Made by a program: the position numbers and the translations under genes. From positions 1-64,000 of the forward strand of contig JABCTZ010000041.1 of NCBI GenBank assembly GCA_018238155.1: DNA of 64,000 bases, given 5' to 3'. Positions within the stretch are counted from its first letter, which is position 1. Each line of letters begins with the position of its first letter. This DNA comes from Candidatus Heimdallarchaeota archaeon (GTDB taxonomy: Archaea; Asgardarchaeota; Heimdallarchaeia; JABLTI01). The notes under the pieces were generated by a model that was not told the origin of the DNA, did no database searches, and saw only the letters and a program-made list of their open reading frames with translations. Shown piece after piece: positions 1 through 64,000 of the stretch.

Positions 1-1
1 A

Positions 2-205
2 ACTTCATCTGACCATGCTGAATTTGGATTTTTTGTTTCGGTAATAACAGAAAATTCTTCTGCTACTATACATTGGTGGTATAATATACTTGTTACAGGG
101 AAATATTCAGCTGCAGGAGTTCTCATGATAAGTGGAACATTAATCTTAATATCCTTGGGAGTTATTATTCGCTCCAAAAGAAAAGCTATTGGAAATCGGA
201 ATTAG
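2..205 (+). CDS. 3' part of a membrane-anchored surface protein, paralog of 6154..6774 and 7027..7605 (runs off window start)
   Basis: Hand translation of frame 2: ...VITENSSATIHWWYNILVTGK-[hydrophobic TM]-RSKRKAIGNRN*. Shares the NS(S/N)AT(I/V)xWWY motif with the two paralogs. Not in the ORF track. Confidence 0.8.
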   Translation, partial: TSSDHAEFGFFVSVITENSSATIHWWYNILVTGKYSAAGVLMISGTLILISLGVIIRSKRKAIGNRN

Positions 206-397
206 CTTTTCTACTACATTTTTTTCTCCTTTTACTTTTTATCTATTATAAAAAATCTATTATCCTTTTTTCCTCTCAATATCTCTATCAAATGGCTATT
301 TCATTATGTATCTCTCTTTCCCTTCTCTATCTTTTTATACTTCTCTTTCCATTTCTTAGTAATTATTAACTAACCAAAACCTAAGGAGGTCTATCTG

Positions 398-773
398 ATA
401 ACTGTAAAAAAAAGATTGGAAGCAAAAACAAGCTGATCTCAAAGAGCAAATAACAGACGCTATCGTTAAACTTGCCAATCAAACTGAAAAAGCTTGTATC
501 TCAGAGGAAATGCAAAAACATCTCCAATTGATGTCCAAGTTCCACAAATATTCCTATAACAATATTCTGTTAATTCTATGTCAGCAACTGAACGCTTCCC
601 ATGTTGCTGGATATACACCTAACAAAGTTGTCAGAATCAATAAGTGGAAAAAGCTCAACCGATTCGTAAGAAAAGGTGAGAAAAGAATTGCTATCTTAGC
701 ACCATGCATATACGAAAAGAAACGTCTCGATGTTCAAACAGGCGAGGAAGTCAAGCTTTATCCAATAGATTAG
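398..773 (+). pseudogene. ArdC-like N-terminal ssDNA-binding (antirestriction) domain relic
   Basis: FHKYSYNNILLI..Q..ASHVAGY..KWKKLNRFVRKGEK.I.ILAP is the ArdC-N signature. The frame is open back to 408. A GGAGGT SD at 385-390 is followed by ATA instead of ATG and a frameshift in an A8 run. The C-terminus is truncated. Confidence 0.75.
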
Positions 774-1139
774 ATACAAATTGATACTTAATTTTGATAG
801 TAGGACTAACATTTTTTTCTGCTGTTTTGTACTAGCTTTTTTAGTTTTTGTTGGCTTAAAGAATTTGTATAGGATTTTCCATTGACCCTCATTAAGTCAT
901 CTAATCTATCATCTTCAATAACCTTTAAATCTTATTTTTTAAAGACCATGAGTCTTCGTCAATATTTAAGAGTGTTTAAAAAGTTAGTTAAGTTTTAAAA
1001 AATATCTTAAATGTTAATATAAAATAATAAAATGCTATTATAATAACAAACGGTATTAATAAATAATATATACTCAACTTCAGTTAAATTTTAAATATGA
1101 TGGATTATTGTCATATATTAAATGAGAAGCACATAAAAA

Positions 1140-1601
1140 TTGAAGGTATATTCATTGTCAAAAATAAAGAAACTATTTGATAGCAATAAAAAAGAACAAA
1201 CTGTAGAAAAATCTACAAGGAAGGCTCTAACAAAAACCCCAAAGGATGTAAATGAGATATTTTCTGAAGTTACATCAATGAGAGGAGTGCTTAGTTTAGA
1301 TATTTTTGATTGGTCAGGAAACATGCTTTATTCTTATTATCGTTGGGGAAAATCAGATAATATTTTAGAAGAAAAGGATTTATTTGAGCTAGTAAATTAT
1401 ATTAGAAAACAACTCAAAAAAATAGGGCAAAAAAAATTACAGTATTTACTTTTAAAATCAGAAGATATGAATATTGTTGTAAATTCAACTGAAAAAATAA
1501 TTACCATAATCCATTGTGAAAGCAGGACAAAGCTTCCTCTTTTAACAATTCATACTAAAAGAGCTACTATCAAATTATCAAAACAAATTCTTAATGAATG
1601 A
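1140..1601 (+). CDS. Roadblock/LC7-like domain protein with N-terminal extension
   Basis: helix-GVLSLDIFDWSGNML-helix-LQYLLLKSEDMNIVV-KIITIIH-LPLLTIHTKRATIKL pattern; directly upstream of a small GTPase. Confidence 0.7.
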   Translation: MKVYSLSKIKKLFDSNKKEQTVEKSTRKALTKTPKDVNEIFSEVTSMRGVLSLDIFDWSGNMLYSYYRWGKSDNILEEKDLFELVNYIRKQLKKIGQKKLQYLLLKSEDMNIVVNSTEKIITIIHCESRTKLPLLTIHTKRATIKLSKQILNE

Positions 1602-1650
1602 TTTTAAAGTTGTTTAATTTCTTAATAAAAACAAAGAAGTTAAAAAGCTA

Positions 1651-2337
1651 ATGCATCTTAATAATGTTATGCCACAGAGAAGAAAATCAACTACAACACT
1701 TACTCAACAAAATCTACAAAGAAATCTACCGCTTGAAAAGTCTGATAAGCCTATACTGAAAGTTTCTATTGCAGGTATTGGTGGAGTAGGTAAAACTACC
1801 TTGTGCCAAAGAGCTTTGGGTAGTATATTAGAAGATTATTATTCCAATTATAAAATAACTATTGGTGTACAATTTTTTACTCATAATGTGGTTACAGATA
1901 TTGGTGAAGTTGTTTTGAGCGTGTGGGACCTTGCAGGTCAAGATCAATTCCAAGAAATTGTTAATCGATTTTTAATTGGTAGTAGTGGAATAATTCTTGC
2001 CTACGACAGCACAGACATCAACAGCTATTTTTCTTTACATCATAGATGGATGCCATTAATTGAGGAATTTTGTGATCCAAATATACCAATTATTTTAGTT
2101 TCAACTAAAAATGACTTAGAAGATGATAAAGAAGTAGACCCTAATTTAGTGCGTGATTTTATTTCCTCAAAAGAAGAACACAATCAAAACATTATCGAGT
2201 TTTTAGAAACTTCATCAAAAAGCAATATAAATGTGAATGAAACATTTGACATTTTGGTTAACAACATAATAAATAAGAAAATTGAAGAGTATCAAAAAAA
2301 GAATAACGACGCTAAATTATCCAAGATTGTAAATTAA
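1651..2337 (+). CDS. Rab/Ras-like small GTPase
   Basis: G1 GIGGVGKT, G2 TIG, G3 WDLAGQ, G4 TKND, G5 ETSSK. Confidence 0.93.
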   Translation: MHLNNVMPQRRKSTTTLTQQNLQRNLPLEKSDKPILKVSIAGIGGVGKTTLCQRALGSILEDYYSNYKITIGVQFFTHNVVTDIGEVVLSVWDLAGQDQFQEIVNRFLIGSSGIILAYDSTDINSYFSLHHRWMPLIEEFCDPNIPIILVSTKNDLEDDKEVDPNLVRDFISSKEEHNQNIIEFLETSSKSNINVNETFDILVNNIINKKIEEYQKKNNDAKLSKIVN

Positions 2338-4031
2338 TCTTTACAAGTTTCTTGTGCTTCTTTAATAATTGCAGTAAAGGTTCTGTAAATTTCTAAGAAT
2401 GATTTTGAGTAATCGAAGCCCAATTTGTAATCTGAAGGTTCAATGTACAATTCCAAAACAATATCTATTGATTTTAAAGGATCTCTTTCTGTTACCATGA
2501 AATTGAAATTGAAACCGATTTTATATTTCTCTTCAGCATGTATCTTGTCATTTTTATAATTAGAAATTGTTTCTTTTATTATGTAAAGATTATTGTAATG
2601 GAAAATTCTCGGATCGATAAACCGGTATTTTTTAGAGATCAATTCTGTGATTTTTTCAGTAAATTTTTTCAAGTTTTTTTGGTAAATTAGTGAGCTTATA
2701 TAATGTCTTTCTATTATAGAGTAGGAGATATTTTTTTGTAAAATTTCTTTCATTTTTGTATAAACACTTTTTTCAGTTGTATCTCCTTTGTCTATTTCTT
2801 TGAATTTGGTTCTCAAAAAGTTTGCATTCAACTCATCTATTACTTGTATTCTACTGAAAAACAGTAAATTCTTATTTAGCATTAACAATGTGTTATTAAA
2901 CAAAGTGTATTCTGAAATAGTTCTTGCATATTTGAAGGCATAGAAATCATTATTATCAAAGAAAGAGATGGTATAGGATAAGGGAGTTACATATTCAACA
3001 ATAACTTCATCTTCTAGTTTGAAGGTTGAAATTTCTTTTAATATATCAATAAGGATATCCTCTCGAGTAAATATTGGTAATTTCTTAAGGTTAAGAGTGA
3101 GCTTCTTAACAACAGTTGATGGTTTTCGGTTGATCCATACAGACATTGGTTCTACCGTTTTCTTCTCATCATCTTCAATGTTATCAATAAATTTTCGATA
3201 GTAATTTGCTATATTATGATTCATTTGAGAGGCAAGAGGTAAAATAATTGTTAGAAGACCCTGCTCTAAACCATTTATTACTAAGGCGGTTAGAAAGTCC
3301 TCTGCTTCTTCAAGAGTAGCTACAGTTGCAAAATCAGTACAATTCTTTAATATTAATTTCATTTGTTCTTCAATTGTCGAGAAAAAAGTTTTTTTATTCT
3401 CTGTTGAATGTAATTTTTGAAGAATGGATGAACAATAACTATTTTCGATGCCGTTTTTGACATGATTTTTTGGTAAATTTACAATAAGAGAATCTTCATA
3501 TAATTCAATATTTTTGGGTTTAGTTCCTATTATTATAGCATTGCTTTTGTTAGTAGTCCAACATTCTACTTGAGATATTCTATGTTTCGTAAAAGCAGTT
3601 ATTGCTAAACAAGTAGATTCAACTTCAGTTTTTTCTCCAAGGAAGACTATTTGTTGACCAATAATTGCTCCGAAAATTACTTGGGCTAATTGTTCACCTA
3701 GTTTTTTATGCAGATAAATAAAACCATTATGTTGTTTAGCATCTAAAAATTGTGCTTTTTCTAATAAATTTGTTTGATGAAGTTCAGCTAAAGTTACAGG
3801 ACAGCTCACTTTTTGTCGTAAAGCTAAATTTTCATCAAAATAAAGCATAAAAGCTATTTGTTCATCCAAGCATTGATGAATAACTACTACTCTAAAAATC
3901 CCACCAATTGCACTATCTTTTTCAGATTTTTTGATTGGAACCTCAATGGAGTTGCCACAATTCTCACAAAGAATATGATGAATATAACCTATTCCATTAT
4001 CATTTTTAGCATGAATATCATTAATTTTCAT
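2334..4031 (-). CDS. Asgard-type protein with N-terminal Zn-binding domain and putative folliculin/DENN-like core
   Basis: 565 aa ORF; CENC...HQC at the N-terminus; LAQVIFGAIIGQQIVFLGEKTEVESTCLAI resembles the folliculin/cDENN core; paralog at 33881..34867. Confidence 0.55.
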   Translation of the reverse strand: MKINDIHAKNDNGIGYIHHILCENCGNSIEVPIKKSEKDSAIGGIFRVVVIHQCLDEQIAFMLYFDENLALRQKVSCPVTLAELHQTNLLEKAQFLDAKQHNGFIYLHKKLGEQLAQVIFGAIIGQQIVFLGEKTEVESTCLAITAFTKHRISQVECWTTNKSNAIIIGTKPKNIELYEDSLIVNLPKNHVKNGIENSYCSSILQKLHSTENKKTFFSTIEEQMKLILKNCTDFATVATLEEAEDFLTALVINGLEQGLLTIILPLASQMNHNIANYYRKFIDNIEDDEKKTVEPMSVWINRKPSTVVKKLTLNLKKLPIFTREDILIDILKEISTFKLEDEVIVEYVTPLSYTISFFDNNDFYAFKYARTISEYTLFNNTLLMLNKNLLFFSRIQVIDELNANFLRTKFKEIDKGDTTEKSVYTKMKEILQKNISYSIIERHYISSLIYQKNLKKFTEKITELISKKYRFIDPRIFHYNNLYIIKETISNYKNDKIHAEEKYKIGFNFNFMVTERDPLKSIDIVLELYIEPSDYKLGFDYSKSFLEIYRTFTAIIKEAQETCKD

Positions 4032-4385
4032 CTAAAAAACCTTCAAGTGTAAGATATTTGAATATGAGAATTATAGAAATAACTATTTTATAACCTTTGT
4101 TAACAGATTTTTTTTGAAATTAATTAGATAGATTATCAATAATTATTTTCCAGATTTTTTTATGCTCTTCAATAATACTATTTATTCTATTATTGATATA
4201 CTCACACATGTCCTAAAACTTTGATAACAATTATATTATAGAGTTTTTTCCTTGCGAGAGTAGATATTGAAACAATACTATTCAGAAATGATATGATATC
4301 ACGGATACATGAGAAACGATTTTTTTTAAATTATAAACAAGACTCTTTTTAACTTTAAACTAGTGAAAATTAAAAGCATATTTTA

Positions 4386-4577
4386 TTTTTTCTCCGACAT
4401 AATTTTTTTTTCAGCAATATTTATTATTGTATCTTCCCTTTGTATCTATTGAATAGTTCTTTTTCTTGAATTATTCAGAGGAGTGGAAAGAATTTGGAAA
4501 GAATTTGGAAAGAATTTGGAAAGAATTTGGAAAGAAAGCAGGGCTAATGGTATTTATTATGATCGTTTTTTTAGCAA
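4386..4577 (+). repeat. Direct repeat copy 1 (upstream region plus 5' end of the peptidase gene)
   Basis: Near-identical to 6794..6952 apart from a few substitutions/T-run differences and three extra 11-bp units. Confidence 0.95.
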
Positions 4578-6148
4578 TACCTGTTGTAACAACATCTGCA
4601 CAGAATGCTATGAAAGGGGATCCAGTAATCATCTGTGTATCTTCTGAATTGATACGTGCAAAAGAACGAACAGCAAGAACAGAAGATGCTTCGTTTGGAG
4701 ATATCATCTTTCATTTGGATGTGCAATTAAAAGCAGTGAAACATTTCACCTCAACAGCGAATGCTACGTTAAGGTTCAAGGATATTGCTAGTTTAGCAGT
4801 AGAACAAACGATGACCGGAGAAAAAAATGAGCCGAAAATACTGCAAAGCCAAACGACCTGGAATGCTATGAGACGTGGAAAAACACAAAGTGCTCTTCAA
4901 CCGTTCGCAATTACAGGTTTCCAGCGTTTACCCGAAAGAATAGCCTTTGAGTTGGATATTACTTATAGAAATCCCAACGACAATGAGCTATATGTCACGA
5001 CATTATCAATCATCCCAGGGATTCCTGATGCAACGATTGATATAACATATATCTCTGATCCTCCAAATAGACCAAAGGGAGATGTTGTACCAATTACCAT
5101 TAAAGTAAAGAACACTGGTAGTGAATACGCTATCGGATTATTTGTTGCAGTTAGAGTAAAGTCGATAGGAGCCGGAACAACTATCCATCAACCGTATATT
5201 AATGGTGCTTATGATAGTATCGTTTTACGTACATCTCGAACAGTCTTAACTATGTGGGAATTTATGGCTCCACAATCAGAGATAACTATCAATTTTAACA
5301 TAGCTTGTGTTAGTTATTCAAATGGTGCGCTGAATATTGGGTTATGGGAAATAATTCAAGTGGAAGCTTATGCATATAATTCACCAACAGTATATTCAAA
5401 TGCCATCGTTGATCCTGAATTTAGTGTTACTGCAAAAAGTAAAAATAACGGACCACATGCAGTCTTTATCTACTATCTTTGGAACTCAGGTGGCACAGGT
5501 AATAATTGGGGTGGGGATAATCCGAAGAATTATTTTGTCAATGGCTTTGGAGATGTTAAAGCAGGATTATGGCGATTTAGCACCTATGATAGCAATATAC
5601 CTGTCCTTATCAATCCAATGATTGCTTATGATGACCACACCTGGAGTATACCTTTAGGGATGCATAGCACTACACAAATGATAAACAACGGAAGAGTTCA
5701 TGTAGCATCAAAACTGGGAATCAACGAATGGAAAATAGCAGGAGGACAGTCATTTCGCAAAAATTGCGGATTTGATCTTATCTTAATGTTAGCAGGTAAA
5801 AGAGGTGATGTTGCTGGCTTGGCTTCAGGTAATTGCGCCGTTGCTTGTAAATGGAGAGCTGGTTTACCATCAGGTCCTAATTGGAGAAAAAATATTGATG
5901 GTATTGTACAACACGAAGTTTCTCATTTGTTTGGATGTAGGGATGTTATTGGTGGACATCAAAAAGTAGAATGTATAATGGCATATTTTTATGTGAAAAT
6001 TTGGATTTTTGATTATTTTCATTCCTACATATATGAACATGCAACAAGAACTTGGGGACACCAAGAAAATCATTGGCATAGTTCTTGTACTTGTCAGTCT
6101 GACTTTAATACCGGCTGGGAGTATTACTATACAATAAATTTAGATTAA
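4466..6148 (+). CDS. Secreted zinc metallopeptidase (metzincin-like) with Ig-like/CARDB-type middle domain; true start may be 4505 or 4547
   Basis: Signal peptide KKAGLMVFIMIVFLAIPVVTTSA; ITIKVKNTG beta-sandwich motif; QHEVSHLFGCRD (HExxH) followed by ECIMAY Met-turn. Confidence 0.8.
   Translation: MNYSEEWKEFGKNLERIWKEFGKKAGLMVFIMIVFLAIPVVTTSAQNAMKGDPVIICVSSELIRAKERTARTEDASFGDIIFHLDVQLKAVKHFTSTANATLRFKDIASLAVEQTMTGEKNEPKILQSQTTWNAMRRGKTQSALQPFAITGFQRLPERIAFELDITYRNPNDNELYVTTLSIIPGIPDATIDITYISDPPNRPKGDVVPITIKVKNTGSEYAIGLFVAVRVKSIGAGTTIHQPYINGAYDSIVLRTSRTVLTMWEFMAPQSEITINFNIACVSYSNGALNIGLWEIIQVEAYAYNSPTVYSNAIVDPEFSVTAKSKNNGPHAVFIYYLWNSGGTGNNWGGDNPKNYFVNGFGDVKAGLWRFSTYDSNIPVLINPMIAYDDHTWSIPLGMHSTTQMINNGRVHVASKLGINEWKIAGGQSFRKNCGFDLILMLAGKRGDVAGLASGNCAVACKWRAGLPSGPNWRKNIDGIVQHEVSHLFGCRDVIGGHQKVECIMAYFYVKIWIFDYFHSYIYEHATRTWGHQENHWHSSCTCQSDFNTGWEYYYTINLD
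4484..4536 (+). repeat. 11-bp tandem repeat TGGAAAGAATT x4 plus a partial unit
   Basis: Units start at 4484, 4495, 4506 and 4517, with a partial unit at 4528. Confidence 0.95.
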
Positions 6149-6153
6149 AAAAT

Positions 6154-6774
6154 ATGAGGAAAACAAACATGATTAAAAAGGAAATAATGAACAACAACGG
6201 ATTTCGAAAGAGGAAGAATGCGAAAATAACAACAATAATGGCATTCTTCTTGGTAGTTATATTCACCATTAGCATTTTCAACGCTATTCCTACCTGTTTT
6301 GCTGCTACTTCAAGCTCTTCTAGTTTATCTATAACAGAAAGAATCTTTGAAGAACGATTCGTAGATAATGAATCTATACAATTAATAACGCTAACTTATT
6401 TTCGCGACACAATCATTCATATCAACATCACTGTTCAAATACAATCAAATTCAAGTGTGTATATTTACCCTCTAGGAATACATCGAGAAGATTTTTCACC
6501 TCAACAGACTAACACTACACTTGCGCCAGGGAAATCGTTTGCTGAGAGTTATAAATTTACCGGTAATGCCGCTGGAGGGTTCTTCTACTTTTGTAATTGT
6601 ACACTTGTTAATAGTAATGCAACTGTTCTATGGTGGTATGATGTTATTTATTCAGCAAAACCAGATAACGGATTCATTGGTATAGACTTTCTATTCATCC
6701 TCGGAGCAGTTATTCTTTCAACAATGGCTTTTGTGTTCATCGCAAAAAGAAAATCCAACAAAAAGAATGAGTGA
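6154..6774 (+). CDS. Membrane-anchored surface protein, putative partner of the upstream peptidase
   Basis: Starts 5 bp after the peptidase stop; signal peptide, beta-rich domain, C-terminal TM plus KRK tail. Confidence 0.8.
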   Translation: MRKTNMIKKEIMNNNGFRKRKNAKITTIMAFFLVVIFTISIFNAIPTCFAATSSSSSLSITERIFEERFVDNESIQLITLTYFRDTIIHINITVQIQSNSSVYIYPLGIHREDFSPQQTNTTLAPGKSFAESYKFTGNAAGGFFYFCNCTLVNSNATVLWWYDVIYSAKPDNGFIGIDFLFILGAVILSTMAFVFIAKRKSNKKNE

Positions 6775-6793
6775 TCATTCTTCCCCCTTTACT

Positions 6794-6952
6794 TTTTTTC
6801 TCCGACATAATTTTTTTTCAGCAATATTTATTATTGTATCTTCTCTTTATATCTATTGAATAGTTCTTTTTTTTTGAATTATTTAGAGGAGTGGAAAGAA
6901 TTTGGAAAGAAAGCAGGGCTAATGGTATTTATTATGATCGTTTTTTTAGCAA
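6794..6952 (+). repeat. Direct repeat copy 2 (one 11-bp unit plus a partial unit)
   Basis: Matches 4386..4577; identity ends at TTAGCAA. Confidence 0.95.
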
Positions 6953-6994
6953 AACCAATATAATTGGCATATATTTTATGCTCCAGCTACATAA
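6874..6994 (+). pseudogene. Internally deleted second peptidase gene (5' stub plus probable 3' tail)
   Basis: Encodes LNYLEEWKEFGKKAGLMVFIMIVFLA, matching the peptidase N-terminus, then in another frame NQYNWHIFYAPAT*, which resembles the peptidase end FNTGWEYYYTINLD*. Confidence 0.6.
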
Positions 6995-7026
6995 ATAATT
7001 TTCTAGTAAATAAAAAAGGTGATAAT

Positions 7027-7605
7027 ATGAAAAAAATATACAAAGGTACTTACCAAGGGAGAACAAAAGATATTTTACAGCTGATTCTTATCTTATCTAT
7101 CTGTATTTTTATACAGATACATTCTACTACTGGGTATTCATTTAACCCTACTAAAAAAGCCTTGACAAATTCATATACTGAAAAGATATTTTTTATTAAA
7201 TGGAATTCTGCGAGAGAACTTAACTCCCCACATCTTTATCCTGGTGGTGCGATTTTCGTGAATTATACCGTGTCAGTAAATTCCAATTCAAATGTCTCCT
7301 TTATCACGTTCTTTGATGATGGAATTACTTGGACACCATTAAAAAATAACTTTACTTTGGTTCCGGGAGAAAACTCTTTTCAAACATCTACCATGGTAAG
7401 GAGTAGTTATGATAGCATTGCTGCTTTATCTTACAATACTGTTATATTAACCGAAAACTCCAATGCTACAGTTATTTTTGGTTATAATGTCATCAATTCA
7501 GGAACAGATCCTATTTCTCTTCCTACAGGTATTTTTCTTTTTGGCTTCATTGTTCTTTCAAGTATTATTTCAATTACTAAAAAAAAGAGAAATAAGACAC
7601 ATTAG
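7027..7605 (+). CDS. Membrane-anchored surface protein, paralog of 6154..6774
   Basis: GGTGAT SD before ATG 7027; shares N.TV...SNS.V, TL.PG and NSNATV..Y.V; C-terminal TM plus KKKR. Confidence 0.8.
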   Translation: MKKIYKGTYQGRTKDILQLILILSICIFIQIHSTTGYSFNPTKKALTNSYTEKIFFIKWNSARELNSPHLYPGGAIFVNYTVSVNSNSNVSFITFFDDGITWTPLKNNFTLVPGENSFQTSTMVRSSYDSIAALSYNTVILTENSNATVIFGYNVINSGTDPISLPTGIFLFGFIVLSSIISITKKKRNKTH

Positions 7606-7768
7606 TCTAGATTCTCTTTTCATTTTTGTTAAATATATAAATAAATCACGGTTATAATTTTTCATTAATAAACAAAGTAAAAGCTAATAGGTCGTAGAAA
7701 AATATCATCACAAGAACGATTAGCGTTTTTAATGAGCTATTTTTTCTATGGGAATAGTAATTTTGAAA

Positions 7769-8635
7769 TTATTTAGACAAATTTTCAATTATTATTTTCC
7801 ATATTTCTTTTAGCTCTTCTGCAACACAATTTTTTGGCATTTCCAATATACTCTTACGTGCAATGATACTTTGAGGAACAATTGTATCATAAGGTATTTT
7901 TCCGGCAAGGACAATACCATTTTCTTTACAGAATTTCTCTATTTCTTGAGTTATCCGTTCATTCAAATCGCTTTTATTTATGCATACAAGAGCTTTTACG
8001 TTAAAATGGATTGTCACATCTAGAATACGTTTTAGGTCATGAATTCCACTTAACGTTGGTTCCACAACAATGAGTGCTAAATCTACTCCGGTTATTGAGG
8101 CGATGACAGGGCAACCAATACCTGGAGATCCATCAACAATAACATATGTTAGGTTTTTTTCTTCAGCAATTTTGCGAGCTTCTTTTCTTACTGTGTCTAC
8201 AATTCGTCCGGAAGAGCCTTCACCAATTTCCATATTTGCATGGACAAAAGAACCGAAGCGTGTATTTGATATTAATATTCTTGCAGATAAAAATGCTTCA
8301 AGAGTCAATGCTTTTTCAGGGCAAACACGTATACAGAGACCGCATCCTTCACATCGATATCTATCATATGTATCTGCAGTGATAGCATCAAATTGACAAT
8401 GTTCTCCACACAAATTGCATTTTTTGCATAAATCTTCATTACGAACAACTTTCTTGGAAATGTTCAAATCTGTTGTAGAAATTATTTCTGGGTGAAGTAT
8501 TAGATGCAAATCAGGTGCATCTACATCTGCATCAGCCATTACAGCACTACCTTTTGCCAGATAAGCTATCCCTGCTGCAACTGTTGTCTTTCCTGTACCT
8601 CCTTTCCCACTAATAATTGTAATTTGTTTAACCAT
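7769..8635 (-). CDS. MinD/ParA-family P-loop ATPase with inserted 4Fe-4S ferredoxin domain (COG1149)
   Basis: SGKGGTGKTT, DADVDAPD, two CxxCxxCxxxC motifs, DGSPGIGCPV. Confidence 0.92.
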   Translation of the reverse strand: MVKQITIISGKGGTGKTTVAAGIAYLAKGSAVMADADVDAPDLHLILHPEIISTTDLNISKKVVRNEDLCKKCNLCGEHCQFDAITADTYDRYRCEGCGLCIRVCPEKALTLEAFLSARILISNTRFGSFVHANMEIGEGSSGRIVDTVRKEARKIAEEKNLTYVIVDGSPGIGCPVIASITGVDLALIVVEPTLSGIHDLKRILDVTIHFNVKALVCINKSDLNERITQEIEKFCKENGIVLAGKIPYDTIVPQSIIARKSILEMPKNCVAEELKEIWKIIIENLSK

Positions 8636-9476
8636 TAAATTTAACTCTCCTCTCGATTTCTGCATATAAATTTTGGAATCGTTTTTTCCATTCAGGCATT
8701 ATTTCCACTAATGATTTTCCTTCAGAATAAGCCTTAGCAATTTCTTTTTCAAAAGGAATTTTCATTAATATTGGTATATCTTCCTTTTTACAGAATTCTT
8801 CTACTGAATTATCCCCGCCCAATCCGTCACGATTAATGATCACTCCAAAAGGTATTCCTAGACTTTTAACTACGTTTACTGCAATTGTTAAATCATACAG
8901 ACCAAAAGGAGTTGGTTCAGTAACTAATATGCAATAATCAGTTTCATTTATTGTTTCAATGACAGGACATGAATTTCCCGGTGGGGCGTCTAATAGAGCA
9001 ATAGAGTTGTTTTTAATTTTTGATTTTACTTTTTGAATGACAGGTATTCCTCTTGGAATTCCAATATCTAATAATCCATTAACAAATTCGATGGAATCAT
9101 ATGCTTTCCCAATATTAATTTCACCTACACAGAATCTCTGTTCTGAGATTGCATCTTCAGGACAAACAAATTCACATGCTTTGCAGCTCATACACAATTC
9201 CTTGAAAAAGATAATAGTATTTGGTAAAGCTACCAATGAATTAAACTCACATGCTTCAGCACAAAGACCACATTTTGTGCATTTTTCATCATCAATTAAA
9301 GGATTGTAAACAGTAACGCTTTCTGTTGTCAATATTGTTGGTTTAAGGAAAATATGTGCATTTGGTTCTTCTACGTCACAATCAAGAAATTGACATTCTT
9401 GTAATGAGATTGCGAGATTAATTGCTACTGTTGTTTTTCCAGTGCCACCTTTGCCACTTGCTATGCTAATTTTCAT
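8628..9476 (-). CDS. MinD/ParA-family P-loop ATPase with inserted 4Fe-4S ferredoxin domain (COG1149)
   Basis: SGKGGTGKTT, DCDVEEPN, two ferredoxin motifs, DAPPGNSCPV, TEPTPFG. Confidence 0.92.
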   Translation of the reverse strand: MKISIASGKGGTGKTTVAINLAISLQECQFLDCDVEEPNAHIFLKPTILTTESVTVYNPLIDDEKCTKCGLCAEACEFNSLVALPNTIIFFKELCMSCKACEFVCPEDAISEQRFCVGEINIGKAYDSIEFVNGLLDIGIPRGIPVIQKVKSKIKNNSIALLDAPPGNSCPVIETINETDYCILVTEPTPFGLYDLTIAVNVVKSLGIPFGVIINRDGLGGDNSVEEFCKKEDIPILMKIPFEKEIAKAYSEGKSLVEIMPEWKKRFQNLYAEIERRVKFNG

Positions 9477-9543
9477 ATTGTTTGCCTACTATGCTTGATT
9501 TTCATAATAAAAGAAATTAAAAAAGAAAAAAAGAGTAATTCTG

Positions 9544-9912
9544 TTAGTGTTTGCTTTCAGTACAGCCATCTGTTTCAGAGGCCATTGTAAGCTCTCCTTT
9601 ATTATAAGATTCTAAAGCTTCTTTCACTTGAACACGTTGAGTAATAAATACTCCAATGTTAAGTTCATTGAATAAATTGATAGCTTTTCTTCCAAGTCCT
9701 TTACAAATAAGAACATTTATTTTACTATTTTGTAAAGTCACAGGTGCAGAGTTTTTTCCTCCAAAATGTTCACCAATATTTTCAAGAACGGAAACATCAT
9801 TGTTTTCTGTATCAACTACTGTATATAGTGGTGCTCTACCAAAATGGTCTGCCATTGTTGCTTCTAATTTTTTATCGTCCATTACAGGGAATGCTATTTT
9901 CATTTTAATCAA
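9544..9912 (-). CDS. NifB/NifX-family Fe-Mo cofactor-binding domain protein
   Basis: MKIAFP...HFGRAP...ICKGLG.KA. Confidence 0.9.
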   Translation of the reverse strand: MIKMKIAFPVMDDKKLEATMADHFGRAPLYTVVDTENNDVSVLENIGEHFGGKNSAPVTLQNSKINVLICKGLGRKAINLFNELNIGVFITQRVQVKEALESYNKGELTMASETDGCTESKH

Positions 9913-9923
9913 ACTCGTTTTTT

Positions 9924-10334
9924 TTACTGATTGCGTCCTCTTCCTTGTCCCATACCGCGACCACCACCCATTCCAGTGTGTCCACTATTAGATGGTCCAG
10001 TTGCTTGGGGTAATTCTTTATTTTTAAGTTTAGCTAGTGCATCATTTATTGATCCGCTAAAAATATACGTCTCGATTTTTGCTGCATTGAGTGTCATAAA
10101 TGCATTTGGTCCATATTGATTAGAAATAACTGCATCTACTTTGTGTTTAGCAATTATTTGCGCTGCCATAGTTCCTGCTCCATGACCTTCGTATTGAGCT
10201 TTATTTTCAAAAGCTTCAAATGACATATCATTCAATTCAACGATAATAAAATGACTACATCGTCCAAATCTTGGATCTACGGGTCCTTCTAGATTATCAT
10301 TTGTTGCTGGTATTGCTACTCTCATTCGTATCAC
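9924..10334 (-). CDS. NifB/NifX-family protein with Gly/Arg-rich tail (IssA-like)
   Basis: MRVAIP..RFGRC..HGAG..GPNA; tail GMGGGRGMGQGRGR. Confidence 0.88.
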   Translation of the reverse strand: MIRMRVAIPATNDNLEGPVDPRFGRCSHFIIVELNDMSFEAFENKAQYEGHGAGTMAAQIIAKHKVDAVISNQYGPNAFMTLNAAKIETYIFSGSINDALAKLKNKELPQATGPSNSGHTGMGGGRGMGQGRGRNQ

Positions 10335-10406
10335 TTTGTATTAGATAGTACTATTATATTATTAATTAATAAATTAAATAGAAATTCTTCTGAATTATCT
10401 TTTCAA

Positions 10407-10763
10407 TTATCTTAATCGTTTTAGTTTTTGTTTCAAATCTTTTAACTCAGTTTCCAAGTCATTTATCTGGTTAGCGAGTGTATTTCTTTCTTGTTTAGGA
10501 TTCTCTTCAGTGAAATTCTGGAAGGTTTCTTGCCAATATTTACTACTTGGTGTACCTGCAGAATAATCTTTCAGAAATTCATCCATTTGCCCTGTTTTTT
10601 GTAAATATGTTGCACAAGGACCCATACCTCTTCCTAATCCAATTCTATTTCCTCTACTTGCAAAGCCAGGTGAATTTCCATTCTTGATCCATCTAGGTGT
10701 ACCAGTTAATTCATACATTCTTCTATGTCTGCCGTTTTGATTGTTTCCTCTGCCATTTCTCAT
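10407..10763 (-). CDS. DUF5320-like protein
   Basis: MYELTGTPRW, GRGMGPC and a C-terminal coiled coil (ERNTLANQINDLETELKDLKQKL); typical neighbour of NifX/DUF134 clusters. Confidence 0.65.
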   Translation of the reverse strand: MRNGRGNNQNGRHRRMYELTGTPRWIKNGNSPGFASRGNRIGLGRGMGPCATYLQKTGQMDEFLKDYSAGTPSSKYWQETFQNFTEENPKQERNTLANQINDLETELKDLKQKLKRLR

Positions 10764-10823
10764 AATGTTCACGATTACACTATTTTTGTGTAATGCCACA
10801 TAATTCACTTTTGCTATTTAAGG

Positions 10824-10847
10824 CTTTTTGTTCATATGCACAAAAAG
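10824..10847. promoter_or_regulatory. Palindromic operator candidate between divergent genes
   Basis: CTTTTTGTTCATATGCACAAAAAG, a 24-bp inverted repeat with one mismatched pair. Confidence 0.65.
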
Positions 10848-10909
10848 ATAATAAGCTTCTTAAGGGTCAATTAAGCTACAATTGTATAGAAAAACAGATT
10901 GGTGATTAT

Positions 10910-11248
10910 ATGAGAAACTATCGCTGTCGAAGGGGACGAAGGATGGGTCCAGAAGAGGATTATATGCAACCGATGCGAGGAAGACCTCTCAAAGAAATAG
11001 AAATTGAGGCTTTCCCAAAAATAGAAAGAGTTGTACCAAGTCCCCAAATATCTGATGAAACAGTTTTTTTATCAATAGCAGAATATGAAGCGTTACGTTT
11101 AGTAGATCTTGAAGGTTTGAATCAATTTGATACAGGAAATTCAATGAACGTATCTAGGGGAACGATATGGCGATTATTAGATTCAGGAAGAAGAAAATTG
11201 ATTCAAGTTATAGCTGAAGGCAAGAATCTAGAAATTGAAAAACAATAA
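10910..11248 (+). CDS. DUF134 family HTH DNA-binding protein
   Basis: RGRP...EYEALRLVDLEGLNQ...MNVSRGTIWRLLDSGRRKL; GGTGA SD before ATG 10910. Confidence 0.9.
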   Translation: MRNYRCRRGRRMGPEEDYMQPMRGRPLKEIEIEAFPKIERVVPSPQISDETVFLSIAEYEALRLVDLEGLNQFDTGNSMNVSRGTIWRLLDSGRRKLIQVIAEGKNLEIEKQ

Positions 11249-11382
11249 TAATGTTAGAAATAGTTATTTTTATAAAGAAAACCTTTATGAAATATTATTT
11301 ACCAGTTTAGGTTAATTAAAATCAAATGAAACATTTGACAATTACTAAATTTTAAAGATTGGTTACTAATTGAGAGATTTCA

Positions 11383-12165
11383 ATGTCCGCTGAAAAAACA
11401 GAAAAAATTGATGATAATAAATTGAAGGAAAACATTCGAAATTTAATTGGTAATAAAGATGAGATAAATTTAGAATGGCTAAAAACGGTTACTCAAGCTT
11501 CTGCAGCAGAAATATCAAAGCTTATTATACAAGAATTCGGTTTAGTAGTTTTAGATGGGATGATTTATTCTAAGGAAAAAGCTGAAAGAAAATTAAAGCA
11601 GATGCAAGAATCCGCTCAAACGGTTGTTGATAGAGAAGCTTTTCGTAAAGGTCCAGTAGATATTGATATGATGAAATTGCGAGAAAGACTATGGACTGCG
11701 AGATTTAGTGAAAAAATTTTAGGGCAAAAAAGACACCAATTCTGTCCTATTTGGGCTTTTTTGGAGGGGCAAAGTAGTAGCATTATTCTTAGATATGATT
11801 GGATTTCTCGATTGGATAAAGCAGAGAAAGATGGACTTTACACTAATCTTAAAACTTATGATCTGGTGGAGCTTATTGATGAAATCGGTGAGAACTATAA
11901 AGGAAGAGCTAGGGTTGTTTTCGCAAAAACACATCCAAGAAATACTACGTTATTTAATAATAAATCAATGTGGATTCTCTTTTTAGTGGCGGAAGCTGAA
12001 GGAGGTATAAGACTAGAAGGTTTGGATATGATCAATATTCTCACTCTTTCCACCAAATTTAGATCTCGGGAAGTTGCCTTTAAATGTTTAAGTGAATATA
12101 TCGAGTTTATTAATTTCATCGTGAATGATCCTTCAATATTTGAAGAAGTAATTATAGCAAAATAG
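11383..12165 (+). CDS. Hypothetical protein
   Basis: 260 aa ORF with normal codon usage; no motif recognised. Confidence 0.7.
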   Translation: MSAEKTEKIDDNKLKENIRNLIGNKDEINLEWLKTVTQASAAEISKLIIQEFGLVVLDGMIYSKEKAERKLKQMQESAQTVVDREAFRKGPVDIDMMKLRERLWTARFSEKILGQKRHQFCPIWAFLEGQSSSIILRYDWISRLDKAEKDGLYTNLKTYDLVELIDEIGENYKGRARVVFAKTHPRNTTLFNNKSMWILFLVAEAEGGIRLEGLDMINILTLSTKFRSREVAFKCLSEYIEFINFIVNDPSIFEEVIIAK

Positions 12166-12203
12166 CTCTCTTCTTTAACACATTGGAAAAAAAAACGAAC
12201 AGT

Positions 12204-12725
12204 TTATTCCTCAACAAATTTTTTTAACAATGTATCAAAAAACAAACGTAATTCTATTTGTGAGTGGGTATTTTCACGCATACAATAAATAGCAATATTA
12301 TTACAAAGATAACACTTTCGTTTAGTTTCTCTTTCAATATGTGAATCAGAATTGGGACCCAATACGTCAATATCCAATAATCGACCAATGGTAAAATTTT
12401 CTTCAAAATCTATTGAGGATTTTTTAACTTTTACCGGACCATCTTTTGCTAAGAAAAATGCTTCAGGACCTAGAATAGTTTCATTTTGCTCTAAAAGAGA
12501 GATCTCTTTGTGATTTTTTTTCATGTAGCTACAATAACTAAATTTACTTTTCTGGAATGCTTCTCTTATTTCAAGAGAGTTCTTAGGCCAAGAAGGGATA
12601 TTAAATTTGAAGCTAATTATGGTGGATTTATACTCCTGTTTAAAGTTATGCTGCTTAATCCAGCGAATCTCTTTAGCTCGCAGAATCTGTTTTTGAATAG
12701 CTTCAATTTCGGTCATAGAAATCAC
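12204..12725 (-). CDS. citX: Apo-citrate lyase phosphoribosyl-dephospho-CoA transferase (holo-ACP synthase)
   Basis: LRAKEIR..Q, NIP..K, GPEAF, GRLLDIDV, RKCYLC...C.R...H. Confidence 0.88.
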   Translation of the reverse strand: MISMTEIEAIQKQILRAKEIRWIKQHNFKQEYKSTIISFKFNIPSWPKNSLEIREAFQKSKFSYCSYMKKNHKEISLLEQNETILGPEAFFLAKDGPVKVKKSSIDFEENFTIGRLLDIDVLGPNSDSHIERETKRKCYLCNNIAIYCMRENTHSQIELRLFFDTLLKKFVEE

Positions 12726-12811
12726 TCTTATTTTACTATAAACAAAACAAGTCTTTAGAAATTTTTCTCAAAAAAATGGAAAGAAGAAATCCTTGTGGAT
12801 TTTCTCTCAAG

Positions 12812-14362
12812 TCACTTTTTAATTTGACGTATAACATCAAGAATCGTTCCATCACGATGTTCGATTACTGCGACAATTCTATCTTCAAATGGAATAGGAT
12901 CAGGAGCTCCACCTACCAACTCAAAAGCGATATCCCGGAGTGCTTCGATTTTCATGAAATTAATCTCATTTAACTTCACTAGCTTCGTGTAATACTTGCA
13001 TTTAGGATTAATAGCAACACCATAATCGGTTACTACCACATCAATATTCATACCTGGTGAAGTAACAGTTGTTACACGATCAATAACAACTGGATTACGT
13101 CCTCGTAAGAGAGGTAAAGCAACAATTGTTAATTTTGCTCCTTCTGAAGTGTCTTGATGACCACCAATACCATGCAATATTCGACCATCAGATTCAGTAA
13201 CTACATTGACATTATAGTTTATGTCAACTTCTGTCGCACCTAAAACAACAGTATCAAGAACGTTAACTGCTGCACCACTGCTATGAATATTGGCATATTG
13301 TGAAGCACCAATTCCAATATGATTTGGGTTATTTTTTAGTGACTGAATAGCTATTTTATCAAAAGCTTGAACATCTAAAATTCGAGTAAACAATCCTAAC
13401 TCAAGCATTTCGACAAGAGCAGAGGTAGATCCTCCCATGCCAAAAGAACCTTTGATATCTAATTCCTTCATTCGCTCACTTAGGTACTTCGTTACTGCTA
13501 AAGTAATACCTCCAGCTCCACTTTGAAATGAAAAGCGGTCTTTTAATAAACCAGAGCCTTCAATGACTTTGACACATGTTTTAGCAATACCCAAGCGTAT
13601 AGGGTCTCGAGTAATTCTTGTTGTTCCAGAGACAATACCATCAGGATCTCCAATTGGTTCCTTTATCACAACAACATAATCAACATGGTTTTGATTGATA
13701 AAGATATTATTGCAAGGAAATGGTACAAGATTATTAGTAACAGCTATAACCATATCTGCAAATTGTGCGTCAGGCACCATATAACCCAGAGGACCACAAG
13801 CTTGTTCTCCATCTACTCCATTAAGATTACCAAACTCATCGGCTGTTGGAGCACCAATAAAAGCAACATCTATTTTGCAATCTCCATCCTCGATTGAACG
13901 AGCTCGTCCTCCATGAGATCGAACTGTAAGAATACCTTTCAGCTTTCCACGAGAAATTGCATCTCCAACGGGACCGGTAACCCCACAACTGATATTTGAA
14001 ATTGTTCCATCTTCAATATATTTTACTAAAGGAGCATGAACTGGATGAATGGATGAAGGTGCTAGAGTGATATTTTTTATTCCTTTTTCAGCAATTTTCT
14101 TGATGACTAAATTCATTAAATTGTCTCCACCTCTAAAATGATGATGAAAACTAATAGTCATACCATTTTTTAATTCCGATTTTTCAATAGCTTCATCAAT
14201 TGATTGCAAAAGCTTTGTTTCACCTGGCAATCTTCTTCTAATTCTAGTAGCTGCTTTATGAGTTGGCATTGTATATTGTCCTAAGCCCATAAATGGCTGA
14301 AGTTTGCGCCCTTTGATTTTTTTTGGAATGTTTCTTCCAACGATATTTTTAGTGAATTCCAT
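12812..14362 (-). CDS. citF: Citrate lyase alpha subunit (citrate:ACP/CoA transferase)
   Basis: GMTISFHHHFRGGD, RSHGGRAR, FSFQSGAGG, GIGGHQDT. Confidence 0.96.
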   Translation of the reverse strand: MEFTKNIVGRNIPKKIKGRKLQPFMGLGQYTMPTHKAATRIRRRLPGETKLLQSIDEAIEKSELKNGMTISFHHHFRGGDNLMNLVIKKIAEKGIKNITLAPSSIHPVHAPLVKYIEDGTISNISCGVTGPVGDAISRGKLKGILTVRSHGGRARSIEDGDCKIDVAFIGAPTADEFGNLNGVDGEQACGPLGYMVPDAQFADMVIAVTNNLVPFPCNNIFINQNHVDYVVVIKEPIGDPDGIVSGTTRITRDPIRLGIAKTCVKVIEGSGLLKDRFSFQSGAGGITLAVTKYLSERMKELDIKGSFGMGGSTSALVEMLELGLFTRILDVQAFDKIAIQSLKNNPNHIGIGASQYANIHSSGAAVNVLDTVVLGATEVDINYNVNVVTESDGRILHGIGGHQDTSEGAKLTIVALPLLRGRNPVVIDRVTTVTSPGMNIDVVVTDYGVAINPKCKYYTKLVKLNEINFMKIEALRDIAFELVGGAPDPIPFEDRIVAVIEHRDGTILDVIRQIKK

Positions 14363-14379
14363 ACTAAATACCCTCTAAA

Positions 14380-15297
14380 TTATCTCTTTCTCCCTGCTTT
14401 TGCACGTTTCAAAATCCTTTCAGATCTCTTCACAACGGGAACATCAATCATTCTATTATCCACACAAATAACACCCACACCTTGCTCTTGAGCAATTTTA
14501 TAAGCACCTACAATTCTTTCTGCTCGTTCTATTTGCTCCTCAGTAGGCATGAATGATTTATGAATTAATTCAATTTGACTTGGGTGAATACATGCTTTTC
14601 CGTCATATCCTAACCGAACTATTTTCTTTGTTTGAAGTAATAAACCAACATTGTCTCTGATGTTTGTGTAAACAGTATCATAAACTTGAATACCTGCTCC
14701 CCGTGCTGCTAGGAGTAATTTTGATCGAATGTACAATAATTCTTCTCCCTCAACAGTACGTTCCGCGCCTAAATCTGCTGTTAAATCTTCACCACCAGGG
14801 CTTATTCCAACGATTCTATCACTAGCTAAAGCAATTTGTTCAGCTTGTAGAACACCCCAAGCAGATTCGATAATTGGAGTTAATTTTACTGTACCAATTG
14901 CCATACCATTTCTTTCTTCGATATTGGCCATTTTATCACATATTTCTAGTATTTGTTTATGCGTTTCGGCTTTTGGTAAAACTATTGCATAAGGTTTTGT
15001 GGGGATAATTTCATTCAAATCATCTTCAAAAAATTCTGTCCCTAAAGGGTTAATTCTAACTGTTACTTCTGTTTCACCGAAATTCAGTGCTTTAAGTGCA
15101 TTACGAACCAATATCCTTGCAGAGTCTTTCTGATTGATAGCAACACCGTCTTCCAAATCAAATATTACTTGATCTGCACCAAAGAGAGGAGCATTTCGAA
15201 TCATTGCAGGATTATTGCCTGGAATGTAAAGGCGAGTCCTTCGTATTTTTGTTACATCTTCAATAGTTCGTTTTATAATTTTAACATCTTTTGCCAT
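14380..15297 (-). CDS. citE: Citrate lyase beta subunit (citryl-ACP lyase)
   Basis: RRTRLYIPGNNP, FDLEDGVA..KDSAR, IESAWG, GEDLTADL, GKACIHPSQI. Confidence 0.95.
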   Translation of the reverse strand: MAKDVKIIKRTIEDVTKIRRTRLYIPGNNPAMIRNAPLFGADQVIFDLEDGVAINQKDSARILVRNALKALNFGETEVTVRINPLGTEFFEDDLNEIIPTKPYAIVLPKAETHKQILEICDKMANIEERNGMAIGTVKLTPIIESAWGVLQAEQIALASDRIVGISPGGEDLTADLGAERTVEGEELLYIRSKLLLAARGAGIQVYDTVYTNIRDNVGLLLQTKKIVRLGYDGKACIHPSQIELIHKSFMPTEEQIERAERIVGAYKIAQEQGVGVICVDNRMIDVPVVKRSERILKRAKAGRKR

Positions 15298-15299
15298 TC

Positions 15300-15578
15300 C
15301 TATACCTCCTTTTGAACAGCTCGACTCAATGCTGTTTCCGTTCGGGCTTTTATTGTGAACCCTAAAGCTCCTTTGTCAATTGCTTGAATATTTACATCTT
15401 CTACTTCAAATTCCTTTATTATAGATTCAATTTCTTCACGAATTTTTCTACCATATTGAACTGAAGAAGATGATTCAAGATTTATTACTATACCAGTACC
15501 AGTTTTCCCCTTTTTTACAGTAACTAGAATATCTTGAGATTCAAGGGTTCCGGCTTGTGTTGAACGAAGAATTTTCAC
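15300..15578 (-). CDS. citD: Citrate lyase acyl carrier protein (gamma subunit)
   Basis: AGTLESQD with the prosthetic-group Ser, QYG, DKGAL..TIKAR.ETA; GTG start after GGAG. Confidence 0.93.
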   Translation of the reverse strand: MKILRSTQAGTLESQDILVTVKKGKTGTGIVINLESSSSVQYGRKIREEIESIIKEFEVEDVNIQAIDKGALGFTIKARTETALSRAVQKEV

Positions 15579-15654
15579 AATGATTATCTCCAAATACTTT
15601 TTGAGCAAATTACTTTTTTTCTTATGAAAGAGTTGAAGTCAAGTGAAAATTCAC

Positions 15655-17748
15655 TCAACACTCTTCAATTTCTTTTTGCTTTTCGACCTTTGCTTTTACT
15701 AAAGGTAGTGCTCCACCTTGTTTGAGCATGTCAATTTCTTTGAATGAAAGGTTTACGCTTGTTGCAAAAGTAAATCCTTTCGTTGTATTTTCAACTTCAA
15801 TCTCAGAGATTCCCTCTTTCAATTGATCTAAATTCTTTATTACTAAATCGTCGCTTTGTTCTATTTTATCGTAAATGGTTTCATCTTTGAACTCTAATGG
15901 AAGCATTCCCCATTGTATTAGATTATCTCGATGTATTCTCGCAATGCTTTTTGCAATCACCGCACCAAGACCGAGCCACATCGGTGCAATTGCTGCATGT
16001 TCACGACTTGATCCTTGTCCGTAATTGCTTCCACCAACAATAATGAATACTCTTCGCTTGTTTTGTGGATTTAATGCTAATGCTCGTTCTACAAAAGTGT
16101 CATCAACAGGATTGAAAACAAATTGGGCAATTGCAGGAATATTTGACCTTAAAGGTAGCACCTTTGAACCTGCCATCATTATATCGTCTGTTGTGATGTC
16201 ATCACCAGTTTTAAGCAATACAGAACCTGTTATTTGATCCACTAAAGGATCATTTATTGGACAATCGACAATATTGGGCCCTTTAACAATACTAACAACA
16301 GCTCTTTCATTGTCATCTTCTAATGGAAAGATGAACATATTCTTCGAAGTGATGAATTGATCCGGTTCGTTGAAAACTTCTGGACTAATGTCTTTTTCCT
16401 GTAAGGGATCAACAAATCTTCCTCGAACAGCAATTAATGCAGCTGAAGCAGCACTCATAAGATAAGAACCGGCAGATTTTTCTCCAGATCTTCCAAAGAA
16501 GTTTCTGTTGAAAGTTCGACAAGATATGCTATTAGTAGGAGGTGTTTGACCCATTCCTATACATGGTCCACAAGTACACTCTAACATTCTTGCACCAGTT
16601 TCAAGGATATCTGCAAGTAATCCATCTCGAGCAATTTGTGTTACTACGTTTTTTGAACCTGGGGATATTGTTAAGCTGATATGTGGAGCTACTGCTTGTT
16701 TTTTCATCACAGATGCTGCAGTTGCTAAAGCAAGATATGAAGCATTTGTACAAGAACCAATACAGACTTGATCCACTTTTAAATCTCGAGAGTATAAACG
16801 TTCGATGTGTTCCTTGATATCTGTATGTACCTTTTCAGGCATATTTTTCACTATTTCATTAATAGGAGTACGTTCGACAAGTTTGCGTATGGAAACAACT
16901 GAACCTGGGCTATGAGGTAATGCAACATTTGGTTCAAGTTTTGATAAATTAATTTCAATAACTTGATCATATTTTGCATCTTTGTCAGCTTCTAATGGTG
17001 TATAATCCTCTCCCCTTCCTTGTGCTTTAAGAAAGTGTTGAGTTATTTCATCACTTGGAAAGATAGAAGTAGTTGGACCCAATTCGGCACCCATATTTGT
17101 AATTGTTGCTCTTTCCGGAGCAGTTAAATCTTTAACACCAGGACCAGAATATTCGAAAATTGCTTTTCTACCACCACGAACGCCTTTCATTTTTAGCAGC
17201 TCAAGAATAACATCCATTGCTGTAACCCATGGTTTTCGCAGTTTCCCTGAAAGATGAACTTTTATTATATTGGGATATTTGAGTTCGAATGGTTCGCCTG
17301 CCATTGTTGTTGCAATAACCAATCCACCAACACCAATTGCTAATGAGCCAACTCCACCTGCGGTGGGCGTATGTGAATCTGAGCCTAAGAGAATCTTCCC
17401 GGGAGCAGCGAAATTTTCAAGATGAACTTGATGAATAATGCCATTTCCAGGACGAGATAAAATAGCTCCTTTTTTTGCAGCGATTGAGCGCAAAAACTGA
17501 TGATCATCAGCATTTCTAAAGTCAGTTTGTAAAGTATTATGATCAATATAGGATACTGCCAAAGGAACTTTAATATCTGGAATATCAATGGCTTCGAATT
17601 CCAACCAAGCCATTGTTCCTGTAGCATCTTGTGTGATACATTGATCAACTTTAACAAATACCGGGTCACCAGGTTGATATTCTTCAACCTTCTTTCCAGA
17701 GATATCATGTGCTTCCAGTATTTTTTGGACAATATTTTTACCAGTCAT
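15655..17748 (-). CDS. acn: Aconitate hydratase
   Basis: QDATGTMA, DHN, GIIHQVH, DSHT, IGSCTN, CGPCIG, TFNRNF.GR, NYGQGSSREHAA. Confidence 0.93.
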   Translation of the reverse strand: MTGKNIVQKILEAHDISGKKVEEYQPGDPVFVKVDQCITQDATGTMAWLEFEAIDIPDIKVPLAVSYIDHNTLQTDFRNADDHQFLRSIAAKKGAILSRPGNGIIHQVHLENFAAPGKILLGSDSHTPTAGGVGSLAIGVGGLVIATTMAGEPFELKYPNIIKVHLSGKLRKPWVTAMDVILELLKMKGVRGGRKAIFEYSGPGVKDLTAPERATITNMGAELGPTTSIFPSDEITQHFLKAQGRGEDYTPLEADKDAKYDQVIEINLSKLEPNVALPHSPGSVVSIRKLVERTPINEIVKNMPEKVHTDIKEHIERLYSRDLKVDQVCIGSCTNASYLALATAASVMKKQAVAPHISLTISPGSKNVVTQIARDGLLADILETGARMLECTCGPCIGMGQTPPTNSISCRTFNRNFFGRSGEKSAGSYLMSAASAALIAVRGRFVDPLQEKDISPEVFNEPDQFITSKNMFIFPLEDDNERAVVSIVKGPNIVDCPINDPLVDQITGSVLLKTGDDITTDDIMMAGSKVLPLRSNIPAIAQFVFNPVDDTFVERALALNPQNKRRVFIIVGGSNYGQGSSREHAAIAPMWLGLGAVIAKSIARIHRDNLIQWGMLPLEFKDETIYDKIEQSDDLVIKNLDQLKEGISEIEVENTTKGFTFATSVNLSFKEIDMLKQGGALPLVKAKVEKQKEIEEC

Positions 17749-17777
17749 TATATTGTCTACCTTCTTGAGTAATTATT

Positions 17778-19079
17778 TCATAGATTAGTTATGATTGCTT
17801 CTGCAAATTCAGAAGTACCAATTGGTTCAACATCACTTAATTGTCTAGCAATATCATAAGTAACCTTTCTCTGAGCGATTGCTTTTTCAACACCAGAATT
17901 GATTATTTCTGCTGCTTCAGTCCAATCCATGTAATCAAGCATCATTATTGCTGAATAGATTACTGAACCGGGATTGACTTTGTTTAATCCCGCATGTTTT
18001 GGTGCAGTTCCATGTGTTGCTTCAAAAACAGCTGCTTTATCACCAACATTTGCTCCTGGAGCAAAACCTAACCCACCAACTTGTGCTGCAAGTGCATCAG
18101 AAATATAATCACCATTTAAGTTTGGCAAGGCAAGAACACCATATTCAGCTGGACGGAGAAGTATTTGTTGAAACATAGAATCAGCGATTCTGTCACTTAT
18201 CATAACTTTTCCTTCAGGTATTTTACCATCGAATTTATCGTAAACCTCTTTTTCGGTTATAACTGAATCAGCGAATTCTTCAGCAGCTAATTTGTAACCC
18301 CAGTCTTTGAATTTACCTTCAGTAAATTTCATAATATTGCCTTTGTGAACTAAAGTTACTTTATCAAATCCTTTCTCAAATGCATAATTAATTGCCATAC
18401 GAACTAATCTGGAAGTGTTAGCCCAAGACATTGGTTTAATACCAATACCAGATTCCATTGTGATATTCTTTCCAAGTTTATCATTAAGAAAAGTAATTAG
18501 CTTCTTTGCATCGGCAGATTCAGGCTCAAATTCAATTCCCGAATAAACATCTTCAATATTTTCTCTGAAAATAACCATATTGACATTTTCAGGATGCTTC
18601 ACTGGAGCAGGTACACCTTTGATATGTTTTGCCGGTCGGATACAAGAATAAAGGTCTAATTTTTGTCTAATAGCAACATTTAGGCTTCTAAAACCACCAC
18701 CAATAGGTGTTGTCAATGGTCCCTTAATAGCAATGACATGATCCACAATAGCATTTAGTGTATCTTTTGGTAAGTAAAGATCTCTCAATACTGCTGGGTC
18801 GAGCTCACTTAATTGTTCATCAGAATATTCTGCAGCATAGATTTTTCGTGCTTTGTCACCAGCAAATATTTCAAACCAAATGATTTCCTTTTTGCCATTG
18901 TAAGCTTTTTTAACTGCTGCATCAACTACTTTTTTCATTGCATCCATGATTTCTGGACCTATTCCATCTCCTGCAATATATGGTATAATAGGTTTATCAG
19001 GAACAATGTTTTTCCCACTATCATCTTTTGTTATTTTTTCTCCTGTTTTTGGTGGAGTTATTTTGTCATAGCCGCTCAT
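17778..19079 (-). CDS. icd: Isocitrate dehydrogenase (NADP-type, E. coli-like)
   Basis: [67 protein letters not shown]. Confidence 0.96.
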
Positions 19080-19415
19080 GAGATATCCTCACATTGGAAA
19101 TTTATTTTTTTGAATACTTTTGTACAAAAGTAACATGTATCCGAATGACCCTTTCAAAACGAGTTACATTTAAAATTATCCATTAATATTTATTAAAAAA
19201 AATCTGAACGTGCTTGTTTAAATAGATGTTTGAAAAATCAAATTGCTATTAAACAAATCATTTTTTTTTATTATTAATAGAATAGTTATTTTTACATTGT
19301 GAACAATAGAAGAAGCGTTTTGGCAAACAATTTATAAGTCTCTAAACGTAAAAAGAACTAATTTGTTGAGAAAGTAATTTTAGTTTGAGTAAAAAAAACA
19401 GGTTAAAAAACTAAA

Positions 19416-20330
19416 ATGGTGAAAAAACAAATGGGTCAAAAAAAAGTCGCTTTATTAACTTGTGCAGCTGCAGATATTCCTCCGGAATTAGAGAAGAAAT
19501 ATCAGATTACAATAGCTCCTGTATTGCTTAATTTTGAAGAAAAGTCATACAAAAGCTATGGTATTGAAAAGGGATTAACATGGGAAGAATTTTACAGAGT
19601 ATCAGAAAACGAAGTGCCATCAACCGCTATTCCAGGACCAGGACACTTTAAGAAAGCCTTCGATGAAGCCTTTGAAATCGCTGATTCCGTAATAGCTATT
19701 TTTATCTCACATAAAATGTCAGGAATGTTTCAAACTGCAACAAAAGTTGCAGATGAGTTCTTCAAAGATAAAGATGTTTCAGTTTATCATGGTGGAGTCT
19801 CTTGTGTAGGAACAGGAGCACTTGTAATTGAATGCTGTAAATTAGCTGAACAAGGTAAATCTAAAGCTGATATTGTTACCAAGCTAGAAGAATGGATTCC
19901 CCAAGCTAATTATTCAGGTATCATTAACACTCTGGACAATCTTGTTAAAACAGGTAGACTATCAAAAGCGAAAAAATTCTTTGCTGATATGCTAAAGTTC
20001 AAACCTGTACTTGGATACGTTGATGATGAGCTACATGTTTATGGAAACATTCGTGCAGATGATAAAATAATTATTTCTCAAATGAAGAAATTTGGTCAGA
20101 AAGCAATAGAGAATATTCATCCTGGAACAAGCACTCTCATTGTAAATCATTCACGCTGGTCCGAAGCAGGAAATGAAATAGCTGATTTCCTTAGAAAACT
20201 ACCAAACCACAATGTTGAAGTCATTGTTCAAGAAACAGGTGTAATTAACTCATTCTACACAGGAAAAAAACTATTAGCTCTAGGTTACATAGGTAAATAT
20301 GATCATAAATGGTTAATGAATACTAAATAA
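19416..20330 (+). CDS. DegV family fatty-acid-binding protein
   Basis: PSTAIPGP, ISHKMSGMFQ, LDNLVKTGRLS, LKFKPVL. Confidence 0.88.
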   Translation: MVKKQMGQKKVALLTCAAADIPPELEKKYQITIAPVLLNFEEKSYKSYGIEKGLTWEEFYRVSENEVPSTAIPGPGHFKKAFDEAFEIADSVIAIFISHKMSGMFQTATKVADEFFKDKDVSVYHGGVSCVGTGALVIECCKLAEQGKSKADIVTKLEEWIPQANYSGIINTLDNLVKTGRLSKAKKFFADMLKFKPVLGYVDDELHVYGNIRADDKIIISQMKKFGQKAIENIHPGTSTLIVNHSRWSEAGNEIADFLRKLPNHNVEVIVQETGVINSFYTGKKLLALGYIGKYDHKWLMNTK

Positions 20331-20538
20331 TTCATTTTCCATCTATCTTCTTTTTTGTTCTTTATTTGATTGGAAATCGATCAGTTCTGAATAATTAATT
20401 GTCAAATACTTGAATTATATTTGTTATAACTACAAAAAGAATTATCTAACAATACAAATGTTAATTTAGTGAACGCATTAATAAATTTAGTAAAAAAATT
20501 AGCGAATATCTTAGAAATAAAAGGTTGAGTGAAACAAA

Positions 20539-20760
20539 ATGAAAGACAAAGAATTTGAAGATGTATTAGGCAAGAACATTCAAGCCACAGTAATAGATGG
20601 TATAATCTATCTCAAGATAGACCCATCAAAAAGACTAGGTGAATCTAAATCTGGTAAATCAGAAATAGTTGCTACCACAAGTGGCAATGTAAATTATGCA
20701 GGTATCAAATTAGGTATCAATGCCTACCTCCCAAAAACAAAAGTATCAAGCGATGAATAA
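20539..20760 (+). CDS. Small conserved hypothetical beta-rich protein
   Basis: 73 aa; ID.SKRLGESKSGKS.IVATTSGN...KLGINAY; SD-like GAGTGA and a downstream hairpin. Confidence 0.75.
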   Translation: MKDKEFEDVLGKNIQATVIDGIIYLKIDPSKRLGESKSGKSEIVATTSGNVNYAGIKLGINAYLPKTKVSSDE

Positions 20761-20774
20761 AATCGCTTTTTTTT
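20748..20774 (+). terminator. Hairpin plus T-tract
   Basis: AAGCGAT-GAATAAA-ATCGCTT followed by a T run. Confidence 0.5.
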
Positions 20775-20840
20775 ATCCTACCTCTTACTCATTATAAAAA
20801 ACAATCACAAAAAATAAAAAAAAATGAAATTAGATAAAAT

Positions 20841-22914
20841 CTAATTTCTTCGCTTTTTAATTATGACAAGTGTTACTAGGAAAGCTAAACCAGCAGTAAA
20901 TGCTAGGATTCTAAACCCCGGTAAAATAATTGATTCAGGTGGTGTTGTTGTTGGTGAATTTTCTGGCAGAGGATCTAAATCAGGATAAATCAGAGCAATT
21001 CTTAATCCACCAAAACCACTTGCAATGTAAACAGTGTTATCAATAACTTCTACACCATAGAAATAATCAATTTCTCCAGCAGAGAATGAGCCTATTTCTT
21101 CAATAGAATATGCACTTCGAACATCGAGAACCTTAAGACCATTAAAGCCAAGAGCGACATAGAGTAAACTATCTTGAATAGCAATATCTTCTATCCTCCA
21201 TGAATTCAGACCGGTGAAATTCGATGCATAAGTTGGGTTGGACACATCTGAAATATCAACAACTTCTAATAAATCATCACTAGATAAGAACAATAAATCT
21301 AAGTAAGAGTACATTTTTTCAGTATAACTTAGTGTCTTATAGCTATTTATTGCATTTATATCATTTAAATTAGAAGCATCTAAGATATGCACAGTATAAG
21401 TAGTATCTAACAGATAAATAATTTCATTGAACACTTGTATATCTCTAAGAGAATCATCAAGGTCTGTATAGGTTGAATATACCGTTATCATTGTCGGATC
21501 AGCTATATTCATAATCTGTAGATTTTCCGCTTCGAGTACGTAAAGGATATCGTTGCTAATACAGAACGAACTAGTATAGCCTATTGAAGTAATATTCATT
21601 ATTAGTTGTGGGAAAAGTGGATTAGCTATATCGAAAATCAGTATACCGGTCATATCTAAAACATAAACATAACTCTCATAGTATTCTATTTGTGTTGTAA
21701 ATGTATAGCCATCCCATTGACCTAATCCAAGTGGGCTGTTTGGATTTTGAACGTCAACTGTACTTAAAGTGATATTTCCATTTGAGATAAATGCAACATC
21801 TTCACCTATTGCTAAATCAAATGCATAACCAATTATTCCATATGCTAAGACTTTATTAGGACTACTAGCATCAGAAATATTATAACCTAGAAGTCCATTT
21901 GGTGCATCAATAAAGTATAAAGAATCACCATTTAGTTTTATTCCAGTAACCCAACCATCAAAGGATGTTTCAATAGTAGACACTAATACGGGTACATCCA
22001 AATTTGTTATATTGAGAATTTCGACACCATCTCTTTCATCTGCAACGTAAATTAGCTCCTCCTTAGAAGCTATATCAAGTGCAATTCCTCCGTTATCAAA
22101 AGATCCTTTAGCTATTGGTGAACTTATATCCGAGATATTGTAAATTGCTATACCATCTGTGTTTTTTGCTAAATAGATAATATCATCTTCGATTTCTACT
22201 TGATTTACAGTCGAACCATCATCATTTTCAAAGATTATTTCTTCAGAAATAGGGTCTGTTACATTTAATATCATGAAACCATGGTTGATCATTGCTAGAT
22301 ATGCGATGTTGTTTTTTACAGTTACACTTTGCACATCAATAGTTGCACCCGTTCTTGTGTTTATAACACCAGGCGTATATGGATCAGATACATTTACAAA
22401 AACAAGACCATCACCTCCACATGCAACAAAAGCAATTTTATCCTCAACAAAAACATCGTGAGTAATTGTTGCATTTAAGAGCAATGTTCCTGTAATGAAA
22501 GGCGAAATAGGGTTTGTTGCATTAACAATAATCAAGTTTTGATTTTCGTCAGCTACATAAACAAAACCATCATCAACATGTAAATTAGCAACTGATTCAC
22601 CTAAACGAATAACACTTTTCTTTACAACGGCAAATGGATTAGAAATATCAAAAATCAATAATCCATAATCCATTTGGCCATGCTAAAACATAAGCAAGAT
22701 CATTTTCAATTTCAACTTTACTTCCAAGGTAAAAGTTTTCATTCCAAGTTCCTGCAGATACAAAATCAACTGTAGAAGTATTTATACCAGGATATTTATT
22801 ATTATCTTCTCTTATTTGACTTACTATTGTAGGTAGTTCCATTGCGATTACATAGCTATTAACTATGAAAAGTAGTATTATTGCTATTACGCTAGAATTC
22901 TTCTTCGAAATCAT
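20841..22914 (-). pseudogene. LVIVD-repeat beta-propeller surface protein with PGF-type C-terminal anchor, frameshifted
   Basis: Signal-peptide ORF 22648..22914 plus body ORF 20841..22673; many GL.I.DISNP repeats; ends LPGF-TM-KKRRN; a 7-bp tandem duplication at 22659..22672 breaks the frame. Confidence 0.85.
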
Positions 22915-23150
22915 TTTACAACCTTTCCCAATTTTCCCGAATATTATTAATTAAAAATATCTCTGTTCATCTATATTATTATTACCTTCTAAATTGTTAG
23001 CTTAATTTTCAAGTAGTTTAGCCATCTGCTAATATGATAAAATTACATTTGTGTGAGCTAATATATTAGCTGATTTTTTTTATTGAAGAAATAAACTGTA
23101 AGCAGAAGGACTTTATAGTTCAAAGTAAATGTATAAATTGGGTTTCCATT

Positions 23151-23789
23151 ATGATAACTGATATAATAGCTTTTTTTGTATTTGTAATTTCTTTACTACT
23201 TTCAATAATTCTCTTATACGTTACTTTACAGAATCCTAAAACTCGAAAAGGGTCTCGAAGAGAAGTTTTGAAAAAATGGGTTTCATATCGTTTGATAGGC
23301 AATCCACAGGATGCTATTCAAGCTATTAGAAATCAAATAATCGTCAATGGTGCTTTTGTATCTGCTTTATTAGTTTTTACCGGTTTACTTGTTGGATTAT
23401 TTTCCAAAATTTTTACTAACACAAATATTTTTTTCTTAAATATTTTTCCAATGTTAAAAACAGGCACAGTTCAAGTTTTTGTTATTGGACTTTGTATTGT
23501 AGTTAGCTTATTCAGCTTTATTAATTCTAATCGAATGGCAACTAATTTGACTTTTTTAATAACAAGTAAAATTGATGAAAAAGAAAAGTCAGTAAATGAA
23601 CTCCACCTAACACAAGAAGCATTTAGAATAATGCAAAGATCTTGGATGGTAGGCATTCGCGGATTATTTTTCCTAATTGCAGCAATTACTTGGTTAATTC
23701 ATTCTCTAGTATTCATTATATGTACATTACTAATTTTGCTCTATGTAGCACTTATCCAAGATTTCTCCATTTTTGAAAGGAAAAAGTAA
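23151..23789 (+). CDS. DUF599 family membrane protein
   Basis: AIQAIRNQI....AFVSA, W.VGIRGLFF, multiple TM helices. Confidence 0.7.
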   Translation: MITDIIAFFVFVISLLLSIILLYVTLQNPKTRKGSRREVLKKWVSYRLIGNPQDAIQAIRNQIIVNGAFVSALLVFTGLLVGLFSKIFTNTNIFFLNIFPMLKTGTVQVFVIGLCIVVSLFSFINSNRMATNLTFLITSKIDEKEKSVNELHLTQEAFRIMQRSWMVGIRGLFFLIAAITWLIHSLVFIICTLLILLYVALIQDFSIFERKK

Positions 23790-23930
23790 TCAAAAAATAC
23801 TATTCATATTATTAACGTATTCATTTCTAATAAACTTTTATTGTTTTTACAGTGAATAGTTGCACGAAGCAATAGTCTTTAATATATTGTATACCAATAT
23901 TCAATTATAATCTTACAATAAGGTGAAATT

Positions 23931-25538
23931 ATGAGGATTAAGAAAACATTAATTTTAGCTATGGTATTGATAATGCTTACCCCAGCAATATCATTACTAA
24001 GTGCAAATATTCCTGAAGAGGAAAATTTTGTACCAAATGACTATGATGATACAGTTGGTGTCATTGCAGGTGATACTCTGTTCTATAACATTGATCAACT
24101 TGTTCTACCAGAAGATATGCAACCAGAAAACATTACTATACCCGATTTATCAGACAACACAATCTTTGTAAAAGTAATGTATGTTGACAATAATTATTAT
24201 TATAATTCAACTCATACTGGAGTTCGTATCTGGTATTCTATTGGTTTTATGTTCGAGAAAGAGGTAACATTCGATTTAGATTTTACTGAATTGGATATAG
24301 ATATTGTTATTCCAAAAGGCGCAGCAACTCCTTCACCAGTTGTAGAAGGTGCTCCACACTTCCAAAATACAGATACAGCTCCATCATTCTTCTTCTTAAA
24401 CGACGATTGGGGAGATCACAAAACAAATCTACAAAACTTGGGATTCACAATCACAGAAACTACATCTGAATTTACAGCAACTTTCACAAATGGTACTGGT
24501 ACAGTTACTGGTACTTGGAGAAAAGCTGACGGTGTATTAACTCACATTCTTTTCGATGACGTTTACATGGGCAATATGGACGCAACAGGAATGACTGTTG
24601 AACTAAGCTTAGATAAATTAGAAAATCGACCATTAGCGGTTACAGTTGGAGACATAATTGAACTTGAAGTTGAAAACGCTGATATTACACTTACTGGTTC
24701 AGGCGATTTATACGATGATATTAATCAAACTGAATTCTCTGAAGTGCAAAGCACAATAGCTTCTATTGAAGGAAAAACATTTGTTAAATTCGTTATTAAC
24801 GAAGTTCATGGTATGTTTTATACTTGTTCAATGTATGTTTACGATATTGACGATGACAAAGTAAACAAAGTAACAGATGATGATCTTTACTTCAATGGAT
24901 TCCTCGGTTCAATTAAAACAAATGACTATCCAGAATATAATGGAGCAATTCATGATTATGCTCCAATGGGTCTTGCTCCAGTAGTTACTCCAGATTGGGA
25001 TATCTATGAAGGATATATGGACTTAGCTAGCACACTTTTTGGTGTGTATGTTGAAGAAATGCTAAAAGTCCTTACCATAGATGAAGATAAAGTTGTTTTC
25101 AACACCTTAACACCAACTTGGGGTTTCCAAAAGAAACAAGGTTATTACTACTTCCAACAAGCTTTAGACGCAGACATTGATATTAACATGACTAGTTCAG
25201 TTTCTCCAATGCTCGGTGTAAACGGCGTATTTGACGCAGGTTTCAGTATAGTTGCCAACGAAAAGATGTATCATGCATACCACAATAGTGGTGTTTTCGC
25301 AGGTTTCAGAGTAGAAGGAACAATAGATCAAACAATTTACGACACAACTAATTATACTGGTACAGGATTCGTAGTTGGAAACGTTCATTTAGTTTTTGAC
25401 TTCAAATTACGCAATCCAGACTTTAATCCACCAGATGCCTATGGCGGAGGATTTATCCCAGGATTCGAATGGCTTATTGCTATTCCAGCAATAATGGGTG
25501 TAGCAGCTATTAGTTTCATTTCTCGCAAGAGAAAGTAA
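23931..25538 (+). CDS. Large acidic surface glycoprotein with two internally related domains and a PGF/CTERM anchor (choice-of-anchor S-like)
   Basis: Signal peptide; two V..GD-initiated domains; many N-x-T/S sequons; IPGFEW-TM-RKRK. Confidence 0.75.
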   Translation: MRIKKTLILAMVLIMLTPAISLLSANIPEEENFVPNDYDDTVGVIAGDTLFYNIDQLVLPEDMQPENITIPDLSDNTIFVKVMYVDNNYYYNSTHTGVRIWYSIGFMFEKEVTFDLDFTELDIDIVIPKGAATPSPVVEGAPHFQNTDTAPSFFFLNDDWGDHKTNLQNLGFTITETTSEFTATFTNGTGTVTGTWRKADGVLTHILFDDVYMGNMDATGMTVELSLDKLENRPLAVTVGDIIELEVENADITLTGSGDLYDDINQTEFSEVQSTIASIEGKTFVKFVINEVHGMFYTCSMYVYDIDDDKVNKVTDDDLYFNGFLGSIKTNDYPEYNGAIHDYAPMGLAPVVTPDWDIYEGYMDLASTLFGVYVEEMLKVLTIDEDKVVFNTLTPTWGFQKKQGYYYFQQALDADIDINMTSSVSPMLGVNGVFDAGFSIVANEKMYHAYHNSGVFAGFRVEGTIDQTIYDTTNYTGTGFVVGNVHLVFDFKLRNPDFNPPDAYGGGFIPGFEWLIAIPAIMGVAAISFISRKRK

Positions 25539-25552
25539 GTTAACTAACAAAT

Positions 25553-25588
25553 ATTGTGCGTTCTTCGCACAATTATACTCTTTTTTTT
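25553..25588 (+). terminator. Hairpin plus T-tract terminator
   Basis: ATTGTGCG-TTCTT-CGCACAAT, then T8 at 25581-25588. Confidence 0.65.
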
Positions 25589-25877
25589 ATCGGTTTTATT
25601 AAAACTTTATTAATGGATTTTTTTTGTTGCAAATCTATTCGATTGAATGCCTTAATATGATCATTTGAACTATTATAGCTGAATAATACTATAAAGGTGA
25701 AAAAATATGAGGATGAGGTATATTTTTTGTTTAAATAATCCTCACAATCAAATGAATTTGAACTGAAGATTAAAAAATAGTCAATGAATTGACATCTTGA
25801 TAAAAAGAAAGAATTAAAGAAAGCTTAAACTAATAAATACTCAGCTGATAATTTACATAGGAGCTAGACTTTCAAGA

Positions 25878-27047
25878 ATGTCAACAAATCTTAGTCCCGA
25901 AGCCAAACTAGCAGAAGAAGAATATAAGGATGCCAAAACTATCGAAGATAAGATTGTCAAGCTTGAAAAATTCATCTCTATGGTACCTAAGCATAAAGCT
26001 ACTGAGAAAATGGTTGCAAGATTAAGAAGCAGTTTAGTAAAACACAAATCTGAATTAGAAGATAAACGAATAAGAATGAAATCCCTAGGAAAAGGACCTT
26101 CTTGGGTTCTTGGAAAGGAAGGGGATGCTCAAATATCACTTGTTGGAATAGCAAATTCAGGCAAATCACTTCTCTTTAAAAATCTAACAGGTGCAAATGC
26201 AAAAGTAGGCGATTATCCATACACAACAGAAAAACCTGAACCTGGTGTTGTTGACTGTCAAGGAGCAATATTACAACTAATTGACCTGCCAAGTATTTTC
26301 CCTAATATAAGAAATGAATCCAAAATTGGTAACATGTTGTTTTCTCAAATAAGAGCTGCTGATTTAATCATTTTTGTGATTGATTTAACCAAAGATCCTG
26401 AAGTGCAAATGACTATTCTATTAGAAGAACTTTATAATGGTAGTATTCGTGTGAACAAATCTCTGCCACCAATTGAATTACGTAAAACTGGTTCAGGAGG
26501 AGCATTACTAATTGGTGAAGAAAAAATAGATGCTAGCCGAGAGGAAATAATTGAAATCCTTCATGATCAAAGCTTGTATAATTTCTCTTTGAAAATTTTA
26601 AAACAAATCCAATTATCAGATCTTGTAGAAGCATTAGATACAAGTCTTAGTTATAATATTGGTATCATTGTAGCAAACAAAGGAGATGCAGATAGCTCAA
26701 AAGAAAACTATGAAAAACTGAAAAGATTATACGCTAAACAATTTCTGATATTTCCAACAAGTGCTTTGAAGAAGGAAGGTTTAGAAATTTTAGGCGATGA
26801 GATCTTCAAGCAATTAAAACTGGTACGAGTCAGAAGCAAAGAACAAAATGGGGAAATTGCTAAAAAACCAATTGTAATTAGAGAGGGTGCGACTGTTGCA
26901 GATATAGCAAAAATAATCCATACTCGATTTTATGATTATTTCAAACAAGCCAAAATAACTGGACCCAGTGCAAAATTTGATGGTCAATCAGTTGGACTAA
27001 ATCATATTCTAAAAGATGGAGATATTGTTGAAATCTTTGCCGACTAA
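25878..27047 (+). CDS. DRG/OBG-family GTPase with C-terminal TGS domain
   Basis: PKHKATEK, GIANSGKS, DYPYTT, QLIDLP, NKGD, GATVAD.A..IH, GPSAKF.GQ.VGLNH.LKDGDIVEI. Confidence 0.92.
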   Translation: MSTNLSPEAKLAEEEYKDAKTIEDKIVKLEKFISMVPKHKATEKMVARLRSSLVKHKSELEDKRIRMKSLGKGPSWVLGKEGDAQISLVGIANSGKSLLFKNLTGANAKVGDYPYTTEKPEPGVVDCQGAILQLIDLPSIFPNIRNESKIGNMLFSQIRAADLIIFVIDLTKDPEVQMTILLEELYNGSIRVNKSLPPIELRKTGSGGALLIGEEKIDASREEIIEILHDQSLYNFSLKILKQIQLSDLVEALDTSLSYNIGIIVANKGDADSSKENYEKLKRLYAKQFLIFPTSALKKEGLEILGDEIFKQLKLVRVRSKEQNGEIAKKPIVIREGATVADIAKIIHTRFYDYFKQAKITGPSAKFDGQSVGLNHILKDGDIVEIFAD

Positions 27048-27179
27048 TTATTTATGCCATTTTTATTTGTGTACTATTATATTAAAAATAGTTTTCGGGA
27101 TATTCTCTAGAAGAAGAATACCCCATGAAAGCTTAAATCTTAATTATAAACTGATGATTTCATAATTTGATTTATAATA

Positions 27180-28124
27180 TCATATACAGCTTTGGCATTC
27201 ACTACCACAATCTGCACAACAATCACAACAACTACAACAAGAACTACAGGGATTATTTTTAATATAACACAAGTCATTGCAATTGCTTGCACAACAATTC
27301 ACTTCACAATCATCTCTATGTTGGTTAGGATCTTCATTTGGCTCAATTAAATAACTAATAACTCCAAGATTATGTGGTGAATACTTGCTTACTTGTGCCT
27401 GTAATTGTTTCTTGCAAACTCTATAGGGATTTGCAGAAGCTTGTGCAAATAAACTAAGTCCATGATAAACATCAGTTGTTTTAGTTTTTATTTTGCTTCT
27501 TTCAACATTGGTTTTTAAAGCGTCAATAATTTTTTTAGTCAAATCAAATCTGTGAGTTTTATAATAAGCAATAATTTTAGATTTTTTCCAAGTGATAAAG
27601 GGATTAAAATTACCCGTTTTCCTGTCAAAATCAATATCCTGTATTGAATCACGCATTGTGATAAGTGTACCAAGATTTTGCCCAAGAATAGTCATTTCTT
27701 TTGCAATATTTGGGTTACAATCACAAATTCTGGCAGCTACCTTGAAAACTAGACCATAACCATCACCACTGCGTTTAAAATAGGCAATTGGTTCAACAAA
27801 TTCATCAGAGTTTTCCCAGAAATAGATTTGTTCTTCAATTTTATTTAATTGCTGCTCAATTCCAAAAGGATCTCGAATTAAGGGTTTAGCAATTGAAACA
27901 ATTACTTTTGCAACAGCCTTAATAGCTATACTGAAAAAGTCTGAAGTAGAATCTTGAACAATGTCATTTAATTTATTGTAAAAATATCTTCGCCAAACAT
28001 ATTTTGAGTATGTATTGGATTCTTGCTTACTAGCACCTAAATTTTTCATTATTTGATATATTCCTTCACATCTTTGATGTAAAGAACAATTTTGTGTTTT
28101 AACACCAATAAATAAACATTCCAA
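27180..28124 (-). CDS. DUF5685-like protein with Cys-rich C-terminal tail
   Basis: LG.LI..RDS.QD...DRKTGNFNPF; tail CCASNCNDLC..CSSCCSCCDCCADCGSECQSC. Confidence 0.6.
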   Translation of the reverse strand: MECLFIGVKTQNCSLHQRCEGIYQIMKNLGASKQESNTYSKYVWRRYFYNKLNDIVQDSTSDFFSIAIKAVAKVIVSIAKPLIRDPFGIEQQLNKIEEQIYFWENSDEFVEPIAYFKRSGDGYGLVFKVAARICDCNPNIAKEMTILGQNLGTLITMRDSIQDIDFDRKTGNFNPFITWKKSKIIAYYKTHRFDLTKKIIDALKTNVERSKIKTKTTDVYHGLSLFAQASANPYRVCKKQLQAQVSKYSPHNLGVISYLIEPNEDPNQHRDDCEVNCCASNCNDLCYIKNNPCSSCCSCCDCCADCGSECQSCI

Positions 28125-28280
28125 TAGAAAAACCTCTAATATTTATTCACAAAATTCCTTAAAAATTTATTCCAATAAGAAAACTTGTCTATATAAAATT
28201 CGAATTCTCAGTAAATAGCTTTTTTCACTGCAAATTAATGGATTTTACACAAGTGTTCAAGTTTGTTTCTTTAATTTTTT

Positions 28281-29183
28281 TTAGAGTAAAAAACCAAAAC
28301 AACCAAAACCAAAAGCAATTACTCCAGCTAGAAATGAAGACCAAAAATTGACATGATCATTTCTAAACCAGTCTTGTCCACGAGTTATTATTGTAGGTTC
28401 ATTGCAATGGATTTTCTTTTCTGTTCCTTTTTCACAAACTTGACATTTGAAAAATCCTTGAATTGTTGCTCCTAATAAACTGTCAATAAAAGCACCAATA
28501 AAACCGGCAATTCCTGCAAGGGGTATGAAAAGATAGAGTTGCCAAGTAGTAGAAGCAGGAATAGGATTCTTCCAAATTATCTCTATTACTAACATTAAAA
28601 CAGAGACACTAATTGCTCCAATGAATGCTGCACCTGTTCCTTTTGGAGAAATACCACCAGAAGTACCTCGCTCAACTTTCTTCCTTAGATTTAAAATCCA
28701 AAATGGTTGATCATTGGAAAGAATACCAATTTCTGTTCCCCAAGTATCTGCAGTGACTGTAGCAATAGCTGCAATAGCTGCATAAATGAAAGCATTTGAT
28801 AAAATAACATTATCTGTAAAAATAAACATTAAAAGGTGAGCTAAAGCAAAAATAAAACTTCCAAGACCATTTGCTAATACTTGAGATGTATCTCTTTCTC
28901 CACCCTTTTCAAATTTATCTTGGATACCTTGTTTGTCTTTTTTTCGATATTTTGTAAGCAAGTTACTCGAAATAAAAAAAGCAAAAAGAGCAAAGTAGAA
29001 GATTGGATTTATCATCCAACTTGCAATACCAAGAAAAGTAGCGATAATACAAGCAAAAATTGTTAGATGACGATGTGATCGAGCCCAAACAAAAAGTGGT
29101 ATATTAATAGTTAATCCAATAACTAAAGCTATTAGCCAACCCCAAGTACCAAACCATTCAGTAAACCACATATTCATAATCAT
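28281..29183 (-). CDS. DUF92/TMEM19 family membrane protein
   Basis: KGGERD..QVLANG, ADTWGTEIG, GTSGGIS..GT, DSLLGATIQ, ND.VNF. Confidence 0.92.
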   Translation of the reverse strand: MIMNMWFTEWFGTWGWLIALVIGLTINIPLFVWARSHRHLTIFACIIATFLGIASWMINPIFYFALFAFFISSNLLTKYRKKDKQGIQDKFEKGGERDTSQVLANGLGSFIFALAHLLMFIFTDNVILSNAFIYAAIAAIATVTADTWGTEIGILSNDQPFWILNLRKKVERGTSGGISPKGTGAAFIGAISVSVLMLVIEIIWKNPIPASTTWQLYLFIPLAGIAGFIGAFIDSLLGATIQGFFKCQVCEKGTEKKIHCNEPTIITRGQDWFRNDHVNFWSSFLAGVIAFGFGCFGFLL

Positions 29184-29381
29184 TAGATATAATCACTCCA
29201 ACATTCCGTTTTTACTTTAAACATCTATCAAAACTTTACAATATTCAAAAGTTTTTCTATCTTTAAATTGAAAAATAATCACAAACATTCTCAAAGATCT
29301 TATTTTTGTCACCCAAAATAATTTTAAAGGTTTGAAACATATTTTTCTAATTCTTATAACAAAAAATAGTTGTGATTTAGA

Positions 29382-31316
29382 ATGGCAATTGATATTGGAA
29401 TAAGAGAACAAGTTCATGATGTTCCAAAGAGATATGTTTCTTTGGATTTTGCCCGAGGAATAGCTATAATGCTAATGATTTTCGTTCACGTAATCTATAC
29501 GTGTCTTGATATTGATTCAATGATGAATGACACAAATATATTTAACGCACAACCACTTGCAGCACTTACGGTGCCTGTGTTCATTTCATTCATAGGTGGT
29601 CTAGCAGGATTCTTCCTTTTAATATCTGCAGCAAGTAACATGGTTAGTATGTACCGTGATTTAGAAAAAGGTAAACCAGTTAAAAGTTTAGTCTTTAAAC
29701 AAATCATAGGTGGCTTTCTACTATTAATTTTCGCTTATCTAAGCGAAGGAGTAATAGGTTATTTTGGTGTAGTTGGTGATTTCTTCTTAAACTTGAACAA
29801 TCCTGCTGCAACGAATTGGCAATTGATGTTATGGCGCTGGAACGTTTTTGAAACAATACATGCGATAGCCGCGTGTATAATTATTAATGGATGCGTTCAA
29901 GGATTGCTTTCAATGCGTGGAAAATGGAAGAACAAAAGACAATTAATTCTAATATATTTTTTTTTGGCAATTATTGTTGTATCATTAACAGATACTGTTT
30001 GGGAAGCAGTCGGTAATATTGTTCCTGGTTACCCTTTTGGCACTTTGCCAAACAGTGGTCATGGTTTAGAATATCCTGTTATCGGTACAGATACTTTTTG
30101 GGAAATTTTTAGGGCTCCTTTCTTATCTGTTTTTGCGTCATCTATAGAACCATTGTTTCCATATCTGGCAGTTTCATTTATTGGTAGCATAATTGGTATA
30201 ATTTTATCAAAACCAAAAGAGGAAATTAGCAAACACTTTCCAAGACGTATGCTTAGAATTGGTGGAGCTATGTATGGTGTTGGAATTATTGGAATAGGTT
30301 TATCCATTTTATCAGTATTTATGAATAATTTTGATGGAACAAATATTGGTCCGCCAATTTTTATTGTGATTAATTTCTACATGCATATTATGTTTCATCG
30401 AACTTGGACACAAGACAATCCTGCTTTTATTGGTGTAACACAATTTGCATGGTTTGCGCAATTTCTAGCTGTTACGGGGTTAAGCATTATGCTGTTAATT
30501 GTTTTATTCAGGCTAGTAGAATTTCGAGGTTCAAGCCATAAATTCGCAAAGAAGACCAAAATAGTAAGACGATTTGGTACTGTTGCTTTTTCAAACTATA
30601 ATAATCAATGGCTCTACTTCATTGTTTGGGAAATTGTTGCACTAATAATAACTCGAGAACATTATAAGAAATTAATGTGGGGCGGTACTGCACTTATTAT
30701 TATTTTCTCTTTTGCCCTCTATATATTGATTCTATGGTTATGGGAAAAAATAAATTACTTAGGATCAATGGAATGGACGATACGGTCAATAACAAATAAT
30801 CTAATACCATTAAGAAGAGAGAGAATAAACGCCACCGCAAGCTCAAGAGCACCAGATCAATCTGAAATCGAAGACATAAAAATAAAAAGTGAAAAAGAAT
30901 CTTGGATTAAATTCAGAAAATGGTTGCATATAGGCAAACTCAGATTACAAGGTAAAGCTATAGATCATAAATTGAAATGGTGGCAAAAAGGACAAATAGA
31001 TGTTGATAGGTATTTCTACAATGTAAATTGGACAGATATTGTAGAGAAAAAAGAACTTGGAACTAGTACTGAAGATTCACAAATAGAACTTAAAGATTCA
31101 CAAGTATCTTTGGTAATGTCTCTTGTAGGTTTGTTTTCAATATTCTTATTTCCATGTGCAATTTTTGGTTTAGTTTTTGCTCTAAAATCATTCAAAAATG
31201 AAGGCAAGAATACAAAGAACATATGGGGGTTACTCATATCAATTTTAGCAATTGTTATAATTATTGCAGTAATAGTTATTCTGTTTGTAATAAAAACAAG
31301 TGTATTAGGTCTTTAA
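29382..31316 (+). CDS. Multi-pass membrane protein with HGSNAT/DUF1624-like acyltransferase N-terminus
   Basis: RYVSLDFARGIAIMLMIFVH, PLFPYL, GSMEW; more than 12 TM segments. Confidence 0.7.
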   Translation: MAIDIGIREQVHDVPKRYVSLDFARGIAIMLMIFVHVIYTCLDIDSMMNDTNIFNAQPLAALTVPVFISFIGGLAGFFLLISAASNMVSMYRDLEKGKPVKSLVFKQIIGGFLLLIFAYLSEGVIGYFGVVGDFFLNLNNPAATNWQLMLWRWNVFETIHAIAACIIINGCVQGLLSMRGKWKNKRQLILIYFFLAIIVVSLTDTVWEAVGNIVPGYPFGTLPNSGHGLEYPVIGTDTFWEIFRAPFLSVFASSIEPLFPYLAVSFIGSIIGIILSKPKEEISKHFPRRMLRIGGAMYGVGIIGIGLSILSVFMNNFDGTNIGPPIFIVINFYMHIMFHRTWTQDNPAFIGVTQFAWFAQFLAVTGLSIMLLIVLFRLVEFRGSSHKFAKKTKIVRRFGTVAFSNYNNQWLYFIVWEIVALIITREHYKKLMWGGTALIIIFSFALYILILWLWEKINYLGSMEWTIRSITNNLIPLRRERINATASSRAPDQSEIEDIKIKSEKESWIKFRKWLHIGKLRLQGKAIDHKLKWWQKGQIDVDRYFYNVNWTDIVEKKELGTSTEDSQIELKDSQVSLVMSLVGLFSIFLFPCAIFGLVFALKSFKNEGKNTKNIWGLLISILAIVIIIAVIVILFVIKTSVLGL

Positions 31317-31543
31317 CCACCTAATACTTTGTTATTTTTTTCGAGTAAGAAAACATTATTTTCAAGTAATTAAAAATCTACTTTTACCAATTATATTTGT
31401 TTAAATTATTTAAGAAGTATAATTGATAATAATTTTTAATCGAAAAACATTCACATTTGGTTGATAGTTCATTTTTTGTTGAAAAATTACCGCTAAATAA
31501 AGACTTTTTAAATTAGAGTACATAAAGTATTAGAGATAAATGA

Positions 31544-31891
31544 GTGTCTGAAATGATTGAACCAATGTTTGATGAAATTGAAGAAGTTGATGAAGAACAA
31601 GTCGCAGAAATGCCCATAATTCACCAATCGAGTGAATATTATGTTGAAGAACAACTAATATACCAATATTCTCATGAAGATGGATTACTAAAACTTGATA
31701 TTGATAAAAAAGGGTACGATGAACTACTCAAAAATCTGGGTGAGTTCCCAGATGAAGGTGCTTCTTTCTGTTTCTTATTACCTCAAATGGGTGAAGTGTG
31801 TTTTTCAGGTGTATATAAAATTGAGCGCTTAGTAAGTGAACGAGGTTTCATTAGAAGATTTACTAGAGCATTCCGGAGAAGACGACGATGA
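31544..31891 (+). CDS. Hypothetical protein, acidic with basic amphipathic C-terminus
   Basis: 115 aa; stop overlaps the thioredoxin start (ATGA). Confidence 0.7.
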   Translation: MSEMIEPMFDEIEEVDEEQVAEMPIIHQSSEYYVEEQLIYQYSHEDGLLKLDIDKKGYDELLKNLGEFPDEGASFCFLLPQMGEVCFSGVYKIERLVSERGFIRRFTRAFRRRRR

Positions 31892-32238
31892 GTTTCTTTA
31901 AACGCTTATTTAGTAAGAAGAGAACAGGATTGGAAGATTTTCCACCAATAAAAGAAGCAATTAAAGATAATGATTTTCTATTTGTCAATCTATTTTCTAA
32001 TTCATGTCTAGTATGCAAGAGAACTAAACCTATTGTAGATGAAATAAGTCAACTGTATCCTAAAGTCAAAGTCTTGGAGATACTAATTGATTCATATGAT
32101 GAAAAACAGCTGAAAAAATTTGGTATAGTATTTACTCCAACTTTAGCGTTTTATGGTGAAGAAGGAAAAACAGTTCATCGCTCAGTTGGACTTATTGATA
32201 AAGTAAAACTGAAAAAATTATTTGAAATGTCTATTTAA
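31888..32238 (+). CDS. Thioredoxin family protein
   Basis: CLVC active site, cis-Pro motif FTPTL, RSVG. Confidence 0.85.
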   Translation: MSFFKRLFSKKRTGLEDFPPIKEAIKDNDFLFVNLFSNSCLVCKRTKPIVDEISQLYPKVKVLEILIDSYDEKQLKKFGIVFTPTLAFYGEEGKTVHRSVGLIDKVKLKKLFEMSI

Positions 32239-32273
32239 CTTAACATTTATGAGATTAAATTTGGTGAAATAAA

Positions 32274-33818
32274 ATGGATAAGAAAAAATGCCCCGAATGT
32301 GAATTTATTGATGGAAAAATAATTGATGGATTAGAATTTTTTGATAAAGATCTTTTGATTTATCAAAACAAAGGATTTGCAGCGTATTATTCAAATAATC
32401 CTGTAACAAATCGTCATATAATTATTCTCCCTAAAAACCATCATTTTCGAATATTAGAATTTACTCCAAAAGAGTGGAAAGAATTCGGTGAATTATTACA
32501 GAATATAGGTGTAGCCAGTTCTATGAGATCTTTCAATTTAGCAGTTCATAGTGGAATTGAATTTGGAAAGCACTTGTTAATTCATCTTCTACCATCAGGA
32601 AAAGAAGGGTATAAATTAGAATTAGAACCTAAAGGCAAAATAGATGCAAAGAAAAAGAAAGAGCTAGTATTGTATTCAAATGAGTCAAAGTTAAAAATGC
32701 CTATAAAAGGCCGCACAATTATGCTAGAAGAATCAGCTCCCAGAAAGAAAGATATTCCATTTGAAGATATTATGCCTGGGATGCCATGTTTAGTTCATGG
32801 AAAGAGGCACAATTGTGAGTTTGCTCCTCCAAAAGATGCAATATCACCAATTTACGAACCAAAGTTTGTTGAAATAGCCAAAGTGGATTATGTTAAAGAC
32901 GATGATTTAGTAGCTTCTGTCACTATCAATGGAGAAACAAGAGCTTATCCAATACGATTTCTTGACTTTCATGAAATTGTAAATGATTCTATTGGAGACA
33001 CTCATTTTGCAGTTAGTTATTGTCCATTGTGTGCTTCAAGCTTAGTATTTAATAGAAAAATAAATCCTGATAAACCTCCATCGAAGTTTGGTGTTAGTGG
33101 TTTTCTTTATCAGTCAGATTTATTGATGTTTGACCACGAATCAGATAGTTTATGGAGTCAAATTGAAGGTGAAAGTATCTATGGTAAATACCTCGGAAAA
33201 GAGCTTGATTTAATACCATTCCAATTAATGAAATGGAAAAGCTGGAAAACAACCTATGTTAACGGAAAAGTTCTTTCAATAGATACTGGATTCTCTCGAG
33301 ATTATACTCATTATCCTTATGGCGAATATATGACAATGGAAAAAACCGTTTTCCCAATAAAAAGAAAAGATGAAAAGAATCGTCTCCATCCAAAGACAAT
33401 GGTCTACGGATTAGAATCTGAAGGAGTAGCAAAAGTTTATCCGGAGGATTATATTTTGGATCAAAAAATACTCCATGATACAATCGGTAAAACACCAATA
33501 GTAATCACTGTAAATCAAGCTGAAGGTGTTTTAGCTTTTGAAACTACTATTGCAGGTAAGAGTTTGACTTTCAAACGAACAGATGATGGATTATTAGATA
33601 AAGAGACAAATACAAAGTGGAATTTTCTAGGTGAAGCTGTTTCTGGACCAAAGAAAGGTTCGATGCTAAAAATCAGACCAGACTTATTGCGAATGTTCTA
33701 CTTTGCTTGGGTAGCATTTAATCCAAAGGTTGAAGTAGAAATTTATCAAAATATTCACGAACGACCAACATGGAAAGAACGCCTTTTCAGTAGATTCAAG
33801 AAAGAAGAAAAAAAATGA
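32274..33818 (+). CDS. HIT-like domain fused to DUF3179
   Basis: N-terminal CPEC..HIIILPKNH..HLLIHLLP; PPKDAI.PI.EP, RAYP, HEIVND, SYCPLC, FGVSG.LY.S.L.MFD....SLWSQ. Confidence 0.85.
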   Translation: MDKKKCPECEFIDGKIIDGLEFFDKDLLIYQNKGFAAYYSNNPVTNRHIIILPKNHHFRILEFTPKEWKEFGELLQNIGVASSMRSFNLAVHSGIEFGKHLLIHLLPSGKEGYKLELEPKGKIDAKKKKELVLYSNESKLKMPIKGRTIMLEESAPRKKDIPFEDIMPGMPCLVHGKRHNCEFAPPKDAISPIYEPKFVEIAKVDYVKDDDLVASVTINGETRAYPIRFLDFHEIVNDSIGDTHFAVSYCPLCASSLVFNRKINPDKPPSKFGVSGFLYQSDLLMFDHESDSLWSQIEGESIYGKYLGKELDLIPFQLMKWKSWKTTYVNGKVLSIDTGFSRDYTHYPYGEYMTMEKTVFPIKRKDEKNRLHPKTMVYGLESEGVAKVYPEDYILDQKILHDTIGKTPIVITVNQAEGVLAFETTIAGKSLTFKRTDDGLLDKETNTKWNFLGEAVSGPKKGSMLKIRPDLLRMFYFAWVAFNPKVEVEIYQNIHERPTWKERLFSRFKKEEKK

Positions 33819-33819
33819 C

Positions 33820-33845
33820 AAAATGCAGGATTATTTCTGCATTTT
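33820..33845. terminator. Inverted repeat after the DUF3179 gene
   Basis: AAAATGCAG-GATTATTT-CTGCATTTT. Confidence 0.45.
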
Positions 33846-33880
33846 ACCATAACAATAACTTTAAAGAAAATAATTGAACA

Positions 33881-34867
33881 TTGTTTGAGGTAGAACAGAA
33901 AATGTTACGAAATAAAGAACAGGATGCTGAAAAATCAATAATGCTTGAAGGTATTGTATTTCCTTGTGATATTTGTAAAGAAGATATTGTAATAGGAAAC
34001 TCATCACAAGGAATAAAAGTCATCTCTAAACAAACAAATTTGGATGACTTCTTTGGTACATTGGAAACCTATCACATTGAATCAGCATGTGAAGCGAATG
34101 AAATCCACGTGAATATTGTTGTAATTGATGGTCAAAAAAGATATCGTGGGCACAAATATTCTACAATAAAAACATCTGAACCTGTCGAAAAAAAGCACAG
34201 AGGTAATATTAGACTGCTATTAGGTATTGGAAAGGATTTAGCAAAAATCATTTCTTCCTCTCTACAAGGATGCTCTTTAATTCTATGTGGTGATTCACCA
34301 ACAACAACTTTGTGGGCTAACACTCTCCAAGAATTATTCACTTTATCCCCTTTTATACGTAGAAAATGGATTATTTCTGAAACTGAATTCAAAAGAAAAT
34401 TTGATTTAAATCCCATAAAAGAAGCAGGTGAATTTATTTTAATTGATGATAGTTTACTCAAAATTGTTCGAAAAAAATACTCTAAGATTACAGTAGTTGA
34501 TTTAAGGAAAAATAAAGTATATAATGCCAAGGAAAAAGAATTTGCTAAAAATTTTGTTGCTGCTGTTATGAGAATCCCAGAAACACAACATGAAGCAGTG
34601 TTGAACTATGTTACTATTCAAGTTGAATGGTTGAAAAGATTACTAGAAGAATTGAAAGGAGAAATGGATAGTTCGATAGTAGAAACAGCTGCATGTCCAA
34701 TAGGTAATTTAGCTGAAACGGTAAAGATAAACGCCGTTTTAGATCAAGTTATTACTGAAAAAGTATTAGGTGACTTGAGAGCAAGAATGAGACCAGAAGA
34801 ATTTGAGATTGTTATTGCACATCTTTTAAGAGAAGTACCGGCATTAAATGAAATTGTTCATCATTGA
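33881..34867 (+). CDS. Zn-binding plus folliculin/DENN-like protein, paralog of 2334..4031
   Basis: CDIC...C....H.NIVVIDGQ..YR N-terminal domain; GKDLAKIISSSLQGCSLILCGD aligns with GEQLAQVIFGAIIGQQIVFLGE; VVDLRKNKVYN aligns with IVNLPKNHVKN. Confidence 0.55.
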   Translation: MFEVEQKMLRNKEQDAEKSIMLEGIVFPCDICKEDIVIGNSSQGIKVISKQTNLDDFFGTLETYHIESACEANEIHVNIVVIDGQKRYRGHKYSTIKTSEPVEKKHRGNIRLLLGIGKDLAKIISSSLQGCSLILCGDSPTTTLWANTLQELFTLSPFIRRKWIISETEFKRKFDLNPIKEAGEFILIDDSLLKIVRKKYSKITVVDLRKNKVYNAKEKEFAKNFVAAVMRIPETQHEAVLNYVTIQVEWLKRLLEELKGEMDSSIVETAACPIGNLAETVKINAVLDQVITEKVLGDLRARMRPEEFEIVIAHLLREVPALNEIVHH

Positions 34868-34882
34868 ATTGAAGGTTATACC

Positions 34883-35491
34883 ATGTCAGAAAAAAGAAAT
34901 CATACAGAAGATTACTTACTGTACCTTAAAATAACAAAGGATTTATTCAAATTTTGTGTTATAGGTGACGGTGGGGTTGGAAAATCAACTTTTATTAATT
35001 TCTTAACGACAGGTCAATTAGCTTCAAATTTTAAAGTAACACGAACCCCCTACATAAATATTGATGGCTGTAAACTTGGAGGACACACTATTCAATTATA
35101 TGATCTAGCTGGGCAAAGAAGAACTGATGCTCATCCCTTAGATCACATGCAAAATGTTATTTTAAAAGGAACAGATATAATATTGTTTTTCTTTTCGCTG
35201 GAAAATCTAGAATCGTTTATCAACATTAAAAAATGGTATGAAGAAATAAAAATATTCTATAAAGATTGGGAAAATGATAGACCACTCTTATTCCTTATAG
35301 GAAATAAACTCGATTTACCTAGAAATGTCGAATCTTTTAATGGGGAAGAGTTAGTTGAAAGAATGAATGATTTTGAGGTTTATCACGAAATTTCTTTGTT
35401 TTCTGGTAAAAACGTTGAAGACTTTTTGAAAATCCTTTGCGACAAACTAGATGAACAATTCCAAAATCTTAAAGAAATAGCTGGTTTGTAA
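34883..35491 (+). CDS. Rab/Ras-like small GTPase
   Basis: GDGGVGKS, TRT, YDLAGQ, GNKLD, EISL. Confidence 0.92.
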   Translation: MSEKRNHTEDYLLYLKITKDLFKFCVIGDGGVGKSTFINFLTTGQLASNFKVTRTPYINIDGCKLGGHTIQLYDLAGQRRTDAHPLDHMQNVILKGTDIILFFFSLENLESFINIKKWYEEIKIFYKDWENDRPLLFLIGNKLDLPRNVESFNGEELVERMNDFEVYHEISLFSGKNVEDFLKILCDKLDEQFQNLKEIAGL

Positions 35492-35846
35492 AAAAAATTC
35501 TCTCTGAAAATGAAAGCTATACTTTAATTCTTGATATACTCATTGATGTATCCTGATAAAAACATTCCAATATAATAGTTATACTAATTATTTTTCTAGC
35601 TGTAGTTATAATTGCTTAATTGATCAATAAAAATAGAGATTTTCATTAGTTATTTTTTACAATATTTTTTGAATGGGTTTCAATTTTAAACTCAAGATTC
35701 AGAAGAGTAAACTATTTAATTAAGTATTTTGATAAATAAACACAATTAGGCCAAATATAGAGATCAATAAATAAGGGTGTTTATCACATCCTTTCAGTCT
35801 CTATTTTCAGAATATTTATCTTGGAATAAATTATTCAATTATTGAG

Positions 35847-36749
35847 GTGTTTAATGTTAAAACAAAGAGGATATATGTTTTAATACTAATCGGAGCTATC
35901 TTTTGTATAAGTAATAATATCAATCATGTGAATGGAGAATATCAAGTAAGTATTGGTGAAATATATCAATATGATATCATTAAAGCAGAAGTTAATAGCA
36001 CTTTCAATGGACATTTCGAAACTGGTTCAGGATATACTATAGACTCCAATCATTTAGAAGAAAATACTATGGTCTCTTATGAGATAACTGAGGTAAACAC
36101 ATTAGGGGTTTTTTGGAATCTTTCAAGTGGTGGTTTTTCTCATAATCATGTCTCGGATGATACAATTATAAATTCATATGAAAATCTACTCACACAATGT
36201 TTTGCGTTGCCAAAAATATATGATCCAATTCATTCAGATATAGAGAATGGAACAGGGCTAGTATTCTACAGTCCGTTTATTGATCCAATAAATGAAAATT
36301 GGGAGATAATCAAAAATGTTGAGGATTATGTAGAAAATACAATCGATCTTTTAACAGACACAAAAATAACTTATGAGATGGATTCACTTTTAAAAGAATC
36401 AAATTCAAAACTCTCAATAGAATTTGTTCTTGGAGGAACAATTGATGGCAAATGGGCAAATGTACCCATCAATGCAAAATTTATGAACCATTTACTAATT
36501 GAATTTGATAAAATAAATGGTGTTTTCCTTGGTTTGAGAATGAAATCAAGCATTGATGGTTCTTATAACTCCAATACAGTTAATATTACAATTTCTTTCC
36601 AATCAGAAATGAAAGATTATAATATACCATCTTTTACTAAAAATGATATAACAAAAGTATCAGGTGTTTTTGGAGAAGGAATATTAATTGGTTTAAGCTC
36701 GTTACTAATTCTAACGATTTTAGTTTCAAAGAGAAAAGAAAGTAGATAA
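35847..36749 (+). CDS. Surface protein with C-terminal TM anchor (choice-of-anchor S-like)
   Basis: Signal peptide, YQVSIGEIYQYDI, FDKINGVFLGLR, TM plus KRK tail. Confidence 0.7.
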   Translation: MFNVKTKRIYVLILIGAIFCISNNINHVNGEYQVSIGEIYQYDIIKAEVNSTFNGHFETGSGYTIDSNHLEENTMVSYEITEVNTLGVFWNLSSGGFSHNHVSDDTIINSYENLLTQCFALPKIYDPIHSDIENGTGLVFYSPFIDPINENWEIIKNVEDYVENTIDLLTDTKITYEMDSLLKESNSKLSIEFVLGGTIDGKWANVPINAKFMNHLLIEFDKINGVFLGLRMKSSIDGSYNSNTVNITISFQSEMKDYNIPSFTKNDITKVSGVFGEGILIGLSSLLILTILVSKRKESR

Positions 36750-36762
36750 TTACTTTCTTATT

Positions 36763-37638
36763 TCAATTTTTTTGAATGAATTCAATTACAAGTTCAGAGA
36801 CAATATTAGCTCCCTTGGAATTCAAATGAAGATTATCAGTAAATAAACTAAAATTATATTCTTTTGATAGAGTATCAAAACTCTTTCGTAAAAGGAAGTG
36901 TTTAATAGCGATTTCTTCAACTAGACGATGATTTGTCCCATATTTTGGTTCAGATGGGTTTTGATTTAGAAATTCAATCATTTTTTCATTTACAGGTAAG
37001 TATTGAACTTTGTATTCCTTTGCAATGCCTTGGATTAACTTTGAAAAAGTAATTGTTTGTTTAAACGCGAGTGCAGATTGATCTTCTCCTAGAGGAGGAA
37101 TGGAACAAAGAGCAATTTTAGCATCAGTTTTTTGCAGTAATTCTTTTACTATTTCTTCAAGATTATCACTAAACCATTCTTTACTTGCCTTTTTTGGTAA
37201 ACTTAATCTCTTTTCACTTGATTGTACATTAAACAATTCTATTTCACGATGCGCATCATTTGAACCAATCATTATTGTGATAAAATCAGGTTCGCATGCA
37301 ATTATGCTCTCTACTCTTCTAAGAACATTGTAAGCAAGTTCAGAATTCATTCCAGCGTTGATATAATCATAATTCTTTCTTCCAATTTTTTTAGAAATCA
37401 ATTCAATGTAATTTACACTCAAATTTCCATGTGTTAAACTATCTCCAACAAAAACAATTCTTTTTTTAGCTTTTTCCGACCCAGCATTTTTTTTCAAATA
37501 GTTGTAGGGATTGTCTTTAGGGAAATGGTGTATCTTCCATAGAATACTTTGGTAATAAATAAAAAATGAAGACCCTAACAGAATTACTATTCCAAGAACT
37601 GCTAGTAATATAATATAGATCGTTTCCATTTTACTCAC
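36763..37638 (-). CDS. SGNH/GDSL hydrolase with N-terminal membrane anchor
   Basis: FVGDSLT, NAG, IGSND, DNLHLN. Confidence 0.92.
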   Translation of the reverse strand: MSKMETIYIILLAVLGIVILLGSSFFIYYQSILWKIHHFPKDNPYNYLKKNAGSEKAKKRIVFVGDSLTHGNLSVNYIELISKKIGRKNYDYINAGMNSELAYNVLRRVESIIACEPDFITIMIGSNDAHREIELFNVQSSEKRLSLPKKASKEWFSDNLEEIVKELLQKTDAKIALCSIPPLGEDQSALAFKQTITFSKLIQGIAKEYKVQYLPVNEKMIEFLNQNPSEPKYGTNHRLVEEIAIKHFLLRKSFDTLSKEYNFSLFTDNLHLNSKGANIVSELVIEFIQKN

Positions 37639-37655
37639 TTTAGTGATTTATCTAT

Positions 37656-40259
37656 CTACTGTTTTTTTGAAAGATTATTTTCTATCTTAGATAATCTTTC
37701 TTTGATTTTTCGATTTTCAGTTTGAAGCTCTTCTATAGTTCTCTCCAATGGTTTTAAGTCACTATTATCCTTTGTTTTACTTAGGGCTCGTATAGAACAT
37801 TTTGCTGCTCGTTTAACATGATGCAAATGAAACATTTTTTCAGCTTGATTTAAAGAAGGAATAAGTGATATGTCACCATAACTACTAATCGCAGAAATAG
37901 TGGCTCGAGATACCCGATGAGACTTGTCATTTAGCAAAGTTTTCTCTAAAATTGCCTTGATTTCAGGGTGCTCCTTTTTACATAATTTCCCTAATTTGGC
38001 AAGGTGAACTATTATTTCACGCCTACAATGATCACTTTTACCAACCTCAAAATAGGGGAGTAAGATATCAATTGCTTCTTTTTTCTCAGAGGCAGCAATT
38101 CCGGAAAGATATCCTCTTAGAACTATATCAGTCCAACTACTTTCTATTTTTGGTAAGCGTTCAACCAATATTTTCAAGGAATTTTTATGTTTAATTTTAC
38201 CAATAGAAGTTGCTGCTGCAGCTACAACGAAGTAAGAATCTGTATCATCTAACATTTTTACTAATGAATTAAAAGCTCTTTCTTCTTTGTAGAAATTTCC
38301 CAATGCAGCTGCAACTTTACTTCTAGCTCTACTATCTTGTATTTTCACTGCTTTGATAAGCCCACTTAAAGCTAGCTGTGTTTTCAAATTTCCTAAAATA
38401 GTGGCAATTTCAACCTGTACACCCCAAAATTCCTCTGTCAAAATTGCTTTTGAAAGACTGGCAACTGCTTTGTATGTTGCCTTTTTACCTAAGGCTTTTG
38501 CAGCACGAATTCTCATTATTACATTGGAACCATTTTTCAATTGATGTATCCACATATCGATTGGTTTTTCGATTTTTACATCAATCAAAACAGCATAATC
38601 TGGATCAAGTTCAATTGTAGCCGGTTTTGATTCTACTGGCAAATAAAAGAAATGGATTCTTTCTGTAATTTCATTAAAGTATTGTTTTTTATTTCCGTTT
38701 TTATCTATAATCTGTATAGTAAATGGAAATCGAAATACTTCTGGAGTACCTTCAACATTTTGTGTTTGTTCAATTTTAACTACTACTTGTAAGTTTTCGC
38801 TATTATAAGAGCATTTTATTATTACTTCAGGATAACCCGCTTTGTATAACCATTGATCAAAAAACCAATCATAATCATTTCCGGTAATTACCTCGAAAGC
38901 TCTTTGAAAATCAACTGTTTCAATAGAAGTGTAAGCATGTTGTGTTAAGATGTAGCTTAATACTTGCCACCAAGTTTTTTCTCCAACAAGATGCTTAAGC
39001 ATATAATATCTCCAGGCTGCCCCTGGATATAAATGCGCATCAAAAACATCCATACCAAACATCCATTTTGTTTGAACAATAGGTCTTCTGTATTTATTCT
39101 TATCCTCATTGAAATACGATTCTTGTTTTCCAAATTGCTCATAGAGATATTCATCTACTCCCAAATCGAATTTTTTCCATTCATTTTGTAATTGAGTTGC
39201 TCCACCTTCGTTGATCCAACCATGTGACCATGATTTGCAAGTTATTAAATCACCTATCCATTGATGGACTAATTCATGAACTACAAGCCCCTCGAAAGTA
39301 ATATCTTTGTGAGCTTTTTCATCGTGCATGATAACATCAGTCATTGTGGTAACACTGGTATTCTCCATACCACCAATAATAAAATTAGAAACACATACTT
39401 GACCGTATTTTTTCCATGGATATTTAACAGCTAATTTTTCTTCTAAAAATGCAATCATCTTAGGTGTTTTACCAAAAGTTCGATATACTGTTTCTTTATC
39501 GTGTTTATTCTCAGCATAATAATAAACATCAAGATCACCGGATTTTTCTTTATAGATTTCATATTTACCTACAGCTAAAGTAATCAAATAAGCTGGTAAA
39601 GGTTTTTCTTGTTTCCAGTGGAATGTTTCTGTTTTATTTTTATTCTTCTTTTGAGAAAGTAATTCTCCATTAGAGATAGCATAAAATCCTTCGGGCACTG
39701 TAACAACCATTTCAACAGGGAATTTATAACTTGGATGGTCATAAATTGGAATTAGATATCTTGCATAGTCATCTTGAAAATGTGTCCAAAATTGTTCGCC
39801 AATTTTTGGAAAGTAACGATTTGGTTTAATAAAAAAACCGGCAACTTGAGGTTCAACGACCTTGTAGTTAAATGTAAGAGTTACTTTACATCCCTCACAT
39901 GTTTCTTCATTTAAAGTAATGTAAAGAGTATGATTCTCAGAATCATGTTCAAAGAACAATTTGTTTTTGTTCTGATCCTTTATTTCGAGTATTTTGATTT
40001 CAGCTGCATGTAATTTAATTACCTTAAGATTTGTTATTTTTGATACTAGTGAAAGTTCGTTTTTTGCTGTTATTGTTGAAGTTGCAAAGTCCACTTTCCA
40101 AGTCATTTTTAGGTTCTCGATCAAGAAATGTCTTGGTGGTTGCCATTGGTCTTTTGCTTCTGGAAACGTGAAATCAGTTCTTTCCATAGCAAATGTTTGT
40201 TCAGCCTCTGCATATTGTCCTTTCAATAGAGTCTCGAGATAATCATGAAAATCTGTCAT
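37656..40259 (-). CDS. M1 family aminopeptidase with C-terminal HEAT repeats
   Basis: GGMEN, HELVHQW-x-NEG, YPGAAW, HEAT repeats and coiled-coil end. Confidence 0.93.
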   Translation of the reverse strand: MTDFHDYLETLLKGQYAEAEQTFAMERTDFTFPEAKDQWQPPRHFLIENLKMTWKVDFATSTITAKNELSLVSKITNLKVIKLHAAEIKILEIKDQNKNKLFFEHDSENHTLYITLNEETCEGCKVTLTFNYKVVEPQVAGFFIKPNRYFPKIGEQFWTHFQDDYARYLIPIYDHPSYKFPVEMVVTVPEGFYAISNGELLSQKKNKNKTETFHWKQEKPLPAYLITLAVGKYEIYKEKSGDLDVYYYAENKHDKETVYRTFGKTPKMIAFLEEKLAVKYPWKKYGQVCVSNFIIGGMENTSVTTMTDVIMHDEKAHKDITFEGLVVHELVHQWIGDLITCKSWSHGWINEGGATQLQNEWKKFDLGVDEYLYEQFGKQESYFNEDKNKYRRPIVQTKWMFGMDVFDAHLYPGAAWRYYMLKHLVGEKTWWQVLSYILTQHAYTSIETVDFQRAFEVITGNDYDWFFDQWLYKAGYPEVIIKCSYNSENLQVVVKIEQTQNVEGTPEVFRFPFTIQIIDKNGNKKQYFNEITERIHFFYLPVESKPATIELDPDYAVLIDVKIEKPIDMWIHQLKNGSNVIMRIRAAKALGKKATYKAVASLSKAILTEEFWGVQVEIATILGNLKTQLALSGLIKAVKIQDSRARSKVAAALGNFYKEERAFNSLVKMLDDTDSYFVVAAAATSIGKIKHKNSLKILVERLPKIESSWTDIVLRGYLSGIAASEKKEAIDILLPYFEVGKSDHCRREIIVHLAKLGKLCKKEHPEIKAILEKTLLNDKSHRVSRATISAISSYGDISLIPSLNQAEKMFHLHHVKRAAKCSIRALSKTKDNSDLKPLERTIEELQTENRKIKERLSKIENNLSKKQ

Positions 40260-40414
40260 TAGATGTCCCTTCAATTTTTCTTCTTTGAACAAGATAATAT
40301 TCAAGAATAATAATCTTTTAATTAAAATAGTTTAGCTTTTAAAAGAAATATCTGTCACTGACTTTAATGAAGAAAAAAAGAAGAAGATAAAGAAAAGAGA
40401 AAATAGAAATTTCA

Positions 40415-41509
40415 TTATAAAAATTTCAATAGGTTTACTTTTCGTTTAATTGCTTTTTTGATCATCCAAAAATTGAGGTTCTTTGGTGGTTTAGAAATAT
40501 CCTTCTCTTTTTTTGGTACTAAGGACATTGCTTCTTCAGGACAAACCATTGCACAGACACCACATCCAACACAGCGTTTGTTAACTGTGCAAACACCATC
40601 AATTATTTCAAGCGCATCGAATTGACATCGGTCTAAGCAAGTCCCGCACCCTGTACAAGATTCCTCTTCTATTTGCAAAAGGAAATCTGATTTAACAAAA
40701 GCATTTGGTTGATCATATTTGATTAATGCGCCCATGACTCCACAACAACAAGTACAACAATTACAAATGTAACTTTGACCTTCACTAATATTTGCAGTAG
40801 AATGGATTAAACCTGCTTCTTGCGCTGATTTCAAAACATTCAAAGCTTCCTCTTTTGTTATTGCTCGAGTGTCATGACATTCATTGTAATCTTTGTCTTC
40901 ATCACCTGAAAACATAATACAAACACTAAGAGGATACTCACATGCATTATCAAGTAATATTTGTTGCTTTCTGCAGATACAATCTCTTACACCCCAACTT
41001 TTAGCATTCATAAGAAGCTTTTCCGCTTCGTTTCTAGTATGGATTGCTAAATCAGTTTTTATTGTGCTCCTAACAGGAATAATTTTATGAATAGCTGGAG
41101 GGTCAGAAAAAAATACATCGCCTCTAGTTTTTTCAAAATACTCTTCCATCAATGCAGAAAATTCCGCATCTATTCGATGTATTTGTTCTTCGTATATTCC
41201 GACAACAAAAGGCATAAGACCATAAATTCGTCCATTCTCCGTATCGCTATAGCGAATTTGTCCCTTTTCTCTCATAATCTCTATTTTTTCTTTCAATTTC
41301 TCAATTGACATCTTCAATCTTCGAGCTATTTTCTCAACTGGTTCTTTTATTAACTTCATTTTACAAGCAATTTCAGCTTCTTCCGGAGTGAAGATCCATT
41401 CAAGAACTCTTAAATGAATACCATCTTTTGTATGAGGAAAACCGTTAGGAATTTGATTCAGTAATCTTGCAAGTTTCTCGTAGGGGGAACGTTTTCTAAA
41501 TAGAGCCAT
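40415..41509 (-). CDS. 4Fe-4S dicluster protein with N-terminal HTH-like region
   Basis: CICR, ICNCCTCCC, CTGCGTCLDRC, CVGCGVCAMVCP. Confidence 0.88.
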   Translation of the reverse strand: MALFRKRSPYEKLARLLNQIPNGFPHTKDGIHLRVLEWIFTPEEAEIACKMKLIKEPVEKIARRLKMSIEKLKEKIEIMREKGQIRYSDTENGRIYGLMPFVVGIYEEQIHRIDAEFSALMEEYFEKTRGDVFFSDPPAIHKIIPVRSTIKTDLAIHTRNEAEKLLMNAKSWGVRDCICRKQQILLDNACEYPLSVCIMFSGDEDKDYNECHDTRAITKEEALNVLKSAQEAGLIHSTANISEGQSYICNCCTCCCGVMGALIKYDQPNAFVKSDFLLQIEEESCTGCGTCLDRCQFDALEIIDGVCTVNKRCVGCGVCAMVCPEEAMSLVPKKEKDISKPPKNLNFWMIKKAIKRKVNLLKFL

Positions 41510-41710
41510 TTTATAATCACTTGCTTTTTAATATTCTTGAAATATATAAAGTTAGTATTGTTTTACTGTTAAAGAATCGTTTCATTTAGAAAATGTTACC
41601 AGAATGAGTATAAAGAAATGAATTATTGTTAGTTTCTCAATAGTAGAAGTTTGTTCTAAAGTTAATTAAGGAAAAGTAAAAATTAATACAAAACAAATTT
41701 ATGAGTTGAT

Positions 41711-42053
41711 TTGATGACACTAGAAAAAGTATACAAATTAATTGAAGAAAGAAAAGATTTGGCGGAATTTATCGCCATTCCGTCCGTCTCTGCAAAAGAA
41801 GAATTCTTAGTGGAAGCAGCAGAGTTTTCTAAGAAACTTTTAGAAAAATATGGCTTTAAAGCAAAAATTCATGATACTGGTGGAGGACCCGTTGTAACGG
41901 GCATTATTGATGTCGGTGCAAAAAGAACGTTGATGTTTTATGATCATGCAGATGTTCAACCTGCAGAACCTTTTGATTTATGGGACTCTCCACCTTTTGA
42001 ATTAGCAATTAGAGAAGGACGAATGTATGGTTGTGGTGTTGCTGATAATAAAG
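41711..42053 (+). pseudogene. M20 (DapE/ArgE-like) peptidase, N-terminal fragment
   Basis: IPSVSA, YDHADVQP, WDSPPFEL, MYGCGVADNK, then homology stops abruptly. Confidence 0.85.
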
Positions 42054-42126
42054 ATTTGAAGAACAAATCAGGCTCTTAAGAGAAGAAGGGCATATAGTGT
42101 ATGAAGATGGAAGATTAAGACTGTAA
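42052..42126 (+). pseudogene. 3' fragment of an unrelated gene (resembles an MGMT/Atl-family C-terminus)
   Basis: Hand translation RFEEQIRLLREEGHIVYEDGRLRL*, beginning exactly where M20 homology ends. Confidence 0.4.
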
Positions 42127-42225
42127 TCAAAAACAGTCTCTTTTATTGCCTGAAATTGTTGCTTTTACCTCTGATTATCTTTATATAATATCTTGATATG
42201 TAATTTAAGATATAGGAGATTAAAT

Positions 42226-43524
42226 ATGAACTTTAGAATAAGAAAAAGATGGTTAGTTGTAATTGGAGCAATCTCTTCTCAATTGGCTATTGGAGCATTA
42301 TACGCATGGAGTCATTTTAATGAACCAATTTCAATAGCATTTGGATGGTCAATCACTAGTGTTTACACAACATACACGATTGCATTAGCAACATTCGCAT
42401 TAACGATGAACTTTACAGGTTGGTTACAATTAAAATTGGGACCAAGAATAACTTCACTTATCGGAGGTATCCTATATAGTGGTGGGGTTCTGTTATCCTC
42501 TTTGGCAAAGTCACATGCAGCATTATACATCTTTTATGGTGTGATTACAGGTGCAGGGGTTGCGTTCGTCTATGTATGTCAGTTAGCTACTCTGGTAAAG
42601 TGGTTCCCGAATAGAAAAGGTGCCATTACGGGACTAGCAACTGCTGGATTTGCATTGGGTGGATTCATGTTTAGTAATATATTGAAAGCGTTGTTTAACG
42701 TAGAAGATATATATTTAACGCCAGAAAAGATTTCTATTACATTCCTAATTGTAGGTATTATTTTTGCAGTGATGACAATTGGTGGAGCATTATTACTAGA
42801 TGTTCCAGAACAAGAGAAAGCACAAACGAATGATAAGTTTACAGAAGGTAAAAACTTTAACAGACTAGATATGTTAAAAACTAGAAACTTCTACAAGTTA
42901 TTGTTCAGTGACATGTTGGCATTGATGCCTGGATTATTAATTATTGGTTTGGCAAAAGACATCGGTCAAGATCCAGATTACCTCGGGCTAAATTATAGTA
43001 CTGCTGCATTGATAGTTAGTATCATCGCAATCATAAATGCTGGTGGACGATTATTATCAGGTGCTTTAGCAGATAAATTTGGGCCATTGAATGTGTATAG
43101 AACGATGTACGTAGTTACAATTCTATCATTGGCTGTATTGGCATTCGTTCCCATGAGTTTCCCAGTCTTCATAATCGCAATCTTTGGTGTCGCGATTTCG
43201 TATGGTTCGTTCTTATCATTAGTTCCTACGATCACAGGAAGACTGTTTGGTGGGAAGAACTTCAGTGCGAACTATGCACTAGTATTCCAAGCATATGGTA
43301 TCGCAGCATTATCAGGAATCCTTATTAAAAGTTTTACAACAGAAACCAATTATATGTTTATAATCGCAATGAGTACGACCATCTTAGGTTTCATTATCTC
43401 AATGTTAATCAAACCGTCAAATGGACAACAAGAAGATGAAAAAGAAGACGAAAGTGATACTGTTCATCTAACTAGTAACTTAGAGGATAATTCAACAGAG
43501 GAATCTAATGAATCAAATTCCTAA
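42226..43524 (+). CDS. MFS transporter, oxalate/formate antiporter (OFA) family
   Basis: GALYAWS.F, KWFPNRKG..TG....GF..G, NAGGRL..G.LADKFG, FG.KNFSANY; AGGAG SD. Confidence 0.92.
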   Translation: MNFRIRKRWLVVIGAISSQLAIGALYAWSHFNEPISIAFGWSITSVYTTYTIALATFALTMNFTGWLQLKLGPRITSLIGGILYSGGVLLSSLAKSHAALYIFYGVITGAGVAFVYVCQLATLVKWFPNRKGAITGLATAGFALGGFMFSNILKALFNVEDIYLTPEKISITFLIVGIIFAVMTIGGALLLDVPEQEKAQTNDKFTEGKNFNRLDMLKTRNFYKLLFSDMLALMPGLLIIGLAKDIGQDPDYLGLNYSTAALIVSIIAIINAGGRLLSGALADKFGPLNVYRTMYVVTILSLAVLAFVPMSFPVFIIAIFGVAISYGSFLSLVPTITGRLFGGKNFSANYALVFQAYGIAALSGILIKSFTTETNYMFIIAMSTTILGFIISMLIKPSNGQQEDEKEDESDTVHLTSNLEDNSTEESNESNS

Positions 43525-43754
43525 TCCTCTTTATTCTTTTGACGATAAAGTAGTGTTAAAATAGTACATCAGCACTACATAGCGTGGAGTTAGAATAGTT
43601 AGTAATACTGCTATAAATTCTGAAGAATCCACGACTAAAACATCGTGTGCATAAATATCTCCCGTTGATAAATAGTTTGAATCAATGTTTAGATTTCCGC
43701 TCTCAGCTTCAAGCGTAATATTACTTCCCGACTTAGTAATTTTTAATGCGTTGC

Positions 43755-43945
43755 CACCAACAACTAATCTATCAGGTGGTTCAGGACCAATGTATCTTTT
43801 TGGTGATCATATGCCTGTTGTATCATTGGGCTCTGGAAATGCAAATAGTAATGCCCATGCACCAAATGAAAACATCTATGTTGATGATTTTATTGACGGT
43901 ATGAAAATGATTGTAAATGTTTTAGATGAATTCCGAAATTGGTAG
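43755..43945 (+). pseudogene. M20 peptidase, C-terminal fragment
   Basis: SGGSGPMYLF...PVVSLG.G...SNAHAPNENI..DDFIDG. Confidence 0.85.
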
Positions 43946-43997
43946 ATTACCGAGTGAATACATTATTGACTAGAAATTTCAAAAAAATAGATGATAA

Positions 43998-44024
43998 TTT
44001 GAAAGAAACAAATTTTCTTTCAAA
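43998..44024. terminator. Hairpin between convergent genes
   Basis: TTTGAAAGAAA-CAAAT-TTTCTTTCAAA. Confidence 0.55.
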
Positions 44025-44028
44025 CTTT

Positions 44029-44379
44029 TTATTTTTCTAACAGTGGAATAACACAGATAAATTTCAAAGTTTCAGAGCCAACGGTTTCATAACCGTGAGG
44101 TTCATCAGGGGGCATATAAATTACATCATTTGCTTTCACATGTGTTTTCGTTCCATCTTCAGCGATTAAATTGCATTCTCCTTGTAAGATAAATATTTCA
44201 TGTTCTTCTGGATGATTATGCATTCCAATATACGCACCTGTTTCCAGAGTAAACAGTCGCATTGCAAAACGAGGGGCACCTTGCTCCTTACTAATTAGCC
44301 ATTGTATGGATGTTTTTGTTGATCCATAGCTTGTTACTGCTTCTTTCTTCACAGAATCACTATTTATTACTAACATCAT
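44029..44379 (-). CDS. Cupin domain protein
   Basis: GAPRFAMRLF, HNHPEEHEIFILQG, PPDEPHGY. Confidence 0.9.
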   Translation of the reverse strand: MMLVINSDSVKKEAVTSYGSTKTSIQWLISKEQGAPRFAMRLFTLETGAYIGMHNHPEEHEIFILQGECNLIAEDGTKTHVKANDVIYMPPDEPHGYETVGSETLKFICVIPLLEK

Positions 44380-44444
44380 TTTCCACCTATGCATGATTGA
44401 TTGTTTGACTTATTTTCATATTCTCTTTTTAATTTAGTGGAAAA

Positions 44445-44597
44445 TTAGAATATATCTATGTAAACCTCGACTGCTTCTTTTATATTCTCTAATACTTCCT
44501 CCCTTGATTCCCCTTGAAATATGCAACCTGGAAGTGTAGGTAAATATATTACGTATCCCCCTTCTTCTGCTTTCTCTAAAACAACATTGAATAACAT
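44445..44597 (-). CDS. hicB: HicB-family antitoxin (short, orphan; possibly truncated)
   Basis: Hand translation MLFNVVLEKAEEGGYVIYLPTLPGCIFQGESREEVLENIKEAVEVYIDIF*; below the ORF-track cutoff. Confidence 0.8.
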   Translation of the reverse strand: MLFNVVLEKAEEGGYVIYLPTLPGCIFQGESREEVLENIKEAVEVYIDIF

Positions 44598-44731
44598 AAT
44601 CTATTATTTCTTTTTATTTTTCATCTTTCTTTTAATACTCGTTTTTATACTAATTTGTAGGTGTTAGTATAACCTCATGAAATTTTTCCTCTTGTGTGAG
44701 TTTGAAGAGTTTTCTTTTATAAAAGATAATT

Positions 44732-45643
44732 TTATGACAAATATTTTTGTAGTAATTTTACTACTTCGTCGTGACCATTCTTGAGGGCAGCTTGAATTGC
44801 TGATTGTGTGTAATCATCATGCATAGTAGATATTTCAACTTCAATAGTAGGGTCAGCATCATACTCAAGAAGCAATTTAACAACATCTACAAACCCATCA
44901 TTTGCAGCAAAATAGAGTGCTGTTCCGTTAACAGTAGTTTTGATGTTTACATCTGCTCCCCTCTCGAGTAATAGTGTTACAATGGAAGTAAAACCATTCA
45001 TACAAACTTCCATAAGTGCCGTCCAACCCAAATTACTAACAGCATTAATATCTACTCCATTTTCAAGAAGGAAAGTCACTATGTCAAGCTGATTTCTTCT
45101 TACAGCCCATCGTAAAACTGACATCCCTCGATCTTCCATGATATTGATATTTGCTCCAGACTTGAGTGCTTTTTTAACAGATTCCAGATCACCATTATAG
45201 ACTGCTTTGAATAATTTAGTATCTTTTCTGTTACATTCTTCAGTTGAAGGTTTAATCTGTTCAACTCGTTTCTTTCGAATTAAGTCAGCAATGATTGGAT
45301 ATCTTCCTGACATAGATACTATGCTATTAATATCGCTCAAAATTCTATCTGGATATGGTCCTCCTTTTTCCAAAAGCAATTTCACTGCTTCTATTTGACC
45401 ATCTCGAGCAGCTAGATGCAAAGGTGTGAAATCAGCTAATTCCAATTTTATTGCATCTGCACCCTTCTCTAAAAGATATGAAATAATCTCTAAATGTCCT
45501 TTGCTTGCAGCAATATGTAAAGCAGTTCCTTCCCATTGGCTAGCTTTGTTAACCTTCGCTCCAAGTTCAAGTGCTTTCTTAATCCCAGCCAAGTCGCCAT
45601 TTGTTGCTGCTTCAAAAAGTAATTCATTAACTTTTTTCGACAT
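44732..45643 (-). CDS. Ankyrin repeat protein
   Basis: Repeated GTALHIAA/TPLHLAA/TALMEV...LLE.GAD.N motifs. Confidence 0.95.
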   Translation of the reverse strand: MSKKVNELLFEAATNGDLAGIKKALELGAKVNKASQWEGTALHIAASKGHLEIISYLLEKGADAIKLELADFTPLHLAARDGQIEAVKLLLEKGGPYPDRILSDINSIVSMSGRYPIIADLIRKKRVEQIKPSTEECNRKDTKLFKAVYNGDLESVKKALKSGANINIMEDRGMSVLRWAVRRNQLDIVTFLLENGVDINAVSNLGWTALMEVCMNGFTSIVTLLLERGADVNIKTTVNGTALYFAANDGFVDVVKLLLEYDADPTIEVEISTMHDDYTQSAIQAALKNGHDEVVKLLQKYLS

Positions 45644-45758
45644 ATGTATTCAATTAAATTGTTAATTAATAATTTATCTGAAATGTGACATCAATTATTT
45701 TCTAAAAATACAAATAAAGAAATGAAATAATAGAAAAAGAAGAGTTCTAGGATTTAAC

Positions 45759-47921
45759 CTAGAATAAACCTCTTAACCAAGCTTCTAATAATGCTAACAA
45801 ACCATCTCCACCATTAATCAATAACATTAAACCGATGAAAATAGTTGAAGTGAGTGTCATAACAACAAGCAGAGTATTGATGCTTGGACCTGCTGTGTCC
45901 TTAAATGGATCTCCAACAGTATCACCAGTGATTGCGGCTCTGTGTGTTGGGGTATCTTTTCCACCTAAGTTGCCATCCTCTATCCATTTTTTCGCATTGT
46001 CCCAGGCTCCTCCGGCATTGGACATGAATATTGCGAATACAAAACCAGAAAGAATTGCTCCTACAATAAATGCACCTAAAGCGGCTACTCCAAATATTAT
46101 ACCAACTAGTAAGGGCATTGCTACAGAAAGAATACTTGGAAGGACTAATTCTTTTAGTGCTCCTTTTGTTGCAATATTTATGGTTTTATGGAAATCGGGC
46201 GGTTCTGTTCCTTCTAAGATTTTAGGATTAGATTCAAATTGAGCTCGTATTTCTTCGACCATTAATGTAGCATTTTTTTGAACAGATAATATCAAAAGTG
46301 CTGAGAAAAGAACTGGCGCAACAACACCTAGGAATGCTCCAATTAACACATAGATGTTCAGAAGGTCCATTCCTGTTCCACCTTTGATTGCAGCAATAAT
46401 TCCTGCTTCTGTTGCAAAAGAGAACAATAATGCAAATACAGCTAAATTAGCTGCTCCTATTGCAAATCCTTTTGTAATTGCTTTAGCAGTATTTCCAGCA
46501 GAATCTAACTTATCTGCAACGCGTATTACGTCTTCTCCAAGTCCACCTTGTTCAGCAATTGCTCTGGCATTATCAACTATAGGACCATATGCATCATTGG
46601 AAACAACAGTTCCTACTATTGCCAACATTCCAACAGCAGCCATTGCTACACCGTAAACGCCACCTAACCAATAAGATAGAATCATAGCTACTGAAATTCC
46701 AAGTGCGGGTGGTACGACACTTAGTAAACCATAGGAAAATCCTGAGAGAATGACTACTGCATCGCCTTCTTGAGCTGCACGTGAAATATTCTTCACTGGT
46801 GGTTTATCATCTCGAGTAAAGAAGTCACTTGTCCAACCAATAATGATACCGCATAATAAACCAATAATTACGGCAAAATAATTTTTCCACATTATCCACG
46901 TTTCGGCTGGTGTAATACCTGGTGTTGTTGCAGTTAATATCCAAACAAATAATGCACCAAGTGCGGCAAAAATAGCTGTAGCAATATAAGTTCCAAGGTT
47001 CAATAATTTCCCTGGATCTTTTGTTTTCAACCATTTTATTAGTATTATTCCAATTAAAGAAGCGAACAATCCCACACCAGATAATAAGATTGGAAATATC
47101 GCAAATGCACCCTGTACTGCATCTGAAAGTGAAGCAAAAATAACATTTGATAGCAACATTGCTGCCAAAATGGATGCTACAAAAGAGTCGAACAAATCAC
47201 TGCCCATACCAGCAATATCACCTACATTGTCACCAACATTATCAGCAATTGTAGCGGGATTGCGCACATCATCTTCTGGTAAATGATATTCTGCTTTTCC
47301 AACTAAATCAGCACCAACATCAGCTGTTTTTGTAAAAATTCCACCACCGCATTTCATAAACAAAGCAATAGTGCTTGCACCAAAACTAAAACCCAAAATT
47401 ACTACTGGAGTTTGGAAAATCCAATATATTGTTGTTATACCAATAAGAGCAGATCCCACAACAGCTAAGCCCATAACAGACCCACCGAAGAATGCAACAT
47501 CAAATCCTTTGTCTAAGCTTTTTGTGCATCCTTGAGCTGCTCTTGTGTTTGCTTTAACGCCAATAATCATACCTAAGTATCCAGCAAACATTGAAGCTGC
47601 TGAACCTACTATATAAGCAATAGCTTGTTCCCAATTTAGTTCTGGTATGAAAATGGGTATTTTTCCTTCAGAAGTTAATTCAGACGGTAAGAATAATAAA
47701 ATTACTAAGAATAACACACCTACAAAAATGGATAATATTTTGTATTGTGTTTTGATAAATGTCTTAGCTCCATCTTCGATGTATCCTGAAACCTCAACCA
47801 TTTTTTCGTTTCCAGGATCCTCTTTTAAAACAATTATACTAAAGATTATAGCTACGGCAATAGATATTACACCTGCAATCAAAGCCACAATCAGTAAAAT
47901 AGGCACAACCATAATATTCAC
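45759..47921 (-). CDS. hppA: Membrane-bound pyrophosphatase, K+-independent H+-translocating type
   Basis: DVGADLVGK.E, EDD.RNPATIADNVGDNVGD, GNTAKA (Lys at the K+-dependence position), GDTVGDPFKDTAGP. Confidence 0.93.
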   Translation of the reverse strand: MNIMVVPILLIVALIAGVISIAVAIIFSIIVLKEDPGNEKMVEVSGYIEDGAKTFIKTQYKILSIFVGVLFLVILLFLPSELTSEGKIPIFIPELNWEQAIAYIVGSAASMFAGYLGMIIGVKANTRAAQGCTKSLDKGFDVAFFGGSVMGLAVVGSALIGITTIYWIFQTPVVILGFSFGASTIALFMKCGGGIFTKTADVGADLVGKAEYHLPEDDVRNPATIADNVGDNVGDIAGMGSDLFDSFVASILAAMLLSNVIFASLSDAVQGAFAIFPILLSGVGLFASLIGIILIKWLKTKDPGKLLNLGTYIATAIFAALGALFVWILTATTPGITPAETWIMWKNYFAVIIGLLCGIIIGWTSDFFTRDDKPPVKNISRAAQEGDAVVILSGFSYGLLSVVPPALGISVAMILSYWLGGVYGVAMAAVGMLAIVGTVVSNDAYGPIVDNARAIAEQGGLGEDVIRVADKLDSAGNTAKAITKGFAIGAANLAVFALLFSFATEAGIIAAIKGGTGMDLLNIYVLIGAFLGVVAPVLFSALLILSVQKNATLMVEEIRAQFESNPKILEGTEPPDFHKTINIATKGALKELVLPSILSVAMPLLVGIIFGVAALGAFIVGAILSGFVFAIFMSNAGGAWDNAKKWIEDGNLGGKDTPTHRAAITGDTVGDPFKDTAGPSINTLLVVMTLTSTIFIGLMLLINGGDGLLALLEAWLRGLF

Positions 47922-48182
47922 TCGTTTTCTTTATTCCTCTCAAATAATTTCACGGATAATATTTAAAATTTGTTCAAGGCTTGTTGTTTTTATTACCAAA
48001 AATAGTGTTTTAACTTGATCTTTTTATATATCAATCGCTTTTTTGCTCAAGCTTCAATTGAAAAAAAATTATTACCAATAACCAAATAGGAGTAAATTTA
48101 ACTTTTTTTCGATAAAAGCAAACTTTTTGAAGAGAAAGAGCAATATTACACGGGAATAAATGGTATAGCAGGAAGAAACACA

Positions 48183-48983
48183 TTGTTAAACAAGGAAAAA
48201 TTGTCTGAAGAATTTCTTGAATTCATCAATGGCATACCACATGCAATATTTGAGATAGTTTATGATATTGAAACTGATTTAGTAAAATTCACTTTTTTAA
48301 ATCTTACTGCCAAAGATTTCTTTAAGAGAATCATTGATGAGGAAGCTTTTGAAAGCGGTTTCAAATTACAAGAGTTATTTGATTCAGAAGAAAATTTGAT
48401 TTACTTCAAATTTAGAAATGATTTATTAGTAAATAATGAATTAGTGATTCGGAATACAGAATATCTATTGAACACAAAAATTGGAAAACAAATACTAATA
48501 CAAGGTTCTTTCACATCGAAAAAGGGAAAAGAGAATATTATCATACGTGGGTTACTATGTGAAAAATCTGAAATTATTAAAAAGGAAATACCAAAATCAA
48601 AGCTAGACCACTATAATACTATTGAAGAAGAAATAGAAAAGTTGAATGATTTTTTCACCTCATTTAATGCTTTAATTATGATTTTAAATGAAGAAGGTAA
48701 AATATTATTTGTTTCGCCAAATATAGATGAGAGTAAGCTTTACCAACCTAAGAATAAGATTATTGGAAAAAAACTAAATGAAATTTTCCCAAAAGGACAA
48801 GCAAAATTTTTCACACAATATATCAATGAAGTTTTCAGAAATGGAGAAGCAATCAGCTTCGAGTACCATTTGCCTATTAATAACAAAGTATTATGGTTCC
48901 AATGTAGAATTATTCCAGTGTATGTCAAAGATGAGAAATTTACTCAAACTGTTGCAATTATCAGGGACATAACGAAATGGTGA
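48183..48983 (+). CDS. Stand-alone tandem PAS-domain protein
   Basis: ILNEEGKILFVSP..IIGKKLNEIFP..WFQCRIIP..AIIRDIT; degenerate PAS at the N-terminus. Confidence 0.8.
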   Translation: MLNKEKLSEEFLEFINGIPHAIFEIVYDIETDLVKFTFLNLTAKDFFKRIIDEEAFESGFKLQELFDSEENLIYFKFRNDLLVNNELVIRNTEYLLNTKIGKQILIQGSFTSKKGKENIIIRGLLCEKSEIIKKEIPKSKLDHYNTIEEEIEKLNDFFTSFNALIMILNEEGKILFVSPNIDESKLYQPKNKIIGKKLNEIFPKGQAKFFTQYINEVFRNGEAISFEYHLPINNKVLWFQCRIIPVYVKDEKFTQTVAIIRDITKW

Positions 48984-49102
48984 GTAGAACCTATTGCCAA
49001 AGAAAAGTAAATTTTTCACAGATAATTTTTTCATGTAACATCTAACCAAAAGTATTATTATTTAATAAAATAATAACACAATCCATTCTAGGATGAATCT
49101 CA

Positions 49103-51166
49103 ATGGAACTTCATAAACTTTGGCCGAAAGAATTACAAACTCACTACTGGCGTTTAGATGAAAATTATCACAATTTAATTCTAGCAAAAGTCAAAGAAAA
49201 CACAAAAGGAAAAAACATTCTAATGAATTTTATCTCTGCAATAGACGAGTTAATAGATTCGAAAGGTATGTGCATGAGTAATTCTGAATTCTTATTCTTA
49301 GCTGCAGCTGTAAAGGTTATTCAAGGTAAATCTGAAGCAATTCAAGATATTTGCAGAATGGATGAATTTCATCCGGGATTACATAATGCTAAAGCCTTTA
49401 ATTTAATTTCAAGGAAAAAATTTACTGAAGTGCCTTCATTAATTAAGAAAGCCAAAAAATTTGCTAAAGATGTAGATCCCTATAATTATCTTTATGCTCT
49501 TTCCAATGAGATATTGATGTTATATTACACAGGAGTATTTGGTATTATAAAAGATCGGCTAATTTCTCTTAATAAAGAATATAAAAAGATTATAGGCAAA
49601 TTACCTGAAGGAGATAAAAATAGATTAGCTGCTTTAGAAGCTTGCATATTAGGTAAATCTGTAGTAATTTCCTTGAAACGAAGAGAAGGAAGGATAGAAG
49701 AAGGAGCATCGATAGGCCAAGAACTTATTGCGAAAGCAAGAGTAACAGAAAACCGTTATTTGCTTAATCGTCTTCTAAATAATACCGCTTTGTGTTTAGT
49801 GGAAAGTGGAAACCTAAGAGCCGGTTTAAAATATCTTGAAGAAGCATTTGCTTTTTCAGAAAATTTGGGAAATGAGATCCAATTATCTATTGGAGGAAAT
49901 AATATTGGTTTTATTTATCGAAATATGGGAAATATTGAGCAAGCAATGAAATATTTCTACATTGCTCTTGAGCATTCTAAACAAGCAGGAATTGCCCCAT
50001 ACATTATTGCAACTGAAACTAATATAGCTCATTTACACCTAGATTTCGGAAATCCAAAACTTGCACTTGCAGATTCAGATATAGCAATGGAAAGCTTAGA
50101 GAATAGCAATGTTCCTGTACCACCATCAATAGTAATTGCTTTAGATTTATGTCGTGCAGATATCTTTGAATACTTGGAAGATTTCGATAAAGTTCGTGAA
50201 ACTCTTGAACATGCTCTCGAGTTAGTTAAATCTGCAGATTTGAACAAGGAAACACCTAAAATTAAATTAAGATTTGCCCGAATTTCTGCAAAACAACAAA
50301 ACCTTGGAGAAGCAAATCAAAAACTTACAGAAGCGCTCACATTTGCAATTGCAAACAATTCATATGAAATAATTGTTAATGCTAAACTGCAATTAGCTGA
50401 GATTGATTTATTGAGATACCGTATGACAAATCAAAATATTCTTTTGTTAGCTGCTTACGAAAAAATACTCGATTCAGAACAACTTTGTCTTGAGCAAGAT
50501 TACAAATTAATTTTAATTGATGTTTATATTTTGAAAGGATTATTACTTTCGATAAATAATAAAAAGAAAGAGGGAATAAAAGCATTAGAAAAGGCTATTG
50601 AATTAGCGCAAGATCTAAATATCCTTGAAAAAGAACAAGAAGCAAGAAACCAGCTAAGTGAAATTGAGAAAGAAAAGAAAAGTTTACTTGTTAGAATATT
50701 TACTCGGATAAACAAATCAATTAGATCAACGATTGCTTTTGAAAGTGTTACTGGACCTAAAAAAATTGAATCAGATATTCGTGCTTTATTCCTTATCACA
50801 AGAGAATCCGGTTTACCATTCTATCAGAAGGACTTTAGTGAATCCAAACAAATTGATTCCGGATTATTATCGGGTTTATTATCAGCAATTAGAACCATGA
50901 GTCAAACAATACTTAATGCAAAAGAAGGTGGTTTGAAATTAATTGACCATGGAAATGTAGCAATAATGCTTGAAACACGTGAAAGGTTATTTTTTGCTCT
51001 GGTTGTTTCAAAGGAAACATACTTGATTCGTGAAAAACTACGTGATTTTGCAGATTCTTTATCTGATGAAGCAATTATTAAGATAATTGATCAAGGTGTG
51101 ATAAACATAACAGATAAACAAAAAATATTGATCGAGGATCTTATCACTAATACATTTACCAAATAA
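49103..51166 (+). CDS. TPR-repeat protein with C-terminal longin-like domain
   Basis: TPR motifs (LNNTALC.., NNIGFIYRNMGNIEQAMKYF); C-terminal LFLITRESGLPFY..DSGLLSGLLSAI..LKLIDHGN..FALVVS. Confidence 0.8.
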   Translation: MELHKLWPKELQTHYWRLDENYHNLILAKVKENTKGKNILMNFISAIDELIDSKGMCMSNSEFLFLAAAVKVIQGKSEAIQDICRMDEFHPGLHNAKAFNLISRKKFTEVPSLIKKAKKFAKDVDPYNYLYALSNEILMLYYTGVFGIIKDRLISLNKEYKKIIGKLPEGDKNRLAALEACILGKSVVISLKRREGRIEEGASIGQELIAKARVTENRYLLNRLLNNTALCLVESGNLRAGLKYLEEAFAFSENLGNEIQLSIGGNNIGFIYRNMGNIEQAMKYFYIALEHSKQAGIAPYIIATETNIAHLHLDFGNPKLALADSDIAMESLENSNVPVPPSIVIALDLCRADIFEYLEDFDKVRETLEHALELVKSADLNKETPKIKLRFARISAKQQNLGEANQKLTEALTFAIANNSYEIIVNAKLQLAEIDLLRYRMTNQNILLLAAYEKILDSEQLCLEQDYKLILIDVYILKGLLLSINNKKKEGIKALEKAIELAQDLNILEKEQEARNQLSEIEKEKKSLLVRIFTRINKSIRSTIAFESVTGPKKIESDIRALFLITRESGLPFYQKDFSESKQIDSGLLSGLLSAIRTMSQTILNAKEGGLKLIDHGNVAIMLETRERLFFALVVSKETYLIREKLRDFADSLSDEAIIKIIDQGVINITDKQKILIEDLITNTFTK

Positions 51167-52594
51167 TTATTTGCTTTTAGTAAAGAATTCAGCGTTCAAT
51201 GAAATAAGATTACTCATACCATAAGGTATTTTTTTTACTAATCCTTTTACTTGTAATCGACCGACACATCTGGAAATAGTTGACTTTGATAAGGAAGTTC
51301 TTCTACAAATGGCTGCTTGTGTTAATTCTTTTCCATCAAGTATTTGTTCAAAAACAAGAAATTCCTTCTCAGTTAAGATTTCCTTCCATTTATCCTTATC
51401 AATTTGCATAATAGCATTTTTTGTTTCTTTATCATGTGTCTCAAGATTAGTTGTATCTCGTTTCTTTGAAAATAACCATTTATCATTTCTATATAAAATA
51501 AATAGAGTTGAGCCAATTCCTACTAGAAATAAACTTGAGATAGTTGTACTGAATATTACTGCTAAATTACTAATAGTATTTACTTGACCTGTGACTGTAA
51601 TTTCTATTGGAAAAGCATCAATACTAAAAATAATAGAGATGTTTCCAGATATTGAACCAACATGAGTTGTATCAATTTCTGCTTTAAGATACATTGCTCT
51701 TCCAACAGCTAAACTCCACGATGTGAAATTTATTCTAATCCATTTTGGAGCTTGAATTGTCCCTCCTAATGGAATGCTTTCATTATTTATTATTAGAAAT
51801 ATTCGATCAATGTTTTTGGTATTTCTTCTTACTTTTCCAACATTCCATTCATTTGGAGATATGTCGAGTTCTTCAAGAATTAATGGACTCGTGAAATTTA
51901 TATTCGAATAAAACGAGATCTTGTTTACTTCTAACCAGGATAAAACAAGTCTTTTCCCAATAGTCGAAATTGTATGTGGGTTTGGAATAGATTTTATCAA
52001 TGCTAATCCTTTGTCAAAAATAATCTTAGTATTTTGTGTGCCCACACGTCGTAACCAATCTATTCCTAATTTATAATTATATTTTGTTGATAATTCCTCT
52101 GTATCTTGAATGAAAGTAATTTTAATATTTCTTGTGAAACCCACAGGAATACTTGATGACAGCGTAAATTGTATTTTTGTAGAATTCGTTAATTTTGTTG
52201 CCGTGAAAGGTAATATTTTGCTATCTGATTCAATGACTTGAATATTCCGAACGAAACCGGCGACTTCAATAGTTTCGATATTTATGCTTTGAAGTGAGTT
52301 TATTCCTTCAACTCCAACAAATTCAATATCTAATTGTATTTGAGCTGTTTTTGTGTGTAAATAACTAGTTATTTTTCCACTAGAAATATCATAATTTGTT
52401 TCTTGTAAGGGTGAGATAGTATTTGGGATAACTGTTGTTACAAATGGTGAACTCAAATCACCTACTGAAGTTGTTTCACCTTTCAATAAAGAAGAGAACA
52501 TAAATTGACTAATAGGGTTTAATGAAAACAATGATGCTAAAAATATCACAACAACTAGGATTGTTAGTATTTTTCTTGTGTTCTTTTTTAGCAT
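51167..52594 (-). CDS. Membrane-anchored protein with extracellular beta domains and cytoplasmic winged-helix HTH
   Basis: Signal/anchor, TM near aa 345-370, LTEKE...ELTQAAICRRTSLSKSTISR....L..KGLVKK...GMSN.I. Confidence 0.8.
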   Translation of the reverse strand: MLKKNTRKILTILVVVIFLASLFSLNPISQFMFSSLLKGETTSVGDLSSPFVTTVIPNTISPLQETNYDISSGKITSYLHTKTAQIQLDIEFVGVEGINSLQSINIETIEVAGFVRNIQVIESDSKILPFTATKLTNSTKIQFTLSSSIPVGFTRNIKITFIQDTEELSTKYNYKLGIDWLRRVGTQNTKIIFDKGLALIKSIPNPHTISTIGKRLVLSWLEVNKISFYSNINFTSPLILEELDISPNEWNVGKVRRNTKNIDRIFLIINNESIPLGGTIQAPKWIRINFTSWSLAVGRAMYLKAEIDTTHVGSISGNISIIFSIDAFPIEITVTGQVNTISNLAVIFSTTISSLFLVGIGSTLFILYRNDKWLFSKKRDTTNLETHDKETKNAIMQIDKDKWKEILTEKEFLVFEQILDGKELTQAAICRRTSLSKSTISRCVGRLQVKGLVKKIPYGMSNLISLNAEFFTKSK

Positions 52595-52648
52595 GATTAA
52601 TTACTCCAATTAGTTATTACTTCAATAGGTTTATTCAAAACTTTAAAA

Positions 52649-53950
52649 TTATCTAAATAAAAGCAATAGGAAGAGCTGATTCAGATAGTATCTGAGAAGT
52701 GCACCTTGGAAAATGAAAAGCCATTGGCCATTCCAATAACTCACAGACTCTTCATTAATAGAATATATTGTGCTAAAAGCGATAAACTCTGTAATAGCAT
52801 AAACAATTGCTTCAATTTGCTCTGGGAGCATTTGAGAATCAGGATCATTAAAAACTTCAAAGAATAGCACTTTTGAGGTTTCATCCAATATCTCTACATA
52901 AGCATAATTTTGATAATTTGTTAAAGAATTTACATAAACATACCATAAACCATAGTAATCATCAAACCAAGCGTAACTTTCGTAAGAACCAAGTGTTTCA
53001 ATGAAAGATTGTACTTCAGGTATTGCTTTTGAAATAGCTATTACTTCAGTTTTAGTCAATTGTGCTTCTTTATTTTGGATAATTGAAAGTATGTCCTCAG
53101 TCTCATCACAAACAACAATACTGATCCAACTGTTTTTTGGAAAAGTTTCTATTGTCCAATAGTCAATAAACCAAACATTATCTGTTATATTATAATAACA
53201 ATTCATTTGTTTAGTTGGTTCACTCCAAGTAGTATAATTATCATACATTATATCAGAATAATAGATATTTATCTCATTATCAGGATTTTCTAAAATCCAA
53301 TTTTGTACTTCTGAAAGAACCTCAACAATGAGGATAATCTCTTCTGGAGTATGTAGTGCGCCTTCAAATGGCTCATAAATATCAAAAGAAATCACTGAAC
53401 CGTCAATATTTGAAATAATTACGCATGCTGAATAGTACTCATCATAGTAATCGATAATCCAACTACTATAGCCATCAAACCAAGCAAAAAAGCAAGCATT
53501 TTCATGAACATCTAACCAAGTAGAAATTTCAGGTATTGCATTAGCAATATCGATTATTTCACTCTCAGTATAATTTGGTGTTAAAGGTGAATAGACTTCA
53601 TAATATAGCACTTCACCTGTTGAAGCTTCAATCTCAATGTACGCGTAATTTAACCAACAATAGAAATCTTCGGTGTAATTGATATTTCCAGTATAAAATT
53701 CAACTATCCATATATTATCAATCAAATTTGTGGAAACGGAAGTTACATCATTTTCTTCAATAAAATTTGCTACCTCAGGGATACTACTAGCAATATCTAT
53801 TGCATCTTGAAAAGATAGTGATTGTTTATTTCTAAGGTTATTTGCAATCAATGAACCTGTAAGAACAGAAGTACCTGCTAAAACAGCAGTCATTATCATT
53901 GAAATAATGACAAAAGTATTCCCATGCTTTGATCGATTAAATACTTTCAT
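52649..53950 (-). CDS. Secreted/anchored protein with about five PepSY-like repeats
   Basis: Repeats AI.IA.SIPEV..F...W.V.....I.I...TGEVL; N-terminal TM. Confidence 0.7.
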   Translation of the reverse strand: MKVFNRSKHGNTFVIISMIMTAVLAGTSVLTGSLIANNLRNKQSLSFQDAIDIASSIPEVANFIEENDVTSVSTNLIDNIWIVEFYTGNINYTEDFYCWLNYAYIEIEASTGEVLYYEVYSPLTPNYTESEIIDIANAIPEISTWLDVHENACFFAWFDGYSSWIIDYYDEYYSACVIISNIDGSVISFDIYEPFEGALHTPEEIILIVEVLSEVQNWILENPDNEINIYYSDIMYDNYTTWSEPTKQMNCYYNITDNVWFIDYWTIETFPKNSWISIVVCDETEDILSIIQNKEAQLTKTEVIAISKAIPEVQSFIETLGSYESYAWFDDYYGLWYVYVNSLTNYQNYAYVEILDETSKVLFFEVFNDPDSQMLPEQIEAIVYAITEFIAFSTIYSINEESVSYWNGQWLFIFQGALLRYYLNQLFLLLLFR

Positions 53951-54399
53951 TTTTGTTCCTTACTCCTTGTAATCCAAATATCATCAATATTTAATTTGAC
54001 TATTGAGTTACTATAACTGAAACAACTTAAAAAACTAGACATTCAAATAGTTCACTTTTTTTGAACTCTTGAAATGGGGATAAAATTGACTGTCTTCTCA
54101 AAACAAAACTTAATCTTGTCCTGTAATAAACTTGAGATACTGCAATAAATGGTTCTTAGAAACGAAAATTAAGTACTAAAAACCAAAGTGAATGACTAAT
54201 TAGTGCCAAAAGATTAAATTAAATTAAAGTTCAAGCATACATGAGCAGAGACAGATTCCTCTAGTAAGATGAGAGGTACTGTTGGGATTAGTTTTTGCTC
54301 ACTTCTTATTGCTGCTTAACAAGCAAATAATCCTGATTTCTTTGCAAAAAAATTATCAACTACTAAATGAATTACGAATATAAACAGTTGGTAATTAAG

Positions 54400-54960
54400 A
54401 TGGTTAAAATTGAAAAAGAACCCAGAGCAGCAGCTTATCCAGCTCCTGCAGCTTTAGTCTCTGCTTATGATGAAAAAGGAAATGCCAATGCAATGACAGC
54501 AGCATGGATTTCTAATATTTGTGCAGAACCTTCTACAGTAGTAGTTGGTATTCGAGACAACAGATATACTTTCGATCTGATAGAAAAATCAGGTTGTTTT
54601 GGAGTAAATATCCCAAATGTAGCAATTGCTAAAGAAACAGATTATTTTGGTGTTGTTTCAGGTAGAGATACAGATAAATTCAAAGATACCGGTTTAACAG
54701 TCTTCAAAGGTAAAGAAGTCAATGTCCCTTTAATAAATCAATGTCCAATAAATATTGAGTGTAAAGTGATTAAACAAGTAAAAATCGGGTCACATCATGC
54801 ATTTTTTGGAGAAGTATTGAAAGTGTATTATGATGAGAGCATGTTGGATGAAAAAGGAGCACCTGATATTTTACTTGCTGATGTTCTAGCTTATGGTACT
54901 GGAAAATACTACTCACTTAAAGAATCAATAGACACATATGGTTTTTCTAAGAGGAAATGA
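54400..54960 (+). CDS. Flavin reductase-like FMN-binding protein
   Basis: YPAPAALVS, NAMTAAW, RYT..LI, D.FGVVSGRD.DKF, PLI.QCP.NIEC, GSH..F.GEV. Confidence 0.92.
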   Translation: MVKIEKEPRAAAYPAPAALVSAYDEKGNANAMTAAWISNICAEPSTVVVGIRDNRYTFDLIEKSGCFGVNIPNVAIAKETDYFGVVSGRDTDKFKDTGLTVFKGKEVNVPLINQCPINIECKVIKQVKIGSHHAFFGEVLKVYYDESMLDEKGAPDILLADVLAYGTGKYYSLKESIDTYGFSKRK

Positions 54961-55005
54961 TTTTTTCTTATCTTTTAATATTCCATACTATCCAAAGTAA
55001 GATTA

Positions 55006-55120
55006 GGATTACTTGAAAGCGAAAAATAGACCATTATCCTTTTTTTAGGAGGATGAAATAATTGAGAACGATGAACAAGTGATAATCAAAATTAAAAAAA
55101 TTATATTATCTGTAGAATAA
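55006..55120 (+). pseudogene. Probable Vsr/DUF559-type endonuclease C-terminal relic
   Basis: GLLESEK*TIILF(+1 T)*EDEIIENDEQVIIKIKKII. Both TAG stops fall at the Trp positions of the L...GW.V.RFWE.EI motif, and the relic lies upstream of a C5-MTase R-M pair. Confidence 0.45.
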
Positions 55121-55154
55121 GAATTGATTTAAAGAAACAAGCAATGATTTTATT

Positions 55155-56024
55155 ATGGTGAAGATGTTGGGATTTAATGTTTTAACAGCAATTGTGAATA
55201 TTGCAAATTATGAGAACACTAATTTAGAAATTTATAGCACAAAATCGAAGATTAGGATAAACACAGTTGGGGAAAAGCTCGAGTACTATTTCAAGGATGC
55301 AATAGCAAACTCATTTCAAATAAAAGAACAAAGTAAAAGGATCAAAATACACTCTTCAGTTTTTTCATGGCTAGGTAATCAAAATAATCCTCCAGATATG
55401 ATTATCAATAAGGGCGATGCTTTTGAAGTCAAGAAGAATCAATCAATGAAATCCACTATTGCATTAAACAATTCTTATCCAAAAAACAAATTATACATAG
55501 ATGATCCAAAAATAACCAAGGAATGTTTTTCTTGTGAAGAAGAACAGTGGGGCAGCAAGGATATTTTCTATGTAATAGGTTCAATGAATGGTACAAACCT
55601 CCAGCATCTATTTATCGTGCAAGGTGAATGTTATGCCGCGAATAGAAAAATCTACTCAAATTTACTCTTACAATTCAAAGCAAAAGTTGATACATTAATT
55701 CAAGAACAAAATATGGAATCCACAAAGACAAGAGAGGTTGGTAGGATAACAAGGGTTGATCCACTTGGAATAACTACTTTCAGGATTAGAGGTATGTGGG
55801 AAATAAGAAACCCATTGGTTGTTTTTGGTGATTACAATATTAATTCTGAAAGATACAAACTTTCAGCTATTATGCTTAAAGAGAAATATCAATCCTTTGC
55901 TGAAAAGGACATAAAATTATTGGAATCAAACCCTAAAATTATTGTTGAAAAAATAAGAATACCAAATCCTAACAACCCGGCAAAATTGTTAACGACAATA
56001 CTTATCAATATCTTAAGAACTTGA
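55155..56024 (+). CDS. Type II restriction endonuclease, NgoPII family (GGCC predicted)
   Basis: RINTVGEKLEYY.KD, FSWLGNQNNPPD.II..GDA.EVKK, IALN.SYPK.KL, VDPLGIT..RIRGMW.I.NP, PNNPAKL. Confidence 0.88.
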   Translation: MVKMLGFNVLTAIVNIANYENTNLEIYSTKSKIRINTVGEKLEYYFKDAIANSFQIKEQSKRIKIHSSVFSWLGNQNNPPDMIINKGDAFEVKKNQSMKSTIALNNSYPKNKLYIDDPKITKECFSCEEEQWGSKDIFYVIGSMNGTNLQHLFIVQGECYAANRKIYSNLLLQFKAKVDTLIQEQNMESTKTREVGRITRVDPLGITTFRIRGMWEIRNPLVVFGDYNINSERYKLSAIMLKEKYQSFAEKDIKLLESNPKIIVEKIRIPNPNNPAKLLTTILINILRT

Positions 56025-56051
56025 CAAAATTACTAGCTTTATAAGTGAAAA

Positions 56052-57110
56052 ATGACATTAATTATCGAGGAAATAATTGTGAAAATTGTATCTCTATTCT
56101 CTGGTTGTGGAGGATTGGATTTAGGTTTCATAGAGGCTGGATTTAAGATTGTTTTTGCCAATGATAATGACAAAAATGTAATTGAAACCTATGAAAAAAA
56201 CCATAACATGAAGCTTGACACTAGATCTATAACTGATATAGCTTCAGATGAGATACCTCAAGCTATTGGAGTTATTGGTGGTCCACCTTGCCAAAGCTGG
56301 AGTATAGCAGGTAATCTAAAGGGAATAAACGACAATAGAGGAAAACTATTCTATGAATATGCTCGAGTTCTAAGAGATAAAAAGCCACTGTTCTTTGTAG
56401 CTGAAAATGTTCCGGGCATTCTTTATAAAAACAATATTGAAGAATTTAACAAACTGATTGAATTACTTGAATCTCTATCATATAAAATCACTTACCAACT
56501 AGTTGACTCACGCGATTACGGAGTACCACAATCAAGAAGTAGAGTAATAATTATAGGATTTAAAAAAAGTTTAGATCATAAATTTGTTTTCCCACGTTCA
56601 ACACATTCTAATAATCAACAAAAACTCTTTTCAACAAATAAATGGTTAACATTGAAAGATGCCATAAGCGATTTACCTGAAGCAAAACCTGGTCTTAATA
56701 AGACTCACGCAAATGATGAGTTAGACATACCAAATCATGAATATATGCTTGGATCATTTTCTTCACATTATATGTCTAGGAACAGAAGACGAAACTGGAA
56801 TGAACAATCTTTTACAATTCAAGCAGGTGGAAGGCATGCTCCACTTCATCCTGACTCAAGTGAGATGATAAAAGTAGCAGAGGATCTTTTTGAGTTTAAA
56901 GATAATAATCTAAAATATAGAAGATTATCAGTTAGAGAATGCGCCAGACTTCAAACATTTCCTGATGATTTTATTTTTTATTATAAAAATCTTGTAAATG
57001 GGTATAAAATGGTTGGAAATGCAGTACCAGTCAAATTAGCTGCAATTCTAGCAAAACAAATTATGAAAGATTTGTTAAAACTAGAAATTTCTGAAAACAA
57101 TAAAAAATAG
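56052..57110 (+). CDS. DNA cytosine-5 methyltransferase, M.HaeIII/M.NgoPII-like (start possibly GTG 56079)
   Basis: FSGCGG, GGPPCQSWS, ENV, Q.R.R, TRD SRNR.R.W.E.SFTIQA.GR...LHP, YKMVGNAVP. Confidence 0.95.
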   Translation: MTLIIEEIIVKIVSLFSGCGGLDLGFIEAGFKIVFANDNDKNVIETYEKNHNMKLDTRSITDIASDEIPQAIGVIGGPPCQSWSIAGNLKGINDNRGKLFYEYARVLRDKKPLFFVAENVPGILYKNNIEEFNKLIELLESLSYKITYQLVDSRDYGVPQSRSRVIIIGFKKSLDHKFVFPRSTHSNNQQKLFSTNKWLTLKDAISDLPEAKPGLNKTHANDELDIPNHEYMLGSFSSHYMSRNRRRNWNEQSFTIQAGGRHAPLHPDSSEMIKVAEDLFEFKDNNLKYRRLSVRECARLQTFPDDFIFYYKNLVNGYKMVGNAVPVKLAAILAKQIMKDLLKLEISENNKK

Positions 57111-57261
57111 ATATCAACTAGAAATTTTGAATCAATTTATAATGGTTTTTTTTCTTTAAAATTTAAAATAATACTCTTTTTAAGCGAAAATTCCTATTTA
57201 AATAGACTTTAATAAGAATTGCAAGAGTGTTCGAATATCAATTTGAGGGTGTGGCTTTTTT

Positions 57262-59451
57262 TTGCCAGAAATAAATTTGTATACAATCGGTACAGTTAAA
57301 ATAACTAAAAAACTAAAAACCAACATTAATATCAGCTCTGAAGAGTTGTTTGAAAAATACTCTGAAATTTCTTCTATACTGTCTTTTGAAAGCAAAGAAA
57401 TGATACGTTTAGCAGTAGATGAAAACCTTGAACCTCAACTACGAAAAAAGAAAGATGAAATTTTAGAATATTTTGAAGCAGTAGAAAGTCAATTACTCCA
57501 ATTGGGTTTTGGTTCTGAAGAAGCAGCTGAAGAAGAAGAAGCTGAAGAATTGAAAGGCGAACAAATGGATGCAAATGACATACCACAACAAACAGATCAG
57601 GATACCTTTGATAAGGAATCCAAACAAAAAGAAGGAAAACTAATTTTAGGTGATCAACAAATGGACTCAAAACTTGTCCCAATTAAAATTAAAGAGAAAA
57701 TTGCTTTGTATCAAGAACGAGATGGTTCTCTTTCAACATCAAAAGAAACTACTCGTACAGGCAAAATAGAAATTTTGAACAATTCAGACAAAGACCGTTT
57801 GTGGGATATTGATCTGAAATTTGAGAATGTTTCTCAAACTGATATTACAGACGAATCTTTTTCCGTTAAAGAATTAGACCCTGAAACATCAAAAGAAATT
57901 GAATATGCTTTTGAAGGAGATGTCATATCTAAATTATCTGTTGAAGAATTCATTTCTACAGCAGGAGATCCAGACATTGAATCTTATTCATTATCTGTTG
58001 GTGCAGAAAATGAAATTTTCATGAGAGTTACAATTAAAAACTCTGAGTATGAAGAAGTTTCTAAAATTGGTGTTTTCAAATTTATACCAGATGAATTCAC
58101 TAACCCACAAATATTAGGGCAATCTCTTGGCAACGCTGAAATCAAAGACAAAGATGGAAAGAACTATGCTCATTGGGAAATCGAAAAACTAGATTCAAAT
58201 GAAGAAGCAACACTTGACTTGCGATTAAACGTCTATATTGATAGCAAAGAGACAAAAATACGCACAGGTGAAGTTGCTTTCAAGTATATCACTTCTGAAA
58301 GTGTTAGTGGAATCAAAATAGGCTCTTTTGACGCTTATACAAATAATTCTTACAATATAATCACATCTGAAATAGATGATGAACCAAATACCTATGAGTG
58401 CAAATTTATTTTTGAGAATACAAGTGAATTTATGATTCGTTTAGTGAACGCTGACGTATATAACGAAGATGATTCAAGCATAAAATATGTTGATATTGAC
58501 CCTAATGAAATCCCAGAAATTCCCGCAGGTGGAAAATGGGAATCAAATGCATGGACTTTTACTGCAGAAGATGGAGAATATCCAACTTTTAAAACTAAAG
58601 TAGAATTCTTTACTATCGCTGATCATCAAATTGCTACAAAAATCAAAGTAAACATTTCTGACTTGGAATTAGCTGTAGCAGCACTTGATGGAGTAATCAA
58701 TTACAGTATCGACAAATTGCCATCTTTCAAGATTACACCATTCAATATTTCTGGAAAAGTAACCAATACAGGTGGTGCACCTCTAAATGAGGTTTCACTT
58801 GTTGAAGAAATTCAAGCAGAATTCTTACCTCCTAAACCATCTCAGGTTGAAGTCTATCTTAATGGAAACATAATTGAAGTTCCTGTTGATGCAATAAAAA
58901 TCGAACCTGATGATCAAGATCCCGGTGTAGAACACACAGTAACAGTTTCCCTTGAGAATCTAAAAGATACAGATGCAGGTTCACTACAACCAGATGAAAA
59001 CATTGAATTCAAATACCCGATCACTGCTTACAATCCAACTAAAGAAACACTCTACAAAGCTAACGCAAAATTATCCGCAAACACATACCCACCTGGTAAA
59101 CCAATAGAAATCCGTGCAGAACCAATAGAAATTATGGTTGAACACATTCGACGCAATATTGCAAAAGGTAAAGATATTCAAGCATTAGCAACTGAAGGAG
59201 AATTCCAAATTACCCTCTCAATCAAGAATATGGGTGAAAGTGAATTAACAAACTACCGTCTCAAAGAAAAAGTTGCTTCAGGATTAATTCTCTCAGATGT
59301 AAGTCATGAAGCTAAAATCTCAGAGAAGGATGGAAATAAGATTCTTGCATGGAAGTTTGAGACAATAGCTCCAGACGAAGTTTTTGCAGTAACCTACAAG
59401 ATAAGCCCTTCTGCTGAAGCAAAAGTAAGTGAAACACAAAAAGATGATTAA
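57262..59451 (+). CDS. Large acidic cytoplasmic multi-beta-sandwich protein, possibly related to the mu-homology domain
   Basis: 729 aa, no signal peptide; acidic linker followed by VPIKIKEKIALYQERDGSL; repeated N....V.V...IP..F....W.I..L motifs. Confidence 0.6.
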   Translation: MPEINLYTIGTVKITKKLKTNINISSEELFEKYSEISSILSFESKEMIRLAVDENLEPQLRKKKDEILEYFEAVESQLLQLGFGSEEAAEEEEAEELKGEQMDANDIPQQTDQDTFDKESKQKEGKLILGDQQMDSKLVPIKIKEKIALYQERDGSLSTSKETTRTGKIEILNNSDKDRLWDIDLKFENVSQTDITDESFSVKELDPETSKEIEYAFEGDVISKLSVEEFISTAGDPDIESYSLSVGAENEIFMRVTIKNSEYEEVSKIGVFKFIPDEFTNPQILGQSLGNAEIKDKDGKNYAHWEIEKLDSNEEATLDLRLNVYIDSKETKIRTGEVAFKYITSESVSGIKIGSFDAYTNNSYNIITSEIDDEPNTYECKFIFENTSEFMIRLVNADVYNEDDSSIKYVDIDPNEIPEIPAGGKWESNAWTFTAEDGEYPTFKTKVEFFTIADHQIATKIKVNISDLELAVAALDGVINYSIDKLPSFKITPFNISGKVTNTGGAPLNEVSLVEEIQAEFLPPKPSQVEVYLNGNIIEVPVDAIKIEPDDQDPGVEHTVTVSLENLKDTDAGSLQPDENIEFKYPITAYNPTKETLYKANAKLSANTYPPGKPIEIRAEPIEIMVEHIRRNIAKGKDIQALATEGEFQITLSIKNMGESELTNYRLKEKVASGLILSDVSHEAKISEKDGNKILAWKFETIAPDEVFAVTYKISPSAEAKVSETQKDD

Positions 59452-59472
59452 TTATCTTCATCTTTTTCTTTT

Positions 59473-60990
59473 CTATTTTTTATTCTTGGCAATTTTCTCA
59501 GACAAGTATTGCCCTGTTCTCAAACCAGAGTGTAGTGCAGTTCCAACACCACCACCACTGACATTTGACCCTGCGAATAAAAGATTCTTGATTTGTGATT
59601 TGAAATTACCAACGATTTGATCATATCTTGTGGCATACCAAGCTCCTTTAGAAACAAGGTTATATCTTTCAAAAGTTAACTGTGTAGACAATTCTCTAGA
59701 GATAATATATTTTGATAAATTAGGTATAGCTTTTTCAACACGAGTAATTATTTTTTGTGTGACTTCTTTTTTCAATTGCTTATACTCTGATTTTCGTTCT
59801 CTTTTATCCTTGGCTTTCCAAGTATCATTCCAATCAAAGGGAGTAAAAGCCAATACAATCATACTTTTTTTGTTTCCAACCTCTAAATTCGGATCTATAT
59901 TTGATGGTATTCTCACACCCAGAAACTCATAATCAAAATAACCTTCTCTAACTCGAGTGATAAGATGATCAAAATCTATTTCGTTGCTAATATTAAAATG
60001 AGGTGGATACTGTGTTAAATCAATGTTTTCTACTGTTAAAAATAGCATTGCACCAGTAACAGATGGTTCTTTACTCTTTATATTATTCAAAAATTGTTTA
60101 TTGAAATTTTCTTCTCCAACATAATTAAAAATAGTTCTTTGAAGGTCAGCATTAGAGATTACCCAAGTACTTTTTAGAATTGTTCCATCAGACAATTTAA
60201 CGCCTTTAACTGCACCTTTAGAAATTACTATTTTATCTACTGTAGATTTATATTTAATTTGTCCACCATTTTTACAATAATGATTAACCAAATTTTCTGC
60301 AAATGCTAACATTCCTCCAACAGGATAATCTATACCAAAGGTATTTGCTTCACTGATAATATTTGCTGCAATTGGCGCAGAAACTTCACTTGATTTTAGA
60401 AAGAGCCAAGTGCAATAGAATTTGAATAAATTCTTTACATTTTCATCGGTTAAAAAACGATCTAACAAATGAGAAAATTTTAACAAGCCATATCGTCTAA
60501 GTTTTGGATATTTAAAAACAACTTTGAGTAATTCACGTATGGTTAATTTAGAGGATGAAAATCCGGAATCTCTAATTTCGTTATTAATTGCATCGCATTC
60601 GTTCAAGAAATTTATTACATTTTCTTTTTCATGTGGGTATTTAGTTTCAATTTCAGTGAGCAGTTTATCTCGAGAAGAATACATATTCAGAAATTCATTG
60701 TCACGAAAATTTGCCTCAATAGGTTCAATTGATTTTAGAGGATGAGTAAAACCTAATTCATTCAAAATCTTATTCGACCTGCTCTTTTCAAAATTGAGCA
60801 TTCCTTCTGCACCTAAATCAAAGTAAACCCCTTTCCTCCTAAAACCAGAGACATATCCACCAGGATAGTTATTATGCTCAATGATTATTGTTTTTAGCGC
60901 CGGATTTTTTGCTTGTAAAAAATTTCCTGCACCTAAACCACCGATTCCAGCACCTATTATAATTACATCAAATTCATTTTCATTTCTCAA
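59473..60990 (-). CDS. Phytoene desaturase-family FAD oxidoreductase (COG1233)
   Basis: IIGAGIGGL, PGGYVSGFRRKG..FD.G, YPVGG, T.LTFERY, NLLFAG...GGGV..A..SG. Confidence 0.88.
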   Translation of the reverse strand: MRNENEFDVIIIGAGIGGLGAGNFLQAKNPALKTIIIEHNNYPGGYVSGFRRKGVYFDLGAEGMLNFEKSRSNKILNELGFTHPLKSIEPIEANFRDNEFLNMYSSRDKLLTEIETKYPHEKENVINFLNECDAINNEIRDSGFSSSKLTIRELLKVVFKYPKLRRYGLLKFSHLLDRFLTDENVKNLFKFYCTWLFLKSSEVSAPIAANIISEANTFGIDYPVGGMLAFAENLVNHYCKNGGQIKYKSTVDKIVISKGAVKGVKLSDGTILKSTWVISNADLQRTIFNYVGEENFNKQFLNNIKSKEPSVTGAMLFLTVENIDLTQYPPHFNISNEIDFDHLITRVREGYFDYEFLGVRIPSNIDPNLEVGNKKSMIVLAFTPFDWNDTWKAKDKRERKSEYKQLKKEVTQKIITRVEKAIPNLSKYIISRELSTQLTFERYNLVSKGAWYATRYDQIVGNFKSQIKNLLFAGSNVSGGGVGTALHSGLRTGQYLSEKIAKNKK

Positions 60991-61081
60991 GAAAATACCT
61001 CAACGAGTTTCAAATAATAGATGGAAATAGGAATGAAAATTGGAATAAATGACTTAGAATAATCAAATATTATTGCTATCT

Positions 61082-62929
61082 TTAAGTCTTTGTTCTATAC
61101 TTCTCTAAATTCAAAGATTTTATACATTCACTTGTGGGAAAACCAGTTGCTTGATCCCAGTCTCTAACTCTATAGTACTCTTTTAATTGAATAGCTAAAT
61201 TAGGAGTGTTTCCTTTTGTTCCACCTTCTTTCAATTTAAACGAAATAACTTTCGGTAAACGATCATTTTCTCTTGTTAATCCAAGTTTCTTGTTTAGCAA
61301 TCTCTTCAAATTAGTTATTCTTGATCCAGCTTTCATTATTTCATCAATTGTTATAGGCCATCCGGTAGCTAGCTCAACTGCTTTAGTAGTATCTTTAAAT
61401 GGAGGTAATGCAAAATGGCACATTATTAGGGCATTATACACTGCTCTAAAATCTTGAACTTTGACAGCTAATGAACCTGCTTCAACATCATCAAATCTAT
61501 CCTTACACTCAAGATTTATTTCAGAAACTGAAACACCTAATCCCATTTTATACCCATCACCATTATTATGACAAGCACCTCGAGATGAGGTAGCATAAAC
61601 TGCAGCCATTGAAAAGAAAGCTCTTGGATCATGATAAGGTAATTCTAAACCGTTAACAGTATGTGCTTCATCAGGTACTCCATAATGAGCAGCCACAGCA
61701 TCAGCACCTTTGACCATTAATTTTCCAATACCTTTTCCAATTGCCATTAATTTTAGTAGTTTAATTGCCGCATCAATATTACCCCAAATAGCAGAAATAC
61801 CTTCTAAATCGGCTTTAGGTATCTTACTCATTTCATTTAAACGAAACACTAATGCAATTATTTGGCTTGCAGAAATAGTATCTAATCCATAAACATTACA
61901 CAAATAATTTGCATAAGCAATCCCTTCCAAATTATCAACAAGCAAGTTAGTACCAAAACCAGCCAATGTTTCAAACTCAGGACCAGCTGTTTGAGGTATA
62001 GCGTATTTGCCTTCATCTATTTTGACTATTCTCCCACAACCAATGATACAACTATAGCAATGATATCTCTTAATGAGGATTGTTTCTTTCATTCGAGAAC
62101 CATCAATAGCTTCCGTATTCTCCATGAATCCTTGGTGCCAATACTTTACTGGAACATCCCCCCATTTCATCCCTCCTGATACATATGCAGCAGTACCAAA
62201 CATAGTTCTACCAACGGAATTTTCTCTAATATTCTTCCTCATTTTTGATATGAGAGCTTTGAACTCTACTAGGTGAGCTATTCCTACGTCTCGAGTAGAT
62301 GATCGCAGAGCTATTGCTTTTAGGTTTTTAGAGCCCATCACAGCTCCCATACCTGTCCGTCCTGCAGCACGATCACCATCATTCATCAATGCAGCAATGG
62401 TACTTTGATTTTCTCCAGCGATGCCTATCGTTGCATAGCTAGAAATTTTCCCATGCTTTTCTTTAAGAACATCACCAACTTCAAAGGATCCTTTACCCCA
62501 AAGTTCTGATGCATCTAGGAATTCAATAGTTCCATCAAAAATAGTAACATACGTAGGTTGAGATGATTTGCCGGAAAAAATCATTCCATCGTATCCGAGA
62601 AATTTCATAAATGCACCAAATTTCCCCCCTGAATTTGATTCACCCCAAATATTGGTCGCGGGAGATTTTGCACAAACAACATGTCTTCCACAATTTGGCG
62701 CTTTCGTTCCTACTAGTGGTCCATTGAAAAATCCTATAGGATTATTTGGTGATAAAGGATCTAATTCTTTTGTTAAGCGTTCAAAAAGGATTGCAGCAGC
62801 TAGTCCACTTCCACCAATATATTGATGATATAATTCTTCTTTTGGATTTAAAATACTAGTTTTTTCTGTTGTCAGATTGATTTCAAGGATTTTACCAGTA
62901 TTGCCAAAATAATCCATGCTTTTTTTCAC
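61082..62929 (-). CDS. aor: Tungsten-dependent aldehyde:ferredoxin oxidoreductase family
   Basis: KSPAT..WGESNSGG.F, AAGRTGMGAVMGSKNLKAI, CYSCIIGC, GPEFET, GLDTIS, RGACH, EYYRVRDWD. Confidence 0.93.
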   Translation of the reverse strand: MKKSMDYFGNTGKILEINLTTEKTSILNPKEELYHQYIGGSGLAAAILFERLTKELDPLSPNNPIGFFNGPLVGTKAPNCGRHVVCAKSPATNIWGESNSGGKFGAFMKFLGYDGMIFSGKSSQPTYVTIFDGTIEFLDASELWGKGSFEVGDVLKEKHGKISSYATIGIAGENQSTIAALMNDGDRAAGRTGMGAVMGSKNLKAIALRSSTRDVGIAHLVEFKALISKMRKNIRENSVGRTMFGTAAYVSGGMKWGDVPVKYWHQGFMENTEAIDGSRMKETILIKRYHCYSCIIGCGRIVKIDEGKYAIPQTAGPEFETLAGFGTNLLVDNLEGIAYANYLCNVYGLDTISASQIIALVFRLNEMSKIPKADLEGISAIWGNIDAAIKLLKLMAIGKGIGKLMVKGADAVAAHYGVPDEAHTVNGLELPYHDPRAFFSMAAVYATSSRGACHNNGDGYKMGLGVSVSEINLECKDRFDDVEAGSLAVKVQDFRAVYNALIMCHFALPPFKDTTKAVELATGWPITIDEIMKAGSRITNLKRLLNKKLGLTRENDRLPKVISFKLKEGGTKGNTPNLAIQLKEYYRVRDWDQATGFPTSECIKSLNLEKYRTKT

Positions 62930-63088
62930 ACCTTTCTCTAAATTACACTAACAACTTTCAATCATAAAAGTATCCTATTGATTTTTTGCTTGAAGAAGTA
63001 GCTTGTCCATAAAAAAAAACTCTTAAAGCTTAAACAACTTAACTTAGAATAAGAAAAAACCTAACACTAATAACTGGAGAGTTTTTAT

Positions 63089-64000
63089 TTGTCTGAAATA
63101 ATAAATGAATTAGAACTTAGTAATAATGAAGAGAAAATTTATCTTTTACTTCTCTCAATGGGACAACTTTCAACAGCAGAAATTGCGCAAATGATTGAAG
63201 GAAAGGTTTCCGAAGTAGAAAATAATGTAAATATATTGATTGGTAAAGATTTGGTTTTTCCAAATCCGGGTATTGTCAAAAAATATTCAGCAGTTTATCC
63301 TTTGGTTTCTCTCTCAGAAAAAGCAAAAGATTCCCTTGACATAGTACAATCTCTTGGTGAAGAAATTAACACTTATTCTGCAGAAAAATTTGAAACCTTA
63401 GATAAAATTCTGAATAATCAAAAAGAAACTATCATTAAAATAGCCACAGAAGCGAAAGAAGAAAACAGACTTTCAACTGATTCAGCAACAACAGAAATAT
63501 CTTCAGATATTGAAAAATTGATTGATGATATAAGTCAGATCCTAAACACCGAAAGTCTAGTAATTACTGAATTAGCCACCAGCACGACTATCAATATTAA
63601 TAAACACTATCAGGAAACAAATGAAACTGTTGGTAATGCAATAAGCTCTACTGTTAGCAATGTAGTCAATTCTTTAAATGAATCACAAACAAGTATCACA
63701 AAATCCTTTGATGATTCATCATTAAAAGTAGGTACTGCAGCTGGTGTCTTAGAGAATAGCTTACAAGCTTTACTTGATAATAATTTGAGTGAGAATATCT
63801 CTATCAACAAAGAAATACATGCTAAATTAAACAAAGCTATTGAGGAATACAATAAAGCATCTTTAAATAATGTGAACCTCAATGGACAAACTATTTCTGA
63901 TAATTATGCAAGTGTCATAGATGTTGTTAATACAAGATTAACTTCTCAAGGGAAAGAAACAAATCAAATTCTCGGAGAGCGTATACGCAATATTTCAGAT
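63089..64000 (+). CDS. TrmB-like N-terminal HTH followed by a long helical/coiled-coil region (partial, runs off window)
   Basis: Hand translation from TTG 63089 (GGAG SD): LSEIINELELSNNEEKIYLLLLSMGQLSTAEIAQ...LIGKDLV..NPGIVKKYSAVYP; no stop seen to the window end. Confidence 0.8.
   Translation, partial: MSEIINELELSNNEEKIYLLLLSMGQLSTAEIAQMIEGKVSEVENNVNILIGKDLVFPNPGIVKKYSAVYPLVSLSEKAKDSLDIVQSLGEEINTYSAEKFETLDKILNNQKETIIKIATEAKEENRLSTDSATTEISSDIEKLIDDISQILNTESLVITELATSTTININKHYQETNETVGNAISSTVSNVVNSLNESQTSITKSFDDSSLKVGTAAGVLENSLQALLDNNLSENISINKEIHAKLNKAIEEYNKASLNNVNLNGQTISDNYASVIDVVNTRLTSQGKETNQILGERIRNISD

Follow-up and report, generated by a model that had tools for sequence, protein, structure and literature searches.

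A candidate lineage-specific GTPase module of Heimdallarchaeia with Roadblock-fold, Rab-like GTPase and folliculin-like DENN proteins

Layout of the locus

The locus lies near the start of a 64,000-nucleotide stretch of DNA that was analysed as a whole (the window). An ORF scan identified three genes, at 1140..1601 (plus strand, 153 aa), 1651..2337 (plus strand, 228 aa) and 2334..4031 (minus strand, 565 aa), the same coordinates as in a preliminary description, which had reported co-oriented Roadblock and GTPase genes facing a convergent 565-aa gene. The overlapping stops noted there were also read in the sequence: the TAA of the GTPase gene occupies 2335-2337 on the plus strand, and the TAA of the 565-aa gene 2336-2334 on the minus strand. 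For the Roadblock gene, TTG 1155 (148 aa) is a more likely start than TTG 1140, since database homologues begin there and GAAGGT is found 7 nt upstream. Because the DENN gene is convergent, the three genes do not form one transcription unit. No public sequencing runs containing the locus are listed, nor are any RNA runs. The features are as follows.

1155..1601, plus strand: Roadblock/MglB-fold protein, 148 aa from TTG 1155 (153 aa from TTG 1140), by predicted fold
1651..2337, plus strand: Rab/Ras-like small GTPase, 228 aa, by Pfam Ras, PDB sequence matches and motifs
2334..2337, no strand: TTAA palindrome in which the stop codons of the two convergent genes overlap
2334..4031, minus strand: 565-aa multidomain protein with Zn beta-domain, DENN/dDENN, longin-like and C-terminal alpha+beta domains
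3795..3992, minus strand: putative N-terminal Zn-binding beta-domain, residues 14-79, by conserved Cys/His and AF2 strand order
3177..3749, minus strand: DENN core and d-DENN helices, residues about 95-285
2784..3161, minus strand: longin/Roadblock-like b-b-a-b-b-b-a domain, residues about 291-416, a tentative assignment
2337..2732, minus strand: C-terminal b-a-b-b-b-b-a two-layer domain, residues about 434-565, resembling KA1, the adaptin-appendage platform and Bet v1

Domains and motifs of the three proteins

The 228-aa protein possesses the G1-G5 motifs and the Ras-family profile of a Rab-like GTPase. It matches Pfam Ras (6.8e-33, 114 bits), Roc (3.7e-20) and Arf (2.5e-08), with Gtr1_RagA below the cutoff, and among solved structures it matches Rab1B/1A, Rab7 and Rab35 best by sequence (E about 1e-22), which bears out the Rab-like assignment made earlier. 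Ahead of the G domain (residues 35-207) is a basic N-terminal extension, about 34 residues long, in which an LPLEK motif is conserved; behind the G domain is a lysine-rich tail that lacks cysteine. Across 11 orthologues, GxGGxGKT, T70 in YKITIGVQFF, WDLAGQ and K153-N154-D155 of TKND are invariant; T152, the G4 Thr, is kept in at least 90%, as are parts of ETSxK. Their tails are likewise lysine-rich, and none contains a C-terminal prenylation cysteine. In 10 genomes of one GTDB family, there is one copy of the orthologous GTPase gene per genome, and it invariably lies at this locus. With P-loop, switch-I Thr, the catalytic Gln of DxxGQ, TKxD and ETSxK all intact, we predict that this protein would work as a conventional molecular switch, with basic termini instead of a lipidation cysteine.

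The product of the upstream gene is predicted to have a basic, disordered N-terminus (about 30 residues) and then an a-b-b-a-b-b-b-a domain. In the model, this domain has the a-b-b-a-b-b-b fold of the Roadblock/LC7/MglB superfamily, and its nearest structural relative is the GAP MglB. The earlier designation as Roadblock is thus upheld by the predicted fold but not by sequence profiles. No Pfam or NCBIfam match was obtained (Robl_LC7, PF03259, was absent at E <= 1), no sequence-level similarity to MglB or Pfam Robl_LC7 was detected and a PDB sequence search returned nothing meaningful. Another Roadblock protein of the same genome does match Pfam Robl_LC7 (1.7e-10).

Full-length homologues of the 565-aa protein number about 10, and every one comes from a Heimdallarchaeota/Asgard MAG. 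The AF2 model of the protein (pLDDT 80.6, pTM 0.75) shows the hallmark of the DENN superfamily, a c-DENN core of three alpha/beta layers with d-DENN helices after it, and residues 99-271 align structurally with folliculin 345-558. The segment in which the preliminary description had recognised a parallel to the folliculin DENN core (LAQVIFGAIIGQQIVFLGEK...) begins at residue 114, within the aligned region. The model supports a folliculin-like DENN part. No Pfam or NCBIfam family was assigned, and Pfam DENN (PF02141) and Folliculin (PF11704) were absent at E <= 1; sequence links to these families are indirect, through Asgard relatives with near-threshold matches (22.2 bits against a cutoff of 23.3). 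Neither the family profile nor the bridging protein P0036 retrieved anything meaningful from the PDB by sequence search. We regard it as very improbable that the likeness to DENN is one shared by three-layer alpha/beta folds in general, without homology to the DENN proteins of eukaryotes. The top Foldseek row, KICSTOR (E 7.6e-05), was rejected with a TM-score of 0.16 and an rmsd of 28 Å over a 536-column alignment, and a literature search on this match brought no clarification.

In front of the DENN core lies a small beta-domain whose b1-b2 turn carries Cx2C and whose b3-b4 turn carries HxC, with GGIFR and FD..LRQKV motifs in addition (AF2 strand order E14-21, E28-34, H35-39, E45-54, E57-66, E71-79). 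The preliminary description had called it a Cys/His Zn domain. The motif itself is firm, with C22, C25, H52 and C54 invariant in alignment A1 together with R47 and R72, whereas binding of the metal is presumed. The domain also occurs as stand-alone proteins of 70-75 aa and within other architectures. A language-model Atlas search with it recovered only unnamed small archaeal clusters (score 0.85), which we treat as a lead only; the same search with the C-terminal half of the protein gave no usable match. In that half, domain 3 (residues about 291-416) may, on weak support, be longin-like, and domain 4 (residues about 434-565) resembles a KA1-like alpha+beta domain. By hhalign, there was no sign of an internal duplication, whether the N-half was compared with the C-half or the Zn domain with domain 3, and none of domains 1, 3 and 4 could be related to the Roadblock protein or FLCN-type longins (probability <=1.6% throughout).

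Gene neighbourhood and possible mechanism

In a sample of 301 genomes of the phylum, the orthologous group turned up only in one GTDB family of Heimdallarchaeia (10/10 genomes). In each of the 12 loci with readable flanks, the GTPase orthologue has the Roadblock gene on its upstream side and, on the other, a DENN gene that converges on it. This recurrence argues that the arrangement is not due to chance. In the orthologous loci the gap between the two convergent genes is 4-32 nt. The three families are adjacent, and their adjacency is conserved, as in the Asgard module of Liu et al. discussed below; they do not make up a single co-oriented operon, the DENN gene being on the opposite strand in every locus. 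The trio is kept even in the most distant orthologous loci, where the DENN proteins share 28-37% identity. A PmbA/TldD pair sits between the Roadblock and GTPase genes in two of the 12 (L003 and L004), and in this window a peptidase cassette is inserted elsewhere in the neighbourhood. Beyond the DENN gene, synteny in this lineage extends to citrate-lyase and CbiA/MinD-like genes, and part of the linkage may therefore be plain synteny.

Similar pairings were seen beyond the orthologous loci. In the same genome, a 328-aa CxxC and DENN-like ORF stops 15 nt short of another Ras-family GTPase (window 33881-35491). On contig 15, a DENN paralogue forms a same-strand array with an Arf GTPase, and a further paralogue, on contig 11, adjoins a Robl_LC7/MAPKK1_Int protein. 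Two of the eight DENN-like genes of this genome abut a GTPase gene, against a background of 1.1% (P = 0.0035); with the study locus left out the enrichment is marginal (1/7 abutting, 2/7 within 2.5 kb). Stand-alone or otherwise fused Zn-domain genes were located in four other genomes, and since only one of the four adjoins a GTPase, neighbourhoods do not settle whether the Zn domain is a GTPase-binding part. In another Asgard family, the gene for a Zn-domain protein overlaps a GTPase gene.

The analysis shows three predicted folds, sets of conserved motifs and a gene neighbourhood that has been retained; physical binding, the GEF or GAP direction of regulation, zinc binding and membrane association are inferences. 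The evidence supports the three-part GTPase/Roadblock/DENN-like reading put forward earlier, and on balance we favour a lineage-specific Asgard module of Roadblock, Rab-like GTPase and DENN proteins. The 565-aa protein would be the dedicated regulator of the GTPase. Its folliculin-type DENN/dDENN core would most likely bind the switch regions and act as an exchange factor (GEF), while the highly conserved N-terminal Zn beta-domain would help to grip the GTPase. The Roadblock protein would most likely be a dimeric GAP or docking platform, in the manner of MglB or Ragulator, and is possibly held at the membrane via its basic N-terminus. A complex prediction for the 565-aa protein and the GTPase, run with both as family alignments and without controls, gave ipSAE values of 0.01 and 0.00 and counts neither for nor against binding.

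The 565-aa protein could instead be an effector or adaptor that binds the GTP form, for example bringing it to membranes via the KA1-like domain, or the genes could be merely syntenic, without direct interaction. We consider this distinctly unlikely. Residues 290-565 carry no assigned function and their weak fold matches are to membrane and cargo modules (KA1, adaptin appendage, longin), which would suit such a reading, as would the synteny of the wider region in this GTDB family and the convergent transcription of the DENN gene. However, the DENN-GTPase junction stays between -4 and +32 nt across this and the orthologous loci while insertions happen elsewhere nearby, other GTPases have their own, independent pairings with paralogous DENN-like or Zn-domain genes, and the DENN proteins with assigned activity cited here are GEFs or subunits of GAP complexes.

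The polarity of the favoured scheme could also be reversed. The 565-aa protein would then be a GAP in the style of folliculin or SMCR8, with an arginine finger (Arg72 or Arg47) supplied by the Zn domain, DENN as a scaffold and the Roadblock protein as a Ragulator-like anchor or GEF. A GAP fits at least as well as a GEF, since the most conserved part of the protein is not the DENN core but the N-domain with Arg47 and Arg72 (of the 52 invariant columns in alignment A1, 24 fall in residues 14-75), and eukaryotic FLCN and C9orf72-SMCR8 are GAPs. The GTPase keeps Gly at the Ras G12 and G13 positions and the catalytic Gln but has no intrinsic arginine, so it would profit from a finger in trans. Even Zn-domain proteins that stand alone or are only distantly related retain Arg72; eukaryotic FLCN, SMCR8 and Nprl2 act as GAPs through an arginine of the N-terminal domain, Asgard FLCN-type longins retain that arginine, and folliculin too has a putative N-terminal Zn module. 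Against this, the Zn domain shows no significant relation to FLCN-type Asgard longins with GP motif and Arg (hhalign probability 0.1-0.2%), its b1-b2 loop reads Cx2C-x3-EVP in place of the GP motif, and relatives have K, Q or W at the position of Arg47. We see GAP activity of the 565-aa protein as a real but minor possibility. One low-confidence hhalign alignment puts Arg72 on the longin arginine and was not counted as evidence. The N-domain has the order b-b-a-b-b-b, and one DENND1B alignment, made with the full-length model, extends back to residue 43.

A further idea, which we hold unlikely, sees the Cx2C...HxC domain and its Arg72 as the ancestral form, minimal and stapled by zinc, of the folliculin-type catalytic longin, the single chain of Zn domain, DENN and longin-like domain being an intramolecular counterpart of FLCN-FNIP on a Rab-like rather than a Rag GTPase. 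If this were true, folliculin's N-terminal zinc module and its arginine-finger GAP mechanism would have been inherited from Asgard archaea, and the Zn domain, found also alone or near GTPases without DENN, would represent a previously unrecognised family of small GTPase-binding modules. More generally, DENN proteins, Roadblock/longin proteins and Rab-like GTPases are central components of eukaryotic membrane traffic and nutrient signalling, and finding all of them together in the archaea closest to eukaryotes is relevant to the origin of GEF/GAP control of GTPases. The trio looks like a simple version of the eukaryotic switch and offers a compact three-protein bench system for GEF/GAP roles, zinc and Arg72.

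Comparison with known systems

MglA-MglB is a prokaryotic pair of Ras-like GTPase and Roadblock GAP. The GTPase described here is Rab/Ras-like and has Gly-Gly in its P-loop, a possible mark apart from MglA-type GTPases. In the canonical DENN Rab GEF system, DENND1A/B-Rab35, the N-terminal longin (u-DENN) occupies the place where we find, by replacement or divergence, a 65-residue Zn beta-domain, and the extra C-terminal half of the 565-aa protein is unrelated. Eukaryotic folliculin and C9orf72-SMCR8 are GAPs acting through longin domains, not GEFs. C9orf72-SMCR8 is a heterodimer of two longin-DENN proteins with the catalytic Arg in the SMCR8 longin, whereas the 565-aa protein is a single chain whose N-domain differs, having no GP motif and no detectable sequence relation to FLCN-type longins. 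Folliculin-FNIP (Lst7-Lst4)/Rag/Ragulator uses a second DENN subunit, FNIP, and nothing FNIP-like is found in this locus. Rag GTPases carry a C-terminal Roadblock domain, which the Rab/Ras-like GTPase lacks, and Ragulator has five subunits, in contrast to the single Roadblock gene.

The closest counterpart is the predicted Asgard operon of Liu et al. (bioRxiv 10.1101/2020.10.19.343400; later Nature 2021), which combines a LAMTOR1-like Roadblock protein, a Rab-like GTPase and a DENN protein. The authors place the same three components in one neighbourhood in Asgard archaea including Heimdall, predict a folliculin-like candidate GEF and draw the comparison to FLCN and Ragulator. The same functional prediction was thus reached independently there, and a literature search found no experimental follow-up of the Asgard trio concept. 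Unlike their operon, this locus has a DENN gene that converges on the GTPase gene. Among the genomes sampled it is also known from one GTDB family only, and the architecture of its DENN protein, with a front Zn beta-domain and two extra C-terminal domains, may be a further difference. The locus is a lineage-specific member of the module of Liu et al., and the trio concept had already been predicted in 2020/2021. Its value is not one of discovery; it gives that module a domain map of finer detail and a test case that is well defined and highly conserved.

Gene layout and flanking genes

The preliminary description had placed three genes at the start of the window, and an ORF scan returned exactly the same coordinates:

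1140..1601, plus strand, Roadblock-fold protein gene (153 aa)
1651..2337, plus strand, Rab-like GTPase gene (228 aa)
2334..4031, minus strand, DENN protein gene (565 aa)

Bases 2334-2337 read TTAA, a palindrome shared by the stop codons of the two convergent genes: TAA at 2335-2337 for the GTPase and TAA at 2336-2334 on the minus strand, which therefore overlap. For the Roadblock gene, the TTG at 1155 (148 aa) is a more probable start than 1140, since database homologues begin LSKI(K/R)KLF and a GAAGGT lies 7 nt upstream. The G+C content of the window is ~31%. For each of the three proteins, the named relatives are encoded in Heimdallarchaeota/Asgard metagenome-assembled genomes.

Immediately before the module lies an 87-aa ORF (510-773), probably a fragment of a gene, that resembles the N-terminal domain of the ArdC anti-restriction factor (Pfam 1.2e-08; profile positions 35-105 of 123). 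On the other side, a block at 4466-7605 separates the DENN gene from CbiA/MinD-like Fe-S genes; it encodes small membrane proteins and a secreted-looking protein of 560 aa that weakly matches Reprolysin-like metallopeptidases. Because these Fe-S genes directly adjoin the DENN gene in two orthologous loci (L001, L003), the block is an insertion in the window's genome.

Folds of the three proteins

The Roadblock protein matched nothing in Pfam, NCBIfam or PDB sequence searches. Its AlphaFold2 model (14-sequence alignment, pLDDT 76) has a disordered basic N-terminus followed by an a-b-b-a-b-b-b-a order, and exhaustive comparison with 48,161 PDB representatives, with which Foldseek agreed, supports the Roadblock assignment. 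The name is thus upheld by predicted fold, but not by sequence.

The label "Rab-like" is a fair one for the GTPase, given its Pfam matches (Ras 6.8e-33, Roc 3.7e-20, Arf 2.5e-08) and its closest solved relatives by sequence, Rab1B/1A, Rab7 and Rab35 (E ~1e-22). A Rag identity was rejected; the Gtr1_RagA match fell under the Pfam cutoff. Among 11 orthologues the core motifs are kept (GxGGxGKT, the switch-I Thr in YKITIGVQFF, WDLAGQ, TKND and ETSxK), with motif columns mostly invariant and the remainder conserved in at least 90% of rows. IGVQF and ILAYD resemble the Rab family motifs RabF1 and RabF5. LPLEK is kept in most of the 11 orthologues, in which a C-terminal cysteine is absent and the lysine-rich C-terminal tails and ~30-residue N-terminal extension are basic. 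Alignments of both families (A3, A4) show that the N-terminal extension is basic and disordered not only in the GTPase (1651-1750) but also in the Roadblock protein (1155-1250), where some orthologues read SKIKKLF or WLRKLF. The composition of these extensions and tails suggests electrostatic membrane binding instead of lipidation.

The 565-aa protein has no family match in Pfam or NCBIfam and ~10 full-length homologues (identity 28-75%); its AlphaFold2 model reached pLDDT 80.6 and pTM 0.75. Exhaustive phmmer searching retrieved 42 proteins, the distant ones matching residues ~100-285 only. One of these scores 22.2 bits against Pfam Folliculin (cutoff 23.3) and another has weak DENN/DENND11 matches. 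The segment from which a DENN-like core had been proposed starts at residue 114, in register with folliculin residue ~360. This register and the sequence bridge through Asgard relatives make the DENN assignment sound. Toward the C-terminus we tentatively assign a longin-like domain and, at residues 434-565, a sandwich of b-a-b-b-b-b-a order that weakly matches KA1, adaptin appendage and Bet v1. Two orthologous DENN genes carry one in-frame stop (TAG in L017, G259:C55; TAA in L018, G277:C8), and could be pseudogenes or assembly errors.

Linkage of DENN, GTPase and Roadblock genes

In a neighbourhood survey of the kind proposed in the preliminary description, the orthologous GTPase and Roadblock genes were present at 12/12 loci with readable flanks, from distant as well as related genomes. 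Four of the contigs are distant, their DENN proteins sharing 28-36% identity with that of the window, and in each of them a convergent Ras-family gene lies 4-32 nt from the DENN gene. The orthologous GTPase has a single copy, located at the trio locus in every case; with a threshold of E <= 1e-45, the 301 sampled genomes of the phylum yielded it in the window's own genus alone. The full-length DENN protein was found in 10/10 genomes of one GTDB family, whereas the sampled genomes outside it gave DENN-domain paralogues only. Since the wider region is also partly syntenic (citrate lyase and CbiA/MinD-like genes), synteny by itself is no proof of function. At L003:8530-11802 and L004:6055-9345, the Roadblock and GTPase genes are separated by a PmbA/TldD metalloprotease pair in the same orientation, whose first gene overlaps the Roadblock gene; the pair may be functionally linked or a mere insertion.

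Paralogous arrangements were also seen. At 33881-35491 of the window, an ORF of 328 aa combines an N-terminal CxxC with a DENN-like core (hhalign to the 565-aa family, E 5.7e-05, probability 66%) and stops 15 nt before a same-strand 202-aa Ras-family GTPase gene (Pfam Ras 7.5e-21). On contig 15 of the same genome (L045, G000:C15:288000-296000), a 461-aa DENN paralogue is the first gene of a same-strand array that continues with two unknown ORFs and an Arf-family GTPase (Pfam Arf 1.5e-52). On contig 11 (L046, G000:C11:55000-62500), a 281-aa Zn and DENN paralogue has as divergent neighbours a 141-aa ORF and the gene for a Robl_LC7/MAPKK1_Int (LAMTOR3-like) protein. Such independent pairings strengthen the case for functional linkage. 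Genome-wide, 2/8 DENN-like genes abut one of 38 small GTPase genes (background 1.1%; binomial P = 0.0035) and 3/8 lie within 2.5 kb of one (P = 0.008), an adjacency enrichment that is marginal once the trio locus is left out.

The Zn domain, proposed polarity of the switch and known systems

Residues 14-79 of the DENN protein form five predicted strands; the first hairpin carries Cx2C and the second HxC. This putative zinc-binding domain is by far the most conserved region (24/52 invariant columns, including GGIFR and FD..LRQKV). It recurs as part of other DENN paralogues, as tandem copies, and by itself in 70-75-aa proteins. The stand-alone versions were seen in two genomes of the phylum, each of 1.4 Mb (L047, L048). 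In another Asgard family (L050:4578-5845, G041:C7), the gene for a 239-aa Zn-domain protein without a DENN domain overlaps the end of a same-strand small GTPase gene by one base, a further independent pairing that adds to the case for linkage.

The GTPase/Roadblock/DENN circuit suggested in the preliminary description is supported. Its folds and linkage are shown; binding and activity are inferred. It is somewhat more likely that the DENN core would act as GEF for the GTPase, and the Roadblock protein as either a docking platform or an MglB-like GAP, than that the polarity is reversed, because canonical DENN domains are Rab exchange factors and the protein closest in structure to the Roadblock protein is a GAP. 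A serious rival is that the 565-aa protein is itself a GAP, with Arg72 of the Zn domain as arginine finger. Its best structural matches, folliculin and SMCR8, belong to GAP complexes, the GTPase requires a finger supplied in trans, and the domain's conservation is consistent with such a role. A 2025 study described Asgard FLCN/SMCR8-type longins with a GP motif and arginine finger. The N-domain is without the GP motif, which also favors the GEF reading. This domain may be a shrunken longin; its strand order is compatible with that, but profile comparison with the FLCN-type Asgard longins was not significant.

Among the papers searched, we found no experimental work on the module, and a search for RNA data on the locus returned none. 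Liu et al. (bioRxiv 10.1101/2020.10.19.343400) had predicted a Roadblock, Rab-like GTPase and DENN operon in Asgard archaea, likened it to FLCN and Ragulator, considered it a strong candidate GEF, and reported DENN paralogues expanded in Heimdall. The locus is thus a lineage-specific member of a module already published as a prediction. To this we add confirmation of the three proteins at the level of fold, a map of the DENN protein's four domains and the finding that its gene is convergent and not operonic. We also recognise that the Zn domain is a module in its own right, mobile, very conserved and with an invariant arginine. The locus offers a good experimental entry point. The preliminary description had set the Zn domain against the longin of eukaryotes; since folliculin itself has, according to Nookala et al., a putative N-terminal HxCx2H...Cx2C zinc module, a Cys/His module preceding DENN is a likeness between folliculin and the archaeal protein, not a departure.

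Follow-up and report, generated by a model that had tools for sequence, protein, structure and literature searches.

What does a carrier-protein-dependent citrate lyase do in an archaeon when its genes stand in line with those for isocitrate dehydrogenase and aconitase? The question is raised by a locus at positions 12204-19079 of a 64,000-nt stretch of DNA (the window) from a Candidatus Heimdallarchaeota archaeon (GCA_018238155.1, JABCTZ010000041.1:1-64000). The original prediction described six closely spaced, co-oriented genes and proposed that the lyase acts on citrate made inside the cell. Reading the ORFs from the window, we recovered all six genes on the minus strand at these positions, in the order icd, acn, citD, citE, citF, citX, each with strong family matches. 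The first, icd (17778-19079, minus strand), encodes an NADP-dependent isocitrate dehydrogenase of 433 aa (TIGR00183, 625 bits, cut-off 567), and acn (15655-17748, minus strand) a 697-aa aconitate hydratase with fused large and small subunits (PRK07229, 849 bits, cut-off 612; also above the TIGR01342 cut-off, 777 vs 719). The three lyase subunits follow on the same strand: the acyl carrier protein or gamma subunit CitD (15300-15608; TIGR01608, 76 bits, cut-off 63.5), the beta subunit CitE, an acyl-ACP C-C lyase of the HpcH/HpaI TIM-barrel fold (14380-15297, 305 aa; PF03328, 208 bits), and the alpha subunit CitF, the acetyl-ACP:tricarboxylate ACP-transferase (12812-14362, 516 aa; TIGR01584, 612 bits, cut-off 501). 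CitF also scored 554 bits on PF04223 and matched the PDB entries 2HJ0 (491 bits) and 1XR4. The last gene, citX (12204-12725, minus strand), encodes a 173-aa holo-ACP synthase (PF03802, 117 bits) that scored 103.9 on TIGR03124, for which the cut-off is 105.25.

From icd to citX the spacers measure 29, 46, 2, 17 and 86 nt, and the genes of the alpha, beta and gamma subunits are adjacent, with spacers of 2 nt (citD-citE) and 17 nt (citE-citF). GGAG sites precede five of the genes, and citX alone has no GGAG-type ribosome-binding site. For citD the GGAG lies 8 nt upstream of a GTG at 15578, which is probably the true start and gives a protein of 92 aa. A T9 run at 12187-12195 (minus strand), 8 nt past the citX stop codon, is likely the archaeal oligo-T terminator of the operon. 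A T7 run at 12770-12776 (minus strand), inside the 86-nt citF-citX spacer, could act as a partial terminator, in which case citX expression may be lower. These two, one before and one after citX, are the only oligo-T runs in the spacers of the operon. Upstream, an AT-rich region of 336 nt between icd and a divergent DegV gene (19080-19415, minus strand) presumably holds the promoter; tRNA and Rfam scans of the whole window returned no RNA genes. The arrangement is best explained by a single transcription unit of six genes.

The subunits retain the residues expected of a working lyase at some positions and depart from classical citrate lyases at others. CitD has kept an AGTLESQD motif that aligns with the motif of Klebsiella pneumoniae and Escherichia coli, including the carrier serine of the 2'-(5''-phosphoribosyl)-3'-dephospho-CoA prosthetic group. 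CitE has kept the catalytic R81, E144 and D171. On the curated citE equivalog TIGR01588, CitE reached 322.6 bits, under the cut-off of 443; E. coli CitE scored 452 in the same search, and the beta subunit of a clostridial citramalate lyase scored 322.6, equal to the window's CitE. In five classical citrate lyases three arginines never vary (CitE R106, CitF R139 and CitF R405 in E. coli numbering); the window's enzyme has Val, Thr and Leu in their place, and citramalate lyases also have uncharged residues there. At two other positions, CitE carries Ser166 and Val209, like the classical citrate lyases, where the citramalate clade has Leu and Pro. Position 166 aligns with Met133 of Rv2498c, which contacts the 3-methyl group of citramalyl-CoA (PMC6689899). 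The methyl-contact residue is Ala in classical citrate lyases, and citramalyl-specific enzymes have Leu (clostridial clade), Met (Rv2498c) or Val (CLYBL).

Phylogenetic trees separated the Heimdall clade from the characterised citrate lyases with support of 100/98 for CitE and 100/99 for CitF, and in neither tree was it nested within the citramalate clade. Placement of the Heimdall lyase inside either the classical or the citramalate clade was rejected: the CitE node was poorly supported, and Heimdall-class CitF formed one side of the CitF tree, with support of 90/90 only. Among bacterial homologues the closest, at 51-55% identity, are citramalate lyases from the methylaspartate pathway of clostridia, and all five that we examined lie in glutamate-mutase/methylaspartase operons with PF06368 next door. 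Percent identity had suggested a recent transfer from Clostridia, for which the trees gave no support; the higher identity to citramalate enzymes is explained by the short branches of their clade.

The host genome (G000), a MAG from the Heimdall group of Asgard archaea, measures 4.08 Mb and is estimated as 91% complete and 5.9% contaminated, so that gene absences are not proof. Its archaeal nature, already named in the original prediction, was borne out by an SSU rRNA scoring 1391 bits on the archaeal model and by closest loci titled Candidatus Heimdallarchaeota. The prediction had also noted, correctly, that the window lacks citC and citG as well as genes for a carrier, an oxaloacetate decarboxylase and a citrate synthase, and the genome search placed citC and citG, a DASS symporter and an HMGL-fold gene on other contigs and found no PF00285 protein, and thus no citrate synthase, anywhere in the genome. 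Matches to citC and citG lie on contigs C7 and C45; on C7, citC is above its cut-off (TIGR00124, 313 bits vs 262) and citG slightly under (256 vs 272). Any holo-lyase requires CitC and CitG, so finding their genes outside the window does not refute a role with internal citrate. The genome has a second citDEF set; by tblastn, citX occurs in one place only. The icd of the operon is the sole true Icd gene (other Iso_dh homologues are ~29% identical), and acn encodes the main aconitase, whose nearest non-Asgard relatives are from Nitrospirota (54-56%).

The searches for citrate synthase and ATP-citrate lyase (ACL), called for in the original prediction, were negative, there being no ACL-type second ATP-grasp_2 gene in the genome, and no citryl-CoA lyase (CCL) was found either. 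Re-citrate synthase was considered and rejected, as the sole HMGL-fold gene (contig C16) is leuA within a leuA-C-D-B row. A membrane oxaloacetate decarboxylase was likewise rejected, as the genome has no alpha/carboxyltransferase subunit and no other HMGL-fold carboxyltransferase. Among carboxylate carriers (2HCT, CitMHS and DASS families searched), the only candidate was one unlinked DASS symporter on contig C17 (TIGR00785, 302 bits, cut-off 198.6); the CitMHS match was generic and fell on this same gene. Other genes of the carbon paths comprise a Kor-HdrA-...-TfrA-like operon, SucCD, class I fumarase, an Ldh_2 dehydrogenase, malic enzyme and GDH. SucCD and fumarase are above their cut-offs; the TfrA-like, fumarate-reductase-like flavoprotein scored 324 against 718, and the Ldh_2 protein, the sole malate dehydrogenase candidate, fell below all cut-offs. 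No LDH-type malate dehydrogenase was found in the Heimdall family genomes. The 2-oxoglutarate:ferredoxin oxidoreductase that the prediction had asked for was matched in part, by Kor-type alpha subunits above the generic 2-oxoacid cut-off and below the 2-oxoglutarate-specific one.

The arrangement is conserved among relatives. Five more species, from two genera, keep the icd-acn-citDEFX operon at 75-94% amino-acid identity, and in a sixth (G088) the contig breaks off at citD and carries citD-citE-citF-citX. As to the phylogeny and synteny of CitF, which the prediction had proposed to check, CitF shares an operon with icd-acn in these five species and falls on its own side of the tree at the limited support given above. 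In two genomes (G083 and G089) this locus, between unchanged flanks, has icd-acn alone, and in the Icd tree the species without citDEFX are nested inside the sole subclade that has citrate synthase and ACL. The citC gene occurs in eight of the nine CitF-bearing family genomes and in none of the three without CitF. Four further genomes (G082, G086, G090 and G091; 75-90% complete) also lack matches to both citrate synthase and ACL. In other congeners the operon occurs together with citrate synthase and ACL (G081, G084 and G085) or with citrate synthase (G088), so it is not simply a replacement. The glutamate mutase E subunit (PF06368) was absent from all 12 family genomes.

The most likely reading is that the operon connects 2-oxoglutarate with oxaloacetate. 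Icd would carboxylate 2-oxoglutarate with CO2 and NADPH to isocitrate, Acn would convert isocitrate to citrate, CitF would exchange citrate onto acetyl-S-ACP, and CitE would cleave citryl-S-ACP into oxaloacetate and acetyl-S-ACP. The net products would be oxaloacetate and free acetate, at zero ATP per turnover. CitX would load the CitD carrier, and contig C7 would supply CitG for the prosthetic-group precursor and CitC for the ATP-dependent first acetylation. We give this ATP-free course from 2-oxoglutarate and CO2 through isocitrate and citrate about an even chance of being the one that operates. By our own estimate, consistent with Table 1 of PMC13147460, cleavage of citrate to acetate and oxaloacetate lies close to equilibrium in the standard state and is favourable when concentrations are millimolar. 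Because citrate synthase, ACL and CCL were not found in the genome, CitDEF is the sole enzyme found at the citrate/oxaloacetate node and probably the only link between the two compounds, and it would serve one of two purposes. Glutamate-derived 2-oxoglutarate may be drained to acetate and oxaloacetate, with malic enzyme taking the latter on to pyruvate; overall, glutamate would yield acetate, pyruvate and NH3, just as it does in the methylaspartate pathway of clostridia, and the route would be redox- and CO2-neutral and B12-free. Or a reductive TCA loop may be closed with Kor, the fumarate-reductase-like enzyme, SucCD, fumarase and the Ldh_2-type dehydrogenase; its benefit as a CO2-fixing cycle is unclear, since free acetate is yielded and ATP is spent at SucCD. 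We infer citrate as the substrate, the direction of cleavage and the choice between these two purposes from sequence and gene content. The internally made citrate of the original prediction stands as the best reading, because there is no linked carrier, because oxaloacetate decarboxylase carboxyltransferase, citrate synthase, ACL and CCL were not found, and because the phyletic pattern in the family ties the lyase to the citrate/oxaloacetate node; substrate and direction are less firm.

Three other explanations account for part of these observations. The established role of the CitDEF family is citrate fermentation: imported citrate, taken up for example by the DASS symporter, would be split to acetate and oxaloacetate, malic enzyme would decarboxylate the oxaloacetate, and Icd and Acn would divert some citrate to 2-oxoglutarate and glutamate. 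The symporter is well above its cut-off, the genome has a malic-enzyme homologue, as Enterococcus citM loci do, and the set of citC, citG and citX is complete. This is, in part, the finding that the original prediction had named as speaking against internal citrate; of its elements, citC and a symporter are present, but the symporter gene lies on another contig and is found in all 12 family genomes, including those without CitF, and the oxaloacetate decarboxylase alpha subunit or any other HMGL-fold carboxyltransferase is missing from the host genome. No 2HCT carrier was found in the 12 genomes, and the lyase is joined to icd-acn and not to a carrier, unlike every classical locus that we inspected. 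We regard ordinary fermentation as unlikely. A little more doubtful is that the complex is a lyase for citramalate or another 2-hydroxy-di/tricarboxylate, placed behind icd-acn by use of an insertion site or as part of a different pathway. The nearest bacterial homologues are citramalate lyases, themselves putative (PMC4682846); CitE falls under the citE cut-off with a score equal to theirs, the classical arginines are replaced, citDEFX was inserted or deleted at the locus as one discrete block, and the two specificities are distinct, given that E. coli citrate lyase does not act on citramalate (PMC4682846). Against this, the Heimdall clades lie outside the citramalate clade, Ser166 and Val209 of CitE follow the classical enzymes, the operon partners are an equivalog-level Icd and aconitase, and loss of citDEFX goes along with having citrate synthase and ACL. 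The methylaspartate pathway was rejected as a source of citramalate, since the glutamate mutase E subunit was not found.

The original prediction had also allowed for the reverse reaction as a substitute for citrate synthase, in which acetate and oxaloacetate would form citrate, pulled by Acn and Icd or driven by re-acetylation of the carrier through CitC, and feed 2-oxoglutarate and glutamate. This is the least probable of the three alternatives. It fits the five family genomes in which candidates for citrate synthase, ACL, CCL and Re-citrate synthase were all lacking, an operon that supplies the sole Icd and the main aconitase, and the loss of citDEFX only within the subclade with citrate synthase. 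Anaerobes have synthase-aconitase-Icd operons, and the gene order here mimics theirs. Replacement of ACL, however, fits the phyletic pattern equally well, and synthesis is the thermodynamically weaker of the two directions: by our own estimate, equilibrium citrate would be sub-micromolar at realistic levels of acetate and oxaloacetate. A cycle driven by ATP through CitC and citryl-thioester hydrolysis is without precedent, and 2-oxoglutarate could be obtained from the Kor-type oxidoreductases and GDH.

When TCA and rTCA cycles are reconstructed in Asgard archaea, the scoring is by citrate synthase and ACL, and a genome of this kind would be rated incomplete despite having Icd, aconitase and a different machinery to split citrate. 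Within one archaeal class citrate synthase, ACL, CitDEF and pairs of CitF with CCL-type proteins serve the citrate node in varying combinations, a variety relevant to the debate on the archaeal history of eukaryotic ACL (PMC11976288). The label citrate lyase spans at least three specificity groups, namely classical citrate lyases, clostridial citramalate lyases and the Heimdall clade. Literature searches for CitDEF in Asgard or Heimdall archaea turned up mentions of ATP-citrate lyase only; we found no account of an icd-acn-citDEFX operon, and CitDEF wired to icd-acn as a citrate/oxaloacetate link is probably undescribed. If the reductive direction is true, reductive TCA chemistry would be closed without ATP, or glutamate would be broken down by a new route. 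More tentatively, and with somewhat less than even confidence, we suggest that this lyase, which needs a carrier protein and no ATP, is what cleaves citrate physiologically in these Heimdall archaea after reductive carboxylation of 2-oxoglutarate, as a fourth rTCA solution beside ACL, citryl-CoA synthetase with citryl-CoA lyase (CCS/CCL), and reversed citrate synthase. Its role would be in a reductive loop, powered by the hydrogenase-Hdr-fumarate-reductase-Kor operon of the genome, or in a B12-free glutamate route.

The window's lyase has the same three subunits as the fermentative citrate (pro-3S)-lyases (EC 4.1.3.6; E. coli citCDEFXG-citT, K. pneumoniae citS-oad-citCDEFG, Enterococcus citM-citP-citCDEFXG), and shares with these systems CitX, CitG, CitC, the carrier serine and the metal and Arg residues of CitE. 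It differs from them in having no linked carrier or oxaloacetate decarboxylase, unlinked citC and citG and a junction to icd-acn, in a CitF that is 43-48% identical, subunits in a separate clade and a CitE under the equivalog cut-off, and in its host, an archaeon in which no citrate synthase was found. The clostridial citramalate lyase of the methylaspartate pathway (EC 4.1.3.22) shows the highest identity, the same TIGR01588 score and uncharged residues for the classical arginines, and its pathway has the same net conversion as the operon would have in glutamate catabolism; the window's enzyme nevertheless belongs to another clade, has Ser/Val in place of Leu/Pro at the methyl-contact positions, is partnered with Icd and aconitase, and comes from a family without glutamate mutase.

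The rTCA enzymes of citrate cleavage (ACL, CCS/CCL, reversed citrate synthase) do the job that CitDEF would do beside Icd and aconitase, splitting citrate into oxaloacetate and a C2 unit. None of these recognised enzymes was found in the host genome, and CitDEF is not among the rTCA variants in two reviews (PMC13147460; 10.1101/2022.10.25.513756); it is unrelated to them in sequence, uses a protein-bound thioester and no ATP, and releases free acetate instead of acetyl-CoA. Loci of other Heimdall archaea offer further comparisons. In family f6, CitF falls on the same Heimdall-class side of the tree in a citrate-related context, but CitD, CitE and CitX are missing and CitF adjoins citrate-synthase-fold, CCL-like lyases or AclA/AclB-like genes. 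A locus of family f5 (mb320) comprises a fused CitD-CitE, CitF, aconitase, Iso_dh and PrpD and follows the same logic of reductive carboxylation, isomerisation and acetate-releasing cleavage. Compared with loci of this type, the window keeps the carrier serine and CitX and has a bona fide Icd and aconitase, so that its substrates would be the C6 tricarboxylates themselves.

The original prediction of a six-gene icd-acn-citD-citE-citF-citX operon was confirmed. Six co-oriented ORFs are arranged head to tail along the minus strand at positions 12204-19079 and were identified by Pfam and NCBIfam models: icd encodes an NADP-isocitrate dehydrogenase (TIGR00183, 625 bits against a cut-off of 567), acn a fused aconitate hydratase (PRK07229, 849 bits against 612), citD the acyl carrier protein (TIGR01608, 76 bits against 63.5), citE the beta subunit, a C-C lyase (PF03328, 208 bits; TIGR01588, 322.6, below its cut-off of 443), citF the alpha subunit (TIGR01584, 612 bits against 501), and citX the holo-ACP synthase (PF03802, 117 bits). 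The spacers from icd to citX measure 29, 46, 2, 17, and 86 nt. A ribosome-binding site of the GGAG type stands before icd, acn, citE, and citF, and another before a GTG at 15578 that is more likely to be the start of citD. The spacers contain no oligo-T runs other than a T7 in the citF-citX gap and a T9 located 8 nt past citX, and the arrangement fits a single transcript covering icd through citF or citX. The operon carries the genome's sole citX, its sole true icd, and its main aconitase. Divergent from icd is a gene for a DegV/FakB-like fatty-acid-binding protein (19416-20330), a family typical of bacteria; two relatives, G083 and G087, have two copies. A conserved neighbour block (7769-11248) encodes two MinD/ParA-type P-loop proteins with 4Fe-4S ferredoxin inserts, two NifX/NafY-like (Nitro_FeMo-Co) proteins, DUF5320, and a divergent DUF134 regulator, and part of it (one NifX-like gene, DUF5320, and DUF134) is retained beside icd-acn in G083.

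The host assembly (4.08 Mb in 46 contigs, with the window on contig C4) is 90.7% complete and 5.9% contaminated and contains an archaeal SSU rRNA. The most similar public loci carry the titles Candidatus Heimdallarchaeota or Asgard group archaeon. Contamination is an unlikely source of the operon because the locus and its flanks were found again in independent MAGs from within the genus. Two homologues labelled Zixibacteria and Bathyarchaeia at NCBI (P0007 and P0136), matching the window's CitF (82%) and aconitase (78%), probably stem from mis-binned Heimdall contigs.

Accessory genes were located on contig C7 (63083-71846; locus L077, 2083-10847), where a genuine citrate-lyase ligase gene, citC (TIGR00124, 313 against a cut-off of 262), is convergent with a citG that scores below its cut-off (256 against 272). 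A second, generic archaeal CitG-like gene is on C45. About 6 kb upstream of the C7 citG/citC pair are a CheY-like receiver and a second hydro-lyase pair of the LeuC/LeuD (HacA/HacB) type. Roughly 100 kb from citG/citC, the same contig carries a second citD-citE-citF set (C7:172294-175135; locus L004, 8294-11135) that is 53-60% identical to the operon's and conserved in G082, G085, G086, and G090. Its neighbours are a DsrE-like gene and two ABC exporters, with no icd, acn, or citX nearby.

We then considered the citrate node of the whole genome. No citrate-synthase-fold protein was found in a genome-wide search, and the genome therefore has no citrate synthase, ATP-citrate lyase (ACL) alpha subunit, or citryl-CoA lyase (CCL); nor was an ACL-type ATP-grasp_2 gene found. 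The genome's sole HMGL-fold gene, leuA, heads a row with leuC/D/B-type genes, which rules out both a Re-citrate synthase candidate and the carboxyltransferase of oxaloacetate decarboxylase or pyruvate carboxylase. All gene absences reported here rest on MAGs that are 64-92% complete. The genome does encode SucCD, class I fumarase, an Ldh_2-type dehydrogenase, malic enzyme, glutamate dehydrogenase, and several Kor/Por-type 2-oxoacid oxidoreductases; the substrate specificity of the Kor-type enzymes and the malate dehydrogenase assignment are uncertain. A co-oriented row on contig C39 (89098-101298; loci L090 and L095) comprises Kor delta/alpha/beta/gamma-like genes, HdrA2-like and hydrogenase-sized ORFs, and a TfrA-like fumarate-reductase flavoprotein gene, and bears on a reductive TCA reading.

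Of 400 Asgard genomes, 30 have CitF, and all of these belong to the window's class; by family, with the host counted, they are 9/12 genomes in its own family f1, 1/1 in f2, 1/12 in f5, and 19/22 in f6. Within f1 the complete gene order recurs at 75-94% amino acid identity across G081, G085, G086, G090, and the sister-genus genome G091, whose contig stops just past citF; G088 has citD-citE-citF-citX on a contig that stops at citD. In G083 and G089, icd-acn stands alone at this locus among unchanged neighbours (DUF134, a 260-aa ORF, and DegV), so that citDEFX has been cleanly inserted or deleted between acn and the gene that follows. G081, G083, G084, G085, and G087 have both citrate synthase and an AclA/AclB-like pair, G088 has the synthase without the pair, and neither is found in the host, G082, G086, G090, G091, and G089 (69% complete). 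When the Icd tree is rooted on the sister genus, species that have both citrate synthase and ACL group in one subclade (94/98), and the three citDEFX-less species are nested within it, beside the lyase-keeping G081. The lyase would thus have been lost only where both enzymes exist, a pattern that is suggestive but, drawn from few and related genomes, not statistical. Every f1 genome of at least 75% completeness that lacks both enzymes has the lyase, and citC tracks CitF (8/9 CitF-bearing and 0/3 CitF-less genomes in f1). In G081 (C107, locus L102) the citrate synthase gene is directly downstream of a 930-aa AcnA-type aconitase gene; synthase-bearing congeners thus have a second, synthase-dedicated aconitase.

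We next asked which substrate the operon lyase would use. By percent identity its nearest non-Asgard CitF relatives are clostridial (51-55%), and the five inspected are putative citramalate lyases of glutamate fermentation (PMC4682846). We compared five classical citrate-fermentation and five citramalate sequences together with one ligand-bound homologue, and 11 columns in CitE and 17 in CitF separate the two types. At three arginine positions (E. coli numbering) the window's enzyme looks more like a citramalate lyase: CitE R106 is Arg in classical, Met in citramalate, and Val in the window's sequences, CitF R139 is Arg, Ser, and Thr, and CitF R405 is Arg, Met, and Leu, respectively. [quoted passage not shown] Position 166 is Ala in classical enzymes, Leu in four of five citramalate enzymes (Gln in Peptoclostridium), Val in CLYBL, Gly in the second Heimdall copy, and Ser in the window's copy; position 209 is Val in classical enzymes and in the window's copy and Pro in citramalate enzymes. 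Because of these residues, the pocket around the 3-substituent is predicted to be open and citrate-lyase-like. Basic residues peculiar to the first copy are CitE R34, CitF H106, and CitF R256, the last common to f5 and f6 enzymes.

Most f6 genomes have two CitF-like paralogues. At L066 (G067) and L071 (G059) CitF-like genes stand without a citD/citE partner, next to either an AclA-like (713 aa) and AclB-like (428 aa) pair or a 258-aa citryl-CoA-lyase-like gene. These neighbours provide a citrate context for the f6 genes, and carrier-free, CoA-transferase-driven citrate cleavage is possible there. Glutamate mutase is absent from family f1. The predicted open pocket, the basic residues, the f6 context, the missing mutase, and the bona fide Icd and aconitase encoded alongside together make citrate the most likely substrate of the operon lyase. 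The second copy, whose CitE has Gly166, Leu106, and Ala222 and which lacks the basic residues of the first, may act on a different substrate.

The mechanism of the citrate-lyase family is established. By analogy, CitG and CitX would assemble holo-CitD, CitC would acetylate it once, CitF would exchange the carrier-bound acetate for citrate, and CitE would cleave citryl-S-ACP to oxaloacetate and acetyl-S-ACP. By our own estimate, splitting citrate to free acetate lies close to equilibrium in the standard state and becomes favourable when concentrations are millimolar, in agreement with values for citrate synthase and ACL (Table 1 of PMC13147460). Use of the lyase in reverse, as a citrate synthase, is possible. 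Citrate could possibly also be imported via the single DASS symporter (on C17); this carrier is found in 12/12 family genomes with or without CitF, and no 2HCT carrier was found in f1. The simplest flow would be reductive, from 2-oxoglutarate, CO2, and NADPH through isocitrate and citrate to oxaloacetate and acetate, since no other enzyme was found at the citrate node, while glutamate dehydrogenase, Kor-type enzymes, and NADP-Icd are present. In this direction the lyase may close a reductive loop that also involves Kor, SucCD, fumarase, and the fumarate-reductase-like enzyme. Again in this direction, it may instead serve catabolism, converting glutamate to acetate and oxaloacetate and then to pyruvate via malic enzyme; this route would be neutral in redox and CO2, and the methylaspartate pathway achieves the same net conversion.

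NCBI annotation already names these proteins citrate lyase subunits. We found no literature on CitDEF in Asgard archaea; related papers discuss ATP-citrate lyase alone, and a 2026 survey of rTCA variants covers only ACL, citryl-CoA synthetase/CCL, and reversed citrate synthase. New here are the genome-wide inventory, the in-situ insertion/deletion, the Icd-tree loss pattern, the way the enzyme relates to citramalate lyases, and the mapping of pocket residues. All five clostridial lyases inspected (Haloimpatiens, C. drakei, Proteiniborus, Fervidicella, and Peptoclostridium) are in operons with glmS/L/E and methylaspartase, with mesaconase in 3/5, followed by ACP-beta-alpha and citC/citX genes, and citG adjoins in 4/5. 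Classical citrate lyases (E. coli, K. pneumoniae, E. faecium, S. equi, and Secundilactobacillus) are 43-48% identical to the window's enzyme, and their loci contain carriers and decarboxylases. TIGR01588 gives 452 for E. coli CitE, 322.6 for both the Haloimpatiens beta subunit and the window's CitE, and 320 for the second copy. Another lyase locus, seen at L064 (G051, f5) and L011 (JAHJCW010000314.1, 'MAG: bacterium ... mb.320'), encodes a fused CitD-CitE (401 aa), CitF, a 665-aa aconitase, Iso_dh, a PrpD-family protein, and an acyl-CoA dehydrogenase; the mb.320 CitF is sister (100/100) to that of G051, which implies either an erroneous 'bacterium' label or a recent transfer of the genes. In the CitE tree, the classical, citramalate, and Heimdall clades join at a node of no clear order, and the Heimdall clade unites both paralogues and f2 (100/98). 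In the CitF tree all Heimdall-class sequences fall on one side (90/90), with classical and citramalate enzymes on the other. The higher identity to the citramalate enzymes thus reflects the short branches of the latter, not nesting among them, and the two copies are Heimdall-internal paralogues.
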